A stretch of 64,000 nt of DNA from an uncultured Acidimicrobiales bacterium (GTDB lineage Bacteria; Actinomycetota; Acidimicrobiia; Acidimicrobiales; JANYDT01): assembly GCA_963763885.1 (NCBI GenBank), contig CAVXQD010000001.1, forward strand, positions 497,262 to 561,261, in the 5' to 3' direction. Position numbers and translations under genes: made by a program. The notes under the pieces were generated by a model. It was given only the letters and a program-made list of their open reading frames with translations, did not search any database and was not told where the DNA came from. Shown here one piece after another: positions 1 through 64,000 of the stretch (positions are counted from its first letter, which is position 1; each line of letters starts with the position of its first letter).

Positions 1-355
1 CGCACCCTTGACCCATGCCCATGAGGATGCCCCAGGCCAACCACAGGTGCCACGGTTGGGTTGACAGCGTCGCAAGCAACGCACCGCTTGCGATTGCCAT
101 AAGCGCGCAAACAACCACACGTCGAAGGCCGAAGCGGATCATCAACGCGGCGGCAAACGGCCCCATGAGCCCGTACAGAACCAGGTTAATAGTGGATGCG
201 GTGGCGATGGAAGTGCGTGACCATCCGTATTGCGTGTGCAACGGATCGATCAGTAATCCGAACGCACCGCGTACTGACGCGGTGAGCATCAACACAACAA
301 ACGTTGCGCCCGCCACAACCCAAGCTGGGTGAAGGCGCGTGGACAACGCCACCAT
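1..355 (-). CDS. MFS transporter, N-terminal part (runs off the window edge)
   Basis: The minus frame is open from ATG 355 (alternative GTG 376, overlapping the upstream stop as GTGA) to position 1. My hand translation is MVALSTRLHPAWVVAGATFVVLMLTASVRGAFGLLIDPLHTQYGWSRTSIATASTINLVLYGLMGPFAAALMIRFGLRRVVVCALMAIASGALLATLSTQPWHLWLAWGILMGMGQGC, a typical MFS TM1-TM3 pattern. It is missing from the ORF track because it has no stop in the window. Confidence 0.6.
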   Translation of the reverse strand, partial: MVALSTRLHPAWVVAGATFVVLMLTASVRGAFGLLIDPLHTQYGWSRTSIATASTINLVLYGLMGPFAAALMIRFGLRRVVVCALMAIASGALLATLSTQPWHLWLAWGILMGMGQGC

Positions 356-372
356 CAATGTGTTGGTCCTTT

Positions 373-1153
373 TCACAGCAGCAACCGTGAAGCTGCGATG
401 ACACCAACCAGTGCGATGAGACCTCTGAGTACGCGCGGTGGAATGCGTCGGCCGATTCTGGCTCCCACGAGGCCGCCGGTGATTGAGCCGGTCGCGACCA
501 GGGCAACGGCTGGCCATGCGACGGATGTCTTGGTGAGGAAGACCACCCCGGCAACAAAGGCAACCAGTGTTACCAGCACATTCTTGATTGCGTTGACACG
601 AACCAATGGCTCGTCCAACAAGATGCCCATGATCCCGATGAGGATGACACCTTGGCCGGCCCCGAAGTAGCCGCCGTACATTCCAACGCAACACACGCAA
701 AGCCAAAGGGCCGGGGTGATTCGACCAACCTGCGACGGATCTGTGGATGCGCGGCGTTCTCTCAGCCAGTTCATCACCAGCGGCTGAATGAGCACCAGCA
801 CCACACCGATGATGATGAGGAACGGCACGACAACCTTGAACGTGTCCGAGGACAGGCGGAACAGCAACAAGGCGCCGATTAAGGGCACCGATGGCTGAAG
901 CGCTGGAGAGCACAGCGACGCGTCTCCAATGTCCGCGCAACTCCTGACGGAAACCCCAGGACGCGCCTGCCGAGCCGGGCAGCAGGCCAATGTTGTTGGT
1001 GACGTTTGCGGTGATGTTGTCGAACCCAACCCCCACAAGGGTTGGGAACGAGATCAGGGTTCCGGAACCCACAATGGAGTTGATGAAGCCTGCGGCGCCC
1101 CCGGCGGCAACGATGGCGACGGCTCGACCGATCGTGAGATCGGGGACGGTCAC
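373..1153 (-). pseudogene. TauE/SafE family sulfite-exporter-like permease with an apparent 1-nt frameshift
   Basis: The N-terminus reads from GTG 1153, which overlaps the DAHP synthase stop as GTGA: VTVPDLTIGRAVAIVAAGGAAGFINSIVGSGTLISFPTLVGVGFDNITANVTNNIGLLPGSAGASWGFRQELRGHWRRVAVLSSASAIGAL. The rest of the family-like sequence (LIGALLLFRLSSDTFKVVVPFLIIIG...GGYFGAGQGVILIGIMGILL...) is in the frame of track ORF 373..1038. The two frames meet at a ccc/ggg run near 881-886. Confidence 0.7.
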
Positions 1154-2511
1154 GATTGCAGCAAGTTGGCTGCGTTGAACGCGAGATCCAACGACTGACG
1201 TGCGTTGAGACGAGGATCGCAAATAGTGCGGTAGTTGCCTGAGAGGTGGTCAGCTTCGACCGCGATTGAACCGCCGAGGCACTCGGTGACATTGTCGCCA
1301 GTGAGCTCCAGGTGAAGCCCGCCTGGGTGAACACCAGCCGTATGGCAAGCCACGAAGAACTGCTGCACTTCGCTGAGGACATCGTCGAAGCGGCGCGTCT
1401 TGTGGCCAGACGGCGCGCTGAACGTGTTGCCGTGGCATGGATCGCACGCCCAAACCACAGGGTGCCCGGAGTCCCTCACTGCTTCGAGAATTGGCGGCAG
1501 GGCCGCGGCGATTTTGCCTGCGCCCATACGAACAATCAGCGTGAGACGACCTGGGATTCGATTTGGGTTGAGCGTTTCGCACAGCGCGATCACGTCGCTT
1601 GGTACAGCAGTGGGACCCACCTTGCACCCGATCGGGTTGTGAACGCCCCGTAAGAACTGCACGTGTGCGTCGTTGAGACCTCGTGTGCGTTCGCCGATCC
1701 ACAGCATGTGCGCCGAACAGTCGTACCAGTCACCGCTGGTGGTGTCGCTTCGGGTGAGCGCCTCTTCGTAGTGAAGCAGGAGCGCTTCGTGACTGGTCCA
1801 GAGATCAACCTGCTGGAGCTGCGCTTCTTTTTCAAGGTCAATTCCGCACGCCCGCATAAATCGAATTGCCTTGTCGATACCGGCCGCCAGTTGCTCGTAG
1901 CGCTGACCTTCTGGTGTGGCCGCCACGAACTCCTGTGTCCAGGCGTGAACCCGGGAGATGTCGGCGTAACCGCCCTTGGTGAACGCTCGAAGCAGGTTGA
2001 GAGTTTGTGCTGACTGCTGATACGCAGCAATGAGACGCTCCGGGTCCGGAGTGCGCGCTTCGGCGAACGGAGCGTCGTCGTTGACGATGTGACCGCGGAA
2101 AGACGGCAATTCAACGCCGTCGATGATTTCGGTGTCCGCGCTGCGGGGTTTCGCGAACTGACCTGCGATGCGGCCAACCTTCACCACTGGCAACCCACCC
2201 GAGTACGTGAGGACCGCCGCCATTTGGAGGATGACCTTGAGGCGCTCTCGAATGGACGCAGCCGTTTGATCGTGGAAGCTCTCTGCGCAGTCTCCCGCTT
2301 GCAAGAGAAACGCTCGCCCTGCAGCTACCTCACCCAAAGCTTTGGTCAGCGAGCGCGCTTCACCGGCAAAGACCAGCGGTGGCAGGGTGGACAAGCGCTT
2401 GGTCACGGTGTCTAAGTGCCCGGGATCTGGCCAATTTGGCTGCTGCAACGCCGGATAGTCGCGCCACGATGTGGGTGTCCAATGGCCGGCAGTTGCGACG
2501 TTTTCGGTCAT
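1150..2511 (-). CDS. class II 3-deoxy-7-phosphoheptulonate (DAHP) synthase
   Basis: 453 aa. The N-terminus HWTPTSWRDYPALQQPNWPD, the length and the C-terminal CDPCHGNT / GLHLELTGDNVTEC motifs are typical of class II DAHP synthases. Confidence 0.9.
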   Translation of the reverse strand: MTENVATAGHWTPTSWRDYPALQQPNWPDPGHLDTVTKRLSTLPPLVFAGEARSLTKALGEVAAGRAFLLQAGDCAESFHDQTAASIRERLKVILQMAAVLTYSGGLPVVKVGRIAGQFAKPRSADTEIIDGVELPSFRGHIVNDDAPFAEARTPDPERLIAAYQQSAQTLNLLRAFTKGGYADISRVHAWTQEFVAATPEGQRYEQLAAGIDKAIRFMRACGIDLEKEAQLQQVDLWTSHEALLLHYEEALTRSDTTSGDWYDCSAHMLWIGERTRGLNDAHVQFLRGVHNPIGCKVGPTAVPSDVIALCETLNPNRIPGRLTLIVRMGAGKIAAALPPILEAVRDSGHPVVWACDPCHGNTFSAPSGHKTRRFDDVLSEVQQFFVACHTAGVHPGGLHLELTGDNVTECLGGSIAVEADHLSGNYRTICDPRLNARQSLDLAFNAANLLQS

Positions 2512-2639
2512 CCAGCCAGCCTACTGGTCACCCTCGAGCTTCTTTCATGCGTATTCGCCGGTAACCGTTGCGATGCATCGACGCACTGGGTGTGCGCCCG
2601 GACACGGTGCGCCCGGACCGCTCGCTCTACAGTATCGGC

Positions 2640-3563
2640 GTGAAACCCTTTCGCTTCGGTATCCAACTTCGCAATGCTGAAACAGGAACTGCTTGGCGAG
2701 CGCTCGCAAGACAGGCCGAAGACTGCGGCTACTCCACGTTGTTCATGCCGGACCATTTCGGCGAAACGTGGAGCCCAACCGTCCCATTGACCGTGGCGGC
2801 CGAGGCAACGACGTCGCTCAAGATCGGCGCACTTGTCTACGACAACGACTATCGCCACCCGCTCGTTCTTTCGCGCGACGTCGCTGCGATGGATGTGATG
2901 TTTCCGGGCCGAGTCGAATTCGGAATCGGAGCAGGTTGGATGACAACTGACTACGAGCAATCGGGCATTCCCCTTGATTCGCCAAAAGTTCGTATCGAAC
3001 GGATGGGTGAGGCCATAGAGGTGATCAGGAAGCTTTGGACCGATGAGTCCGTCACCCACAGTGGGCCCCACTACAACCTTGTAGGTGCACAGTGTTTCCC
3101 GCGGCCTGCAACATCCGGAGGCCCGAAGCTCATCGTTGGTGGGGGAGGCCCCAAGGTCTTGGCCATGGCCGCCCGCTACGCAGACATCATCGGAGTCAAC
3201 CCGGAGCTCACCAGCGGCGTTGCGGGCGTCGAAGCGGCCAAGACAGCAGTAGCAGACAGGTATCTGGAACGGATTGGCTGGATAAAAGCCGCGGCCGGAG
3301 ACCGTTTCGAATCCATCGAATTGCAGATCCTCGGAGCGATCGAACAAATCACACCGGACCGAGCCGACTACGCATCAAAAGTGGCGCCACTGTTTGGGCT
3401 GGAGCCCTCAGCTGCACTGGATATGCCGATCGCGATGGTTGGCACGGTCGACGAGGTTTGCGACGACCTGATCAGACGGCGCGAGCAGTTTGGGTTCAAC
3501 TATGTGGTGGTTCACGATCTTGAGGCCTTCGCGCCAGTCGTGGCTCGCCTCGCCGGCACCTGA
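2640..3563 (+). CDS. LLM-class F420-dependent oxidoreductase (luciferase-like monooxygenase family)
   Basis: In-frame GTG 2640 gives VKPFRFGIQLRNAETG..., followed by GYSTLFMPDHF and FGIGAGW motifs. The track ORF starts earlier, at 2568. Confidence 0.75.
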   Translation: MKPFRFGIQLRNAETGTAWRALARQAEDCGYSTLFMPDHFGETWSPTVPLTVAAEATTSLKIGALVYDNDYRHPLVLSRDVAAMDVMFPGRVEFGIGAGWMTTDYEQSGIPLDSPKVRIERMGEAIEVIRKLWTDESVTHSGPHYNLVGAQCFPRPATSGGPKLIVGGGGPKVLAMAARYADIIGVNPELTSGVAGVEAAKTAVADRYLERIGWIKAAAGDRFESIELQILGAIEQITPDRADYASKVAPLFGLEPSAALDMPIAMVGTVDEVCDDLIRRREQFGFNYVVVHDLEAFAPVVARLAGT

Positions 3564-3572
3564 TTTTCGCGG

Positions 3573-4166
3573 ATGACCGGGATGGGGAAACGTATTGGTG
3601 TATTCGGTGGCACCTTCGACCCAATCCACAATGCGCACTTAGCAGTTGGGGTTGCAGCGCGTCACCAATTGCACCTTGACGAAGTGCGCTTCGTCGTTGC
3701 CAACATTCCGTGGCAGAAGGCGAAGCAACGCCGCATCAGCAGCGCAGCTCATCGGCTTGCGATGGTTGGCTTGGCAGTAGAAGGCCGAGCAGGGTTGATG
3801 GCATCTGACCTGGAGATTCGACGGGGCGGTGATTCCTATACGGCCGACACGTTGCAACAGCTACTTGCTGACGAACCGGGGTCGGAATTGTTCCTCATCG
3901 TGGGATCTGACCTTGTTGACGATCTCCCGACGTGGCAGCGCTGGACAGAGATTCCCGCACTCTGTACGTTGGCCGTGGCGTATCGACCGGGCGAGGCAAG
4001 CCATGCCGAACTCACCCCCGGGTGGAGCAGCGTTGACGTCCGTTTGCCTGCGTTGGAACTGTCCAGTACCGAGCTTCGAGAGATGGCCGCACATGGCCGT
4101 CCGCTTGACTTTCTGGTGCCAGACAGCGTTATCGCGTACGTTGCCGAGCATGGGTTGTACCGTTAG
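3573..4166 (+). CDS. nadD: nicotinate-nucleotide adenylyltransferase
   Basis: IGVFGGTFDPIHNAHL nucleotidyltransferase motif. About 197 aa, followed by rsfS as in many bacteria. Confidence 0.9.
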   Translation: MTGMGKRIGVFGGTFDPIHNAHLAVGVAARHQLHLDEVRFVVANIPWQKAKQRRISSAAHRLAMVGLAVEGRAGLMASDLEIRRGGDSYTADTLQQLLADEPGSELFLIVGSDLVDDLPTWQRWTEIPALCTLAVAYRPGEASHAELTPGWSSVDVRLPALELSSTELREMAAHGRPLDFLVPDSVIAYVAEHGLYR

Positions 4167-4178
4167 AGACTGCGCAGC

Positions 4179-4625
4179 TTGTGCGCAACTCTCTCGATAC
4201 CTGCTGATCACGTGCCCCTGACCTCGTCTTATATCCCTCTCGCGTCTGTTGCAGCCCGCGCTGCTGATGCCAAAAAGGCAACAGATGTTGTCATCCTCGA
4301 CGTTGGCGACCTGCTGGGGATCACCGACCTGTTTGTGATCGCGTCGGCCTCCAACCGTCGTTTGGCCCTTACGTTGGCCGACGAAATGGAGCTCGCCGTC
4401 AAACGCGCAGGCGGACCGTCACCTCTTTCGGTTGAAGGTTTGGAAGAAGCGACGTGGATCCTCATCGACTTCGGTCCGTTCGTCGTTCACGTTTTTCAAC
4501 AAGAAACGAGAGAGTTCTACGACCTCGAGCGCCTATGGCGCGATGCTCCGCGGGTTGCGTGGGTGCCCGATACCCCCGCAAACGCTGCGGATTCTGAAGA
4601 AGACTCGGACTCAGACGCCTGTTGA
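4179..4625 (+). CDS. rsfS: ribosome silencing factor RsfS
   Basis: AADAKKATDVVILDVGDLLGITDLFVIASASNRR motif. The tail is acidic. The start is uncertain (alternative GTG 4212). Confidence 0.85.
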   Translation: MCATLSIPADHVPLTSSYIPLASVAARAADAKKATDVVILDVGDLLGITDLFVIASASNRRLALTLADEMELAVKRAGGPSPLSVEGLEEATWILIDFGPFVVHVFQQETREFYDLERLWRDAPRVAWVPDTPANAADSEEDSDSDAC

Positions 4626-4655
4626 CCCTCCGAGGGTCGGTACCCGACGGGGTAC
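4624..4655 (+). terminator. two adjacent short palindromes/hairpins at the rsfS stop
   Basis: gaccctc-c-gagggtc (4624-4638) and gtaccc-gacg-gggtac (4640-4655). There is no T-tract, so the function is uncertain (terminator or operator). Confidence 0.3.
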
Positions 4656-4817
4656 AACAGCTGCTTCGCGTTGGCTTCTAGTCAGAATCCACACAGCGCT
4701 GAATTGTGCTTCAGCTTCCGAGAACGCGTTCAAGTTCATCCCCTTGCCTGCCGAGAAATGAGTGTGGCCCCGAATCAGGGGTGAACGAACTCTCGATTCG
4801 GAAGCAAAGGAGCCGTT

Positions 4818-7481
4818 GTGCTCGGACGACTCAGCATTACTCAGAAGCTTGCAACTGCCGTGGTGGCACCACTGGTGGCGCTTGTCGGTCTGTCCGGTGT
4901 CGGTTTCACGACGTTCAACCGGGTGAAGGTGAACGGACCGGAATACCAGAAGCTGGCGACCACCGCAGACCTGGTAGCAGACGTGCTCCCGCCGCCGCTG
5001 TTCTTCATCGAGTCTCACTTCATTGCACAGAGCATGTTGCAAGCCAACGCCTCGGAGTTTCCTGCTCTTGTCAAGAAGTCCAACGAATTGGAAAAGAGCT
5101 TTGAAGAACGCCATCAGTACTGGGTCGAAAACATCGGTGTCATTGGCGAACCACAGCTCAACGATCCGTTTCTCAAGGAATCCTGGAATTCAGGCGAAGC
5201 GTATTTCAAGGTCTTCAACGACGAGTTTGTCCCTTCGCTGAAGTCCGCCTACTCCCGCGGCTGGGATCCTGACGAAGTTCAGGTGGTTATCAACGAGCCT
5301 GCCGTCAAAGCGCAGACGATCTTCGATTCCAAGCTTGACCCGCTCTATCGCAAGCACCGTGCAGCGATCGATAAGACCGTTCAGATCGCCAATGCGCGCC
5401 GCACCAGCCTGGAATCTGACGTTTCAGCAACCGTTGGCCGACGGTTGTTGGGCCTCGCACTGATTGCCTTCTCGGGCGCCGTTGCGACCTTCTTGCTCAG
5501 CTCGTTTGTGGCCAGGGCAATTCGACGCCCCATCAAGCAGCTCACCGACGCTGCGAACCGCGCTGCGTCTGAGGACCTGCCGTTGATGGTCGCCGCTGCG
5601 CAAGCAGGCGAGGAGTCGCCTGTCTCATCTGCCCAGTTGGTGAACATCGAGTCCAACGACGAGATTGCCGAGTTGGCAGCAGCCTTCGCATCCATGCAGG
5701 GCACCGCAGTTGGTTTGGCCCGGGAACAGGCATTGATTCGTCGCAACGTGGGCGAAAACCTAGTGAACCTCGCACGCCGGAATCAGTCATTGCTTGGACG
5801 TTCGCTTGGTGTGCTCACCCGGTTGGAGCAGGACGAACGAGACCAGGACAAGCTGCAGGATCTGTTCAAGGTTGACCACCTCACTACCCGCATGCGTCGA
5901 AACGCTGAATCGCTGTTGGTACTTGCAGGCGCCGAGCCAAACCGCAAGTGGTCAGCAGGCGTGGAGATGGGTGACGTTGTTCGTGCAGCCGTGTCCGCTA
6001 TCGAAGCCTTCGACCGGGTGGACATTGTCGGCCTCGACGACGTGAAAGTTCGCGGAGCTGCCGTCAACGACGTGGCCCACCTTGTGGCTGAGCTGATTGA
6101 AAATGCGACGAACTTCTCGCCTCCTGACAGCCGCGTCGCCGTGGTTGGTAAGGCTCGCCCAGATGGCTACCTGCTGGTCGTGACGGACGACGGCTTGGGC
6201 ATGAGCGAAGAAGACCTTGCAATTGCCAACGCACGAATTGCCGAGACCTCTGCCTTTGAGTCCAGCCCCACCAAGGTGCTTGGTCTCAACGTGGTGGGCC
6301 GTCTCGCGTACCGATACGGCATCGACGTGTCCCTTGCGACGAGCTCCACTGCTGGCATCGCTGCTCGAATTCAGCTGCCAATCGCTCTCATTGAGACGTC
6401 TGACGAGTCTGCAGCAACACCGTCGCAAACAGCCGAGATGCATGGTGAGTCGGCGCTGGCTGACCCAGGGTTCAACGAGGCTGCCGGGCCTGAAAACCCT
6501 ACGTTCACAGAGCATGGTTCGGATTCAGCGTTTGAAACGAATGACATTCCCGAATGGCTGCAGAACGTGGCAGGCGTGTCGATGGAATCAGATTCGAACG
6601 CAGCTTCGGATTGGGCCACCACCACGTTCGGCCAGCCAGCGATTGCAGCGTTAGCGGTTGACGTTGCTCAGGAAGTTCCAGTACCGAGTGCGATCATCGC
6701 ACCCGCCGTGCCGAACAACGTTCGCTTGTTGCGTCCCGCGCCGCCAGAGAAACCTGCGCTCACGCGTCGAATCAAAGGTGCACAGACGGTTGAAACCGGC
6801 CCGCTGCCAGAAGAGGCACAGGCTCGTCAGGTGCTTGCAGACCCAGAGCGCGCCAGCAGCGTGTTGAGTTCGCTGTCAAGTCTGCAAAGCGGAGTTGAGA
6901 AGGGTCGCTCGATCCATCCAAGCGAGATCCCCCTCGCTGAGGAAGAGCTGACTCCAGTAACCGAAACGACTGCAGCCTCCACTGGTGACACGATGAAACT
7001 TTCGAAGCGAGTCCGTGGAGCTCAGATGGTCGACACAGGCCCAGAGGCTGTCACGCACGGGCCGCTGGAGACCTCTGACGACCCTGAACGCGCTGACACG
7101 GTGAAACGTGCGCTGACCGGTCTCCAGCGCGGCATGGAACGCGGCCGATCCGCGGAGCCAGGCGAACTTCTCGAAGCGTCCTTTGCGGAGACCGTCGAGT
7201 TATCGCCAGCCGCGCTTGCGCTGGAAGAGTCTCCGGCGACCGAAGCCTCCCCGTCACTTCGTAAGCGTGTAAAGGGTGCACAGCTCCCTGTTACCGACTT
7301 GCCCGCTGTCGCGGCGCAGGTTCAATCCGATCCCACCGCTGTGCGGAACGCTTTTGGCAGCCTGCAGCGTGGAGTCACCAGCGCCAGAGAAGCCATTGCC
7401 GGCAGCTCCGACGATTCATACACAGGGCCTTCTGTTGCAGAAGACCCCTCAACTTTGGGCGCTCCGGCGCCGACTCACTGA
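4818..7481 (+). CDS. conservon sensor histidine-kinase-like membrane protein (CvnA-type: N-terminal sensing domain, HAMP, HATPase)
   Basis: AAGGAG sits 6-7 nt before GTG 4818. The N-terminal TM is LATAVVAPLVALVGLSG and a second TM plus a HAMP-like segment lie near residue 210. ATPase motifs are HLVAELIENATNFSPP and VVTDDGLGM. It is followed by roadblock, DUF742 and GTPase genes. Confidence 0.8.
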   Translation: MLGRLSITQKLATAVVAPLVALVGLSGVGFTTFNRVKVNGPEYQKLATTADLVADVLPPPLFFIESHFIAQSMLQANASEFPALVKKSNELEKSFEERHQYWVENIGVIGEPQLNDPFLKESWNSGEAYFKVFNDEFVPSLKSAYSRGWDPDEVQVVINEPAVKAQTIFDSKLDPLYRKHRAAIDKTVQIANARRTSLESDVSATVGRRLLGLALIAFSGAVATFLLSSFVARAIRRPIKQLTDAANRAASEDLPLMVAAAQAGEESPVSSAQLVNIESNDEIAELAAAFASMQGTAVGLAREQALIRRNVGENLVNLARRNQSLLGRSLGVLTRLEQDERDQDKLQDLFKVDHLTTRMRRNAESLLVLAGAEPNRKWSAGVEMGDVVRAAVSAIEAFDRVDIVGLDDVKVRGAAVNDVAHLVAELIENATNFSPPDSRVAVVGKARPDGYLLVVTDDGLGMSEEDLAIANARIAETSAFESSPTKVLGLNVVGRLAYRYGIDVSLATSSTAGIAARIQLPIALIETSDESAATPSQTAEMHGESALADPGFNEAAGPENPTFTEHGSDSAFETNDIPEWLQNVAGVSMESDSNAASDWATTTFGQPAIAALAVDVAQEVPVPSAIIAPAVPNNVRLLRPAPPEKPALTRRIKGAQTVETGPLPEEAQARQVLADPERASSVLSSLSSLQSGVEKGRSIHPSEIPLAEEELTPVTETTAASTGDTMKLSKRVRGAQMVDTGPEAVTHGPLETSDDPERADTVKRALTGLQRGMERGRSAEPGELLEASFAETVELSPAALALEESPATEASPSLRKRVKGAQLPVTDLPAVAAQVQSDPTAVRNAFGSLQRGVTSAREAIAGSSDDSYTGPSVAEDPSTLGAPAPTH
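6759..7395 (+). repeat. three degenerate protein-level tandem repeats in the kinase C-terminal tail
   Basis: The three copies are LTRRIKGAQTVETGP...DPERASSVLSSLSSLQSGVEKGRS, LSKRVRGAQMVDTGP...DPERADTVKRALTGLQRGMERGRS and LRKRVKGAQLPVTDLP...DPTAVRNAFGSLQRGVTSAR. Confidence 0.6.
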
Positions 7482-7518
7482 CAGCCGACTTCGTGTCGTA
7501 CCGAAAAGGAACAGACCA

Positions 7519-7944
7519 ATGACAACAACGCTGACCAGCCAGGTAAAGAACGTCAACTGGCTGATGTCGAGATTCGTGAGCGACACCGTTGGTGTCGAGC
7601 AGGCAATCGCGGTGTCCTCCGACGGACTGCTTATGGCCATCTCGTCAAACCTTGATCGTGCCTCGGCCGACAAGATGGCCGCCATCGTCACCGGCATGCG
7701 TTCGCTCTCCGACGGCGCAGCACGTGTGCTTGGCAAGGGTGGTATGTCACAGGTGCTTGTGGAAATGCACGACGCGTACCTGTTCATCGCAACCATCTCC
7801 GGCGGCTCGTCGCTCGGCGTTGTCACCTCGAAGAACGCTGATCTCGGCCTTGTCGGCTACGAGATCACCCTCCTCGTCCAACGGGTTGGAACGCAGCTGA
7901 CCCCCGAACTTGTGTCGGAGCTGAAGCACAGCCTTGGCGTCTGA
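7519..7944 (+). CDS. roadblock/LC7 domain protein (CvnB-type)
   Basis: ATG 7519 is preceded by aagga. The sequence MTTTLTSQVKNVNWLMSRFVSDTVGVEQAIAVSSDGLLMA...AYLFI is the typical roadblock/MglB-like pattern. The track ORF is over-extended to 7276. Confidence 0.8.
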   Translation: MTTTLTSQVKNVNWLMSRFVSDTVGVEQAIAVSSDGLLMAISSNLDRASADKMAAIVTGMRSLSDGAARVLGKGGMSQVLVEMHDAYLFIATISGGSSLGVVTSKNADLGLVGYEITLLVQRVGTQLTPELVSELKHSLGV

Positions 7945-8006
7945 CGCCTTCGCAAGCTTCAGCACTCACTCAACTTCCGCTCCCACAACTCCCACGTTGC
8001 CCCACA

Positions 8007-8471
8007 TTGACCATGCCCGACGAGACGCAACCCTTCCTCAGACCCTTCCTTGCCCGCCCCGGCGCGTCAGGAAGTACGCATACGACCGATGCCGTCGAGG
8101 AAATCCTGGACGACTCCTCAGAAACTCCAGTCGTCCGTGCGTACATGATGACGGCCGGCAACACCGGGTCCCACCAAGCAGCCCTTACGATCCATCTCGC
8201 CTTCGAGTCGATGGTGTCCCTCACCGAACGGGGTCAGGCCAGCGTTGGGGTCCTCCAGTTCGAACGGGCGAAAATCGCCCGTCTCGTGAGTCAGCACTCT
8301 CAATCTGTTGCAGAAATTGCAGCGACCCTCCGGATCCCCCTCGGAGTCACACAGGTTCTCTGCGCCGACATGGTGGGCGCAGATCTCCTCGAGCATCACA
8401 AGAGCAATGCAAACCTGTCAGACGATGTATCCCTCCTCACAAGGCTGATCAACGGTGTCCGATCTCTCTAA
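8007..8471 (+). CDS. DUF742 protein (CvnC-type)
   Basis: VVRAYMMTAGNT ... SVAEIAATLRIPLGVTQVLCADMV (a C-terminal HTH-like segment), as in DUF742 conservon members. It overlaps the next gene by 17 nt. Confidence 0.75.
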   Translation: MTMPDETQPFLRPFLARPGASGSTHTTDAVEEILDDSSETPVVRAYMMTAGNTGSHQAALTIHLAFESMVSLTERGQASVGVLQFERAKIARLVSQHSQSVAEIAATLRIPLGVTQVLCADMVGADLLEHHKSNANLSDDVSLLTRLINGVRSL

Positions 8472-9039
8472 ACCAAAACCGATTCCAGTAAAGATCGTCG
8501 TCGCCGGCGGCTTCGGTGTCGGCAAGACCACGTTTGTGGGCGCTGTGTCGGATATTCCTCCGCTCACGACCGAAGCAAACATGACCACGCTGTCCAACGA
8601 TGTCGACAATCGAGGTGACGTCACGACCAAGACCACCACAACGGTGGCAATGGACTTTGGACGTACGGCGATTGATGACTCGTTGGTGATGTACATGTTC
8701 GGCACGCCGGGCCAGGACCGTTTCGGCTTCATGTGGGACGACCTCATCACCGGCGCGCTCGGTTCGGTTGTCCTCGTTGACTCTCGTCGGCTCGAGGACT
8801 GCTTCCCCGCCCTCGACTACTTCGAGAACCGTGACGTGCCGTTCGTGGTTGCCGTCAACCGCTTCGGCGGATCCACCTTCCACGACGTGGACGAGATTCG
8901 TGCGGCCCTGGATATCGACGACGCAATTCCAATCGTGACGACCGATGCGCGAAACCGGGAGGACGTCAAGAAGACAGTGCTCTCATTGCTTGATGTGGTC
9001 CTCGCCCGGGCCATGGCGCGTTCACGCGCTGCTGGTTGA
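8455..9039 (+). CDS. small Ras-like GTPase / ATP-GTP-binding protein (CvnD-type)
   Basis: The P-loop is VKIVVAGGFGVGKTTF, with FGTPGQDRF (G3) and VAVNRF (G4-like). Confidence 0.85.
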   Translation: MSDLSKPKPIPVKIVVAGGFGVGKTTFVGAVSDIPPLTTEANMTTLSNDVDNRGDVTTKTTTTVAMDFGRTAIDDSLVMYMFGTPGQDRFGFMWDDLITGALGSVVLVDSRRLEDCFPALDYFENRDVPFVVAVNRFGGSTFHDVDEIRAALDIDDAIPIVTTDARNREDVKKTVLSLLDVVLARAMARSRAAG

Positions 9040-9235
9040 CAACACCTCTGAACGACGTTCCGACACCGGATTGACGAACACCCTCGCGTCGAAACCGGGC
9101 GCGACCGAGTGGTGAACGGAGGGATCGGAGTGAACCCGAGGGGAGTAACCCATTTGAAGGGCCGAGGGTGTTTTCGTGTACTGGAACCGGTTGAGGAAGC
9201 TGCCCGGGAAGCTCTTGCGTCGGGGACGCGTTCGT

Positions 9236-10774
9236 TTAGGCAGCGTTGATAGGTACGTAGACGATGAGCTCGTGCGAGGCCGCGTGGGCGGCCGCATCTT
9301 CAGCCCTCGTTATCAGAGACTGGTCGCTCTCCGACGTGCGTGACCGGATGGCTACCACTCGAAGCGAAATGAGGTCTGTTGCTTCATGACCACGCATTGG
9401 GGCCTGGAGGCGGTTTGCGATGCGCATCGCAAGCGCCTGGAGATCGGCGTGTCCAAACCGCCCGCGTGCTGCGATGACGAACCCTCGGTCGTCGTGGCGG
9501 TCGGCGTATTCGTGGTCACGGATGGCGGAACGCAAGCGACGTTCCAGAACACCCATTTCATAGTTCTCGTCTTCTTCGGTTTCGGCGGACAGTTCCACTT
9601 CAACCAGCAGCAGCGCAATCGACACCACAGCGTCCAGTCCGTCGCTATGCATCGCTTCCAGTTGGTCGGCGAGGATCTCTCGGGCTCCACCCGCCAGGCG
9701 TGGCCCCGTCATAAACGGCACCTCGATCTCGGCAACATCCAGCACTGGCTTGTCGAACAGTCCTGGTCCCTCGTCGACAACCTCAGCCACGGGCGAAGTA
9801 TCCGTGACGCCTGCAGTGTCGGTCGGCTCGGCAATTGGCTGGTTCTCTGGTGAGTCTGTCCTCGCCGCCGAGAGGACAGAAGCAATCACCGCACGCGTCC
9901 GTGGGTCGAGATCTGCGGATGCGGGAACTGTTGAGATGGCAACTGGTGATTCGGGTGCTGGTGATGCGAGTGCGCGGGGTGCCGTTGGTGTGACTGCTCC
10001 GGCGTTGGGGGCCAACTCCACTGGTGAGGCGTAACTCGCGGGGCCATTTTCGACACCTACGAGGACGAAACCATCCCGACCGGCGTTCAACGCGCAAAGT
10101 GCAACTGCGATCGGATGCTGTCCGCCCCGACAGTCGAGCAGTGTCCCGTGGGCTGCGAATGGCACCCCCGCAGCTACCGGACCCAAGGCACGTCCGAACT
10201 CGCCGACCAACTCCCGATTCAGAAGGCGCATCCACGTGGCAGGCCCGATGCCAGCTCCGATCTGGGGTTGCAGCAGTGCTCCGGTGAGCTCGCTCCACGC
10301 CTCGTTTGCTGCAATCAACGTGCACTGCCGATCGAGGCGCAGTACGAAGCATTGAGCATGTTCGCCTGTTGGACCGCTCGCTGGACCCCCGGCCTGTGCC
10401 GGCGGATTTCGTTTCTCGGAAAGTGATCGCAACATTGCGGTTGCGTCCTGGCTCGCCCACTCGACGGCCCGCCATGACGTCACATCTGTGAGAACAACTC
10501 GGACAGCGTCGCCTTCGCGTGCTGCAGTGAACTCGAAATCAATTGGCCGAGCCCTGTTTGCGTGGCTGAGCTGGATAAACGTATTTGCGATTACTTCTTC
10601 GGGCTGTTGTAGTGCCCGCCTGAAGGCGGCACGGTGCCTTGGGTCAACCAGATTGACAGCCGGGCCACCGACTACTTCTTCGGTGAGGCGGCCGAGGGCC
10701 GAGGCCGTGGACGGGGAGATATGGCGCACGATCCCACCGGCGTCGATGAGCACCACACCCCTGGTGTGTTCCAT
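9236..10774 (-). CDS. PAS-domain protein with a degenerate GGDEF-like C-terminal domain
   Basis: ATG 10774 gives MEHTRGVVLIDAGGIVRHISPSTASALG (PAS). A second PAS-like block is FVLRLDRQCTLIAANEAWSELTG. An Ala/Pro-rich linker follows. The C-terminus IALLLVEVEL...RHDDRGFVIAARG resembles a GGDEF fold with the motif replaced. The track ORF extends to 10996 through non-coding repeats. Confidence 0.6.
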   Translation of the reverse strand: MEHTRGVVLIDAGGIVRHISPSTASALGRLTEEVVGGPAVNLVDPRHRAAFRRALQQPEEVIANTFIQLSHANRARPIDFEFTAAREGDAVRVVLTDVTSWRAVEWASQDATAMLRSLSEKRNPPAQAGGPASGPTGEHAQCFVLRLDRQCTLIAANEAWSELTGALLQPQIGAGIGPATWMRLLNRELVGEFGRALGPVAAGVPFAAHGTLLDCRGGQHPIAVALCALNAGRDGFVLVGVENGPASYASPVELAPNAGAVTPTAPRALASPAPESPVAISTVPASADLDPRTRAVIASVLSAARTDSPENQPIAEPTDTAGVTDTSPVAEVVDEGPGLFDKPVLDVAEIEVPFMTGPRLAGGAREILADQLEAMHSDGLDAVVSIALLLVEVELSAETEEDENYEMGVLERRLRSAIRDHEYADRHDDRGFVIAARGRFGHADLQALAMRIANRLQAPMRGHEATDLISLRVVAIRSRTSESDQSLITRAEDAAAHAASHELIVYVPINAA

Positions 10775-10876
10775 CAACAGATGTTGGACGGCAACCGCGT
10801 GCGTCGGAAAGGTGCTGTGGCGCAGACGAGGAGTCACACTGGACCATCGGCGCGGCGGGCACACACCTTGACGGCT

Positions 10877-11031
10877 GTCGGTGGGGTTGGGGCCCCGGCG
10901 ACTATTCGGCATCACCACACGATGGTGGTGAGCGAACGCGGGAGGGAACGGAAACTGTTTTGAGTCCGTCGGTGGGGTTGGGGCCCCGCCGACCATTCGG
11001 CATCACCACACGATGGTGGTGAGCGAACGCG
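10877..11031. repeat. tandem direct repeat: two 64-nt copies (10877-10940 and 10968-11031) with a 91-nt period
   Basis: The copies are gtcggtggggttggggccccgGcgacTattcggcatcaccacacgatggtggtgagcgaacgcg and the same sequence with C and C at the two capitalised positions, so 62 of 64 match. Copy B ends 19 nt from the tRNA-Ala 3' end. Confidence 0.85.
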
Positions 11032-11050
11032 AACAGGGATATCCGAAGTG

Positions 11051-11123
11051 TGGAGCTAAGGGGATTCGAACCCCTGGCCTCTTCCATGCCATGGAAGCGC
11101 TCTGCCAACTGAGCTATAGCCCC
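11051..11123 (-). tRNA. tRNA-Ala (anticodon GGC)
   Basis: The minus-strand sequence is GGGGCTATAGCTCAGTTGGCAGAGCGCTTCCATGGCATGGAAGAGGCCAGGGGTTCGAATCCCCTTAGCTCCA. It folds as a cloverleaf with the G3:U70 alanine identity pair, anticodon loop AT-GGC-AT and T-loop TTCGAAT. CCA is not encoded. Confidence 0.95.
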
Positions 11124-11151
11124 GTGAGGGAGTTGCAAATTAGCACGCGAA

Positions 11152-12264
11152 TTAGGGGGCGATGGAGCGGTTCGTCGAAGGCACCTCGCAGGCCTGGCCC
11201 AGTTCAACCAGAACACTGACAGCGGGGTTGCCATGCCCTCCGGCTCCCCAGCTCGGGAAAACTGTTGAGTAGATCCCTGCTCCGCCGGCCATCAAAACCA
11301 GAATGTCCGCGGGTGAGGCTACGGATGGGAGTAGGTCGTCGTCGTTCCCACGACCCACGAATGCGGGGTTCAGCCCGCGCAGGACGGCACGTGGGTGCAT
11401 GGAAGCCTGAAAGATCTCCGTCTGGATGTCCCAGCGGCTCAGACCGGCTCCAGCGAGGATGGAGGCGTGCTCTGGATTCAACACAACCACTGCGGTGCCT
11501 CGATGAAAGAAGGCGTTGTTGGAACCCAGGTTGCCGACGGCGTGCCCAAGCGAACGAACGAGCCGATTGCTTGACGCTGGATCATCGGCATCTCCTACGG
11601 ACATCACCGAGTGCGGCGCCTCTGTCCCCACCACGGTGACCACTGCATCGTCGAGCCCGAAACCCAGCGATGTGTGGAGCGGCGGGAGGGGGGAGTGTTC
11701 CTCGTCCTCGGCCAGCACCATGCCTAATTTTCCTGCGTGCCCAAGCAGTGCCATGTCGCTGATGCCTGGACGCGCGCCGCCGATGTTGATCATCGCCAGG
11801 CGGATGGCGCGACCGATGCTCATGTTGGCCCGGTGTCCGGGAGCAAGCGCACCAAAGCCAGAAGCGATCCCACAAAAGTCCCGCGCCGGTCCGTTGACCA
11901 ACACCAACGGAGCGATGGAGTGCGTGGTGGATTGCACCTCCGAGAGATCGAATTCGGGCCGCAGCATTGCGCTGATTGCGGCAACCACCACGGGAACATG
12001 GTCTGGAAGACACCCGGCCATGACGGCGGCTATCGCGATCTTCTCCACGGTGGCTGCACCAAACGATGGCCCCATTTCGCCCAGCAGCAGATCGCCATCC
12101 ATCCCAGTTGCAAGGATCATGCGGTCCACGCGAGCGATGGTTGGGATGATGACCGGCAGGCCATCAGTACAGCCAGCGGAGTGAAGTGCCTCAAGCGCAG
12201 CGTGTTCGTCGGTCGCTTCGAGAAGCACCCGATTCGTGGCAACGTACGTGGACGTATTGCTCAT
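11152..12264 (-). CDS. conserved-looking hypothetical protein (370 aa), translationally coupled partner of the UGSC ORF
   Basis: A long ORF with protein-like composition (GLPVIIPT, EVQSTTHSIAPLVLVNGP, GHRANMSIGRAIRLAMINIGGARPG). Its ATG overlaps the upstream stop as ATGA. I do not recognise the family. Confidence 0.7.
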   Translation of the reverse strand: MSNTSTYVATNRVLLEATDEHAALEALHSAGCTDGLPVIIPTIARVDRMILATGMDGDLLLGEMGPSFGAATVEKIAIAAVMAGCLPDHVPVVVAAISAMLRPEFDLSEVQSTTHSIAPLVLVNGPARDFCGIASGFGALAPGHRANMSIGRAIRLAMINIGGARPGISDMALLGHAGKLGMVLAEDEEHSPLPPLHTSLGFGLDDAVVTVVGTEAPHSVMSVGDADDPASSNRLVRSLGHAVGNLGSNNAFFHRGTAVVVLNPEHASILAGAGLSRWDIQTEIFQASMHPRAVLRGLNPAFVGRGNDDDLLPSVASPADILVLMAGGAGIYSTVFPSWGAGGHGNPAVSVLVELGQACEVPSTNRSIAP

Positions 12265-12866
12265 TGTGGGTTAACCCCGTCGATCGCGTTGATGCCCAGC
12301 GCTGCCAGTATCCGTGGTGCAAACGAGCGTGCTACGGACTGCATCGCTTCGACTCCGGAGCCGGCAACTGGATGGGGGAGTTGGAGGCGGGGAAGCGACG
12401 GCATGCCCAACGATGCGCTGACAAAGTCACCTTGCGCCCAGAACGTCTCCGTGATGAGGGCAACAGTCGGAACGCCGAGTTTGGCCAAATTGATTCCGTC
12501 ACGCACGGTGCCGGAGGTGCAACTGCCTCAATGGCCGTATGCAGCGACAACCGCGTCGGCACCAGCAACAAGTGCGCTCAGTTGCTCTGCGCTGGCCACC
12601 GCAGACGCGTTGCCCTTGTTGTGGTGCTGGAACGTGGTGCCAAGCGGAAGCAGCGCAGCGAGGGCCGTCTCCACGTGCCCCAGAAAGGCTACGGAATCGG
12701 GAAAGCCGTTTGCGAACAGCCCAATGCGGATTGGGTCGCCTGCAGAGGGCGCTCGGAACTGCGCTGTGTACGGCACCGGCGCGGCTGCCGGCTGCGAACG
12801 CGGATCGAGAAACGTGACGGTTCCGTGGGGTCCGGTGGGCATTCCGTTTGGCATGCCATGGAGCAT
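12261..12866 (-). CDS. candidate selenoprotein with a UGSC (UxxC) motif; in-frame TGA at 12528-12530
   Basis: Track ORFs 12528..12974 and 12261..12506 are in the same frame (12530-12506 = 24). Read-through gives ...ALVAGADAVVAAYGH-U-GSC-TSGTVRDGINLAKLGVPTVALITETFW.... The first ATG after the map stop is 12866. I recall a curated family named UGSC family (seleno)protein of about this size, but only from memory. Confidence 0.6.
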
Positions 12867-12877
12867 GCCAGAGTGAC

Positions 12878-13825
12878 TCAGATTTTCGTAAGAATCTCGA
12901 CGCCGGTCTCGGTGACCAGCACGGTGTGTTCGAACTGAGCGGTGAGGCTGTTGTCGCCGGTGACCGCGGTCCATCCGTCTGGCCAGATGCTGTAGGTGGA
13001 GCCATCGCCGACCGCAATCATTGGTTCGATGGTGAAGGTCTGCCCGGCCTGCAGGCGTGTTCCAACCGAGCGGTCGAAGTAGTGGAGCACCGACGGTTCC
13101 ATGTGGAAGTTCTCGCCGATACCGTGCCCCACAAATGCTTCAACCACGGAGTACCCGTGCTTTTCGGCATGCTCCTGGATAACGCGGCCGATCTCATTGA
13201 GTTTGCTTCCGGGCCGGACAGTCTTGATGGCGAGGTACATGGACTCTTCGGTTACGGAGACCAATCGCTTGGTGGTGTCCCCAACTTCGCCGACGAAGAA
13301 GGTGGCCGAGCAGTCCCCGTGGACGCCGTCTTTGAACATGGACACGTCGATGTTGACGATGTCGCCTTCGGCCAACGGCCGGTCGTCTGGGATGCCGTGA
13401 CAAATGACTTCGTTGACCGAAGTGCAAACGGACTTTTGGTAGCTGCCGTAGCCGACGCAGCTGGGGTATCCACCGCGCCTGATGTAACCCTCATGCGCAA
13501 TGGCATCGAGTTCTTCGGTGGTGATGCCCGGTTTTACGTATGTGCCGGTCTCGGCGAGCACCTCAGCGGTGAGCGCAGACGTGCGCCGCATCCGCTGAAT
13601 GAGATCAGGTGTCTTGATCAGCGGGTAGTTGGTTTTGAGCGGCCGCCCACGGTTAGCGACGTAGTCAGGTGCCACGATATGACCGGGCACCGGGCGGCGC
13701 GCCGAAACGGTGCCGGGATACACGGTGCGTTCCCATGCCGCCGTCGAGGGCATCTCGCGGTGACAGCGTTTGAACTTCTTCCCTGACCCGCACCAGCACG
13801 GATCGTTTGATTTCGGTGCACCCAT
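12878..13825 (-). CDS. map: type I methionine aminopeptidase with an N-terminal SEC-C zinc motif
   Basis: GGAGAA lies before ATG 13825. The N-terminus is MGAPKSNDPCWCGSGKKFKRCH. The catalytic core includes GYPSCVGYGSYQKSVCTSVNEVICHGIP, DIVNIDV and FVGHGIG. The track ORF is over-extended to 14038. Confidence 0.9.
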   Translation of the reverse strand: MGAPKSNDPCWCGSGKKFKRCHREMPSTAAWERTVYPGTVSARRPVPGHIVAPDYVANRGRPLKTNYPLIKTPDLIQRMRRTSALTAEVLAETGTYVKPGITTEELDAIAHEGYIRRGGYPSCVGYGSYQKSVCTSVNEVICHGIPDDRPLAEGDIVNIDVSMFKDGVHGDCSATFFVGEVGDTTKRLVSVTEESMYLAIKTVRPGSKLNEIGRVIQEHAEKHGYSVVEAFVGHGIGENFHMEPSVLHYFDRSVGTRLQAGQTFTIEPMIAVGDGSTYSIWPDGWTAVTGDNSLTAQFEHTVLVTETGVEILTKI

Positions 13826-13918
13826 GGTTTCTCCAGTGTACCGGGGGGTCACGTGTGTTGAGCCGGTTGGTCTCAAACTTGTGCGGTCCAATGCCGCCCT
13901 GGCCCCTAACCTTGAATC

Positions 13919-16774
13919 ATGTCCTCGCAGCAAGCCAACCCAACCGACGATCAGCTGGCGTACCGTTACAACGCGCAACTCGCTGATCGGATCGAGACCG
14001 CTTGGCAAGACCGTTGGGAAGCTAGCGGAACGTTTCACACACCAAACCCGGTGGGTCCGCTCAGCGAAGGTTTTGCCGAGGTCGCCGGGGCCAAGAAGTT
14101 GTTTGTGATGGACATGTTCCCGTATCCCTCAGGGGCTGGTCTGCATGTCGGCCATCCACTCGGGTACATCGCAACCGATGTGTACGCCCGCTATAAGCGC
14201 ATGACCGGTTACAACGTGCTCCACACCATGGGCTACGACGCGTATGGCCTGCCCGCTGAACAACACGCAGTTGCCACCGGCCAGCACCCGCTCATCAACA
14301 CCGAGTCCAACATCGCCACCATGCGTCGCCAACTGCGTCGCCTCGGCCTTGGCCACGATTCGCGTCGCAGTGTCAGCACTACAGACAGAGCGTTCCTGGA
14401 GTTCACCCAGCGCATTTTCTTGAAGATCTTCAACTCTTGGTACGACCCAACCGCAATCAATCGTCTCGGCGGAGCCGGGCGGGCGCGCCCAATCGAAGAG
14501 CTTGTCGAGCAGTATCAGTCAGGTGCCCGACCCACTCCGGACGGGCGGCCGTGGTCAGAGATGGGCCAGCAAGATCAACGCGCGCTTATCGACCAGCATC
14601 GCCTTGTCTACGTGGCCGATGTTCCCGTCAACTGGTGTCCAGGGCTTGGCACCATCGTCGCCAACGAAGAGGTCACAGCTGATGGCCGCTCCGATCGCGG
14701 GAATTTTCCGGTGTTCAAGCGGAACATGCGTCAGTGGCTGATGCGCATCACGGCTTACGCAGACCGGCTGGTTGACGATCTCGACTTGGTGAACTGGCCA
14801 GAACCGGTTCGTCTGATGCAACGCAACTGGATCGGTCGGTCCGTCGGCGCTCGGGTCCGTTTCTCCAGCCCAGCAGGTGACATCGAAGTGTTCACCACTC
14901 GCCCAGACACCTTGTTCGGCGCAACGTTCATGGTGTTGTCGCCAGAGCATCCAATGGTTGATGCACTTACGGATCCATCGCAACGCGATGCCGTCGAGAA
15001 GTACCGCAGCGAAGCGGCAGCCAAGACCGACATCGACCGTCAGGACGAGGGTCGCGTCAAGACGGGCGTCGCTCTGGGCACAACCGCAAGGAACCCGGTG
15101 AACGGCGTCGAAGTCCCGGTGTGGATTGCGGATTACGTGCTGATGGGTTACGGAACGGGTGCCATTATGGCCGTGCCATCCGGAGACCAACGCGACTTCG
15201 AATTTGCACGTCAGTTCGGATTGCCGATCATTGCCACCATCCAGCCGCCGCAGGCTTGGTTCGACGCACAAGGAATCGAACCTTCCCTCGACACCTTGTC
15301 GTGGACGCATGCATACACCGCCGATGGGCCAGCGGTGCAGAGTCACAACGATTCGTTGACGCTTGATGGCCTCAGCAAGGCCGATGCCATCGCAGCCACC
15401 ATTGGGTGGTTGGAGTCACAGGGCGTTGGTTCGGCCACCGTCCAGACCAAGCTGCGTGACTGGCTATTCAGCCGCCAGCGGTACTGGGGCGAACCGTTCC
15501 CCATCGTGTACGACGAATACGGACCGGTTGGGCTGCCCGACGCAATGCTGCCCGTGGACCTGCCAGAGACCGATCAATTTGCGCCGCGTAGCTTCGACGC
15601 CAACGACTCCTCAAGCGAGCCGGAGCGTCCGCTGGACCGGCTGTCTGATTGGAAGCACGTCACGCTCGATCTGGGTGACGGCCACGGATCTCGAGTACTG
15701 GTCCGCGAGACCAACGTCATGCCTCAGTGGGCTGGTTCGTGTACTTACTATCTGCGCTACATAGATCCGACGCACGTCGAGTCGCTCAGCATCGAGGAGA
15801 ACCAGCGTTACTGGATGGGCGAAAACGGCGTCGACCTGTACGTGGGCGGGGTGGAGCATGCGGTGCTCCACCTGCTGTACTCGCGGTTCTGGCACAAGGT
15901 CCTGTTCGACCTTAATGAGGTGCACACCCCAGAGCCGTTTGGACGCCTGTTCAACCAGGGGTACATCCAGGCTCCTGCATTCACCGATCAGCGCGGCATT
16001 TACGTCGAGGCATCTGAGGTCACCGAGCATGGCGGACAGTTCATGCACGATGGCCTCCCGGTGAAGAGAGAGTTCGGCAAGATTGGTAAGAGCCTGAAAA
16101 ACATGGTTTCGCCTGACGACATGTATCAGGCCTACGGCGCCGACACGTTGCGTCTGTATGAGATGTCGATGGGACCTCTGGAGCAATCGAAACCTTGGGA
16201 CACCCGCGCAGTGAGCGGCTCGCTTCGATTGCTGCAACGCATCTGGCGTGTTGTCGTCGACGAGTTCAACGGAGAAGTCCGGGTTACCGAAGCGACACCA
16301 ACCACAGAGGACCTGCGTGCTTTGCATACGGCAATTGCCGGCGTCCGCGACTCGATGGACGCGCTTCGCCTCAACACACCTATTGCTCGCATCACTGAGC
16401 TCACCAACCACATCACCAGCACGTACGCATCTGGAGCACCACGTGCGCTGGCGGAGCCGCTGGTGCTCATGGTTGCGCCGTTCGCCCCGCACCTTGCTGA
16501 AGAGCTCTGGATGCACCTTGGCCACAAGCAGTCCCTGGTACGCCAGCCATTCCCGGAGTTCGACCCGGCAATGTTGGTCGCCGATACGGTCGACGTGCCG
16601 GTCCAGATCAACGGGAAGCTGCGCACGGTCCTGACACTTCCTGCAAGTACCACCGGTGCCGAGCTTGAACAAGCTGCGCTTGCCGATGACAAAGTGATTG
16701 CAGCGATAGAGGGCAAGTCCATCAAGAAGGTCATCGTGGTGCCCGGAAAAATGGTCAACGTCGTCGTCGGCTGA
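13919..16774 (+). CDS. leuS: leucine--tRNA ligase
   Basis: 951 aa. Motifs are [16 protein letters not shown] (HIGH) and [10 protein letters not shown] (KMSKS-like), with an editing-domain insertion. Confidence 0.97.
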
Positions 16775-16829
16775 CGCGTCCAGCTACCTATGCGCCTGCT
16801 GCGCAGCGGCCAGAACTACGCTCGTTGCC

Positions 16830-17606
16830 GTGTTGAGCAATAGAGACCAAACCCGTACCCACTCATCGCGCCGTGTCCTGCTGTGCGCAGCAGCCATTCT
16901 CAGCGCAGCGGGGTTGCTCTCCGCATGCGGATCCGATGCTGCAGATACTGAAGCGCTTGACGTGAGTGTTCCGGTGGAATCCGTTCCAGGGGCGTCCGTT
17001 GCAGTTGCGGCACCTGGTTTCGGATCTGCACCATGCGTTCCAGGTGACGGGTCTGCACCTCAGCAGCGCACGTTTGCCGCTGCCCCGCAGAAGTGCATCG
17101 ACACCGCCAAGTCCTATGTGGCAACAATGAAGACGTCGCAGGGCACCATGGTCTTCGACCTGTTCGATGACACAGCCCCCGTGACGGTGAACAGCTTTGT
17201 CAACCTCGCCCGAGCCAAGTATTACGACGGGATTTACTTTCACCGTGTCGTTCCCAACTTCGTGCTTCAAGCTGGAGATCCCGGAGCTATCAGCGAAGCA
17301 GGTATCTCTGGAGCGGGAGCCGGTGGCCCGGGTTACTCCTTCGACGATGAACTGCCAGCCGCTGGCGCGTACAAAGTAGGCAGTCTCGCTATGGCCAATG
17401 CGGGTCCCAACACCAACGGAAGCCAGTTCTTCATCATCTCTGGAGAGAACGGCGCCACGCTGCCACCGAACTACGCGCTCTTCGGCCAGATGACCACTGA
17501 TGCCGGCAACCTCACAACGATGAACGCAATTGCCGCACTGGCGGTGACCGATGGACCGCCGACGCAGCCCGTCGTCATCGAGTCGCTCACCATCGCAGAG
17601 AAGTAG
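16830..17606 (+). CDS. cyclophilin-type peptidyl-prolyl isomerase, lipoprotein
   Basis: The lipobox is LLSACGSD. The cyclophilin core includes FHRVVPNFVLQAGDP and MANAGPNTNGSQFFI. Confidence 0.9.
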   Translation: MLSNRDQTRTHSSRRVLLCAAAILSAAGLLSACGSDAADTEALDVSVPVESVPGASVAVAAPGFGSAPCVPGDGSAPQQRTFAAAPQKCIDTAKSYVATMKTSQGTMVFDLFDDTAPVTVNSFVNLARAKYYDGIYFHRVVPNFVLQAGDPGAISEAGISGAGAGGPGYSFDDELPAAGAYKVGSLAMANAGPNTNGSQFFIISGENGATLPPNYALFGQMTTDAGNLTTMNAIAALAVTDGPPTQPVVIESLTIAEK

Positions 17607-17687
17607 TCCGCGGCGCGCCCCACCCGAGCTTTGCGCACGCGGTCGGGAGCGGATGTAACCATCTCGTTACCTGGCGGTCTGAAACGT

Positions 17688-19400
17688 ATGGCCTTTGTTC
17701 AGTCGTTTGTTCAGTCACTGCCGACGCAGACCAATCTTGTCGACCGAATCCGTGAACGGGCTCGTGCCGATCGCGCAATCACGTTCGTCACGGCTCCCGG
17801 CGGGCCACAGCGAGTTTCTTGGGCGGAGATCCATGAAGACGCCAAGGCGATGGCAGCAGCTTTCCAGGCTCGGGGAGTAGGACCCGGCCAACAAGTAGCC
17901 ATTCTCGGACCGACCTCACGGCCCTTGGTGACAGCCATCCAAGCGACTTGGCTTGCCGGGGCCGCTGTTGTGGTGCTCCCTCTGCCGATGCGCTTGGGGA
18001 GCCTGGATCAGTTCGTCGAAGCCACTCGTCAGCGCATCAAGAACGCTCGAACTTCTCTGTTGGTTGTCGACCCCGACCTTGCAGCGTTCATCGACGCTCA
18101 GCCAGGTGACCCGCTGATGGTCTCCCTTGCAGATCTTGTTCCTGGCAAACCGTGGTATCCGGGCGCAGATGCGTGGGTGCCGCCCACAGTGGATCCGGAG
18201 TCTTTGGCCGTGCTGCAGTTCACCAGCGGGTCGACGTCGGATCCGAAAGGCGTGATGCTTCCGCACGGAACGCTGTGCAACAACCTGGATGCCATTGCCA
18301 TAGGTGCACATATCGACACAGAAACAGAGGTCTGCGTGAGCTGGCTTCCGTTGTACCACGACATGGGACTCATCGGACTGTTCACTGCCCCTATGACCCT
18401 TGGGCTGGAGCTGGTCCTCGCGGCGCCCCAGGACTTCGTCGCCGCCCCTGGTCGGTGGATGCAATGGATGAGCGACTATCGAGGAACTGCAAGCGCTGCA
18501 CCTAACTTTGCGTATGCCTTGAGTGCCCGGGCGCTGACCCGCATGCAGGGGTTGGACCTGTCTGCTTGGAAGGTTGGCCTCAACGGTGCCGAACCAGTTG
18601 ATCCCGACACGGTCGAAGCGTTTGTGAAGGCCGCCAAGCCTCATGGACTGAACCCCGGAGCAGTCTTTTGCGCGTTCGGGATGGCAGAAGCGTGTCTCGC
18701 TGTCGCGTTCCCTCCGGTCGGTCGCGGCATGCTCACCGACTGTGTGGATCTGAAGGTTTTGGAGTCCAACCGATTCGCTGCCGTCGTTGCATCGGACCAC
18801 GTGAATGCGCGTCGTTTTGCGAAGCTTGGGACCGCCGTCCACGGGCTTGAGTTACGGGTTGTGGACCCAGCAGACGGTCAGTTGATGGGTGAGCGTGAGG
18901 TTGGCGAGCTACAGATCAGCGGCACCTCGGTTACCTCTGGCTACTTCGATCGGCTCGACGCCACCGCTGCCACGTTCGACGGCGAGTGGCTGCGAACCGG
19001 CGACCTTGCCTACATGGTCGATGGCGAGCTGGTGGTATGTGGACGTATCAAAGACATGATCATCGTGGCCGGTCGAAATGTCTTCCCGGAAGACATCGAG
19101 CGAGTCGTTGGAGTCATCGGTTCCGTGCGAACCGGAAACGTCATCGCGTTCGGCGTGAATGACCATCGTCGTTCTGGCCGTGAAGCGCTGGTGGTGGTGG
19201 CGGAAACCCGTCCAGACGCCGAGCTGGTCCCACTGAGATCCGAAGTCGCCCGGATTGTGCGGGAGTCCATTGGTTTCGCCCCCGCCGACGTTGTCTTGGT
19301 CCAGGCTGGAACCCTGCCGAAGACCTCCAGCGGCAAGCTGCAGCGCAGTTTGTGCCGCAGCATGTACGAGGCCAACGATCTGTTGTTGGCAGATGCGTAA
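17688..19400 (+). CDS. AMP-dependent synthetase/ligase (fatty acyl-AMP ligase-like)
   Basis: ATG 17688. Motifs are LQFTSGSTSDPKGVMLPH (the AMP-binding motif) and WLRTGDLAY, with a C-terminal GKLQR. Confidence 0.85.
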   Translation: MAFVQSFVQSLPTQTNLVDRIRERARADRAITFVTAPGGPQRVSWAEIHEDAKAMAAAFQARGVGPGQQVAILGPTSRPLVTAIQATWLAGAAVVVLPLPMRLGSLDQFVEATRQRIKNARTSLLVVDPDLAAFIDAQPGDPLMVSLADLVPGKPWYPGADAWVPPTVDPESLAVLQFTSGSTSDPKGVMLPHGTLCNNLDAIAIGAHIDTETEVCVSWLPLYHDMGLIGLFTAPMTLGLELVLAAPQDFVAAPGRWMQWMSDYRGTASAAPNFAYALSARALTRMQGLDLSAWKVGLNGAEPVDPDTVEAFVKAAKPHGLNPGAVFCAFGMAEACLAVAFPPVGRGMLTDCVDLKVLESNRFAAVVASDHVNARRFAKLGTAVHGLELRVVDPADGQLMGEREVGELQISGTSVTSGYFDRLDATAATFDGEWLRTGDLAYMVDGELVVCGRIKDMIIVAGRNVFPEDIERVVGVIGSVRTGNVIAFGVNDHRRSGREALVVVAETRPDAELVPLRSEVARIVRESIGFAPADVVLVQAGTLPKTSSGKLQRSLCRSMYEANDLLLADA

Positions 19401-19459
19401 GGGCAAGTAGCGCTTCGGAGAACCCCCTGGCTGCCGGTATCCTCTCGTGCGAGGTTCCT

Positions 19460-20122
19460 ATGTCCGTGCTGATCTGCCCATCCATTCTTTCTGCGGACTT
19501 TGCTTCGCTCGGGTCCGAACTGGACCGGGTGGCAGCGCAAGCTGATTGGGTCCATGTTGACGTGATGGACGGACACTTTGTGCCCAACCTCACCATTGGG
19601 CCACCCGTCGTGAAATCGTTGCGTCGCCACACCGACGCGGTGTTGGACTGCCACCTGATGATCACGGACCCAGAGCAGTATCTGCCAGCGTTTGCGTCTG
19701 CAGGTGCCACAAGCTGTTCTATCCACGTGGAACTGGATCGCACAGGGTCATTGATCGCCCAGATGCGAGACCTCGGCATTGGCGCTGGGATCGTTGCCAA
19801 CCCAGACACGCCGTTCGAAGCGCTGGCCCCGTTCCTTGGTTTGGTGGACATCGTGCTGATCATGTCGGTGTTCCCTGGGTTTGGCGGGCAGAAGTTCATG
19901 CCAGAAGTGCTCCCCAAAATGCGTCAGGTTGCCGACGAGCTGCAGTTGCTTGGATCCACTGCGGTCGTGCAGGTAGATGGCGGCATCGACACCAAGACCG
20001 TTGGTTTGTGTGCTGCTGCTGGCGCCACAGCGTTCGTTGCTGGCAACGCGATCTTCGCTCAACCGGACCCCCTTGCGGCTGCTGCCGCCATCCGTGCCGC
20101 GGCAATGGTGGCCATCGCGTGA
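19460..20122 (+). CDS. rpe: ribulose-phosphate 3-epimerase
   Basis: ATG 19460 gives MSVLICPSILSADFASLG..., followed by HVDVMDGHFVPN and VDGG. Confidence 0.93.
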   Translation: MSVLICPSILSADFASLGSELDRVAAQADWVHVDVMDGHFVPNLTIGPPVVKSLRRHTDAVLDCHLMITDPEQYLPAFASAGATSCSIHVELDRTGSLIAQMRDLGIGAGIVANPDTPFEALAPFLGLVDIVLIMSVFPGFGGQKFMPEVLPKMRQVADELQLLGSTAVVQVDGGIDTKTVGLCAAAGATAFVAGNAIFAQPDPLAAAAAIRAAAMVAIA

Positions 20123-20595
20123 GCGTCGGCAAAGCAAAGGTTGTCACGGTCTCTGATGGCGTATTTCACGGCGTCCGCGAAGACCGCAGCGGGGCTGCGC
20201 TTATCCAGTCACTCACCGTCGCGGGTTGGGAAGTTACCGATCACCGAATCGTTGCAGACGGCGTGGATTCCGTGTCGCAGGTTCTGTTGGAGTGTTGCGA
20301 CGGCTTCGCTGGCGTGGTGGTGACAACTGGTGGAACGGGATTCGGTCCTCGTGACCTCACTCCTGAAGGAACCAGTGCCGTGCTTCATCGCAACGCACCC
20401 GGCCTGGCCGAGGCCATGAGGCTGGTCAACGCTCCGATGGGACGGCTCAGCCGTGGCGTTGCTGGGACACGAGATCAGGCGCTCATCCTCAACACTCCGG
20501 GTTCGCCGAAGGGTTGTGTGGAGTGTCTGGGTGCCGTCATCGATGTCTTACCTCACGCGTTGTCGCTCATGACGGGCGAGACGACCATTCACTAG
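20119..20595 (+). CDS. MogA/MoaB family molybdenum cofactor biosynthesis protein
   Basis: GTG 20119 overlaps the rpe stop as GTGA. Motifs are VVTVSDG, VVTTGGTGFGPRDLTPE and LNTPGSP. Confidence 0.85.
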   Translation: MSVGKAKVVTVSDGVFHGVREDRSGAALIQSLTVAGWEVTDHRIVADGVDSVSQVLLECCDGFAGVVVTTGGTGFGPRDLTPEGTSAVLHRNAPGLAEAMRLVNAPMGRLSRGVAGTRDQALILNTPGSPKGCVECLGAVIDVLPHALSLMTGETTIH

Positions 20596-20622
20596 CGATA
20601 GACGAGCGGGTTTCTGGTGGGG

Positions 20623-22527
20623 CTACCAGGTGTCAATCATCGGGCGGCGAGACTCGCCGCGCCGATACATGCTGGGCGGCGCTGAATCGAAGGCTGCCGA
20701 AATCCACCGGCGCGTGTCTGCCGGGTCGATGACGTCGTCAATTTCGAAGGCTGCGCTGGCGTTGATTGCCGAGCCGTGATCGTACATTTTGCGCACCAGT
20801 TCTTGGTACCGGGCGTCGCGTTTGGCAGGGTCTTCAATTGCTTCGAGTTCCTTGCGGTAACCCAGGCGGACGGCGCCCTCGAGACCCATCCCGCCGAACT
20901 CACCGGTTGGCCACGCCACGGTGAACAGGGGAGCACGGAACCCGCCACCCGCCATCGCCATCGCGCCTAACCCGTAGCCCTTGCGCAGGACCACTGTCAC
21001 CGTTGGCACGGTGAGCGACGCAGCGGTCACAAACAGGCGACCAGCATGGCGAACCTGAGCACGTGTCTCTACTTCAGGGCCAACCATGAACCCGGGCGTG
21101 TCGCACAAGAAGACCATTGGTAGACCAAAGGCGTCGCACAGCTGCATGAACCTGCTGGTCTTGTCTGCTGCGTCTGGGTCCAGCGCACCGCCTAGATGGT
21201 TTGGGTTGTTGGCTACCACGCCGACGGGTCGACCATCGAGACGCGCGAGGGCAGTCACAACACCGATGCCGAATCGGCGTCGCAGTTCCAGCACCGAGTC
21301 AGTGTCGAACAGCAGGTCTATTGCGTTGCGAACTTCATAAGCTCGCAGACGGTTTTCAGGAATTACATGGCGTAGCAACCGCTGATCTGGGAACCGTGCC
21401 GAGCTTCGCTCTGTTCGGCCCTGAAAGTAGGACAGGTACTTCTTGGCCAACGCTGTTGCGTGCGCTTCGTCGTCTGCCTCGATGTCGATCACGCCGTTGA
21501 TGCATTGCACGTCGAACGGACCAACTTCAGTGGGCGCGTGAACTCCAAGGCCGCCACCCTCGATCATCGCTGGGCCGCCCATTCCAATGTTGGAGTTTCG
21601 TGTCGCAATGACAACGTCGCAGCAACCCAACAACGCTGCATTGCCGGCGAAGCAAAACCCTGAGGTGACCCCAACGAGCGGCACACTTCCGGAGAGCTCC
21701 GCGAAAAGGCGAAACGCTGGGCCGTCCAATCCTGCGATGCCAATGCCATCGGTGTCGCCTGGTCGTCCGCCTCCACCTTCAGCGAACAACACGACGGGCA
21801 GAGCCAGGTCTGCGGCAAGCGTGAAGAGCCGGTCCTTCTTCCGATGGTTCTGCAGTCCTTGTGTGCCTGCGAGCACGGTGTAGTCGTATGTCATCACGAC
21901 GCAGCGAGAGTCTTCCGGGCCGAACGTCTCCGCGTTTACCGTTGCGATGCCAGCGACCATGCCGTCGCCGGGAGTGCGCTCGATGAGTTCCGCCACACTC
22001 CTGCGCGCCTTTTGAGCAGCGAACACCAGAGGCGCATATTCAATGAGCGAACCCGGGTCGATCAGGTCGTCGATGTTTTCTCGCGCAGTGCGCTGCGCGG
22101 TGTCACGGCGCCGCTTCACCATGTCGGGTCGAACATGGTCGTACCCGAAGCGGTGTCGGTCCAGCACCGCCTGGAGGTCCGGCCGAATGTAGTCAGGATC
22201 AATACCGGTGGCTTCAGCTTCGGCATCTGCTGCTTGATCGGCGTTGGGAGCCAAGCTGAGCAGTTGAGCGCCTTCGAGAACCGTTTCACCGACGGCCACC
22301 AAGTGGACAGACACCACGCCGGCAGCGGAGCTGAGAATCTCGTGCTCCATCTTCATGCTTTCGATGACTGCTGCAACGCCGCCTGCACGGAGTCCGGCCC
22401 CTATCTCGGCGATCCAAACGACGGTCCCCAGAAGCGGGGCAGTTACTTCGACGACTTCGGCGGAACTCATGAGACCCGACACTACGAGAGTCGCTCTGGT
22501 CGGTCCCATCCGCACTTGAAAGGGCAA
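20623..22527 (-). CDS. acyl-CoA carboxylase carboxyltransferase fused to an N-terminal biotinyl-carrier domain
   Basis: The N-terminus has VAAVIESMKMEHEI (a biotinylation-type MKM motif). The remaining roughly 520 aa are PccB/AccD-like (GGGGRPGDTD, ALDPDAADKTSRFMQLCDAFGLPMVFLCDTPGF). The start may be 22470. Confidence 0.85.
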   Translation of the reverse strand: MPFQVRMGPTRATLVVSGLMSSAEVVEVTAPLLGTVVWIAEIGAGLRAGGVAAVIESMKMEHEILSSAAGVVSVHLVAVGETVLEGAQLLSLAPNADQAADAEAEATGIDPDYIRPDLQAVLDRHRFGYDHVRPDMVKRRRDTAQRTARENIDDLIDPGSLIEYAPLVFAAQKARRSVAELIERTPGDGMVAGIATVNAETFGPEDSRCVVMTYDYTVLAGTQGLQNHRKKDRLFTLAADLALPVVLFAEGGGGRPGDTDGIGIAGLDGPAFRLFAELSGSVPLVGVTSGFCFAGNAALLGCCDVVIATRNSNIGMGGPAMIEGGGLGVHAPTEVGPFDVQCINGVIDIEADDEAHATALAKKYLSYFQGRTERSSARFPDQRLLRHVIPENRLRAYEVRNAIDLLFDTDSVLELRRRFGIGVVTALARLDGRPVGVVANNPNHLGGALDPDAADKTSRFMQLCDAFGLPMVFLCDTPGFMVGPEVETRAQVRHAGRLFVTAASLTVPTVTVVLRKGYGLGAMAMAGGGFRAPLFTVAWPTGEFGGMGLEGAVRLGYRKELEAIEDPAKRDARYQELVRKMYDHGSAINASAAFEIDDVIDPADTRRWISAAFDSAPPSMYRRGESRRPMIDTW

Positions 22528-22590
22528 TCAGCAAGCAGAATTGGTCACTCGTGGTTGTCGGGCGCGCGCTCACCGCTAGTGTCTCGGACG

Positions 22591-23283
22591 ATGTCTGCAG
22601 TCGACGATGCACCGGAGCGACTCGCCTCGCACCTCTCAACCTGGCTCGGATCTTGGCCACCTCGGTCCGATGGAATCTCCGTAGTTGGCCATGCAGAGCG
22701 GCTCCTTCCCGGCTGGGACCGACACGTGCATCGGTACATCGGAGTTTGCACTCCCACGGCTGCAATCCTTTCTGTCCCACCTGATCAGGCTGCAGCCATT
22801 GGCGCAATCACGCGAACCGGTTCATTGGCCGGAGACATCGCAGCGTTGCGCGAACACCTCGGTGAGCTCATCGGCACAACCGTCGGCGTTGTGCGCGGCC
22901 CGTTTCGATGGTCGTCAGATCCGTCGGACACTCCCGACACGGGGGAGTGGATTTCCACCAAGGACCCACGCGTACCGGAGTGGTTGCTCCCCTTCAACGG
23001 CGACGTGCTGATTGCCTGGGACGACGACGGGAACTACGGCGCTGGTGTTGGCCGCAAGCAGCACGACACCGACGGGCACGAACTGTCGGTCGGTACCGAG
23101 GCAGCATTGCGCGGCCGTGGCATAGCGCGGCTCCTGGTTGCAACGGCAGCGCGTCGAGTGCTCGACGATGGTGCGGTGCCCACCTACCTCCACGCCCCAG
23201 ACAACCACGCCAGCGCCAAAGTCGCAGAAGCCGCCGGCTTCCCAGACCGAGGCTGGACATTCCTCGGAATCCATACCGACTAA
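22591..23283 (+). CDS. GNAT family N-acetyltransferase (probable)
   Basis: ATG 22591. The C-terminal block ALRGRGIARLLVATAARRVLDDGAVPTYLHAPDNHASAKVAEAAGF is a GNAT motif A-like segment. The first 750 nt of the track ORF are antisense to the carboxylase gene. Confidence 0.6.
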   Translation: MSAVDDAPERLASHLSTWLGSWPPRSDGISVVGHAERLLPGWDRHVHRYIGVCTPTAAILSVPPDQAAAIGAITRTGSLAGDIAALREHLGELIGTTVGVVRGPFRWSSDPSDTPDTGEWISTKDPRVPEWLLPFNGDVLIAWDDDGNYGAGVGRKQHDTDGHELSVGTEAALRGRGIARLLVATAARRVLDDGAVPTYLHAPDNHASAKVAEAAGFPDRGWTFLGIHTD

Positions 23284-23289
23284 CCCTCT

Positions 23290-23339
23290 GTTGAGGTGTC
23301 ACTTATCGCGCGTCTAGGGCGAAAAAGTGACACCTCAAC
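23290..23339. terminator. perfect 15-bp inverted repeat hairpin between convergent genes
   Basis: gttgaggtgtcactt (23290-23304), a 20-nt loop, then aagtgacacctcaac (23325-23339). It lies exactly between the GNAT stop (23283) and the CoA-transferase stop (23343). Confidence 0.5.
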
Positions 23340-23342
23340 TCA

Positions 23343-24506
23343 TCAGACACCGGACTCGGGCGGCACTTGGAGCAGCACACCCTGCGACACGAGCGCCTCG
23401 ATTTCTGCCTTGCTGAGCCCCAGCCAATCCTCTAACACGTTGGCGTTGTGCTCGCCGAGGTGTGGGCTTCGGCCGCGGACCGTGGATTCTGCATACGCGT
23501 ACCGATATGGCATCTGCACAACCTTGCGCGTGCTGCCGGGTGCGTCTTCCACCACGCCGATGGACTTGCGATGCACCGCAGTAGGGGACTCCGCTGCTTC
23601 CACCGGAAGCTTCATGGCGCCCCACGCTATGCGGACCTGATCCAGCACCGTGGTGAGAGCCAGGCGGTCGGGGAGTGTGAGGGCCCATTCGCGAAGTGCA
23701 ACTTTGCGGGAGTCGATCTTGCTTTGCACCGAGTCGTCGGCAGCGCTTGGATCGCCAAGACCTGTGTGGGCAGAAATCGTGCGAAACACATGGTTGACCG
23801 GGCCAGACACCACCGTCCAAGAACCGTCGGCAGTTTGGTAGTACTCGCCGCCCAGCTTTGGGGGCGTTACAGCGTCGAGTGCGAAATTGAAGAAGTCGTC
23901 GGTGGCGATCATCGAGTCGATCATGGCGATGTCGATATGGTCGCCCTGGCCCGTGGTGCGTGCGTGCATCAGCGCGGCGAGCGTGGCGATGCAACCGTGG
24001 AGACCGGCGTTGTAGTCAGCCACCGAGGTGATGAGGTCTGTTGGGCGACGATCATCTTCCTCAGCCAATCGGCGGATGAGTCCGGCTTCCGCCTGAATCA
24101 CCGACGCATACGCGGGCCGATGCGACTCGGGCCCGGTCTGTCCAAAGCCGGTGATGGAGAGCATGACCAGGCGTGGGTTGAGCTGGTGCAAGACGGACCA
24201 ACCGATGCCCATCCGATCCATCACCCCTCCCCTGAAGTTCTCAATCACCACATCAGCGTGGGTGGCTAACTGCTTCACCAGTTCCACGGAACCTTCCGCG
24301 CCGAGGTTGACGCAGATCCCGCGTTTCCCTGCGTTCTGCTGCAAGAAGAAGCCGGGGACTCCGTTGGTACGGGCTCCCCACACCCGGGTGATGTCGCCTT
24401 CCGGAGGCTCCAGCTTGACGACGTCGGCGCCCAGGTCGGACATGATCCGACCGACCACCGGACCAGACACCACCCGGGCCAGGTCCAGCACACGAACACC
24501 AGTCAT
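23343..24506 (-). CDS. family III CoA-transferase (CaiB/BaiF)
   Basis: ATG 24506 gives MTGVRVLDLARVVSGPVVGRIMSDLGADVVKLEPPEGD, the typical family III N-terminus. Confidence 0.85.
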   Translation of the reverse strand: MTGVRVLDLARVVSGPVVGRIMSDLGADVVKLEPPEGDITRVWGARTNGVPGFFLQQNAGKRGICVNLGAEGSVELVKQLATHADVVIENFRGGVMDRMGIGWSVLHQLNPRLVMLSITGFGQTGPESHRPAYASVIQAEAGLIRRLAEEDDRRPTDLITSVADYNAGLHGCIATLAALMHARTTGQGDHIDIAMIDSMIATDDFFNFALDAVTPPKLGGEYYQTADGSWTVVSGPVNHVFRTISAHTGLGDPSAADDSVQSKIDSRKVALREWALTLPDRLALTTVLDQVRIAWGAMKLPVEAAESPTAVHRKSIGVVEDAPGSTRKVVQMPYRYAYAESTVRGRSPHLGEHNANVLEDWLGLSKAEIEALVSQGVLLQVPPESGV

Positions 24507-24639
24507 CGGGCCAGTTCGTCGCATGCGATTCGGTTTACCACGCGAGGTCCAACGCATCCACGTCCGGGCGGACCTTGGGTCGGAGGGCCGCGCCACCGAG
24601 GTGACTGGCTCTACCCGTTTGCTCGGTAAGACTGAGGCC

Positions 24640-25557
24640 ATGTGGCTGCCGTGGAAGTGGGGGGTGGTCGTCGCTGTCGGAGCGTGGTTGGTCAGTGGCG
24701 TCTTAGCCAGGCTCCTCAACACGGAGACCCTTTCTCCACATGAACGCGCCCGATTAGCGATCATCCGGGCAGTCTTGGCCGAGACGGCCATCATCATGGG
24801 CTTGTACAGCCTGTGGCAGGTAGCGGGCTCGTTGTCCGTCATGGGAGTCGACGACGCCATCGAACGAGCCGAGTGGATCGTGAAGGCGCAGCGATATCTT
24901 CCGTTGCCGACCGAACTGGAGATTCAACGCCTCGTTCTGCCGCACCCGTGGATGGTGAAAGCGGCAAACGGCTACTACGCGGTTGCTCATGTCCCGGCAT
25001 TGGTAGCTACGTTGATCTGGGGATTTCTCCAACACCGTCACCGCTACAACACGCTGCGCAACGCTGTCGCACTGACCACCCTGTTCTGCTTGGTGATTCA
25101 GCTTGTTCCCGTTGCTCCTCCACGCATGCTCGACACCATGGGTTTCGTGGACGCTGCAGCGTTGTACAACCAGTCCGTCTACTCGGCTTTAGGACGGGGG
25201 ATGGCGGGCCAACTTGCTGCGATGCCGTCGGTGCACATTGCTTGGGCGGTGATTGTTCCGTGGTTTGCGCTCACCGTGTCAACAACCCGGGTAGCCAAGG
25301 TCGTATGCGTCGCCCATAGTGTCGCCACCTGGTTCGTGGTGGTGGCCACCGCCAACCACTTTTGGCTGGATGGGATTGTTGCAGCGGCGTTGTTCGGCGT
25401 ATCGCTGGCAATCCTTGCGGCCGTTCAACGACTCAGGACAGACGTGCGGAAAGTGACAGGGATGACCATTCCTGGGCGTCTGATGGGACTGGGAAATCGC
25501 TCGGATGACGCCACAGCGTGGCAAGCATCATCGGGCCACTCGCCCACAGAAAGCTGA
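24640..25557 (+). CDS. PAP2-superfamily integral membrane protein (PAP2_3 / IPC-synthase-like)
   Basis: ATG 24640. The protein has multiple TM helices, with AMPSVHIAWAV and ANHFWLDG motifs characteristic of this PAP2 branch. Confidence 0.65.
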   Translation: MWLPWKWGVVVAVGAWLVSGVLARLLNTETLSPHERARLAIIRAVLAETAIIMGLYSLWQVAGSLSVMGVDDAIERAEWIVKAQRYLPLPTELEIQRLVLPHPWMVKAANGYYAVAHVPALVATLIWGFLQHRHRYNTLRNAVALTTLFCLVIQLVPVAPPRMLDTMGFVDAAALYNQSVYSALGRGMAGQLAAMPSVHIAWAVIVPWFALTVSTTRVAKVVCVAHSVATWFVVVATANHFWLDGIVAAALFGVSLAILAAVQRLRTDVRKVTGMTIPGRLMGLGNRSDDATAWQASSGHSPTES

Positions 25558-26260
25558 TTGCCCACACGGCCAGGCGGAACCACCCCACAGGACGGTACCA
25601 GCGGCCGTCTCGCACAAGTACGAGCGTCGCACCGACCACTGCCCCTAACCCGAGTACGAAGCATGCCAGCAACAGGCCGAGAATCTGCGTCAACGCTCCG
25701 CCGCCGGTGGCTCGATGAACATCGTGAGCGATGCTGCGGTGGCCGATCTCTTCGCCGAGATGCCAGAGGAACAAGCGTTCAGCTTCGGGTTGAGCGCCGC
25801 GGAACAGCAGTTCCTGTCTCGGCGCCAACCACATGGCGACGCTGATTCCGAGGAGCTCAAAACCAGCAGCGAATCCGGTCCCCACTTTTGCCGAGCAGCG
25901 GTCGAGAACCTTGATCATGAAGCGATTCAACGTGTCAACCGCAGACAATCTGCGGTAGCGCTTGGTCACATGCGTATTGAACCGCCGGTGCTCCACATGA
26001 TGGGTCGCCTCTTCCGTGATGAAACGCGCCACGTCTGCCGCAAGGGGTGCATCGTGGATTGAGGGGGCAACACGTCGCACCGCGCGAATGACGAACGGTT
26101 CCACATGCGGCATGGCGATGGACACCGAGTTGGCCACTGCCGCCAACTCTGGAAACCGCGGCGTCCATCTGGGGTCGAAATCCGGTTCGAAGGTGAACCT
26201 ACGACTCATGTTCCGTGCATCGGCATTCTTTTCCTCTGTCTGGAGCAACCCATCAAACAT
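25433..26260 (-). CDS. predicted metal-dependent hydrolase family protein (PF10118-like)
   Basis: FITEEATHHVEHRRFN and WHLGEEIGHRSIAHDV are His-rich motifs. The C-terminus is hydrophobic. The start is uncertain (26260 or 26209). Confidence 0.55.
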   Translation of the reverse strand: MFDGLLQTEEKNADARNMSRRFTFEPDFDPRWTPRFPELAAVANSVSIAMPHVEPFVIRAVRRVAPSIHDAPLAADVARFITEEATHHVEHRRFNTHVTKRYRRLSAVDTLNRFMIKVLDRCSAKVGTGFAAGFELLGISVAMWLAPRQELLFRGAQPEAERLFLWHLGEEIGHRSIAHDVHRATGGGALTQILGLLLACFVLGLGAVVGATLVLVRDGRWYRPVGWFRLAVWAISFLWASGPMMLATLWRHPSDFPVPSDAQEWSSLSLSARLS

Positions 26261-26592
26261 CTGCGCATTCGTGCAAGGCTGATGGGGTGACCGTCTTCGG
26301 CAAGATCTCGACACCCATCCAGGCCGTCCGGTGAAGGCCCCGACACTAGGGCGACGAACCAAGTGGACCGCCATAGCGCTGGCCTCGTGGCCGTTACTGG
26401 TGGGAGCGCTTTTTCTGACATCGACGCAACCCGAGGATGGACAGCGTTGGGCCGACGCAAACTCGGGCCGAGGATCCCTGTTGGCTGCCACCGGCATGCT
26501 GTGGATGACGGGGGTACTTTTAACCGGCATCTGGAAATTGGTGTTCTCTGTCATTGTCCCTACGCTCGAACGGGCGCGGGCAAGCAGGTCCC

Positions 26593-27567
26593 ATGCTCAG
26601 TAGCGCAACCCAAGATTTGTGCGACGCTCTGCTCCACCTCCCACCGGGTCTCGGTACTACTTACGCGGTCGTGGTCGAGGTTGGCGGTTCGGTCGTATAC
26701 GAGGGGTACAACGGGTCGCTGCCACTGTCGCAGACCACGGTCCAACGCAACGTGCCGCTGCTGTCATGGTCCATGGCAAAGAGCGTGGTCCACCTTCTCG
26801 CAGGGCTGGCACACGACGATGGGCTTGTGGACCTCGATGGCCCAGCGCAGATCGAAGAGTGGCAGAACGACGAGCGCTCCGGCATCACCGTTCGGCATCT
26901 TCTGCAAATGACCTCTGGACTCAAGTGGAACGAGGCCTATCAAGCCAACGACGCCACAAGCGATGTGGTGGAGATGTTGTTCCGAGACGGCCGCCACGAC
27001 GTGGGTGCCTATGCGGCGGCGTCACCGCTGATCGGTGAGCCCGGCAGCACGTGGGTCTATTCGAGCGGCAGCACCAACATCGTCTGCCGCATCCTTCGTG
27101 ATGTGCTCGGGGGCGCCGGCACAGACACCATTTCGTATTTGAACGAACGACTATTGGTTCCGGCCGGAATCACCCCAGTAACCAATGCGCAGTGTCGTCT
27201 GGATTCCACGGGCACTTGGGTGGGATCAACGTTTCTGTATCTGCCTGCTCTGGACTGGGCACGGTTAGGCCGGATGATGCTGAACAACGGAAACGTAGGT
27301 GACCGCCAGGTTGTCGGGCACCGGTGGATTACCGAAGCACGGTCGGAAGGGGCACGCACCGGCGAGCAGTACCGGTACTCCAACCATTGGTGGCTATGGC
27401 CGGAACACAGCGCGAAGCCCGACGCGTTTGCCGCGCTTGGGTACGAAGGTCAGCATCTCGTGATGGTCCCATCGACAGACGCTGTCGTCGTGCGGCTCGG
27501 TGCGACTCCGGACGAGTTGAAACCCTGGGTGAGGGCGTTTATCCACCGGATCATCGAGACGCTGTAA
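26593..27567 (+). CDS. serine hydrolase (beta-lactamase / transpeptidase-like family)
   Basis: The SxxK motif is LLSWSMAKSV, and LLQMTSGL and YSSGSTN are also present. The start is probably ATG 26593. Confidence 0.8.
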   Translation: MLSSATQDLCDALLHLPPGLGTTYAVVVEVGGSVVYEGYNGSLPLSQTTVQRNVPLLSWSMAKSVVHLLAGLAHDDGLVDLDGPAQIEEWQNDERSGITVRHLLQMTSGLKWNEAYQANDATSDVVEMLFRDGRHDVGAYAAASPLIGEPGSTWVYSSGSTNIVCRILRDVLGGAGTDTISYLNERLLVPAGITPVTNAQCRLDSTGTWVGSTFLYLPALDWARLGRMMLNNGNVGDRQVVGHRWITEARSEGARTGEQYRYSNHWWLWPEHSAKPDAFAALGYEGQHLVMVPSTDAVVVRLGATPDELKPWVRAFIHRIIETL

Positions 27568-27581
27568 GCGGCGACCTCGGG

Positions 27582-28526
27582 CTACTCCGTTTCGGTAGCG
27601 ACGACTGATTTTGCAGGCTTTGGAGCTTTCTCTCGCTTCTCGACCTTGGCTACTCCGTTCTCGTTGACTGCAACGCGGTATCTCGGACCTGGCACGATGA
27701 CGCCGTCGAGGGCAGGTTGCAGCGGGACCTTGGGGTTCAACTGCCGCAATGCCGAGGTAAGGATGCTGAGTACCGCGTAATTGCGATACCACTTTCGGTC
27801 CGCTGGGACAACGAACCACGGTGCACAATCCGTGCTGGTTTCTTCAAGCGCCTCTTCATAAGCGCGCTGATAAGGCGTCCAGAGCTTGCGATCGTCGAGG
27901 TCGCCAAGGCGAAACTTCCAGCGCTTCGACGGATCGTCGATGCGCTCCTGCAGTCGCTGCCCCTGCTCTTGCGCAGAAATGTGCAGCATCACTTTGATGA
28001 TGGTTGTTCCACCTGCCGCCAGATTCTGTTCGAAGTCACGAATGAGGCCGTAGCGCCGACGCCAAACTGCCTCTGGTGCAATCTTGCGGACCCGAACGGC
28101 GAGCACGTCTTCGTAGTGCGAGCGATTAAAGATTCCAATGTGGCCGCGTGGAGGCGTTTCTTTGTGGATGCGCCAAAGAAAATCGTGTGCCAGCTCATCT
28201 TCGGTTGGAACGTTGAACGACGCAACCCTGACGCCCATTGGGTTGACGGCGCTGAACACAGCCTTGGCTGTCCCATCCTTGCCGCTTGCATCCATTCCTT
28301 GGAGCAACAGCAGTACGGACCTTGATTCCTCGGCCCGTAAACGGTTTTGTAGGTCAGCAAGCTCCAACTTCAGATCGGCCGTAGCCAGTTCGGTTTGGGA
28401 CCGACCTCCAGGCGAATGCGGTGTTGATGCTGGCGAAATCTGATCGAGTCCTGGTTTGGAGCCAGGGTTTACAACCCATGGCAAGTCCAGGAGCTTGCGC
28501 ATCGGGGGGGTTCGAGGAGTCGGCAC
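27582..28526 (-). CDS. polyphosphate kinase 2 family protein
   Basis: LLLLQGMDASGKDGTAKAVF (a Walker A-like motif) and NRSHYEDVL are the PPK2 signature. Confidence 0.9.
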   Translation of the reverse strand: MPTPRTPPMRKLLDLPWVVNPGSKPGLDQISPASTPHSPGGRSQTELATADLKLELADLQNRLRAEESRSVLLLLQGMDASGKDGTAKAVFSAVNPMGVRVASFNVPTEDELAHDFLWRIHKETPPRGHIGIFNRSHYEDVLAVRVRKIAPEAVWRRRYGLIRDFEQNLAAGGTTIIKVMLHISAQEQGQRLQERIDDPSKRWKFRLGDLDDRKLWTPYQRAYEEALEETSTDCAPWFVVPADRKWYRNYAVLSILTSALRQLNPKVPLQPALDGVIVPGPRYRVAVNENGVAKVEKREKAPKPAKSVVATETE

Positions 28527-28764
28527 GACCGATCAGGCTAGTGCGTGAGTGCTCAGCCGGTTCAGAGCACAATCCGTTGCTTCGCACGCTGGGTGGTGGG
28601 AACGCCGTGGGAATGGTGAATTGCCCGGCGGGTCACGTTCACGACCTTCAGTGTCAGGACCCGCGCTTCCGAAGACATGTGTGCCTCCAGCAGCACCGTT
28701 CGCATCACCCAGCAAACCACACAGTCATTGACGCTCGAAAACGATTCGGAAAGTTCACAGAAAC

Positions 28765-29313
28765 GTGCCCCAACCCCTTCAACGCCTCGCATCAGCAGTC
28801 GGAGACCTCTCTGGTGCGACCCATCGACACGCAGTCGACCGGGGCGTAGCTGAGCATCCGTCTGCCGCACTGCAGTCACTTGCGGCAAGTACGGTCGAAC
28901 TCGCGCTTCAGTCCTTGTGGGACGGCGGTGTGCTGGTGCCCGTTGTCGCCTGGACTGCCTCTGAAGCCACCAACAGTGACGCAACCACCGCCGGAGCGTT
29001 GGCACTCGGCCTCACCCAACACCGGCTGTTTGGCGATCCGTGTCGGATTGACACGGACCTGGACCACGGGTTGCAGCTCGCACGAGCGTGTGTGGACGCG
29101 CTCAACACTGAACGCGTCCAACGGTACGTCTGGGTGTACGACGGCTATGCAGGGCAAAATCACCACGAGGCAGTGGTGCTGGAAGTAGCTGAGCGAGGGC
29201 AATCCCACGGATGGCTACTGGCAGCGCGCTATCGATTCTCTAAGCGAGGAATCAGCCTGGTGGATCGGGACATGATGGAACTAGCCACCATCCAGACGCC
29301 GTTCACCACCTGA
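28765..29313 (+). CDS. hypothetical protein
   Basis: It is the only sizeable ORF in this gap, and only its C-terminal half looks protein-like. The start is uncertain and no family was recognised. Confidence 0.35.
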   Translation: MPQPLQRLASAVGDLSGATHRHAVDRGVAEHPSAALQSLAASTVELALQSLWDGGVLVPVVAWTASEATNSDATTAGALALGLTQHRLFGDPCRIDTDLDHGLQLARACVDALNTERVQRYVWVYDGYAGQNHHEAVVLEVAERGQSHGWLLAARYRFSKRGISLVDRDMMELATIQTPFTT

Positions 29314-29329
29314 GCCCTTCACCGTCAGT

Positions 29330-29782
29330 TCAGGCGCCGTAGTAGCGGAAGACCAACTCGGCGACGCATGACGGTTTTGTGGCGCCTTCAACTTCGAAGA
29401 CTGACTCCACGGTCACCTGGATTCCACCAGCAACCTCTTCGACGTTCTTGATGGTGGCGCCAAGCCGAAGGTTGCTGCCGACTGGCACGGGTGACGGGAA
29501 GCGAACCTTGTTGGCTCCGTAGTTGACTCCCATTGCCACCCCTTCGACCTGCAGAACTTCAGCAAGAAGTGTTGGGGCAAGGCTGAGGGTGAGGTAGCCG
29601 TGAGCAATTGGACCGCCAAATGGGCCCGACTTTGCTCGCTCCACGTCAATGTGGATCCACTGATGGTCTCCTGTGGCATCTGCGAAACGATTCACCTGGT
29701 CTTGTGAAACGTTATGCCACGACGAGTACCCGAGGTGCTGGTCGATGTGGTCCCTGATCGAAGCAAACTGGATTCGTGTCAT
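29330..29782 (-). CDS. MaoC-like (R)-hydratase / dehydratase
   Basis: 150 aa with the hot-dog fold pattern FADATGDHQWIHIDVERA...GPIAHGYLTLSL. Confidence 0.85.
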   Translation of the reverse strand: MTRIQFASIRDHIDQHLGYSSWHNVSQDQVNRFADATGDHQWIHIDVERAKSGPFGGPIAHGYLTLSLAPTLLAEVLQVEGVAMGVNYGANKVRFPSPVPVGSNLRLGATIKNVEEVAGGIQVTVESVFEVEGATKPSCVAELVFRYYGA

Positions 29783-29896
29783 GGCCCAACCCTACGAGCC
29801 ATTCCTGCCGCAACAAAATGTGCTCGCCAAACAGTGCATGCCACGATTGAACGAACCGCTCGGTCGAGCCTGAGTAGCCTGTGAACAGGTTGATCG

Positions 29897-31006
29897 TTAC
29901 GACGACGATCCGGACCGTGCAGCGAGTTGACCGCAAGCGGCGTCGATGTCTGTCCCGCGATTGCGTCGAACGGTTGCATTGACTCCCTGCAACTCCAGTT
30001 CGTCTCGGAAGCGGTGAACGTGCGCAAGCGCCGAGCCCACGGTGGGCCAACCGGGCGTTGGATTGAGCGGGATCAGGTTGACGTGAGCGCCGAGCGAACC
30101 GGCGAAGTCAGCCAGCTCCAGGGCGTCCGAGTAGCGATCGTTGACAGCGTCGATCATGGCCCATTCGATTGAGAGTCTTCGGCGCGTTTCTGTGACGTAA
30201 CGCTGGCAGGCGTCGTGCAGCGATTGGAGTGGATAGGTGCGATTGATGGGCACTAACTCATTGCGCAAGGTGTCGTTAGCCGCATGGAGCGACACTGCAA
30301 GGTTGACCGGAAGCGGCGCCTGGGTGAGCCGGTCGATCCCCGGCACGATTCCGACCGTGGATACCGTGAGATGCCGGGCGGAGAGCCCCAGGTCATCGTG
30401 AATTCGTTCGACAGAAGCCCACACCGGGTCGAAATTGGCGAGCGGTTCGCCCATCCCCATAAACACAACGTTGGAGAGTCGCCTTCCAGATTCTTCGGCG
30501 CGCCGTCGTGCACGAACCACCTGCTCGACAATCTCGCCGGTGCTGAGGTGCCGGGAGAACCCCGCCTGGCCGGTCGCACAGAACCCACACGCCATGGCGC
30601 AGCCGGCCTGGGTGGACACACAGACGGTGGTTCGGTCCGTGTAATGCATGAGCACAGTTTCGATCCGGTGGCCGCCTTCAAGGTGGAACACCCACTTGAC
30701 GGTCTTGCCGCCCTCGCTTGCCTGCTCGTCGACCGGGTCCAGTGCGTTACGCATCTCTGGAAGTTCAACCAGCTTGGCTCGCAGCGCCTTCGGCAATGCG
30801 GTCATATCTTGTGGTTCCGCCAGCGCGGTGTGGAGGCCATGCCAAACCTGGTCTACCCGATACGTGGGTTCGCCTTCGAGGAGTTTCGCCAGCGTGGCGC
30901 GGTCCAAGTCATAGCGCGAGCCGAGGCGATGCAACTTTGCACCCGGGGTCCTGAACGCGATTGGAACCGCAGCAGATGCGGAATCGGTTCCGTCTACGGA
31001 GGTCAT
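29897..31006 (-). CDS. rlmN: 23S rRNA/tRNA (adenine-C2)-methyltransferase, radical SAM
   Basis: The radical-SAM cluster motif is CVSTQAGCAMACGFCATG, with GMGEPLAN and a C-terminal DIDAACGQL. Confidence 0.93.
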   Translation of the reverse strand: MTSVDGTDSASAAVPIAFRTPGAKLHRLGSRYDLDRATLAKLLEGEPTYRVDQVWHGLHTALAEPQDMTALPKALRAKLVELPEMRNALDPVDEQASEGGKTVKWVFHLEGGHRIETVLMHYTDRTTVCVSTQAGCAMACGFCATGQAGFSRHLSTGEIVEQVVRARRRAEESGRRLSNVVFMGMGEPLANFDPVWASVERIHDDLGLSARHLTVSTVGIVPGIDRLTQAPLPVNLAVSLHAANDTLRNELVPINRTYPLQSLHDACQRYVTETRRRLSIEWAMIDAVNDRYSDALELADFAGSLGAHVNLIPLNPTPGWPTVGSALAHVHRFRDELELQGVNATVRRNRGTDIDAACGQLAARSGSSS

Positions 31007-31162
31007 CGGTTACGCCCGAAGAACGCAGCCACCACGATGACTATCGATGCGCCCGCAATAACGACGAGAAACCCATTTGCGCTCACCAACTAAGAATAGA
31101 GGCAGAGGGATCGCCCCGATCCGAGATGAACCCGTTTGACAACGAATGATCACAACGGCTGA

Positions 31163-31357
31163 TCACGAACGGCTGATCATGCGCTGGAGCCGACGGTGCG
31201 CCTGTCCAATCGAAGAGGCAAGCATGTGCAGTTCCGCTGACTGCTGATCACCACGATCCGTGCCCTTCAACCCATCACCCACGTTGTCGAGGCGGGCAGC
31301 GATGGTCTCCAGAGTAGACACGATGGCGGAGAGCTCGGCTGCAGGGAGTTGTGACAT
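31163..31357 (-). CDS. small hypothetical protein
   Basis: MSQLPAAELSAIVSTLETIAARLDNVGDGL... is helical. There is no recognisable family and support is weak. Confidence 0.3.
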   Translation of the reverse strand: MSQLPAAELSAIVSTLETIAARLDNVGDGLKGTDRGDQQSAELHMLASSIGQAHRRLQRMISRS

Positions 31358-31466
31358 CAACCCATTGTGGTCCCAACCGGCCCGCCACGTCCGCACGGGC
31401 CTGGTGTCCGCCACGTTCGCACGCTGTCGGAACCTTCGAAGGCAGCAGATCACCGGCTACTAGAGT

Positions 31467-32591
31467 TTGTCCATGCCTGAGGTGCCAGTTGTTCCGCTTG
31501 TTCCGGCTCGTCCGGAGATCAGTGCGATGGTTGGTTACCACTCGCCACAGGTGCCGTGCAGCGTCCGGTTGAACACCAACGAGAGCCCGTTTGCTCCACC
31601 GGCAGCCTGGCAAGAGGCGCTTGCCGACGAGATCGCATCCACGGATTTTCGCCGTTACCCAGACCGATCTGCTTCGGCGTTACGTGCGGCGCTGGCAACC
31701 CATCACGGCGTCTCGGCGAGCCAGGTGTTTCCTGCCAACGGCTCTAACGAAGTTCTGCAGACCATCTGCCTCACGTACGGCGGCGCAGGTAGAACAGCGC
31801 TGGTCTTCGAACCCACCTACGCGATGCATCGGCAAATCGCGCGCACTACCGGAGCCCACGTCGCCGATGGTCCTCGGCTTGCAGACCTCACCATCGACCC
31901 TGAGCAGGCGGTTGCTGCCATCCGCCAGCACAATCCGGCAATCGTCTTTCTCTGTTCGCCTAACAACCCAACCGGTCTTATCGAGAGTCGTGCCGTCATC
32001 GAAGCTGTGTTGGACGCTGCAACGGGTGTAGTGGTTGTGGACGAGGCGTACGGGCAGTTTGCAAACTGGTCAGCAATCGAGCTTGTTAACGAACAATCCG
32101 CGTTGTGCGTTGTCCGGACGTATTCAAAGACCTGGGCTATGGCCGGCGCCCGGCTCGGATACGCACTCGCGCCCCGGTGGATGATCGAAGAATTCAACAA
32201 AGTGGTGTTGCCATACCACCTCGACTCCATGAAGCAGGCGGCCGGACGCCTCGCGTTGCGCTACGAAACCGACATGCGCGCTCGCGTCGTGGAACTTGTG
32301 ACCCAACGTGGACGCATCCTCGACGGGTTGGCTTCGTTGCCGGTCACGGTGTGGCCTTCGCAGGCAAACTTCGTGCTCTTCCGACCCGATCAAGCGTCCG
32401 CTGATTCGGTGTGGGACGCACTTGTGGAACGAGACGTGCTGGTCCGCAACTGTTCTTCCTGGCCAGGTCTTACCAATTGCCTCAGAGTCACGGTCGGGAC
32501 CGGAGCCGAGAACGACGCATTTCTTGAAGCGCTTGGTGAATCACTCCAAGTTGTCGGTGCACCACGACAGACTGCGGCGGTCTCACGATGA
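31467..32591 (+). CDS. hisC: histidinol-phosphate aminotransferase
   Basis: Motifs are LNTNESP, YPD, NPTG and RTYSKTWAMAGARLGY (the PLP lysine). Confidence 0.93.
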   Translation: MSMPEVPVVPLVPARPEISAMVGYHSPQVPCSVRLNTNESPFAPPAAWQEALADEIASTDFRRYPDRSASALRAALATHHGVSASQVFPANGSNEVLQTICLTYGGAGRTALVFEPTYAMHRQIARTTGAHVADGPRLADLTIDPEQAVAAIRQHNPAIVFLCSPNNPTGLIESRAVIEAVLDAATGVVVVDEAYGQFANWSAIELVNEQSALCVVRTYSKTWAMAGARLGYALAPRWMIEEFNKVVLPYHLDSMKQAAGRLALRYETDMRARVVELVTQRGRILDGLASLPVTVWPSQANFVLFRPDQASADSVWDALVERDVLVRNCSSWPGLTNCLRVTVGTGAENDAFLEALGESLQVVGAPRQTAAVSR

Positions 32592-33211
32592 ATGCAGCAT
32601 CGGCTGGTCGTTTCGCCGCACGGGAACGCCGCACCGCAGAAACCGACATCCGCGTCGAGATCAACCTCGATTCGTCGCTGCCCACCGAGGTGTCGACCGG
32701 AATCCCGTTCTTCGATCACATGCTGCACCAACTGGGCAAACACGGTGGATTCCAACTGCATGTTCGTTGCAACGGCGACCTCCACATAGACACGCATCAC
32801 ACCATTGAAGATGTCGGAATCGCAATTGGTGAGACCCTCCGCGAAGCGTTAGGCAACAAGGCAGGCGTCCGTCGTTTTGCGTCAATTGCAGTTCCGTTGG
32901 ACGAAGCGTTGATCGATGTCGCCGTTGATCTGTCCGGCCGTCCTTTTTTGGCGTACGAAGTCGACGTTTCGGGCGGAACCGGTCAGACCTTCTTGCTGGG
33001 TGAACCCGGATTTGACCCACAGCTTGCTGAAGAGTTCTGGCGTGCGTTTGTGACAGCCGCTGCCATCACGCTGCACATTCGCATGGTGTCTGGCCGCAAC
33101 ACGCACCATATTTTGGAAGCAACATTCAAAGCCGTTGCGCGGGCGCTTCGAGACGCCGTCCGAGTCGAGCCTGGCTCCTCAGCAGTGCCTTCCACCAAGG
33201 GCGTCCTATGA
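32588..33211 (+). CDS. hisB: imidazoleglycerol-phosphate dehydratase
   Basis: ATGA overlap with hisC. Motifs are RTAETDIRVEINLD, GIPFFDHML and HHTIED. Confidence 0.95.
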   Translation: MNAASAGRFAARERRTAETDIRVEINLDSSLPTEVSTGIPFFDHMLHQLGKHGGFQLHVRCNGDLHIDTHHTIEDVGIAIGETLREALGNKAGVRRFASIAVPLDEALIDVAVDLSGRPFLAYEVDVSGGTGQTFLLGEPGFDPQLAEEFWRAFVTAAAITLHIRMVSGRNTHHILEATFKAVARALRDAVRVEPGSSAVPSTKGVL

Positions 33212-33221
33212 GGTGTCGACA

Positions 33222-33908
33222 GTGACCGATCGCCTGACCAATCGCCTCACGCGGATCGCCATCATCGACTACGGCATCGGCAACCTTCGTTCGGCGGAAA
33301 AGGCGCTGCAACGCGCCGGTGCCGACGCTTTCCTCACGTCAGATGCTTCGGAAATTGAGTCCGCCGACGCGGTGGTTCTGCCCGGCGTGGGCGCAATGGG
33401 TCGTTGTATGGAGGCGTTGGCGTCGTCTGGTCTGCGCCAGCCGGCGCTTGATGCAATCCAGTCCGGGCGGCCCTTCCTGGGCGTGTGCGTTGGGATGCAG
33501 ATGCTCCATGCCGGCTCCACCGAACATGGCGGGGTTGAGGGCCTTGGCGTGTTCGACGCAATTGTCCGCCTTATCGAGCCTCTTCCCGAAGACGGCCAGC
33601 GCTTGAAGGTTCCGCACATGCAGTGGAATCGACTGGTGCGTAATGCACCAAGCGCGCTTATCGATGGTGCGGCCATCGACGGCGAAAAGTGGGTGTACTT
33701 CGTTCACTCGTTTGCCGCTGAGGTACATGCCCACGTGGTGGCAACTGCCGAGTACGGAGGTCCCGTCTCGGCCGTTGTGGAGCACGGCAACGTCATGGGA
33801 ACTCAATTTCATCCAGAGAAGTCAGGCTCGCACGGGATCGCCATTCTCCGTTCGTTTGTTGCGCTCTCCCAGACCGCTGGCGCTGCCCCTCAGTCATATG
33901 CACGCTGA
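33222..33908 (+). CDS. hisH: imidazole glycerol phosphate synthase, glutaminase subunit
   Basis: GTG 33222. Motifs are IAIIDYGIGNLRS, LGVCVGMQ (the catalytic Cys) and FHPEKS. Confidence 0.93.
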   Translation: MTDRLTNRLTRIAIIDYGIGNLRSAEKALQRAGADAFLTSDASEIESADAVVLPGVGAMGRCMEALASSGLRQPALDAIQSGRPFLGVCVGMQMLHAGSTEHGGVEGLGVFDAIVRLIEPLPEDGQRLKVPHMQWNRLVRNAPSALIDGAAIDGEKWVYFVHSFAAEVHAHVVATAEYGGPVSAVVEHGNVMGTQFHPEKSGSHGIAILRSFVALSQTAGAAPQSYAR

Positions 33909-34713
33909 CAAGCTGCTGCAGCCAGAAGCACGCCCGGCGCGGTCGTGTGAGTTGTTTCCGGCCATTGACCTGTTGAACGGATCTTTTGTTCGGCTGGCCC
34001 AAGGGGACTACGAACGTCGAACCGTCTACGGCGATGACCCCGCGACAATCGTGGCTGGGTTCATCACGGCAGGCGCAAAGTGGATTCACATCGTGGATCT
34101 CAATGCCGCTCGTGGAGAAGGGCCGGTCAATCGTCCGCTCATCGGACGCTTGACCGCACTCGCCGCAGAATCTGGTGCGCTTGTCCAAACAGGTGGCGGC
34201 GTACGTACGGCGGCGGATGCGGAAGCGCTCTTCGAGGCCGGTGTCGCCCGCGTCGTGGTGGGAACTGCAGCGGTCAGAAACCCTGATGTGATCAACGAAA
34301 TCTCTGCGTTGGGCGGCGGTGCGGTTGCTGTTGGGTTGGATGCGCACCTCCGACCCGATTCAGGCTGGGACGTAGCGGTTCAGGGATGGACCCAGGCAAG
34401 CGGCAAAGGTTTGCTTGATGTGCTTAACCAGGCGGTTGGCAACGGCGCCACAGCGGTGGTTGCTACAGACATCTCCCGAGACGGAATGCTTACCGGGCCG
34501 TCGTTGCCGTTGTACACAGAGCTGCTCGGTCACCGTCTATTGCACGGCCTGGAGTTCGACATCATCGCAAGCGGAGGCGTATCCGGACCTGACGACGTCG
34601 CCGAACTGGCTGCTCTGCCGGGAATGGACGGGGTCATCGCTGGTCGTGCCATCTACGAAGGTTTGCTCGACGTGGCTACAGCGGTGCAGCTCTGCCGTCG
34701 CGGCCAGTCCTAG
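33898..34713 (+). CDS. hisA: ProFAR isomerase (HisA/PriA family)
   Basis: Motifs are LFPAIDLLNGSFVRL, HIVDLNAA, QTGGGVR and IASGGV. The start overlaps the hisH end. Confidence 0.9.
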   Translation: MHADKLLQPEARPARSCELFPAIDLLNGSFVRLAQGDYERRTVYGDDPATIVAGFITAGAKWIHIVDLNAARGEGPVNRPLIGRLTALAAESGALVQTGGGVRTAADAEALFEAGVARVVVGTAAVRNPDVINEISALGGGAVAVGLDAHLRPDSGWDVAVQGWTQASGKGLLDVLNQAVGNGATAVVATDISRDGMLTGPSLPLYTELLGHRLLHGLEFDIIASGGVSGPDDVAELAALPGMDGVIAGRAIYEGLLDVATAVQLCRRGQS

Positions 34714-34768
34714 GTCCACATACGAATGCTCCACTTCATAAGCACCCGATGCCAGCATTGAGACTCTC

Positions 34769-35428
34769 GTGAGAATTGTCGTCGCCCGTTGCACGGTGCG
34801 TTACGAAGGACGGTTGGAATCGGTTCTGACCGAAGCAGTACGCCTGATCATGGTCAAGGCCGATGGTTGCGTAGCCATTCACGCCGATTCCGGCGCCTAC
34901 AAACCGCTGAACTGGATGAACGCTCCCAACACGCTGTCGACAGGTTCAGACGAGTGGACGGTGACCAATCCCAAGGGCGAGGTTCTTCGCATCGAACTCC
35001 ATCACGTCATGAGTGATTCAGCTCACGACCTCGGCGTAGAACCAGGTTTGGACAAAGACGGAGTAGAAGCTCAGCTCCAAGTTCTCTTGGCCGAGCGCAC
35101 GGACTCAATCGAACCTGGCATGACGTTGGTCAGACGTGAGTTCCCCACACCGATCGGGCCGGTCGATCTGCTCTGCAAGGCTGAGGACGGGGCAACAGTT
35201 GCGGTGGAAATCAAACGCCGTGGCGACATCGACGGAGTGGAACAACTGGCTCGATATCTGGAAGAACTCAACCGTGACAGTCGCATCGCCCCTGTACGTG
35301 GCGTCTTCGTCGCCCAAGAGATTCGTCCGCAGGCGAAAGTTTTGGCAGAACGTCGAGGTATCTCGTGGGTTGAGGTTGACTACGACGAGCTACGAGATCG
35401 GCCAAGCAACGTCCTCCGACTCTTTTAG
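34769..35428 (+). CDS. nucS: endonuclease NucS (EndoMS, mismatch-specific)
   Basis: [20 protein letters not shown]...[12 protein letters not shown]...YKPLNWM...GPVDLLC...AVEIKRR is a full-length NucS pattern. Confidence 0.92.
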
Positions 35429-35458
35429 TCCCAACCCCCTCACTTCCCCGAGGACTGC

Positions 35459-36523
35459 ATGCACCGGAATCTGAATAGACCAGGTCAGTCTCGCTTGCCC
35501 ATCGCGCTGGTGATCGGCGCCTGTGGTGTGTTGCTCGCTGCCATCTCCGTCTTGGGAAGCGCCCCTGTCAGTGCTGCGTCGCCAGCGAAGGTCAGCAAGA
35601 AACCCAGTCGCCAAGCGCTCACCGCTGTAGTTCCTGGGTCGTCGACCCAGCTCATCGTCGGTATCGTCGACGGTTGGAACGACCGTGACGTTGTCCTTCA
35701 TCGTTTCGCCCGCAAGCCCGGAAAGGAATGGTCCGAAGTTGGACGCTCCTGGGACGGCCGTCTTGGGTCGCAAGGAGTCGCGTGGGGGCGAGGACTGCAC
35801 CCGCATCAGCCCGTCCCGGTTGGAGCGAAGGACAAAGAAGAAGGCGACCAACGAGCACCTGCAGGTGTGTTTCGCCTCGGTACGGTCTTTGGCTACGCCC
35901 CAGAAGTACCCCACCCGGACTCAACGACCTATGTGCAGGTGACGGATCATGACCTGTTGGTCGAGGACCCGCGGTCCCCGCTGTACAACACCTACGTGCG
36001 CCTTGACCATCCGGCAGCATCAGAGTGGGAAATCGCCAACCGTATGACTTTGGGCGACCCGGCACACGAGCTGAAGGTGTTTGTACACCACAACACGGAC
36101 CCAAGCGCTGTGTCCGGGAAGGGGAGTGCAATTCTGTTGCACATCAGCCGACCATCGGAACGCTCCTACACGGCGGGCTGTACGGCAATGTCGAAGGACA
36201 AGATGTACGAGACCGTTGCATGGCTCGACGGGGATCGTAAGCCCCTTTACGTTTTGCTCCCGCAAAATGAATACAACCGCGTCGCATCTGCATGGGGGCT
36301 ACCAGCGCAGCTAGTGACGCAAGCGAAGCAGCCGTCAACCTCAGTTACGACGACGCATGCTGCACCAGTTGCTGCAGCGCCCGACACCCGCAAGGGTGTA
36401 ATTACGCCGACCACCGCAAAGGTGGTTCGCATCCCGGTCAGCCCGTCACCAACCATCCCGGTGGGGACGCGACCTCGTACGCCCTCCTCTCTGCCCTCTC
36501 GCCTGGCGAAGCCCAAAGCCTAA
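35459..36523 (+). CDS. secreted L,D-transpeptidase-like (YkuD fold) protein
   Basis: The signal peptide is LPIALVIGACGVLLAAISVLGSAPVSAA. The catalytic-type motif is ILLHISRPSERSYTAGCTAM (H...GC). The tail is Pro/Thr-rich. Confidence 0.7.
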   Translation: MHRNLNRPGQSRLPIALVIGACGVLLAAISVLGSAPVSAASPAKVSKKPSRQALTAVVPGSSTQLIVGIVDGWNDRDVVLHRFARKPGKEWSEVGRSWDGRLGSQGVAWGRGLHPHQPVPVGAKDKEEGDQRAPAGVFRLGTVFGYAPEVPHPDSTTYVQVTDHDLLVEDPRSPLYNTYVRLDHPAASEWEIANRMTLGDPAHELKVFVHHNTDPSAVSGKGSAILLHISRPSERSYTAGCTAMSKDKMYETVAWLDGDRKPLYVLLPQNEYNRVASAWGLPAQLVTQAKQPSTSVTTTHAAPVAAAPDTRKGVITPTTAKVVRIPVSPSPTIPVGTRPRTPSSLPSRLAKPKA

Positions 36524-36533
36524 AATGACCCAA

Positions 36534-36563
36534 CCCGATTCAGCCCGATTCAGCCCGATTGAG
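36534..36563. repeat. 10-bp tandem repeat, 3 copies (cccgattcag, cccgattcag, cccgattgag)
   Basis: Read directly from the sequence. It lies in the spacer between the ldt-like gene and hisF. Confidence 0.8.
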
Positions 36564-36579
36564 GCAGTAACCTCACTTT

Positions 36580-37365
36580 GTGAGGACTGTTCGGGTGATC
36601 CCGTGTTTCGACGTTGATGGGGGTCGAGTTGTAAAGGGCGTCAATTTTGTTGGCCTCCGAGACGCCGGCGACCCGGTCGAACTGGCAGCAAGATACGACG
36701 CGCAGGGAGCCGACGAAGTGGTCTTCCTCGACATCACCGCAACGTCGGACAATCGGGCGACAATGCTCGACGTGGTACGCCGCACGGCGGAAGCGGTGTT
36801 CATCCCGCTTACGGTTGGCGGAGGTATCCGGACCGTGGCCGATGCCAGAGCACTGCTTCGCGCTGGTTGCGACAAAGTGTCCATCAACTCATCCGCCGTT
36901 GCTCGCCCCGAGTTGATTGCAGAACTGGCGCTCGAGTTCGGATCCCAGGCGGTTGTGGTGTCGATCGACGCGAAACGCGGGGCAGATGGCTACGAGGTGT
37001 ATGTTGCGGGCGGCCGCACCGCTACCGGTTTGGATGCGGTGCAGTGGGCTCAACAAGCAGCGGCTCTTGGGGCCGGAGAGATCATGTTGACCTCAATGGA
37101 CCGAGACGGTACCCGAGACGGATTTGACCTTCAACTGACTCGCTTGGTTGCAGACGCAGTTTCCGTTCCGGTGATTGCTTCGGGTGGCGTCGGCTCGCTG
37201 CAACATCTCGTCGAAGGTGCGCTTGAAGGGAAGGCCGATGCCGTCCTTGCGGCAAGCATCTTCCACTTCGGCGAGGCCACCATCGCAGATGCAAAAGCCG
37301 CGCTGAGCGCCGCCGGTGTGCCCGTCCGACCTGCCCCGCACACAAGCCCGCAGCACAACTCCTGA
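36580..37365 (+). CDS. hisF: imidazole glycerol phosphate synthase, cyclase subunit
   Basis: Motifs are [34 protein letters not shown] and IASGG. Confidence 0.95.
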
Positions 37366-37375
37366 AGGTCACACC

Positions 37376-38056
37376 GTGAAACCCAGCACTGTCCATCGCA
37401 ATCCCGACGAATTGCAACGCCTCTACGGCGAACGATTCGAAGGACAGACCGAATATCGCAACGGAGTATGGCAGCGACTGTGCAACGAGTACTTCAGCCG
37501 ATGGATCCCGCCAACTGCCGTTGTCCTCGATCTCGGCGCAGGGCATTGCGAGTTCATCAACAATGTGCGTGCGGCCAAGAAGTACGCCCTCGACCTGAAC
37601 CCCGACGCAGCCAAGGCCGCTGCATCCGACGTTGAGTTGATCCTCCACGACTGCACGTTGGAATGGCCCATCGAGCCCGGATCCATCGACGTGATCTTCA
37701 CCTCGAACTTTCTCGAACACCTTCCGGACAAAGACGCAGTGGTCGAAGCACTTCGGCAGGCTCATCGGGTACTCAAGCCTGGTGGTCGGATCATTGCAAT
37801 AGGGCCTAACGCTCGCTATGTCGGAGGGAAGTATTGGGACTACTTCGATCACCACATCGCGCTCACGGACCGCTCCCTTGCGGAGGCGTTCTCGTCTGCG
37901 CAGTTCGCGGTCACGGCGTCAGTTGGTCGCTTTCTTCCGTACACCATGTCTGGAGGTCGGAAACGACCTCTCGCCTTTGTGTCTGCGTACCTCCGGTTGC
38001 CTTTGGTATGGAAGCTGCTCGGGCAACAGTTTCTGGTCGTGGCGGAGCGCCGGTAG
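37376..38056 (+). CDS. class I SAM-dependent methyltransferase
   Basis: GTG 37376. Motif I is VVLDLGAGHCEF, followed by LKPGGRIIA. Confidence 0.8.
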   Translation: MKPSTVHRNPDELQRLYGERFEGQTEYRNGVWQRLCNEYFSRWIPPTAVVLDLGAGHCEFINNVRAAKKYALDLNPDAAKAAASDVELILHDCTLEWPIEPGSIDVIFTSNFLEHLPDKDAVVEALRQAHRVLKPGGRIIAIGPNARYVGGKYWDYFDHHIALTDRSLAEAFSSAQFAVTASVGRFLPYTMSGGRKRPLAFVSAYLRLPLVWKLLGQQFLVVAERR

Positions 38057-38069
38057 GGTGACGGCTCCC

Positions 38070-38429
38070 ATGTCAGAAGACCTTCCGGCGGCACCACTTT
38101 CCCCCACGGCCACATTGGCATCGCTTGGCATCACCATGCTTGCTGACCGGGTATTGGTCCATATTCCCTCTCCCGACGGCGAGCGCCGATCCAAAGGTGG
38201 CCTGCTGATTCCCGCCACGGCGCAAGCGTCGCGGCGACTCGCGTGGGCACAGGTCGTTGCCATTGGGCCTGGCGTCCGGCTCATCCAGTTAGGTGACCGC
38301 GTGCTCTTCAACCCGGAAGATCGGTACGAAGTTGAAGTCGGTGGTGAGGATTACCTCCTCCTGCGCGAGCGGGATATTCACGGCGTCTCAGCGGGACGAT
38401 CCAACGGAGCAACCGGCCTGTACCTATAG
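38070..38429 (+). CDS. divergent GroES/Cpn10-family co-chaperone paralogue
   Basis: ATG 38070. [30 protein letters not shown]...AQVVAIGPG...[29 protein letters not shown] aligns by eye to the GroES pattern. Confidence 0.75.
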
Positions 38430-41325
38430 CTCGAGCGCGTATGACGAAGCCTTTACTGGTCTGCACGTCTCGTATTGGAATGATCCGGTGGGCGGCGCGT
38501 CTCACTTCAACGGCGCGCCAGTCGTCACAGGTATCGCTAATCCAGGTCCTACCTTCTACTACGACTGGACAACCGGTTCGCCTGGCACGGGTATCAACAG
38601 CGACTTCTTCTCCGCCCGGTACACCGGTTATGTCACGTTCCCGACCCCGGGTACTTACCAGCTACGTAATGTGCAAGACAACGGGTCACGGCTGTGGATC
38701 GATGACCAACTTATCCTGGACAACATGTCCCAAATACGTGGACAATCGAACCCCGCCCAGTATGTCGTCACCGGTACGAACGAGACTCATCGGATACGTT
38801 TGGACTACTTCGAGCTGAACGCAGAAGCGTTGATTGGAATCAATGTTGCGACGCCCGGCGCAACATCGTGGCAACTGATACCCACCTCGTGGCTCAAACC
38901 TGCTTACGACCTACCAACGACCACAACGACCTATGACGCAACTGCTGGTTCGCCAGCCAGCGTGGTGAATGCCAGCTATGGGACGACACCGTGGTTGAAG
39001 CTTGTCCGGAGTTCCACTGTGTCGCCTGGCGGCATAAACTTGAAGACGGAATATAACTATGACTCGGCGAACCGTAACCGCCTAGAGTCCAAGCTCCTCC
39101 CCGGAGGAACGGTCTGGAGCTACGAATACTGGGGTCCATCCGACGCCGGCGGTACGCAGTGTCCCGGGGCTGGAACCCAGATGGGCCGTCTAAAGCGCAA
39201 AGTTCGTGCTGGTACATCGTCTCGCCTCGTTGAGGACTACGTGTACGACAACACCGGGCGGATCATCCGCCATGCTCAATCGAACATAAATGGAACCGGC
39301 GGCGTGAACTCGTCATGTTACGAGTACGACGTGCGTGGACGACCAACGAAACGGTCGAACGCCACAACCGGAACCAACACGGTGGCGCAAACCACCACGT
39401 GGGGTTATTCGTTCAACAACAACCCGACAATCAGCGTGTTGAACCAGAACGCCAACTCCAATCCGGCGCCGGCTATCCCAGGAAATATGGGTTCGGATGA
39501 GTTCATCTATCGGGATTGGCTGGGAAGGATGACGTACTACCAGGATGGTTTCAACAACTGGACCGCGTATTCCTTTAACACGGCCGGGCTTTTGTTTAAT
39601 GAATCCAAAGGTTTCGATTTGATCAACACGACAGGTACCGAAGCCGGCCGGCATAACGTTGCTCGTGACTACTTGGGTGATGGCCGTCCATGGAAGGTTC
39701 GGTTCGTTCCGGCTGGGCAAGCTTCGGTAGACGCTGCTGTGCTTGCTTACACGCCGACGGGTGATCTGAATACGATTACGTATGCGAATAACACCCGCTT
39801 GCAGGTCGGTTATGACGTTTTGTTGCGTCAAAACCGGGTGACGTGGCAGACCACCTCGACCGGTGTCTCGTTTGCGTCTGATGCGGTGACGTTGTCGCAG
39901 TCTGGGCGGATTGTTGATCAGTCACTCGATGGGGTGGATGCGAACGCAGCGAGTGGGAACTTCGTATATGACGCTGCAAGTCGTTTGGCGAAGGCGTTCG
40001 TGCCGTCGAACACGTTCGATTACGAGTTCGCCGCGACTGCCGCGTGTGGTCAAGCTGGGGCGGGGAAGAACGGGAACCGGACCCGGGTCTTGCAGAATGG
40101 GGTTGTGCGTGACACGTTCTGTACGAATGATCAGGATCAGACGTACTCGCGTACGGGGGCTGCTATCGATTTTGTTTTCGATGGTCTGGGGCGGATGACG
40201 TCCGGGTACACGAAGACGTTTACGTATGACTCGTTGAATCGGCATCGGTCAACGGTTGGTGCTGGGGTAACGGCGACGTTGTTGCTGGATGGTCGTGACC
40301 GTCGGGTTGGTAGGACTGCGACTGGTGACACAACAACCTGGTACTCGTACGCGGGCCCAAGTGACTCACCAACATGGACGATGGTCCCGAACGGGGCCGG
40401 TCGACGCGTGTCGGACTACGTAGTGCCACTTCCTGGTGGGGTGACGATCAACCGGCAAGAACTTCCTGCTGTGACGGCGAAATGGTCGTATCCGAACATG
40501 CACGGCAGCCTTCTTGCTGTGACCGACAACGCTGGTGTGAAACAAGGCGCCACCTACAAATGGGACCCCGATGGCATGCCCATCGCCAGTACAACCCAAC
40601 CAAACTTGACCACCGGCAACTACGAGAACGGCTGGTTGGGATCACACCAGCGGATGACTGACACCACTGACCCGGCGAACCCGGTCATCAACATGGGAGC
40701 CCGCGTCTACCTCCCACGACTCGCCAAATTCACCTCACCAGACCCTGTCGAAGGAGGCGTCGGCAACGCCGACTACCTCTACCCACCAGACCCCATCAAC
40801 GGATTGGATCTGAGTGGACGAATTCTCACCGACGACACCGGGAACGGGTCATGGGGAGGAAACATCTGTTCCGATCGCCTCGGATGCACCCAGCGACCCG
40901 GAGTGAGTGGTTATCGGGACTGGACCGGGTTGCACCAGTGGATCGCAGAAAACGGCGACGATATAGCGTTGACACTGGAAGCGGCTTCAGTGATTTGCGG
41001 CGGAGCCGCTTTGGTGGCTTCTCCGACCGGCGTGGGTGCCGTTGCGTTTGGTGCCTGCTCAGGTGCTGCCGGAATCGGGTCAACTGTCGCAGTCGTGTCA
41101 CGCGCTCTGGTTTGTGACGTAACCGAGATGCGCGGAACGAAAGCTTGTGCCGGTGCTTCTGCAGACCTCGCTATGGAAGTTGTTTTCCTCGGTTACGGAA
41201 GCTCAGCGAAGCTAGTCATCAAAGGCGGAGGGAACCAGTTCATTGCGAAGCGAGGTAGTGAATTCTTTGAATGGTTCTGGAACATTTGGACTTTCACCGT
41301 TGACTACGGCCAGCGAGTTAGCTGA
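38293..41325 (+). CDS. PA14-domain + RHS/YD-repeat polymorphic toxin with a variable C-terminal domain (true start unclear)
   Basis: A PA14-like block (GLHVSYWND...[36 protein letters not shown]) comes first. Many YD repeats follow ([27 protein letters not shown]). The RHS core end is [18 protein letters not shown]...[15 protein letters not shown], then about 170 aa of unrelated tail. GC is lower than in flanking genes: my hand counts of two 100-nt samples gave 53% and 59%, against 73% in a trpC sample. Confidence 0.85.
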
Positions 41326-41588
41326 TGAAAATAGTTATGAAGACCGGATTGTTCCTATTGGTTCTTCCAGTTCTCGGGTCTCCGATCATTCTCGCCCTCC
41401 TCCCCTTCGCTATCAAACAGATAGGTCTGGACCAGACGTTTTCCTGGCTTGCTCACCCACTAAGACATGCTCGCCACAACAGTCTCGATGCCCCTGATGC
41501 TTTGCGCTTTTGGACCGGAGCAATTGTTGCGTCCTTGGTTTCTATCCCTGTCATTCTGGTCGCCCTGATAGTGGAGCTTCTCACGTGA
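41325..41588 (+). CDS. candidate immunity protein: 87-aa two-TM membrane protein
   Basis: Its ATG shares its A with the toxin TGA (tgATG). The two hydrophobic helices are LFLLVLPVLGSPIILALLPFAI and IVASLVSIPVILVALIVELL. GC is about 46% over the first 100 nt by hand count. Confidence 0.5.
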   Translation: MKIVMKTGLFLLVLPVLGSPIILALLPFAIKQIGLDQTFSWLAHPLRHARHNSLDAPDALRFWTGAIVASLVSIPVILVALIVELLT

Positions 41589-41714
41589 TCTCACCCGCTT
41601 GGTTGTCGTAACTCGTCGCGTAACGCCACGACTGGTCCCGAGTCTTACCGATGCTGCTGTTTGAGAACGCTGGAGGATTTTGGCCCCACTTGAGGGGTTT
41701 CGCGCTGGGGCGAG

Positions 41715-42868
41715 TTCTGTCGGTCGTTGCTACACGGTTTGATTTCTGAGTGTATCGAAACGCTGTTGCGGGGAGTCCCAGCTGAGCGTCTTGCGGGGTC
41801 GTTCATTGAGCTCTCGTTCAACCTCAGCGAGCCGTTCGGCACTGTGCAGGTAGAGGTCAGTGCGCTTTGGGAAGTACCCGCTTAGGAGGCCGTTGGTGTT
41901 CTCGTTCGACGGGCGTTGCCATGGCGAACGCGGGTCGCAGAAGAACACCGGTATCCCTGTTGTCAACGGCCAATATGTTGTCCTCGGTGGTGGCCAGGTG
42001 AAAGTCCTCGCGGCTGGTCACTTCGGGGGTGATCGATGCTTTCAGCTGATCGGCAGTTCGTGCCCCGTTGAGGTGGACGACCATCGTGTACCTGGTGACC
42101 CGCTCAACCAGCGTTCCAATGGCCGACCCGTTGAACTCTCCGACAATCAGATTTCCTTCCCAATAACCGGCCTCGGTTCGGTCAGCGGCCCCTGCTTGTC
42201 GCTCGCTCACCGGGCTCATCGGCGTCACGAAACGCTGTTGTCGCTCACCAACAACACGCCGCCTGCGGCGTTGCAGTCGACGCGTACGCAAGGCCTTCTC
42301 CCGGCGGAGCGGGACAAGGGGTTGTAGATCCCGCGGTAGGTCGACCCCACCGAGACTTGCGGGCCGTCAGCACGTTTGGCCAACGATACCGAGATCTGCT
42401 CCGGGCTCCACTGCTTATCTAGTAGCAGCTGAACCTCAGCACTCACGACCGGGTCAGCAAGCTTGTGCGCTTTGGGCCGAGGTCGCCGCCCGATCATCTT
42501 GTTATGCGCTCGGTACGGCTGATACTCATCCGCTTCGCTGTTCCGATTGAACTCGCGACAAATCGTTGACACCGCTCGACCAGGTAGCAACGCAGCAATC
42601 CCCCCGGCCGGACAAACCGAGTCGCTCGGCGTCGGCGATCGGCGAGTACACATTCGACCGGTCGTTGAACTTCGCCCGGCGGCCGTGCTGCCACCGCACA
42701 CCAGTCTTCCGGTTGACCCCAACCCGACGACACGCCTTCGGCATTACTCAAACCTGTCTTCATCAACTCGACATAGAAAGCCCGCTTCTCCACCAACGGG
42801 AAACCACCACCACGACCCCATAAACCTCACCTCTCAGACTGTTCAAGGTGTAGCCACGACCCTCAGAA
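41715..42868 (-). mobile_element. decayed IS30-family insertion sequence (about 1.15 kb)
   Basis: The terminal inverted repeats are ttctgtcggtcgttgctacac (41715-41735) and the reverse complement of 42848-42868, ttctgagggtcgtggctacac, matching at 18 of 21 positions. They enclose IS30-type transposase fragments. Confidence 0.65.
41730..42796 (-). pseudogene. IS30-family DDE transposase, multiply frameshifted
   Basis: Homology is spread over at least 4 frames. The pieces are an N-terminal HTH (MVEKRAFYVELMKTGLSNAE, then ACRRVGVNRKTGVRWQHGR), WSPEQISVSL, GYWEGNLIVG...TLVERVTRY and FFCDPRSPWQRPSNENTNGLLSGYFPKRTDL...LNERPRKTL. Confidence 0.75.
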
Positions 42869-43043
42869 TCCACCAAAGGAATGCGCGGAAAGTGTCGCAG
42901 CAGCAAAACGTGACGATCCGCCCCTGGAGGGTTCCTCATCAACACGCCCACATCGTGCGTTACCCCTCCTCGTGTCCCAAGGAAAGCAGAAGTCACACTC
43001 AGTGCGTATCCCAATCGGCGTACCGTGCCCTCGTCCTAGTTGA

Positions 43044-43057
43044 CTAGCTATAGCTAG
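43044..43057. repeat. perfect 14-bp palindrome ctagctatagctag in a CTAG-rich patch upstream of hisI
   Basis: Read directly from the sequence. A further ctag is at 43036-43039. It sits at the junction between the island and hisI. Confidence 0.6.
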
Positions 43058-43098
43058 GCATAGCCAGCGAAGCTCGGACCAGCCCCTACATTGGAGGA

Positions 43099-43527
43099 AT
43101 GGACACCGAGACCGCTACCGACAAGGCGACCCCCGCTGGGCGGTTCGAACCTCATTCTGGTGATTCGGAGTTTCTTCCCCTCAATGAAGTCCAGCTGCGT
43201 TGGAACACCGAGGGCTTGATTCCAGCCATCGTCCAAGACGCCAGCAACGGTGAAGTTCTCATGATGGCCTGGATGAACAGCGAGACACTCGCTCTCAGCC
43301 TGCATGAAGGTCGCACCGTCTTTTGGAGTCGATCACGGCAGGAAATCTGGCGCAAGGGCGACACCAGCGGAGATCGTCAGTTCATTCGCTCAGCCAGTTT
43401 TGACTGCGACGCCGACACGCTGCTGTTTGTTGTTGAACAAGAAGGTAAAGGGGCCTGCCACACCGGTGCCCGCTCGTGTTTCTTTCGCCAGTTCAGCCCA
43501 GTTGTTCAAGGCGCAGAGACCACATGA
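43099..43527 (+). CDS. hisI: phosphoribosyl-AMP cyclohydrolase
   Basis: GGAGG lies before the ATG. Motifs are [37 protein letters not shown] and CDADTLLF...GACHTG. Confidence 0.93.
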
Positions 43528-44453
43528 ACGAGACCATCCGCGAGGACTCTCCCAGTCCTTCCAACCAGCCGGTATCGGCAGGGGCGGTTGCCAATGAGCT
43601 CGCTGCGCTGACCGCCGGCGACGCATGCATCGCTGAGCATCGCGATGTCATCGTGGCTGCTGGGCCCGACACCACACGTTTCCTCCACGGCCAGTTGACC
43701 CAAAACGTCGAGCTCCTACGCGAAGGCCAAGTTGCCTGGTCTCTGCTCTTGCAACCGAATGGGCGCTTCGTTTCGCTCGTGCGTTTGCACAGGGTTAATG
43801 CAGAGACCATCCTCGTCGACGTTGAGGCGGGCCAAGGGCAAACTGCCCTTGCTGCCCTCAGCAGGTTTCTCATTCGGACAAAGTGCACACTTACTCTGCA
43901 CACAGACGTTCCCGGATTTCGGGTGCTGGCTCAGCCCGTCACTGTCGGACCTGAGTTGCGCCTTGTTTCCTGCCAACCTTGGGCAGGTTGGCTCCTTACC
44001 CTGCTCGATCCTGCAACCCCATCTGCAAGTGTGGACCCGCCGGCAGGCGTCAACATCGTGTCAGAAACTGCCGCGGAGGCCTTCCGGGTCCAACACGGCG
44101 AACCGCGCTTTGGTTTCGACCTGACCGAAACAACCCTGCCCAGTGAAACCAGCTTGCAGTCGTGCGCCATTGCGTTCGGCAAGGGGTGCTACACCGGGCA
44201 AGAGCTCGTAGAACGTATCGATAGTCGTGGCCGCGTCGTGCGGTCGTTGGTGCGAATCGAATCAACTTCGCCGCTTGCCGCTGGCGTGTCGTTGTCCGAT
44301 GCCACCGGCGCGGATAGAGGAATCGTGACGTCAGCGGCCAGCGTCGCGGACGGAAATTGGGCTGGGATTGCACTTGTTCGAAACAGCGACGCTGGTCTCA
44401 CCGTGGACGGAAGTCCGGTGAGCGTGTTTGACCTGATTGACCAGGCCGAATGA
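43524..44453 (+). CDS. YgfZ/CAF17-type folate-binding protein (GcvT-like fold)
   Basis: ATGA overlap with hisI. Motifs are [10 protein letters not shown] and the C-terminal [19 protein letters not shown] signature. Confidence 0.75.
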
Positions 44454-45373
44454 AGGCAAAACGAGTCACCGCGTTGGCTGTGTCGTTGCTGGCCGGCGTT
44501 GCGGTTGCTGGCTGTGTGAACCAAGAACCGGTTGCGTACATCGAAGTTCCCTCCACACTTCCGCTGCTCCCAACAATTCCAACAACGCGCAGCGCCCAAG
44601 CCTTGAAGCAGCAGATTCCTTCCGTAGGTGGCGTCACCACCACCACAACAATTGGCTTCGCCAAGGGGTCTGTTTCGCTCACGGGAATCGTTCGTGGTCC
44701 CGACGGTGAACCTGTTCCGCAAGCCGTGGTTGTACTCACCCGCATCCTCGGCGATCAACGAGCCGTGCTGAGGGTCCAAACCAACGAGGACGGTCGGTAC
44801 GTCGCTTCCAACGTCAAAGGGGGAGTGGTCGAGCTCTATGCCTTCAAGCCACCCGACCTTTCTGCGGGAGACGCCAAAGTGGTGTTCGCGTCCGGAAAGA
44901 CAACACAGGATCTTTCCCTTGGGGACTTCTCCGACCTGGAGATTCGTTGGTCCGTCGGACCGGGCCAACCCACTATCGGACAAGCAATCAACCTCACGAT
45001 TCAGCTCAACGTTCGACGCGTCGACCCTGATGGAATCGTGCGTCCGGCGCCGCTCGAAGGCATCGCCGTTCGTATCGTTGCGCTTGGCGCCCTGCAGCCA
45101 AGCGCAGACTCCGAGCGGGTGACCGATGCGCGTGGCCTTGCCAGTTTCAACATGATTTGCAATGGTGCTGGAACTGCCAACGTACAGGCCTACTTCGCAA
45201 CCGGCGAAGACACGGTGATCGAGCCCCGATCTTGTCAGCCGCCTCCCACCACAGCTCCGCCAGATACAACTGGGCCTGCAGCGTCGACTGGGCCGAAGCG
45301 GACAGTCGACTCTGCAACTCAGTCGCAGACACCTTCGACCCAACCGACGGTAACCATCCCCGTCATCCCGTAG
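44450..45373 (+). CDS. lipoprotein with carboxypeptidase-regulatory-like beta-sandwich repeats and a Pro/Thr tail
   Basis: ATGA overlap with ygfZ. The lipobox is LLAGVAVAGC. GIVRGPDGEPVPQAVVVL is also present. Confidence 0.65.
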   Translation: MKAKRVTALAVSLLAGVAVAGCVNQEPVAYIEVPSTLPLLPTIPTTRSAQALKQQIPSVGGVTTTTTIGFAKGSVSLTGIVRGPDGEPVPQAVVVLTRILGDQRAVLRVQTNEDGRYVASNVKGGVVELYAFKPPDLSAGDAKVVFASGKTTQDLSLGDFSDLEIRWSVGPGQPTIGQAINLTIQLNVRRVDPDGIVRPAPLEGIAVRIVALGALQPSADSERVTDARGLASFNMICNGAGTANVQAYFATGEDTVIEPRSCQPPPTTAPPDTTGPAASTGPKRTVDSATQSQTPSTQPTVTIPVIP

Positions 45374-45383
45374 CCTCTAGGTG

Positions 45384-46889
45384 TTATCGTGCTTTCGGCC
45401 ACACGTACGAGAACGTTGTGCCGGTGTGCGCCGTAGCGATGGTGACCTCGCCGCCCATGGCAGTGGCAAGCTCAGAGACAATCGCAAGACCGAGACCTGA
45501 GCCGATCTTTCGTGTCGGTTGACGGTCGCTCGTAAATGACCGCTCAAACACGTGCGGAAGATCGCGTGGGTCAATCCCCGGTCCATCATCTTGCACGGTA
45601 ATGACAAACCCAGCCGACAGATCGTTCTGTCCAAGGTCAGACCTCGACAGCCCAACGGACAAACCAACCGTGACTGCAGACTTGGCGAACTTCAGTGCGT
45701 TCTCAATCAGGTTGGCGACCATCTGAGCCAACCGGTCAGGGTCGACCATGCAGTGCAGATCCTGGTTGGCGTCGAGATGAAGCGCCACTCCGGCACCCTC
45801 GGCGGCAGGAAGAAAACCATCTGCCGTGTCTGTGACGAGGTCGGTAAGGTCCACGTCAACCGGCTTCAGCGCAAACTGGTTGGATTCGAGCTTGGCAAGG
45901 TCGAGTAGATCCCTCACCAGTCGCTCGAGCCGCCGGGACTCGGCCACGATCACTTCAGCACTCCGACCCGGGTCGTCGACTGCCCCATCGGCGAGCGCTT
46001 CTGCGTATCCGCGGATACTCGTCAGGGGCGTCCTCAGGTCGTGGCTCACCGACAACAAGAACTGGCGTTCCTGATCACGCGCGCGCTGCAACGACTCGGC
46101 CATTGAATCCAGTGCGCTGAGAAGTTCGTCCACTTCGTTGCTCCGCCTTCGACGAAAGCCACTTGCTCCAGCGGGCCGCGCAATGGTGTCCCACCCCCGG
46201 CGGGAGAATCGTGAGCCGCGCCCGCTGTTGGCCCGGACCCGAACCGACAAATCGCCGGAAGCGATTCGTCGATACGCTGCGGTAGCCGCTCGCAATGGTG
46301 CGCTGATGTTCTGCGCAATGATCACTGCAGCGACGGCGGTGATTGCGAGCCCAGCCAGCGAGCCCAAGGCGATTAGTCCAACGGCTCGAGTTGCCGTGTC
46401 GGTGATTGGTCCAACAAGCACGATTGCTTCGAACAAATTGTCTTCGGCAAGCGGCTCAGAAACAGATATGGCCTGGTCGTTGGCAACTCGGCCAACCGGG
46501 GCCATTGCCCAGGTAAGGCCCTTGTTGACTCTCGACACGGTATTGCCCCGCGCTACGGCGGCGAAGTCAGCAGACGTCCAATCTTCGGTCACCTCGATGA
46601 GGGACTGGACTGGGAGTCCCTTCTCTTGCAGATACCGCACCTGCTCGAGGCGTGGCGAATCCGACGGGAAGCGCACCTGCGCCGCCGCAGTGAGATTGAG
46701 TGCCGACAGGGCGATGTCCAACGAGTTCGGCGCGTCGATGTTGCCGGCCAACCGTTCACTGCTCTCTCGCAGCCGTTGGATCTCTCGGGCGCTGTCATCG
46801 CGACGCAGCAACAGAAAGCTGCCGAGCGCAGCAACCGTAAGCGCGGCGACGACCGTACTGAGGAGAACGAGGAGCAGCCGGCGGCGCAC
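45384..46889 (-). CDS. two-component sensor histidine kinase (2 TM, HAMP, HisKA, HATPase)
   Basis: Motifs are FLLSVSHDLRTPLTSIRGY (H-box), NLIENALKF, VQDDGPGI and GSGLGLAIV. Confidence 0.9.
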   Translation of the reverse strand: MRRRLLLVLLSTVVAALTVAALGSFLLLRRDDSAREIQRLRESSERLAGNIDAPNSLDIALSALNLTAAAQVRFPSDSPRLEQVRYLQEKGLPVQSLIEVTEDWTSADFAAVARGNTVSRVNKGLTWAMAPVGRVANDQAISVSEPLAEDNLFEAIVLVGPITDTATRAVGLIALGSLAGLAITAVAAVIIAQNISAPLRAATAAYRRIASGDLSVRVRANSGRGSRFSRRGWDTIARPAGASGFRRRRSNEVDELLSALDSMAESLQRARDQERQFLLSVSHDLRTPLTSIRGYAEALADGAVDDPGRSAEVIVAESRRLERLVRDLLDLAKLESNQFALKPVDVDLTDLVTDTADGFLPAAEGAGVALHLDANQDLHCMVDPDRLAQMVANLIENALKFAKSAVTVGLSVGLSRSDLGQNDLSAGFVITVQDDGPGIDPRDLPHVFERSFTSDRQPTRKIGSGLGLAIVSELATAMGGEVTIATAHTGTTFSYVWPKAR

Positions 46890-46895
46890 AGGCCG

Positions 46896-47588
46896 TCAGT
46901 TCAATCGGTAGCCAACACCGAAAACCGTCTTGAGCGGAAATGCATCGCCCAACTTCTTGCGGAGTTGACGCACGTGGACGTCGACGGTTCGCTCGTCTCC
47001 GTACCAGCCCACACCCCAAACCCCGTCCAGCAGTTGTTGGCGCGACAGTACGAGGCCCTGATTCGATGCGAAGTAGGCAAGCAGGTCGAACTCGCGGTTT
47101 GCGAGTGCAACCACTGCGCCACCGGCTGTTGCCTCACGGCGGGACATGTCAACTTCCACGTCGCCAGCCATCAATACCTCAGCGCCGTCTTCCTTGTGTG
47201 GCTGGTCAGTGCGGCGGAGGATTGCTTTGACACGGGCAACAATTTCACGAGGGCTAAACGGCTTCGTCACGTAGTCGTCGGCGCCGAACTCGAGGCCCAA
47301 CACTCGGTCAATCTCGCCGTCACGTGCGGTCAGCATCATCACCGGCAGGCTTCCTTTTGCCCGGATCGCGCGACACAGTTCCATTCCATCCATAGCGCCT
47401 GGCAAGCCGATGTCGAGGATGGCCATCCTGGGCCGCTCTCGTTCAATAGCCGCCAGACCTGCTTCACCAGTGACAGCTTGAATGACCCGGTAGCCGGCCT
47501 GGCGGAGGTACATGTCCAGTAGGTCTGCGATGTTGGGGTCGTCTTCAACTACCACAATGGTTCCGAGCGGGTTGGAGTCGACAGACAT
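46896..47588 (-). CDS. OmpR/PhoB-family response regulator
   Basis: The receiver domain has IVVVEDDPNIADLL...AILDIGLPG...MLTAR. The winged-helix output has REFDLL...VLSRQQLL...VDVHVRQLRKKL. Confidence 0.93.
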   Translation of the reverse strand: MSVDSNPLGTIVVVEDDPNIADLLDMYLRQAGYRVIQAVTGEAGLAAIERERPRMAILDIGLPGAMDGMELCRAIRAKGSLPVMMLTARDGEIDRVLGLEFGADDYVTKPFSPREIVARVKAILRRTDQPHKEDGAEVLMAGDVEVDMSRREATAGGAVVALANREFDLLAYFASNQGLVLSRQQLLDGVWGVGWYGDERTVDVHVRQLRKKLGDAFPLKTVFGVGYRLN

Positions 47589-47659
47589 GACGCCAGACTA
47601 TGGGCACGCGGTGCCTAACACACGGACTGTTGTCGGCGGGAAGCTAGCTTTGGGCATAC

Positions 47660-48478
47660 ATGGCGACCTATCTCGATTCGATTGTGGCCTGGCATCGCCA
47701 GCGCGCCGAGGGGGCCGGGCCCGACCAGCGCGCTCGCTTGTTGGCGGCCGAGCGTGCCGCTGATCAACGGCTTCAGGAGTCACCCATGCGCGGGTTTCGC
47801 GCCGCGCTCAGCACTCCCGGGTTGTCCGTCATCGCGGAAGTAAAGAGACGATCACCGTCAAAGGGCGATCTTGCAGCCACGCTCGACCCGGTCGAGACGG
47901 CGCGTAGCTACGCAGACGGTGGAGCCGCGTGCCTCTCTGTGTTGACAGACACCAATCATTTCGGTGGGTCGGTCGAAGATCTCCAACAGGCCCGGAGCAG
48001 CGTTTCGCTTCCAGTTCTACGGAAGGACTTCACTGTCTGCGAGAACGATGTTCTCGATGCCGTTGCCATGGGCGCCGATTGCGTGTTGTTCATTGTCGCC
48101 GCACTCACTGACCCGGAGTTGGAGCGCTTCAATGCGGTTGCTCTTCGATTCGGCATCGATGTGCTTTGGGAAACGCACGACGAGACCGAAGTGCAACGAG
48201 CCCTCCGGCACGGCGCAACGGTGATAGGAGTCAACCAGCGAGACCTGCACACCTTCCAGGTGGACCAGGAGCGTGCCGTCCGGGTCGCTGCCTCAATTCC
48301 CACGTCCGTTGTGCGTGTTGCAGAGTCTGGAGTGCGTGGTCCACAAGATGCAGCGGTATTGCGCGCAGCAGGCTACGACGCCGTGCTCGTCGGCGAGTCT
48401 GTCGTAACGGATTACGATCGTGGCGCTGCTGTACGCCGTCTCATCGACGGGTCTGGCGACAGGTCGGAACTTCCATGA
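47660..48478 (+). CDS. trpC: indole-3-glycerol phosphate synthase
   Basis: Motifs are VIAEVKRRSPSKG, LSVLTD..FGG, LRKDF, VNQRDL and ESG. Confidence 0.93.
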   Translation: MATYLDSIVAWHRQRAEGAGPDQRARLLAAERAADQRLQESPMRGFRAALSTPGLSVIAEVKRRSPSKGDLAATLDPVETARSYADGGAACLSVLTDTNHFGGSVEDLQQARSSVSLPVLRKDFTVCENDVLDAVAMGADCVLFIVAALTDPELERFNAVALRFGIDVLWETHDETEVQRALRHGATVIGVNQRDLHTFQVDQERAVRVAASIPTSVVRVAESGVRGPQDAAVLRAAGYDAVLVGESVVTDYDRGAAVRRLIDGSGDRSELP

Positions 48479-49218
48479 CGTGGGTAAAGATATGTGGGCT
48501 TACTAACGAAGAAGACGCACTCCTCGCTATTGCCATGGGCGCTGACGCCATCGGCTTCATCTTCGCCCAGGGGTCCAAGCGTCAGGTCCAAGCACCGGTG
48601 GTTGCCGACATCGTGAAGCGGCTTCCTCCGGAAGTGACCACCATCGGAGTGTTCCGAAATGATTTGCCAGAGCGGGTGATCCGAACTGTCGAACGTTGCG
48701 GGTTGTCTGGTGCGCAGCTGCATGGACTCGAAACGGTTGAACAAACCGCCGAAGTAAGAGCCCGGGTGCCGCTCGTGATCAAGGCGTTCGCAATCGATGA
48801 CCCCTCCCTGCGTACCGCCCGGCGGTATCGGGTCAACAGCCTCCTGATCGATGCGCCAAGCCCGGGGTCGGGAGAGACGTTCGACTGGTCCCTGCTCGAG
48901 GCGCTGCCGCCGCAGATGAGATGGATCCTGGCAGGCGGGCTTCACCCAGGAAACGTTGCCGATGCAATTCGGGCAACCCGACCATGGGGAGTCGATGTTG
49001 CGAGCGGTGTTGAATCAAGCCCCGGCCACAAAGACCCGCGTCTGGTACGGGAGTTCATCAAGGCTGCCAAGAGCGCTGTCGCTAACGACGAGGATGAAGA
49101 AGAGGGTCTCGACGGCGGCTTATCTGGCCGGTGGCTGGATAACGATCCAGATGATGGGCCCGGCCGGTCCGGCGGTTTCGCCGACAGTGCGCCGTTTGAC
49201 TTCGAGGTAGATGGCTGA
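48475..49218 (+). CDS. trpF: phosphoribosylanthranilate isomerase with an acidic C-terminal extension
   Basis: ATGA overlap with trpC. Motifs are [34 protein letters not shown] and GVDVASGVE. An extra tail of about 45 aa follows: [12 protein letters not shown]...DFEVDG. Confidence 0.85.
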
Positions 49219-49229
49219 CTCTGGCTCCG

Positions 49230-50504
49230 ATGCCGGATGTCGCCTGCCAGGATGGTGCCATGAACGCGCCGCAACCGCAGACCGGACCCTTCATGGGTTC
49301 TCCCAGCGACGACGGCCGGTTCGGTGAATTCGGGGGCAGATTTGTTCCTGAAACCCTGATGCCGGCTGTCCTTGAATTGGAGACTGCTTTCGTCGACGCT
49401 TGGGCAGACCCAGAGTTCCGCAGCGAGTACCACCGGATCCTGTGTGACTACGGCGGCCGCCCCACTCCAGTTTCGGAATGTGAACGGTTGTCGCAGAGGC
49501 TTGGCGTCCGTGTGCTGTTGAAGCGGGAAGATCTGGCCCACACCGGAAGCCACAAGATCAACAACGTCATTGGTCAGGCTTTGCTCGCGAAACGCATGGG
49601 CAAGCATCGGATCATCGCCGAAACCGGTGCTGGTCAGCACGGTGTGGCAACGGCCACGGCGTGCGCACTTCTCGGGCTTGAGTGCGTGGTTTACATGGGA
49701 GCGGTCGACGTGCAGCGCCAGGCGCTCAACGTGTTCAGGATGAAGCTGTTGGGAGCCGAGGTGCGTCCCGTGCATTCAGGTTCTCGCACACTCAAAGACG
49801 CCGTGAACGACGCCATGCGTGAGTGGCTTGCCAGCGTCGAAGACACTTACTACCTGCTTGGCTCTGTGATGGGGCCTCACCCATATCCGTGGATGGTCCG
49901 AGAGTTCCAGCGGATCTTGGGAGACGAGGCACGTGAGCAATGCCGCAAGATTCTCGATGGTAAGGACCCAGACTTTGTTGTTGCGTGTGTCGGTGGCGGA
50001 TCCAATGCGGCCGGTGCGTTTGCTGGTTTCGCTAACACCTCGGCAGCGCTCATCGGGGTCGAACCCGCAGGAGGTGCCGCAGTGGGCAGGGGAGTCCCTG
50101 GGGTGGTCCACGGGATGAAGAGCTTCGTTTTGCAAGACGAGTTCGGACAGGTCCAGGAAGCTCACTCCATTTCGGCCGGGCTGGATTATCCGGGTGTCGG
50201 GCCCGAACACGCTTATCTGGCTTCCATCGGTCGAGCTAAGTATGTGCCGGCCGACGACGACGAAGTACTCAGCGCGCTTGCATTGCTTGCCGAGACCGAA
50301 GGAATCATTCCTGCGTTGGAATCGGCGCACGCAATTGCCTGGGTGGCTCGTGCGGCTGACACACCAGAGTTGCCCGCGGGCTCGGTGGTCTTGGTGAACT
50401 TGTCGGGTCGTGGAGACAAAGATGCAGAGCAGATCATGGGAAGGTTGTCGCTCTGTCGCACACGGCCGTGCGTTCCTGCGTGCGAAGGGTGCCCAAACCG
50501 ATGA
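49230..50504 (+). CDS. trpB: tryptophan synthase beta chain
   Basis: Motifs are [31 protein letters not shown] (the PLP lysine), GGGSNAAG and NLSGRGDKD. The start may be 49260. Confidence 0.95.
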
Positions 50505-51322
50505 ACGCCACCACGCAATCAACAACCCAAGCAAACCCTGTGGGTCGTATCGAGGCTGCATTTCGTCACCGCCGCGACGTTGAAGGTCGCAAACTGCTGG
50601 TGCCCTTCATTACCGGTGGAATGACGCCGGACTGGACCGACTGCGTCCGTGCCGCTGCTGCGTCGGGAGCTGATGCCATCGAGATTGGAATCCCGTTCTC
50701 TGATCCCATCATGGACGGGCCGGTGATTCAGGCCGCGTCGGTGCAAGCGCTCCAAGGCGGCGCCACGCCGCTGTCGGTTATGGCGCAGGTTGCAACGTTG
50801 GACATCGGGGTGCCACTTGTTGCTATGACGTCGTACAACATTGCGTACCGTGCCGGGCACCACCGATACGCAAGCCTGCTCGCAGAAAACGGGTTCGCTG
50901 GGACCATCCTTCCTGACCTTCCGGTCGAGGAAGCAGCCGACTGGCTTCACGTCGCTGACCATCACGACATCGAGACGGTGATGCTTGCGGCACCTACGTC
51001 GTCGGGCGAACGGCTCAGAATTATTTCTGGGCTATCACGTGGTTGGGTCTATGGCATTGGTTCGCTTGGCGTTACTGGTGAACGAGCCAGCTTGGCTGCC
51101 TCGGCATCAACAATCGCCAGCCGCCTGAAAGCCGCCACGGATAAGCCTGTTCTCATTGGAATCGGCATTTCAAACGCTGCTCAAGCGGTGGAAGTTGCGG
51201 CCATTGCCGATGGTGTCATCGTGGGAACCGCGCTCGTTCGACGCATCCTGGACGGAGGCGGACCAAGCAGCGTCGAGGCCTTCGTTGGCGGATTACGACT
51301 TGGCCTCGATACCCACGGCTGA
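50501..51322 (+). CDS. trpA: tryptophan synthase alpha chain
   Basis: ATGA overlap with trpB. Motifs are [28 protein letters not shown] and GFGIS-like IGIGIS. Confidence 0.93.
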
Positions 51323-51366
51323 GGCACGCTAGGGTTTTCCAACGATCCCCCTCACATGAGGCACCC

Positions 51367-52794
51367 ATGACTGACCCTTCCGTTCCGCACGAAGCTGCGG
51401 AACAACCCTCATCGTCCACTCTCGGCGAGGCTACCGTTCAACCCGAATCGGCCCCGGTCGAACCAACGGGCGCGTCGGTCCAGGCAGCTCCGGACCAGGC
51501 ACAGCCTGACGCTCCTGCTCCCGAACCGGCCGTATCGGCCGAGCTGGCAGCCTCGGAACCTCCGGTAGCTGAGGCGCCTTTGGCCGACCCAGCTGCTTCG
51601 GAGCCTGTGGCGGAACAAGCTGAAGTTCCTACGGCTGAGGTCGCATCAGATGAGGCTCCGGCTACTGAAGCAGTTTCCGAGGCTTCGGCAGAAGTAGTGG
51701 CAGAAGTAGCGGCAGACGTAGTGGCAGAAGAAGCGGCTCAGCCGGTTGAAGAGCCCTCCGATGGCGGTCGGGACGCAGGCGGGCTCCTCGCGTATCAAAA
51801 CGGGGACATCGTTCCAGGAGTGGTCACAGCCACGCGTGCAGACGGTCTCGATCTTGACCTCGGCGATGGCCGTACAGCCGTCGTCCCGGCCAGTGAAGCT
51901 GTTGCGGGCGCGGCGCCAGCAATTGGTGACCACCTCGAGGGCACGGTCATCCGGCGTCAAGGCACCGGGCGCTACGTCGTGTCTCCAAAGCGCGCTGCGC
52001 GCACCCGTGCATGGGCTCGTATCGTCGCCGCAAGCGAAACAGGCGAAGTCCAGACAGGTGTCGTCACCGAGACGGTCAAGGGTGGTGTCATCGTCGACAT
52101 TGGCATGCGCGCCTTCTTGCCAGAGTCGCTTATTGACGTGCGCCGCACCGGCAAACCAGCTGACCTGGTGGGCCAAACGGTCAGCGTGATTGTCATTGAA
52201 GCGACCAAGAACGCAGAACGGCCTGGCGAACGGATTGTCGTCTCACGCAAGCCGCTCATGGAGCAGGTTCGTGCACAGCAACGTGTTCAGCTCATTAACA
52301 GCCTCGCCGTCGGAGATCGTCGCCGCGGCAGGGTCAGTGCGCTCGTACCGTTTGGTGCGTTCGTTGATCTGGGTGGCGTCGAAGGGCTGATTCACGTCAG
52401 CGAGCTCGCTCATCGTCAGGTGGCAACTCCAGACCAGGTGGTCAAAGTTGGCGACGAGATCGATGTTGTCGTTCTCGAGGTCAACGCGGACCGGAAGAAA
52501 ATCTCCCTGTCACGCAAGCGTGCTCTTCCCGACCCGTGGGCGCAGTTCCAGTCAGCCCACCAGCCGGGCGACTTGGTTTATGGAACCATCACCGGCGTTG
52601 CCGCGTTCGGTGCGTTCGTGCGCCTCGACGGCCAGGAATTGGAAGGTCTGATTCACATCAGCGAACTGTCAAAGTTCCGGGTCGAGGATCCGTCCGAGGT
52701 TGTCGCAGTCGGCGAAGGTGTCTGGGTGAAGATCATCGAGATCACCCCAGAGAAGCGTCGGTTGTCGCTCAGCCTGCGGCGGGCCCTCGACTAG
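51367..52794 (+). CDS. S1 RNA-binding domain protein (RpsA-like) with a long low-complexity N-terminus
   Basis: About 140 aa of Ala/Glu/Pro/Val-rich sequence are followed by repeated S1 motifs (GVVTETVKGGVIVDIG, GRVSALVPFGAFVDLGGVEGLIHVSEL, GTITGVAAFGAFVRLDGQELEGLIHISEL). Confidence 0.8.
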   Translation: MTDPSVPHEAAEQPSSSTLGEATVQPESAPVEPTGASVQAAPDQAQPDAPAPEPAVSAELAASEPPVAEAPLADPAASEPVAEQAEVPTAEVASDEAPATEAVSEASAEVVAEVAADVVAEEAAQPVEEPSDGGRDAGGLLAYQNGDIVPGVVTATRADGLDLDLGDGRTAVVPASEAVAGAAPAIGDHLEGTVIRRQGTGRYVVSPKRAARTRAWARIVAASETGEVQTGVVTETVKGGVIVDIGMRAFLPESLIDVRRTGKPADLVGQTVSVIVIEATKNAERPGERIVVSRKPLMEQVRAQQRVQLINSLAVGDRRRGRVSALVPFGAFVDLGGVEGLIHVSELAHRQVATPDQVVKVGDEIDVVVLEVNADRKKISLSRKRALPDPWAQFQSAHQPGDLVYGTITGVAAFGAFVRLDGQELEGLIHISELSKFRVEDPSEVVAVGEGVWVKIIEITPEKRRLSLSLRRALD

Positions 52795-52818
52795 TAGTAA
52801 CCGCAACTGGAATCGTGG

Positions 52819-52850
52819 AACGGCCCGGGTCTACGCCCGGGCCGTTTTCA
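52819..52850. terminator. bidirectional intrinsic terminator hairpin
   Basis: aacggcccggg (52819-52829), loop tctacg, cccgggccgtt (52836-52846), then ttca ttt. It lies between the convergent S1 and WXG100-like genes. Confidence 0.7.
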
Positions 52851-52855
52851 TTTGG

Positions 52856-53140
52856 CTAGGCGTTGCCGCCTGCGGCCATGATGTCGGAGTTGATCCCCTG
52901 GATGCGCGCCCGCAGCGCTTCTAGAGCGTCTGCGCACGATGCGAGACCATTTGCCGCTTGCGGCCAGGTGTTGGAGCGGAAGTCCTCCGCAAGAGAGCCG
53001 TCCCACACGTTTGGGTCGGAGAGGATCTCCCCTTCAGCACGAAGGGACCGGATTTGCTCGGTCAGCCCGTTGGAGAGGATGGCTTGCATCCGAGTGATGG
53101 AGGTCTTGCCCTGTTCGCTGCTGAGTACCCGTGTTGCCAT
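52856..53140 (-). CDS. WXG100-like (ESAT-6 family) small helical protein
   Basis: 94 aa with a central NVWDGSLAEDF (W-x-G followed by an a..F pattern) and helix-rich flanks. AAGGAG lies 9 nt before the ATG. Confidence 0.5.
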   Translation of the reverse strand: MATRVLSSEQGKTSITRMQAILSNGLTEQIRSLRAEGEILSDPNVWDGSLAEDFRSNTWPQAANGLASCADALEALRARIQGINSDIMAAGGNA

Positions 53141-53180
53141 GTGTCGTAGCTCCTTATGAGATGTAGTGAAGACACATAGA

Positions 53181-53210
53181 ACAGTACGAAAGCACCTTCG
53201 TATCAGTCAA
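53181..53210 (-). promoter_or_regulatory. candidate sigma-70-type promoter for the WXG100-like gene
   Basis: The minus strand reads TTGACT (53210-53205), an 18-nt spacer, then TACTGT (53186-53181), in the most AT-rich stretch of the window. Confidence 0.35.
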
Positions 53211-53242
53211 GCGTTTTCAAGCGATCTCAGAGCATTTCATGT

Positions 53243-54910
53243 TCACACTCGGTTGGCTTTGCCGGGGAGACGTTTGCGCAATTTGCTGATCGTGGAACGA
53301 GAGCCGGTGGGATCACGAAGGATCTTGCGTGCTTCGTGTTCTTGACCTTCCATCCGAGACGCAATCAGAGCCCGTCGCTTTTGTAAGTCCGCATACGTCA
53401 ATTTCTCGACGTGCGCCTCCACTCCGATCGAGGCCTTGAAAGCCGTGATGTCAACACCCTGCGCCGAAACCGCGAGCCCAATATCCGAGGCGATCTGTCC
53501 TCCGTGATTGGTGGCAAAGTGCATGCCGATGTCGGTGAGCGCTGCAAACAAGTCCAGCTGAGGGGCGAGGGTTGCGATGGCACCATCCAGAAAGAGCAAG
53601 TCCTTCACGTAGAGCATGAGCTCCTTCGGCATCCGTGCCCCGTAGCCAAGAAGTGACTTGGTGATGTCTCTGACCTCGGCGATCAGCTCCTCGGGCTGCA
53701 TCTTGGTTGGGTCCTTGACGGGACCGTCAAGGTTGAGATCTTTGATGACTGCGTCAATGTCAGAGTCGGCCGGCAACGCGCCCAATTCGCAGAGCGCCTG
53801 GATCTGGAGCCTGATGTTGTTGGTGGTCCCAGCAAGCATCAGCTTGAGAAACGCCAGCCGCTTGGTTTCAGACAGGCGTCCCGTGATCCCGTGGTCAAGG
53901 AGGGCAACACGACCGTCTTGCATGACAAAGAGATTGCCGCCGTGGAGGTCGCCGTGGAACACGCCGTGGAGCATGACGCCCTCAAGAAAGGCAACCATCG
54001 AGGCACGGATAACAGCCTCGGTATCGATTCCAGCGCGGTGCATGCCTTCCACATCATCGAAGCTGAATCCGTCGAGGCGTTCCATAACCAAGACCCGTTT
54101 CGAGACCAGATCAGGGTGCGGACGGGGGACAACCATCGCAACCTGTTGGCCAGTCGATCGCAAGACTCTGGCGGTGTCCAGCATGTTCTGTGCTTCCAGG
54201 CGGAAGTCGAGCTCCTCCACGATTGTTTCTGCGAAGAGCTCCACAAGAGCAGGGGGATTGGCGAGCGAGCTGATTGGAATTCGGCCAATCAGGTGCGGGG
54301 CAAACCAACTCATCGCCCGCAGGTCTCGGCCGACCGATTGCGAAACGTTGGGACGCTGGACCTTCACCACGACCGATTCGCCGGTGTGGAGGGTTGCTGC
54401 ATGTACCTGGGCAATGGACGCAGCAGCGAGTGCCGTTTCGTCGAAACTGGCAAACACCGATTCAAGCGGCCGACCGAGGTCTTCTTCTACGGTGCACCGG
54501 ACCGAGGCGAATGGCTCCGGCGGCACACGGTCGCGGAGTTGGCGGAATTCTGCGACCAGTTCCGGCGGGAAGATCCCCTCGCCGGAGCTGATGATCTGAC
54601 CCATCTTGATGTAGGTGGGGCCAAGTTCGCTGAACGCGACTCGAAGTCGTTTGGACACCCCTGCGCGGCTGACGGAACCGCCAGCCGACTTTTCCTTCAG
54701 CTTCCAAGCCAGCAGAGCGCCGCCAAGGATGCGTCCGGTGCGCAACACTCGGCGCCCCGGCGGCAAGCGACCAGGCGTGGTGAGCTGGGGGACAAGGTCG
54801 TTGGTTCGGACACGAAGCGCGTCGATGCCAGCGGACCAGCTCAGCCGATGTTCATCGACCGCCCACGGTCCGTTGTCGGTAAAGGCGAATCGATCTGTAT
54901 CTGGTGCCAC
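53243..54910 (-). CDS. ABC1/UbiB-family atypical kinase
   Basis: Motifs are LGPTYIKMGQIISS, AAASIAQVH, VVKVQRP and HGDLHGGNLFV. Confidence 0.9.
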   Translation of the reverse strand: MAPDTDRFAFTDNGPWAVDEHRLSWSAGIDALRVRTNDLVPQLTTPGRLPPGRRVLRTGRILGGALLAWKLKEKSAGGSVSRAGVSKRLRVAFSELGPTYIKMGQIISSGEGIFPPELVAEFRQLRDRVPPEPFASVRCTVEEDLGRPLESVFASFDETALAAASIAQVHAATLHTGESVVVKVQRPNVSQSVGRDLRAMSWFAPHLIGRIPISSLANPPALVELFAETIVEELDFRLEAQNMLDTARVLRSTGQQVAMVVPRPHPDLVSKRVLVMERLDGFSFDDVEGMHRAGIDTEAVIRASMVAFLEGVMLHGVFHGDLHGGNLFVMQDGRVALLDHGITGRLSETKRLAFLKLMLAGTTNNIRLQIQALCELGALPADSDIDAVIKDLNLDGPVKDPTKMQPEELIAEVRDITKSLLGYGARMPKELMLYVKDLLFLDGAIATLAPQLDLFAALTDIGMHFATNHGGQIASDIGLAVSAQGVDITAFKASIGVEAHVEKLTYADLQKRRALIASRMEGQEHEARKILRDPTGSRSTISKLRKRLPGKANRV

Positions 54911-54929
54911 CCGAACACCGTACAGAGCC

Positions 54930-55769
54930 TCAAGTGCTTATCGGCAGCCGGTTCCGCCGGTTTACTCGTCCAACAGGTCTGGTTGTTCCTTGACGATCCG
55001 CAGCGTACAGCGGTTGGAAGTTGAACCATCCCGCCAAGTGGGATCCCACCTGAGTCTGGGTGAGTTGTGCCATTTCGTGTCCGATGTGAACCGGGGTGCC
55101 GGCGGCCTCCGCCATCAACTGCGCCTGGCATGACCGGTCCATGGTGATGAACCACCACACGGCCTCGTCCACGGACTGACCAACGGTGAGCAAGCCGTGG
55201 TTGCGAAGGATGACCGCCTTCTTCTCGCCAATTGTGTAGGCAATGCGCTTGCCTTCCTCGGTGTCAAGCACCACACCCGTGTAATCGTCGAAGACTTCGT
55301 GATCCTCGTAGAAGGCACAGACGTCTTGGGTGATGGGGTCAAGCTTGCGTCCGAGCGTTGACCAGGTCTTGCCATACGGCGAATGACTATGCGCTGCACC
55401 GATCACGTCCGGACGGGCTGCGTGGACCTGCGAATGAATGGCAAACGCCGCCTGGTTGACGGGCTGTGAGCCGTGCACGACGACGCCGTCGTGGCGTACC
55501 AGCAGGAGGTCTTTCACGCTGATCATGCTGAAGTGCATCCCGAACGGGTTGACCCAGAAGTGGTCTGTGAGCTCCGGATCTCTTGCAGTGATGTGCCCTG
55601 CGACGCCTTCGTCGAAGCCAAACCGCGAGAACAACCGCAATGAGGCGGCGAGGCGCTGTTTGCGGTGGAGCCGTTCTTCGTCAACCGTTCGACCGTCCAG
55701 AGGGCGGGGAACCTTTGCGTTGCCTGTGCCGAACTTCTGAAGCTCGTCTGCGGTTGGTTGGTCAGCCAT
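54930..55769 (-). CDS. class II aldolase/adducin-domain protein
   Basis: ATG 55769. Motifs are GHITARDP, IGAAHSHSPYG and LRNHGLLTVG. Confidence 0.85.
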   Translation of the reverse strand: MADQPTADELQKFGTGNAKVPRPLDGRTVDEERLHRKQRLAASLRLFSRFGFDEGVAGHITARDPELTDHFWVNPFGMHFSMISVKDLLLVRHDGVVVHGSQPVNQAAFAIHSQVHAARPDVIGAAHSHSPYGKTWSTLGRKLDPITQDVCAFYEDHEVFDDYTGVVLDTEEGKRIAYTIGEKKAVILRNHGLLTVGQSVDEAVWWFITMDRSCQAQLMAEAAGTPVHIGHEMAQLTQTQVGSHLAGWFNFQPLYAADRQGTTRPVGRVNRRNRLPIST

Positions 55770-55858
55770 GTGGTGAGCGTACGGAATTTGCAGGCGAACG
55801 CGCCACATGAGCTCCAAATAGTCCTGACAGGCTGTTAACAACAGGTTGTTCGACAGGC

Positions 55859-56713
55859 TCAGCGGGTGTTGGCCATCCCGGGGCCGGATTCACTCAGGCG
55901 TTGAGCTACCCAGACGGGGAGGATGGATAGCAGGAGCACCACAAGAACAATCACGTTGACCTTGGGGAGGTTGTTGGGTCTGGCGTAGTTGCTCAGAATG
56001 TACTGGGGAAGAGTCCTGAAGCCGGGGCCAGCCGTAAACGTGGTGACCACGATCTCGTCGAACGAAAGTGCAAAGGCAAGGATTGCGCCAGCAGCCAGAG
56101 ACGAAAGCAGCATCGGAAAGGTGACGTACCGCAGGGTGGTGAAAGTATGCGCGCCTAAGTCTGCTGACGCTTCTTCAAGCGACACGGGCATGCGGCGAAG
56201 TCTTGCCAGCACGTTGTTGTGAACGAGGACAATGCAGAAGGTGGCGTGAGCCACCACCAAGCTCTTCAAGCCGAGCGACAGCCCAAGGGTCCGAAACGCG
56301 CTGTTGAGCGCGATGCCTGTGAGGATGCCCGGCAGCGCAATTGGCAACACCACAACGAAGGAAAGCACGTCTTTGCCGAAGAAGCGGTAACGCTGCAATG
56401 CGAAGGCCAACAGTGTGCCCAATACCAGCGCAATGGCCGTAGCCGCCAGCGCGGTCTTCATGGAACCAGCGAGGGCGTCTCGGACCTCCGGGTCTTGGAA
56501 CGTTGGCTTCCACCACTTGAGGCTGAGCCCCTGGAGGATTGTTGATTTCTCAGTGTTGAATGCGAGAAGACCGGCGTAAATGATGGGCGTCCAAAGCAGG
56601 ACGACGACGAATCCAGTGAAGATAGCGATGAGGCGGCGGGCGGTGGAGGAGAGGTGCATGAGCGCAATCTGCAATTCACATGTTGTCAAGCGCACCGGTT
56701 GCGCGTGCGCCAA
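55859..56713 (-). CDS. ABC transporter permease (PotC-like)
   Basis: It has six TM helices with an EAA-type loop, ASADLGAHTFTTLRYVTFP. The start is possibly 56659. Confidence 0.9.
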   Translation of the reverse strand: MAHAQPVRLTTCELQIALMHLSSTARRLIAIFTGFVVVLLWTPIIYAGLLAFNTEKSTILQGLSLKWWKPTFQDPEVRDALAGSMKTALAATAIALVLGTLLAFALQRYRFFGKDVLSFVVVLPIALPGILTGIALNSAFRTLGLSLGLKSLVVAHATFCIVLVHNNVLARLRRMPVSLEEASADLGAHTFTTLRYVTFPMLLSSLAAGAILAFALSFDEIVVTTFTAGPGFRTLPQYILSNYARPNNLPKVNVIVLVVLLLSILPVWVAQRLSESGPGMANTR

Positions 56714-57545
56714 GCAGATACACGACCATGATCACCATTGGGATGATGGCTACTGCCGCTGCAAGGGGGCCGTTTTGCACAAAGTTGTCGTAGACAACCG
56801 AGCCGAGAAGCTGCGTCTTACCCCCAACGATGTCGACGGCGATGTAGTCGCCCAGCGAGAGCGAAAAGGTGAAGATGCTGGCGGCGACAACTGCGGGGGC
56901 AAGTATCGGGATGATCACTCGGCGAAACGTTGGCCAGGCATGAGCGCCGAGATCAGAGGATGCTTCCAAGAGGGAATTTGGGAGTCGTTCCAGGCCTGCA
57001 TATAGCGGCAGGATTGCATATGGAAGCCACAGGTATGCCAGCACCAACGTGGTGGAGGTAAGCCCAAACCCCGGTGAGGCACCCACAGCCTTTTTGATCA
57101 GTCCGCCCGAGGGGTCGAGAAATGCGCGCATGGCATATGCCTTGACCAGGTAACTGGCCCAGAGCGGCATGGTGACGGCCACGGTGACGATGCGTCGGAC
57201 CCGAGGAGTGGCGATCTTTGCAAGGTAGAACGCAACCGGAAGTGCCAAGGCCAGATCGAGAATCGTCACCACTGCTGCAACCGTGACGCTGCGCAGGACT
57301 ACTCGCCGATACACCGGGGTGGTGATGATCTCATCGAAGTTTCCCCAGCCGACATCCTTCACAACTGCTGTTGTGAAGGAATCCACCCGGTACAACGAGG
57401 TCACAAGCAACGCTGCCAGCGAGCCCAGGTAGGCAATAGCAAGCCACGCGACAGGTGCCACCAGCAGCGCAGCCAGCCGTACGCGGGCGTGCCGGTAGAG
57501 GTAGCCAGCGAGTGACCGCGCGACGGTGGAGGCAGGAGTGGTCAT
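56676..57545 (-). CDS. ABC transporter permease (PotB-like)
   Basis: The EAA-type loop is EASSDLGAHAWPTFRRVIIP. There are multiple TM helices. Confidence 0.9.
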   Translation of the reverse strand: MTTPASTVARSLAGYLYRHARVRLAALLVAPVAWLAIAYLGSLAALLVTSLYRVDSFTTAVVKDVGWGNFDEIITTPVYRRVVLRSVTVAAVVTILDLALALPVAFYLAKIATPRVRRIVTVAVTMPLWASYLVKAYAMRAFLDPSGGLIKKAVGASPGFGLTSTTLVLAYLWLPYAILPLYAGLERLPNSLLEASSDLGAHAWPTFRRVIIPILAPAVVAASIFTFSLSLGDYIAVDIVGGKTQLLGSVVYDNFVQNGPLAAAVAIIPMVIMVVYLLGARATGALDNM

Positions 57546-57629
57546 GACACGTTTCGGCGAGATGGAGAGGTGCTCCTGCCGGCCCGGTGCGGAAGAAACC
57601 GCGTCGAGCCAGCAGATGCGACATGTTTG

Positions 57630-58949
57630 TTAGCCCTTTAGTTCTGTCCAGGCCTTGGTCCATTCCGCAAATTCTTTGCAGATCGGCCCGCGTCCGTCGA
57701 GGCATTCCTTGGTTGGCGTTGTCCAGTACCAGATCTTGGAGAAGTACTCCTCGTCACCAGCGTGGAACAGCGTGCAATGCTCTTTGTTGTCCGTGAGCGC
57801 GCATGCCTTTTGGTTGGAAGGTGCTTCACCGAAATACTCCGTTGCCTTGGCATTGCCTTCCGGAGAAATGATGTAGTCCATCCATTTGTATGCGCAGTTC
57901 GGGTTCTTGGCCTTCGACGAAACCATCCACGTGTCGGACCAACCGGTTGAGCCTTCCTTCGGAAGTACTACTTCAACTTTGGTGCCTTCCGCTTTGGCGG
58001 CATTCGCGACAACCTGCCACGTGGTTCCAGCAGTCATTGTGCCGGTCTTGAAGGCAGCCATTTGCTTTAGGTAGTCGCTCCAGTACTCTGAAACCAGACC
58101 TTTTTGCGTTTGCAGAAGTTCGATGGCTGCAGCAAATTGAGTCTCGTCCAGTGCGTACGGGTTGGTGATGCCCAGGTCAGGCTTGGTGGACATCAGGTAG
58201 ACCGCTGCATCGGCGATGTAGATGGGTGCGTCGTACGCAGTGACTCCGCCCTTGGCAGGCGAATCCGCTTCCCACACAACGCTCCAACTGTCAGGCGCCG
58301 TTGCGAACTTGTCGGTGTTGTACATCAGCAGGTTGGCTCCACGCCCGTGAGGAACACCGTAAGCCTTGCCTCCAACAGAGTTCCACGGCTTGCCCTTCAG
58401 CGCCTCGTAAACATCGGCATAGTTGGTCATGAGGGCGGTGTTGACGGGGGACACCTCACCGGAAGCGATGAGGCGAAGGCTTGCGTCGCCAGAAGCGCTC
58501 ACGACGTCGTATTCGCCGGTCTGCATGAGCGCAACCATCTCATCGGAGGTGTTGCCCACCTTCACGTTGACGGTGCAGTTGGAGGCCTGTTGGAATGGCT
58601 CAACCCATGCCTTTTCGGTGTAGCCGGGCCAAGCGACGATGTTCACCTGACCTTCGCTGTCGCCGATTGCTTCCAGCATCGGCAGGTCTGGTGCGGCAAT
58701 TCCCGCGGCTGCCTCGTTTCCGCCTTCGGCCGCTGCGGCGGTTGTTTCAGTGGCGGAATCGGTAGCCGGAGCTTCCTCTGCCGGAGCGTCGGTGGCTGGC
58801 ACCGTCTCGGAGCTTTCGGCGACCGTTTCTGTGCTCTCGATGCTGGTCTCAGTGCTGGTGTCTGTGGATTCGGCGTCCGATCCACATGCAGCGAGCACGA
58901 AAACAGTGGCAGCAAAAATGGCTGCGGTTCTCAACATTGGCTTTCGCAT
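57630..58949 (-). CDS. ABC transporter solute-binding lipoprotein (polyamine/PotD-PotF-like)
   Basis: The lipobox is VFVLAACGSD. A Thr/Glu/Ser/Ala-rich linker of about 70 aa precedes a periplasmic-binding-protein fold. Confidence 0.85.
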   Translation of the reverse strand: MRKPMLRTAAIFAATVFVLAACGSDAESTDTSTETSIESTETVAESSETVPATDAPAEEAPATDSATETTAAAAEGGNEAAAGIAAPDLPMLEAIGDSEGQVNIVAWPGYTEKAWVEPFQQASNCTVNVKVGNTSDEMVALMQTGEYDVVSASGDASLRLIASGEVSPVNTALMTNYADVYEALKGKPWNSVGGKAYGVPHGRGANLLMYNTDKFATAPDSWSVVWEADSPAKGGVTAYDAPIYIADAAVYLMSTKPDLGITNPYALDETQFAAAIELLQTQKGLVSEYWSDYLKQMAAFKTGTMTAGTTWQVVANAAKAEGTKVEVVLPKEGSTGWSDTWMVSSKAKNPNCAYKWMDYIISPEGNAKATEYFGEAPSNQKACALTDNKEHCTLFHAGDEEYFSKIWYWTTPTKECLDGRGPICKEFAEWTKAWTELKG

Positions 58950-59015
58950 GGTTGGTTCCTCTTCTTCTGGTTTGGTCTCTTGGTGGTGATGGTGTTGCGT
59001 GGTTGGGTCTGGCGG

Positions 59016-60110
59016 TTAACCAGCCAACTCTGTGAAGGAGTCCCGGTTTGCCGAAACTCGAATGGATTGGCCTGGGTTGGGAAGCGAAACAGCGGTGGAA
59101 CACAGCGCGATCAACTCGCAGCCGTCGCCAGCATCGATGCGGACTCGTTGTTCAGCCCCGACGTATTGAACATGACGAACGGTGCCGGCGATAACAACGG
59201 GCTCGTCTGTTGAGGTACTTGTGGGCGAGGTACTTGTGGGCGAGGTACTTGTGGGTTGGTCCCCGTTCGACATGATCGAAAGCCGTTCCGGGCGAATCGA
59301 AAACGTGCCCACACTTCCAAGGAGTCGCTCGGCGACTTTGCCTTCGATCAGGCTGGACGTTCCGACAAAACCAGCCACAAATCGTGTCTGTGGGGTTTCG
59401 TACAGGTCCCTCGGCGTCCCAACCTGCACGATGCGACCCTTGTCGAAGACAGCAACTCGGTCACTCATAGTGAGCGCCTCGTCTTGGTCGTGGGTCACAA
59501 AAACAAACGTGATCCCGGCCTCGTTCTGAATTGATTTCAGTTCAACCTGCATCTCTTCGCGCAGCTTGAGGTCGAGCGCACCGAGGGGCTCGTCGAGCAA
59601 CAGCACCTTCGGCCGGTTCACCAGCGCCCGAGCAAGCGCAACTCGTTGCCGTTGTCCACCAGACAGTTCGCTTGGCCGCCGCTCCTCGTACTCAGAAAGC
59701 CTCACCCCTGCAAGTGCTGCCCTCGCTCGTTGTGAGCGTTCTTTCGCACCGACCTTCTTCACAAGGAGGCCGTACTCCACGTTGCGCAGGACGTTCATGT
59801 GTGGGAACAGGGCGTAATCCTGGAACACGGTGTTGACGTCTCGGTCGAATGGGGCCACTCCGGTGACATCGGTCCCGTCCAGCAGGATCTGGCCGCTGGA
59901 CACCTGTTCGAACCCGGCGATCATGCGAAGCACGGTCGTCTTGCCAGAGCCCGAGGGGCCAAGGAGTGTGAAGAACTCGCCCTGGCGAATGTCGAGGTTC
60001 ACACCGTCTACCGCGGCAACCGCGCCGAATCGCTTGTGTACGTCAACAAGCGAAATTGCAGCCGCGCTGAGCGGAGGGATCAGTGTGGAACCCGACGTGG
60101 AGGAACCCAT
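59016..60110 (-). CDS. ABC transporter ATP-binding protein (PotA-like)
   Basis: Motifs are GPSGSGKTT (Walker A), LSGGQRQRVALARAL (signature) and LLLDEP (Walker B). The C-terminal regulatory domain carries a (PTSTS)x3 insert. Confidence 0.93.
   Translation of the reverse strand: MGSSTSGSTLIPPLSAAAISLVDVHKRFGAVAAVDGVNLDIRQGEFFTLLGPSGSGKTTVLRMIAGFEQVSSGQILLDGTDVTGVAPFDRDVNTVFQDYALFPHMNVLRNVEYGLLVKKVGAKERSQRARAALAGVRLSEYEERRPSELSGGQRQRVALARALVNRPKVLLLDEPLGALDLKLREEMQVELKSIQNEAGITFVFVTHDQDEALTMSDRVAVFDKGRIVQVGTPRDLYETPQTRFVAGFVGTSSLIEGKVAERLLGSVGTFSIRPERLSIMSNGDQPTSTSPTSTSPTSTSTDEPVVIAGTVRHVQYVGAEQRVRIDAGDGCELIALCSTAVSLPNPGQSIRVSANRDSFTELAG
59212..59256. repeat. 15-bp tandem repeat, 3 copies, inside the ATPase gene
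   Basis: gaggtacttgtgggc occurs twice, followed by gaggtacttgtgggt. It encodes PTSTS-PTSTS-PTSTS on the minus strand. Confidence 0.9.
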
Positions 60111-60145
60111 TTGGCCACGTTACCGATTCATGACGAATCGCGGCT

Positions 60146-60964
60146 TCATCGGTGGATCGTGTTTTCGTTGGTCCCGTCGATCATGTTCGGCCAAGCCTGT
60201 TTCGCCCACGGTCCGAACGGTTCTGGAGACACGGAACACCACGCCTCCATGCGCACCGGATCGACCGCCAACATGGCACCGCTCTGACCGAAGTGCCCAA
60301 ACGTTTCAGGAGAATTCGACGTTCCGGTCCAGTGTGGGCGCTTGTTTCCTTTGATCTCGAACCCAAGCCCCCAGGGGCACGGGCGTTGCATCCCGAATCC
60401 AGGAACAAACCCGTCGAGGTTTGGCCACCAGGGTTCTACGGCTCGGCGAAGCGTCTCTTTCGCGAGCAGAGTCGGCGACACCAGTTCGGCCGCAAAGGTA
60501 ACCAGATCCAAAATTGTGCCACGAGCGCCCGCCGCTGGGTCGCCCCAATCGACCGTTGTCATCCCCAACGGTTGGAGGACTCCCTGGGCAACGTAATCCG
60601 AGAATCGCATGTCAGCGCTGCGTTCGACGAGGCGGGCGGCGAGCCGAAACCCCGCATTGGAGTAGAGCCGTTGGGACTCAGCGGCCATGATTGGAGTGGC
60701 GTCGTCGAAGGCGAGACCGCCCGCGTGGGCCAATAGGTGAGCAAGGGTGACACCCGGAAGGTCAGCGGACGTGTCGGTCAACGAAACGACGCCCTCTTCA
60801 ACGGCAATCAGGCACGCATAGGCCGTGACGAGTTTGGTGACCGACGCCCATTTGAATTGACCCGTTTCTGTGCCGGATACCTGTGACAGAGCGCCGTGAC
60901 GGAGATGTGCCGACGCCCCGTCGTGAGGTGTCCAAAGGTTGCCCACGGTGACCGAAGGTGACAA
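60146..60964 (-). CDS. serine hydrolase (beta-lactamase-related family)
   Basis: The SxxK motif is FKWASVTKLVTAY. LLAHAGGL and YSNAGF are also present. Confidence 0.75.
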   Translation of the reverse strand: MSPSVTVGNLWTPHDGASAHLRHGALSQVSGTETGQFKWASVTKLVTAYACLIAVEEGVVSLTDTSADLPGVTLAHLLAHAGGLAFDDATPIMAAESQRLYSNAGFRLAARLVERSADMRFSDYVAQGVLQPLGMTTVDWGDPAAGARGTILDLVTFAAELVSPTLLAKETLRRAVEPWWPNLDGFVPGFGMQRPCPWGLGFEIKGNKRPHWTGTSNSPETFGHFGQSGAMLAVDPVRMEAWCSVSPEPFGPWAKQAWPNMIDGTNENTIHR

Positions 60965-60991
60965 ACGGGATCAGAACGGATCAGAACGGGG

Positions 60992-61294
60992 TCAGGGGGT
61001 CGGCGGAGTTGCGCTCTGCGCCGGCCGGAGATCGACGCGGAGCACGAGAAAGCCGTCCTCGATCACGCCGACGGCATCTCCGATGATTGCGAAATCCATA
61101 AAGTCCGTCTGGGCGCGGTCGATGAACATCTTGCGCTCAGCGCCTTCGACCGGTGGCATGGGTCGGTTCTTCACTGCCTTTGCACGTTCTTGGAACCGGC
61201 GAATCATGGCGTCGATGTCGAGAGAAGCGCTCACGTATTCAGCGTAACCCGCGGACCGAAGACCCTCAATCGGGCTCTTTGGCGCGCCTGGCAC
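60992..61294 (-). CDS. hypothetical protein
   Basis: A 100-aa ORF with plausible composition (DIDAMIRRFQERAKAVKNRPMPPVEGAERKMFIDRAQTDFMDFAIIGD). No family was recognised. Confidence 0.4.
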   Translation of the reverse strand: MPGAPKSPIEGLRSAGYAEYVSASLDIDAMIRRFQERAKAVKNRPMPPVEGAERKMFIDRAQTDFMDFAIIGDAVGVIEDGFLVLRVDLRPAQSATPPTP

Positions 61295-61476
61295 GTAAAT
61301 GAACGCAAGAAATTAGGCACGCCACACCCCCTGGCAGCCCCGCAGAATGGGCGGTGTGACCAGCGACACCGTCCCTGAAGGGCCTTTTCCTCTGCTTATG
61401 TCATCAATTGGACGCCAAGTGCAGGTATCGTAGATGCCCGCACGCATGAGATGACACCAGACGTAGGGAGTGTGAC

Positions 61477-61659
61477 GTGAAGAAGGGTCGACACCGCCGC
61501 TTCGAAGAGGCTCGCGCCTTGAAGCGGAACACAGATCTCAATCTCGGCACACCTTGCGAGGAGTGCGGCGCCGGCGCGGATGAAACCTGCGCTTCTTGGT
61601 GCCTAGCCCGAGTGCTTGACGAGGATGACGAAGAGGAAGAGGCCGAAGAAGCGGTCTGA
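61477..61659 (+). CDS. small basic-N / acidic-C protein with four cysteines (CxxC...CxxxC)
   Basis: GGGAG lies 8 nt before GTG 61477. The sequence is KKGRHRRFEEARALKRN...PCEECGAGADETCASWC...DEDDEEEEAEEAV. Confidence 0.45.
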   Translation: MKKGRHRRFEEARALKRNTDLNLGTPCEECGAGADETCASWCLARVLDEDDEEEEAEEAV

Positions 61660-61917
61660 TCCATAAGCGGTCAGGGCACCGAAACGCCCTGAGGTTGTCC
61701 GCCATCTCTCTATTTCTCCACATGCGTGTTCACCGTTACTCGTCCTTTCGTTGGACTGCGCGTGGCGCGTTCTACCAACTATCTCCAACCAGCGACGGGG
61801 TCGAAAAGCGATCCTGAACCGCCGCTCTCCGGACCGGTGCTGTCACCCTGCGGGCTTTGCTCGCGCCGACGTGCCGCCCCTGGCACACCCTGAGCTCGAG
61901 AGACTGCAGAACACCCC

Positions 61918-63762
61918 ATGGAACTTCGCAATATCGCCATCGTCGCCCACGTCGACCACGGCAAAACAACCCTTGTCGACGCAATGCTTCGGTCAACCGG
62001 AGCTATGTCCGGTCGCGGCGAGGCAGTTGACCGCGTCATGGACTCCAACGACCAGGAGCGCGAACGCGGTATCACCATCTTCGCCAAGCAGGCTTCCATC
62101 CGGTGGCAGCACTACAAGCTCAACATCGTCGATACCCCTGGACACGCTGACTTCGGTGGCGAAGTAGAGCGGGGGCTGCACATCGTTGACGGCGTCCTGT
62201 TGCTCGTCGATGCAGCAGAAGGTCCTCTCCCGCAGACCCGCTACGTGCTCTCCAAGGCTCTGGCACGTCGCCTCCCCGTGGTTGTGGTGATCAATAAGGT
62301 CGACCGCCAGGACGCCCGTGCCGAGGAAGTGCTGCACGAGGTGGAGCACTTGTTCCTTGACCTCATCGAGGCTGCCGGCCTCGACGTCGAGCACCTCGAC
62401 TTCCCGGTGGTCAGTGCCATCGCTCGTGACGGCCGTGCTGTTTCCGGCATTGGTATGCCTGGAGCCGCAGACGATCTCACCCCGCTGTTCGAGGCAATCG
62501 TCAAAACCATCCCGGCCCCAACCGGCGATGCAGAAGGCCCCCTACAGGCCATCGTCAACAATCTCGATGCCAGCGAGTACTTGGGTCGTCTGGCTATTGG
62601 TCGAGTACAGCGCGGCACACTTCGTGCTGGCGAAACCATCGCCCTCCTGCAGGCGCAGCCAAACCCTGGCGTTCCTGGTGGTGTCCTGAAACGCAAGCCC
62701 GGAACGTTGTACAACGTCGATGGCCTGAAGCGCGTCGAGACCGAAGAGATCCTCGCCGGCGACCTGTTCGTCATCGCAGGGTTCCCAGAGGTTGAAATCG
62801 GGGACACGTTCGCGTCACCAACAGAGCCTGAGGCACTTGAGCGTCTGACTGTCGACGAGCCCGTGCTCCGGATGACCTTCGGCGTCAACACCTCGCCAAT
62901 GGCCGGCAAGGCCAAGGAATCGAAGTACCTCACCTCGCGCCACCTCCGCGATCGTCTCCACCGAGAGATCCTTGGCAACGTTTCCATCCGCTTGGCTGAT
63001 ACCGAGTCTCCCGACATTCTCGAGGTGGCAGGTCGCGGCGAGTTGCAGCTTGCCGTGCTCATCGAGACCATGCGTCGTGAGGGATACGAGCTGCAGGTTT
63101 CCCGTCCAGAAGTCATTACCAAAGAGATCGACGGCAAGCGTCACGAGCCGTTCGAAGAAGTCATCGTGGATACGCCCGACGAGTACGTCGGCGCGGTCAC
63201 GCAGGCGCTTGCACCTCGCAAGGGACAGATGACGGACATGCGTCCCGGGGACAATGGACGCAGCATCCTGCGTTTCGAGTGCCCGTCGCGTGGCCTACTT
63301 GGCCTGCGCTCCGAGCTGCTCACCCAGACTCGCGGCACAGCGCTCATCAACCAACGTCACGAGGGGTATATCCCGTGGGTTGGCGACCTTCCACACCGCC
63401 TGGGCGGTGCCATGGTTGCTGACCGTCAAGGTCCGGCCACGGAATATGCAATGGACAACCTGCAGTCGCGCGGCACGTACTTCATCGAGCCAGGCGACGT
63501 CGTCTACGAAGGCATGGTTATCGGCGAGAACGCTCGCAACGACGAAATGCTCGTCAACATCTGCCGTGAAAAGAAGCTCACCAACATTCGTACGCACAGC
63601 CACGACGAGATTGTGAAGCTTCCTCCAAAGCGAGACATGACCCTCGAAACCTCTATCGAGTGGATCGGCCCAGACGAGCTTGTCGAGGTCACGCCGGTGG
63701 CCATCCGTGTGCGGAAGAAGAGCCTCAAAGAAGAGGATCGCCGCCGGGAGAACCGCAAGTAG
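61918..63762 (+). CDS. typA: translational GTPase TypA/BipA
   Basis: Motifs are [32 protein letters not shown] and INKVDR, with EF-G-like domains. 614 aa. Confidence 0.96.
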
Positions 63763-63882
63763 TTCCCTCAGGGTTCTGAGGTTCCGTTGTCAACGCGCTG
63801 CTGTTGGTGCGCGCACAAAACGCGCATCAACATCTCATAAGGGCTCATAGGGTCTTCATGTCCTGCCGGTAGCCTGACCGGC

Positions 63883-64000
63883 ATGGCTCGAACCACTTCC
63901 CCGGTTGCCGTCGTCGCGACGTGCGTCTCTCTTTTGGTCGCTGCGATGACCCAGGTCTCTTCTGCCGAGGCGCATCCAGCCACTGCGCGGACGGCTGCAG
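63883..64000 (+). CDS. secreted protein, N-terminal fragment (runs off the window)
   Basis: ATG 63883 gives MARTTSPVAVVATCVSLLVAAMTQVSSAEA/HPATART, a signal-peptide-like sequence with an AxA site. The frame is open to the window end. Confidence 0.4.
   Translation, partial: MARTTSPVAVVATCVSLLVAAMTQVSSAEAHPATARTAA

Follow-up and report, generated by a model that had tools for sequence, protein, structure and literature searches.

Within the his operon of the window (the whole 64-kb stretch of DNA analysed here) lies an insertion of lower GC, made up of a cassette, in which a long Rhs/YD-repeat reading frame is directly followed by a mini-ORF, and of a decayed transposase (Table 1). The public record calls the Rhs frame as a gene of 945 aa that starts at GTG 38488 (P0002), and it also calls the mini-ORF (P0001), which forms a singleton cluster with no homologues. 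The transposase appears to be a remnant of the IS30 type, an assignment that comes from motifs recognised by eye (WSPEQIS, GYWEGNLI and FCDPRSPWQRPSNENTNGLL); Pfam gave no match at E <= 1e-3 on its pieces. The window probably stems from a genome of the Acidimicrobiia, judging by NucS and by relatives from that class. Upstream of the cassette, the 3' end of the GroES-like gene overlaps the junction at which the Rhs frame is truncated (~38374-38390). A promoter and terminator scan around this junction and the cassette returned no signal above shuffle expectation, and the truncated Rhs ORF has no recognisable start signal. A tblastn search with the relatives' sequences found no main rhs gene in the 64-kb window.

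Table 1. Features of the Rhs cassette and its flanks; positions refer to the window.
Feature	Position	Strand	Basis or remark
GroES-like (Cpn10) gene	38136..38429	+	Pfam Cpn10, E = 1.2e-16, match ends nt 38387
Rhs/YD-repeat ORF	38293..41325	+	1010 codons from first in-frame GTG
PA14 (carbohydrate-binding type) domain, Rhs protein residues 72-181	38506..38835	+	Pfam PF07691, E = 1.8e-15
Rhs-associated core end, residues 792-842	40666..40818	+	TIGR03696, 30.5 bits (cut-off 32.5)
Variable C-terminal tail, 168 aa, candidate toxin	40819..41322	+	Stop codon 41323-41325
Conserved domain of the tail family, ORF residues 882-1003	40936..41301	+	Three-way alignment
Gly/Ala-rich, marginally hydrophobic stretch, tail residues 49-93	40963..41097	+	Kyte-Doolittle maximum 1.9
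Trp/Phe-rich amphipathic C-terminal segment	41236..41316	+	Helical hydrophobic moment 0.49
87-aa mini-ORF, candidate immunity protein	41325..41588	+	Start overlaps Rhs stop (TGATG)
Degraded transposase, putatively IS30-type, at least three frame pieces	41650..42722	-	Directly downstream of the cassette

Judged by its relatives, the long frame is the shell of an Rhs/YD-repeat polymorphic toxin. Their annotations read 'RHS repeat-associated core domain-containing protein' (E = 6e-50) or 'YD repeat protein' (E = 6e-34), with E values among RHS/YD-repeat-annotated relatives reaching down to 1e-53, and the closest of them, L005, is 47% identical over 634 aa. On the protein itself none of the Pfam RHS models scored at E <= 1, and PA14 was the only domain found; it is kept in P0003, P0005 and L005, and the matches of the whole protein in the PDB are either PA14 proteins or chance. 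The core end carries the columns W..MGAR.Y.P..F.S.DP.E.G..Y.Y..DP.N..DL.G, which are invariant and common to four relatives. In a BLASTP comparison, the Rhs ORF and L005 share 63% identity up to DLSGR/DLTGR (residue 846) and no similarity beyond, and because the similarity ends there, we take the boundary between core and tail to be real, in agreement with an earlier sequence-only reading of this DNA that had placed it near 40818. The core end (nt 40818) would be the expected autoproteolytic boundary ahead of a toxin.

This boundary bears on a non-toxic interpretation of the tail, namely that it anchors a surface Rhs/PA14 adhesin in the membrane, or extends it at the C-terminus in some other way, with the mini-ORF encoding an unrelated small membrane protein. 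The PA14 carbohydrate-binding domain and the hydrophobic segments of the tail are compatible with such an arrangement. However, the tail begins exactly at the cleavage motif of the core end, the point from which the sequences of the relatives become unrelated, and this is the signature of polymorphic toxin domains; moreover, the hydrophobic stretch of the tail is too weak to hold it stably in the membrane, and orphan cassettes of core end, tail and small ORF are found in arrays. We regard an anchor as highly improbable.

The sequence-only reading overlooked that the 5' part of the Rhs gene is missing. Similarity to relatives starts at residue 28 (nt 38374), which BLASTP aligns to residue 244 of L005, and the alignment to P0005 starts at residue 459 of that protein. 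Upstream of the MGAR motif, ~806 aa are present here as against at least 1400 aa in 29 relatives, a lower bound because their ORFs run off the fetched flank. By these comparisons, the gene lacks at least ~240 N-terminal residues, and the loss probably exceeds 600. Read by eye, residues 1-60 show no hydrophobic signal peptide. With the N-terminal part lost and no obvious signal peptide, delivery of a toxin from this locus is unlikely; rather, the locus looks like an orphan cassette. Other truncated Rhs copies adjoin an IS element or unrelated genes, and at the L005 locus a main rhs gene is followed by an orphan array.

The tail comprises ORF residues 843-1010, matching the ~170 aa estimated earlier, and the hydrophobic strings quoted at that time, including AASVICGG..., are present exactly. 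It opens with a variable linker of ~45 aa that contains two Cys and continues into a conserved domain of ~120 aa, made up of an acidic start (GDD..LE), the Gly/Ala-rich stretch, four Cys and a Trp/Phe-rich amphipathic C-terminal helix. The conserved domain carries the invariant motifs GD, LE, CG.A, ST, R...C and C.GA..D, and its four conserved Cys probably form two disulfides. The Gly/Ala-rich stretch accounts for about a third of the domain, and its summed Hessa insertion energies (+2.6 and +3.4) are less favourable than those of the mini-ORF helices. The hydrophobic moment of the C-terminal segment is the maximum of the whole tail, and the equivalent segment of the homologue P0014 also ranks top (0.56). 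Together, the Gly/Ala-rich stretch, the Trp/Phe-rich C-terminus and the four Cys point to action at a membrane, if only suggestively. By contrast, the description of the tail as 'glycine-zipper-like' did not hold: strict zipper 9-mers are no commoner than composition predicts, the window tail having 2 where shuffles that preserve its composition average 2.4, with 1 against 0.9 in P0014 and 0 against 1.1 in P0015. An AlphaFold2 model of the tail from the three-sequence alignment mixed helices and strands at a pLDDT of 43; it was unusable and too poor for a fold search.

An exhaustive phmmer search of 1.84 billion proteins returned two tail homologues, P0014 (E = 1e-11, 42% identity) and P0015 (E = 1.5e-5), and two further matches that we read as repeat or low-complexity artefacts. 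Both homologues stem from environmental assemblies and are related to Acidimicrobiia Rhs proteins; they are 30-42% identical to the window tail, and both are joined to Rhs core ends, P0015 opening with MGARPYVP...DPINGMDLNG. The three-way alignment contains 20 invariant columns, four Cys among them, and the family profile built from it matches only window residues 882-1003 and the loci L001 and L002. L002 opens with PDPVNGLDLSG and has a frameshift between core end and tail, and with the truncation in the window at least two of the three tail copies may be decaying. Three copies are a lower bound, as a library of representatives at 50% identity can mask differing tails behind one core.

Against Pfam, NCBIfam, PHROGs and PADLOC, the tail gave sub-threshold noise alone (a PRK04169 fragment); the sequence-only reading could place it in no nuclease, deaminase or ADP-ribosyltransferase toxin family, and Pfam and NCBIfam indeed offer no fit. 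An anti-phage defence reading of the cassette was rejected on the PADLOC scan, which returned nothing above such noise. Among PDB sequences, the tail and the three-member profile found unrelated chains only at E <= 10. Tail patterns scanned against JGI metagenome contigs and GTDB representative genomes revealed no relatives, a hand-built degenerate DNA pattern of the invariant residues produced 68 metagenome matches that were all chance-level against the family profile, and the profile found no further members among 78 actinobacterial Rhs loci. The Gly/Ala-rich tails of P0003 and P0004, considered as homologues, have no significant similarity to the window tail. A word-index homologue search with the tail also gave no match, a negative that is unreliable because the tail's own protein, P0002, was missed as well. 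On these comparisons, the tail is a polymorphic Rhs C-terminal domain that belongs to a rare, unnamed family.

The ATG of the mini-ORF (41325-41327) shares its first base with the end of the Rhs stop codon, and the mini-ORF is probably translationally coupled to the Rhs gene. Two stretches of its product, about residues 7-31 and 63-87 (~nt 41343-41417 and 41511-41585), are strongly hydrophobic and reach Kyte-Doolittle maxima of 2.5 and 2.75 over 19 residues, with summed Hessa insertion energies of +0.3 and -0.6, and AlphaFold2 predicts an all-helical protein (helices 2-33, 35-51 and 56-86; pLDDT 71). The sequence-only reading had described a stop-overlapping 87-aa ORF with two TM helices, and the two strong segments and the all-helical model bear this out. 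Its GC figure for the mini-ORF (about 46%, the lowest of the coding stretches) was wrong, the value being 51.0%, but the tail 3' end and the mini-ORF do form the local GC minimum (0.50 in 300-nt windows). Searches of the mini-ORF against Pfam, NCBIfam, PHROGs and PADLOC yielded sub-threshold noise only (Vps55, Proton_antipo_C). What speaks for its expression is its position, its hydrophobic helices and the public gene call.

Upon comparison of the three loci, we found that a small ORF with hydrophobic helices directly follows every tail, at 41325-41588 in the window, 2531-2932 in L001 and ~520-765 in L002. On the question raised by the sequence-only reading, whether tail and mini-ORF travel together, a small membrane ORF adjoins all three tail copies found. 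In L001, the ORF starts 18 nt past the tail stop; in L002, it starts either at a TTG (nt 457) that overlaps the tail 3' end or at an ATG (nt 520) ~24 nt past the stop. The ORFs behind the two homologues encode two or three hydrophobic helices and are unrelated in sequence to the mini-ORF. The candidate immunity proteins of the three loci cannot be aligned and have no detectable mutual sequence similarity, so that they are equated by position and topology only. Behind 3/3 family tails lies an ORF with two or more hydrophobic peaks, as compared with 36% of Rhs tails generally and 9.6% of random positions in comparable loci. The presence of a membrane ORF behind each tail homologue supports a toxin/immunity cassette.

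These frequencies also weigh on the possibility that the locus is a dead relic, that is, the unexpressed and unselected remnants of an old insertion, in which the mini-ORF would be a chance ORF. The 5' truncation, the decayed IS30-type transposase next door, and the lack of an obvious signal peptide and of a recognisable start or promoter signal would all be expected of such a relic, as would a mini-ORF that has no homologues; furthermore, 12 kb hold 103 ORFs of at least 50 aa, so frames of its size are common. GC3 is 0.57 in the tail and 0.55 in the mini-ORF, below the 0.61-0.68 of housekeeping genes, but horizontal exchange of toxin/immunity cassettes explains the lower values equally well. 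The 1010-codon frame is still open, the tail retains every residue that is invariant in its family, and the hydrophobic helices that follow all three tails, against fewer than one in ten control positions, are very strong. A dead relic therefore appears rather improbable to us.

We next set the cassette against other actinobacterial Rhs tails, for which an unclassifiable sequence is normal. There was no Pfam match in 40 of 45 other short tails, and a set of 66 tails, made up of the window tail, P0014, P0015 and 63 others from 53 related loci, sorts into 39 clusters that are unrelated to one another. About half of 61 actinobacterial Rhs tails contain a hydrophobic segment, and a membrane ORF comes next after about a third of them. 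Hydrophobic unclassifiable tails are common in the clade, and the earlier claim that an actinobacterial version would be new was overstated. Nor does the architecture 'mark' a membrane-depolarising effector, as had been claimed: ORFs with at least two hydrophobic peaks follow 45% of the hydrophobic tails but also 28% of the non-hydrophobic ones (n = 61; odds ratio 2.1, p = 0.19). Because this tie to hydrophobic tails is not significant, the topology of the immunity protein is weak evidence for the target of the toxin.

Thus, the cassette could be real and its tail not a pore-former. Instead, the toxin might act on the outer face or on a membrane target (such as lipid II or a transporter) or have a small enzymatic activity, with the immunity protein residing in the membrane where the toxin acts or enters. 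Membrane immunity is not specific to pore-formers, since membrane-type ORFs also lie behind non-hydrophobic tails at the rate just given, and the conserved GD, LE, R and D together with the four Cys suit a domain that is folded and held by disulfides better than they do a simple hydrophobic peptide. The lack of glycine-zipper enrichment points the same way. By contrast, the conserved domain is small and about a third of it is Gly/Ala-rich, we detected no catalytic family or motif, and an aromatic amphipathic C-terminus is typical of binding at the membrane interface. We consider a tail that does not form pores unlikely, though a serious contender.

The explanation that we favour, with a probability of roughly 55%, is that the locus holds the 3' end of an orphan Rhs cassette, which encodes a membrane-depolarising tail and its 87-aa immunity protein. 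According to this model, the core-end boundary is where the Rhs core would set the tail free, and once outside the producer, the tail would bind to and insert into the cytoplasmic membrane of a neighbour. There it would dissipate the membrane potential, as Tse5-CT, CDI ionophores or LXG depolarising toxins do, and the immunity protein in the membrane of sibling cells would block its insertion or assembly. At the orphan locus, the immunity gene may still be protective, and recombination may draw on the cassette as a reserve. More tentatively, and with less than even odds, the three tails may represent a new family of disulfide-stapled membrane-inserting Rhs toxins, so far on Acidimicrobiia-type cores only, that would kill single-membrane neighbours from outside by depolarisation and would each be paired with a fast-evolving membrane immunity protein of two or three helices; more broadly, the many hydrophobic, Cys-rich and unclassified actinobacterial Rhs tails may be a large, untapped source of antibacterial domains that act on membranes, in bacteria devoid of a T6SS. 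Taken alone, an unclassified tail at the end of a truncated Rhs gene is nothing unusual and would be no surprise to those who work on polymorphic toxins. If the favoured explanation is true, it would add a pore-forming toxin from the Acidimicrobiia, an actinobacterial class that has been little studied and is mostly uncultured.

In its layout, the locus resembles the orphan rhs-CT/rhsI modules of Enterobacteria and Serratia, in which 3' pieces of Rhs genes lie displaced behind a main rhs gene. Like these modules, it consists of a 5'-truncated fragment with a core end, a toxin tail, an immunity gene and IS remnants, and the main gene and orphan array of L005 resemble the same arrangement. Unlike them, the window fragment is unusually long, with ~820 aa of the core kept, and stands alone within the his operon.

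In Tse5 (RhsP1, PA2684), the partner of Tsi5 in the H1-T6SS of Pseudomonas aeruginosa, the toxin is also formed by the C-terminal 150-170 aa after the Rhs core, and the window tail shares with it the lack of an enzyme-family match and the presence of hydrophobic and amphipathic segments. It differs from Tse5 in its actinobacterial host, in a context devoid of PAAR or VgrG, and in the 5' truncation of its Rhs gene. To our knowledge, no T6SS is known in the actinobacterial host, and we know of no counterpart in Tse5-CT of the four conserved tail Cys. Exhaustive phmmer and PDB searches found no homology to Tse5-CT, the presence of Tse5 in our PDB copy being presumed. Tse5-CT is a 149-aa domain of no predicted function that forms pores, and Tsi5, like the small adjacent immunity candidate here, has two predicted TM regions (PMC9637101). 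By analogy, the product of the mini-ORF would be of the same type as the small membrane protein with two helices that gives immunity to Tse5. A cryo-EM structure of full-length Tse5 has been published, according to a reference in PMC11630599.

CDI ionophores of the CdiA-CT EC93 type are likewise polymorphic C-terminal toxins, with a variable N-terminal part and a C-terminal domain that inserts into membranes, and they have been described together with polymorphic CdiI immunity proteins (PMC11630599). CDI immunity proteins share ~30% identity even within one toxin group (PMC11630599), a tendency that the three unalignable immunity candidates repeat, and Imm-CdiI is listed as a two-TM-helix protein (PMC3482391). 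Unlike the window tail, CDI ionophores belong to Gram-negative bacteria, where CdiA/T5SS delivers them; a bundle of five helices is predicted for them, they exploit particular inner-membrane proteins, and no sequence similarity between them and the tail was found.

The LXG toxins TelE, EsxX and TspA depolarise single-membrane targets from outside, by way of LXG/T7SS delivery and not of an Rhs core, and are countered by the membrane-bound immunity proteins TsaI and ExiCD (PMC12744356). Their zipper is defined as an extended (G/A/S)xxxGxxxG or GxxxGxxx(G/S/T) motif that is both conserved and essential (PMC12744356). In the tail family, zipper motifs are neither enriched nor conserved, and we rejected membership of this glycine-zipper group. 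Tox-WTIP, a small hydrophobic C-terminal domain on RHS proteins with a predicted non-catalytic action, which Zhang et al. (2012) list as the pore-forming domain among polymorphic toxins, is defined by the motifs RxxR and Wx[ST]IP in two membrane helices (PMC3482391). Both motifs are absent from 3/3 family members, which led us to reject this assignment too, and Tox-WTIP, unlike the window tail, is restricted to proteobacteria. Our survey suggests that toxins with an outside action at the membrane may be of great importance to single-membrane bacteria without a T6SS, and if the tail does depolarise membranes, an unrelated family would join Tse5-CT, Tox-WTIP, the CDI ionophores and the LXG zipper toxins.

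The sequence-only reading had proposed that the C-terminal part of an Rhs gene and the small ORF behind it form a toxin/immunity pair, and our analysis largely confirms the underlying sequence observations, with two numerical corrections. In the Rhs ORF, whose public gene call is P0002, the NCBIfam Rhs-associated core model aligns to residues 792-842 with a score slightly below its cut-off (30.5 bits vs 32.5). Past the core-end motif, which ends at nt 40818, the frame continues for 168 further residues, and the peptide strings that had been quoted from this tail, the candidate toxin, are found exactly there. The PA14 domain keeps its position in three relatives, P0003, P0005 and the Rhs protein of locus L005. 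It is of the carbohydrate-binding type and may be a targeting module that binds cell-surface glycans.

Features of the Rhs cassette and its surroundings (window coordinates)
Feature	Position	Strand	Remarks
GroES-like gene	Cpn10 domain end 38387, stop 38429		Pfam
Rhs ORF	38293..41325	+	1010 codons counted from first GTG
P0002, public annotation	start GTG 38488	+	945 aa of the Rhs ORF
PA14 domain	38506-38835 (residues 72-181)	+	Pfam; sole Pfam match in the Rhs ORF
Mini-ORF (candidate immunity protein)	41325..41588	+	87 codons
Decayed transposase, presumably IS30-type	41650-42722	-	at least 3 frames; directly downstream of cassette

The tail, which could not be placed in any nuclease, deaminase or ADP-ribosyltransferase toxin family by the sequence-only reading, matched nothing in curated libraries or among solved structures, and neither source gave any sign of a catalytic family. 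When 1.84 billion representative proteins were searched exhaustively with phmmer, two true homologues emerged, P0014 (112 aa, 42% identity, E = 1e-11) and P0015 (194 aa, E = 1.5e-5); two further matches were read as low-complexity or repeat artefacts. P0015 is an orphan Rhs C-terminal fragment, because its N terminus starts with an Rhs core end (MGARPYVP...DPINGMDLNG). The Logan contig that carries P0014 (L002) opens with PDPVNGLDLSGEYCLTGKNKNGSCRS, and the tail domain follows in a different frame: within nt 1-200, frame 1 encodes the core end and linker and frame 2 the tail domain, the switch at nt ~140-160 being a frameshift or an assembly error. A three-way alignment of the family contains 20 invariant columns, four of which are cysteines, and the invariant motifs GD, LE, CG.A, ST, R...C and C.GA..D. 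Tail residues 1 to ~45 form a variable linker with two additional cysteines. JGI metagenomes and GTDB representative genomes, scanned with peptide patterns from the tail, and 78 Rhs loci, searched with the profile, yielded no further family member. A hand-built DNA pattern of the invariant residues gave 68 matches in metagenomes, none of which scored above chance against the profile. The count of three copies is a lower bound, since the representative library was clustered at 50% identity, where shared cores can hide tails, and since a word-index protein search with a 178-aa tail query missed P0002 despite 100% identity over the tail. Word-index negatives for low-complexity or Gly/Ala-rich queries are untrustworthy. 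The tail represents a domain family that is real but rare.

The last base of the Rhs stop codon (TGA, 41323-41325) is also the first base of the mini-ORF's ATG, exactly as had been noted. Likewise, the two TM helices ascribed to the 87-aa product correspond to two strongly hydrophobic segments (approximately residues 7-31 and 63-87; Kyte-Doolittle maxima 2.5 and 2.75, summed Hessa energies +0.3 and -0.6), and its AlphaFold2 model displays three helices (2-33, 35-51 and 56-86; pLDDT 71). Its GC content is 51% rather than the ~46% given before, although the 3' end of the tail and the mini-ORF are still the local GC minimum (0.50). At L001, the locus of P0015, a 133-aa ORF begins 18 nt past the tail stop and encodes N- and C-terminal hydrophobic helices with a basic loop. 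At L002, the candidate ORF measures 81-102 aa: its listed start (TTG, nt 457) overlaps the 3' end of the tail, its alternative start (ATG, nt 520) lies ~24 nt past the tail stop, and its Arg-rich loop is placed between two hydrophobic helices. Summed Hessa energies support membrane insertion of the helices at both loci.

Whether tail and mini-ORF travel together had been proposed as a check. Position and topology recur in 3/3 copies, but an attempted mutual alignment of the three small candidate immunity proteins yielded none; the mini-ORF accompanies the tail in position and topology but not in sequence. Such divergence is typical of the immunity proteins of membrane ionophore toxins, whose identity inside a group is ~30% (PMC11630599). 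As a control, we asked how often an ORF bearing two or more hydrophobic peaks lies in the interval from -60 to +150 nt around a given position. This is the case for 9.6% of positions drawn at random from comparable loci and for 36% of actinobacterial Rhs tails. Given these background rates, the 3/3 pairing is improbable by chance (~1e-3 at the random rate, ~0.05 at the Rhs-tail rate). The toxin/immunity reading of tail and mini-ORF is supported, with a probability that we put at roughly 0.8.

The closest relative recovered, the Rhs gene of L005 in an Acidimicrobiia metagenome-assembled genome (VAR_78_metabat_618), shares 47% identity with the window protein along the body and 63% in the final 188 core residues (BLASTP); the alignment ends at residue 846, and the sequences beyond are unrelated. 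In its body, the L005 protein carries a tandem pair of inserted domains (~190 aa) absent from the window gene. NucS and the labels of the relatives lead us to infer Actinomycetota, probably Acidimicrobiia, as the taxon of the window. Our survey took in 63 tails, each 60 aa or longer, from 53 related loci, almost all of them actinobacterial. Adding the window tail, P0014 and P0015 brings the total to 66 tails in 39 clusters, mostly singletons, and such clustering into unrelated tails is the usual behavior of polymorphic toxin domains (PMC3482391). A Pfam match (E <= 1e-3) was found in 5 of 45 other short, non-redundant actinobacterial Rhs tails (two to prokaryotic phospholipase A2, the others to DUF6973, HNH and ADP-ribosyl cyclase). 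One or more hydrophobic windows are present in 29/61 tails, and 22/61 have a following ORF in which two or more hydrophobic peaks are seen. The relatives P0003 and P0004 also have Gly/Ala-rich hydrophobic tails with membrane ORFs directly behind them, without homology to the window tail. Because of these proportions and the similar tails of these relatives, the pair, which had been presented as a standout, is ordinary: a hydrophobic, unclassifiable Rhs tail with a membrane mini-ORF is the norm for the clade. The cassette belongs to a kind already known, that of polymorphic Rhs toxin domains paired with membrane immunity proteins.

Two further patterns appeared among the surveyed tails. Cysteine numbers are mostly even (2, 4, 6 or 8) in tails from the 53 related loci in L001-L082, which hints at extracellular disulfide-bonded toxins. 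Rhs tails of 309-327 aa (L051, L052, L054, L056, L062, L065, L070, L072, L073, L075, L080 and L081; hosts Streptomyces, Kitasatospora and Actinosynnema) have a common pre-toxin segment (TFSWKSVV...GQLAQGNK), followed by a Hint-like segment (CNSF.PDT.V.MADG...) and variable C-terminal toxins.

The sequence-only reading overlooked that the Rhs gene is 5'-truncated. The frame upstream of the MGAR motif spans at least 1400 aa in 29 relatives vs ~806 aa in the window ORF. When three relatives were compared with the window by tblastn, similarity started at P0003 residue 157 and P0005 residue 459, and the BLASTP alignment to L005 starts at window residue 28 and L005 residue 244. The Rhs junction (~38374-38390) falls within the final codons of the GroES-like gene. 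By eye, neither a signal peptide nor a ribosome-binding site is obvious in the Rhs ORF, and a promoter search there gave no signal above chance. Downstream lies the transposase remnant, which we take by eye to be IS30-type (WSPEQIS, GYWEGNLI, FCDPRSPWQRPSNENTNGLL); Pfam returned nothing for it at E <= 1e-3. Rhs fragment, mini-ORF and IS remnant make up a block at ~38374-43050 (38.4-43.0 kb) with a GC content of 0.50-0.58 vs 0.60-0.65 in the flanks. It splits a histidine-biosynthesis run (hisA, hisF, block, hisI): to its left lie hisF, a methyltransferase and the GroES-like gene, to its right hisI. The block was apparently inserted into the histidine operon, and at its left junction it seems to have taken the place of the natural 3' end that the GroES-like gene once had. 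The locus is most readily interpreted as an orphan cassette, from which toxin delivery is unlikely and at which immunity may be retained.

Truncated Rhs fragments with a tail and a small ORF are common among relatives. P0003 adjoins an IS3-type transposase, P0004 (621 aa) starts directly after a trehalose-phosphatase gene, and at L005 an orphan array follows the main Rhs gene. At L005 65-7950, the main Rhs gene is followed by a 161-aa membrane ORF. Next come an orphan Rhs C-terminal fragment of 347 aa, whose hydrophobic tail is Cys-rich, a 371-aa ORF and finally a near-copy of the 161-aa membrane ORF. At L001 (nt 165-1970 and 3208-3400), a repeated domain, presumably of a LamG/concanavalin-type lectin fold as judged by eye, and Thr/Ser-rich linkers are joined in-frame to a short Rhs core end, the fusion spanning a scaffold gap of Ns. 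The junction ...VPVLRWSYSTIRGSLLA is present twice, which suggests recombination or misassembly at orphan cassettes.

The 45-residue Gly/Ala-rich stretch of the tail is marginally hydrophobic, with a Kyte-Doolittle maximum of 1.9 and summed Hessa energies of +2.6 and +3.4. Such values would not suffice for a constitutive anchor but are typical of a toxin that passes from soluble to membrane form. The stretch had been described as glycine-zipper-like, a label that the counts do not support: under the strict 9-mer definition (PMC12744356), the tail holds 2 such 9-mers vs a mean of 2.4 in composition-preserving shuffles, and the motif is unconserved in the homologues. The Trp/Phe-rich C-terminal segment has the strongest helical hydrophobic moment of the window tail, and the equivalent segment ranks first in P0014 too. 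The Gly/Ala-rich stretch, this C terminus and the lack of any sign of a catalytic family point to an interaction of the tail with membranes, and the conserved cysteine pairs suggest extracellular disulfides. AlphaFold2 produced no usable model of the tail (pLDDT 43). Across the survey, membrane-type downstream ORFs followed 13/29 hydrophobic tails vs 9/32 others, a non-significant difference (p = 0.19). Membrane depolarization is a plausible mechanism that we advance tentatively, at a little under even odds.

We tested the tail for membership in Tse5-CT, the glycine-zipper toxins and Tox-WTIP and rejected each assignment. As likenesses, the pore-forming Tse5-CT (149 aa), which has no predicted function and is paired with the two-TM immunity protein Tsi5 (PMC9637101), the CDI ionophores (PMC11630599) and the LXG depolarizing toxins (PMC12744356) are all compatible with our reading of the tail.
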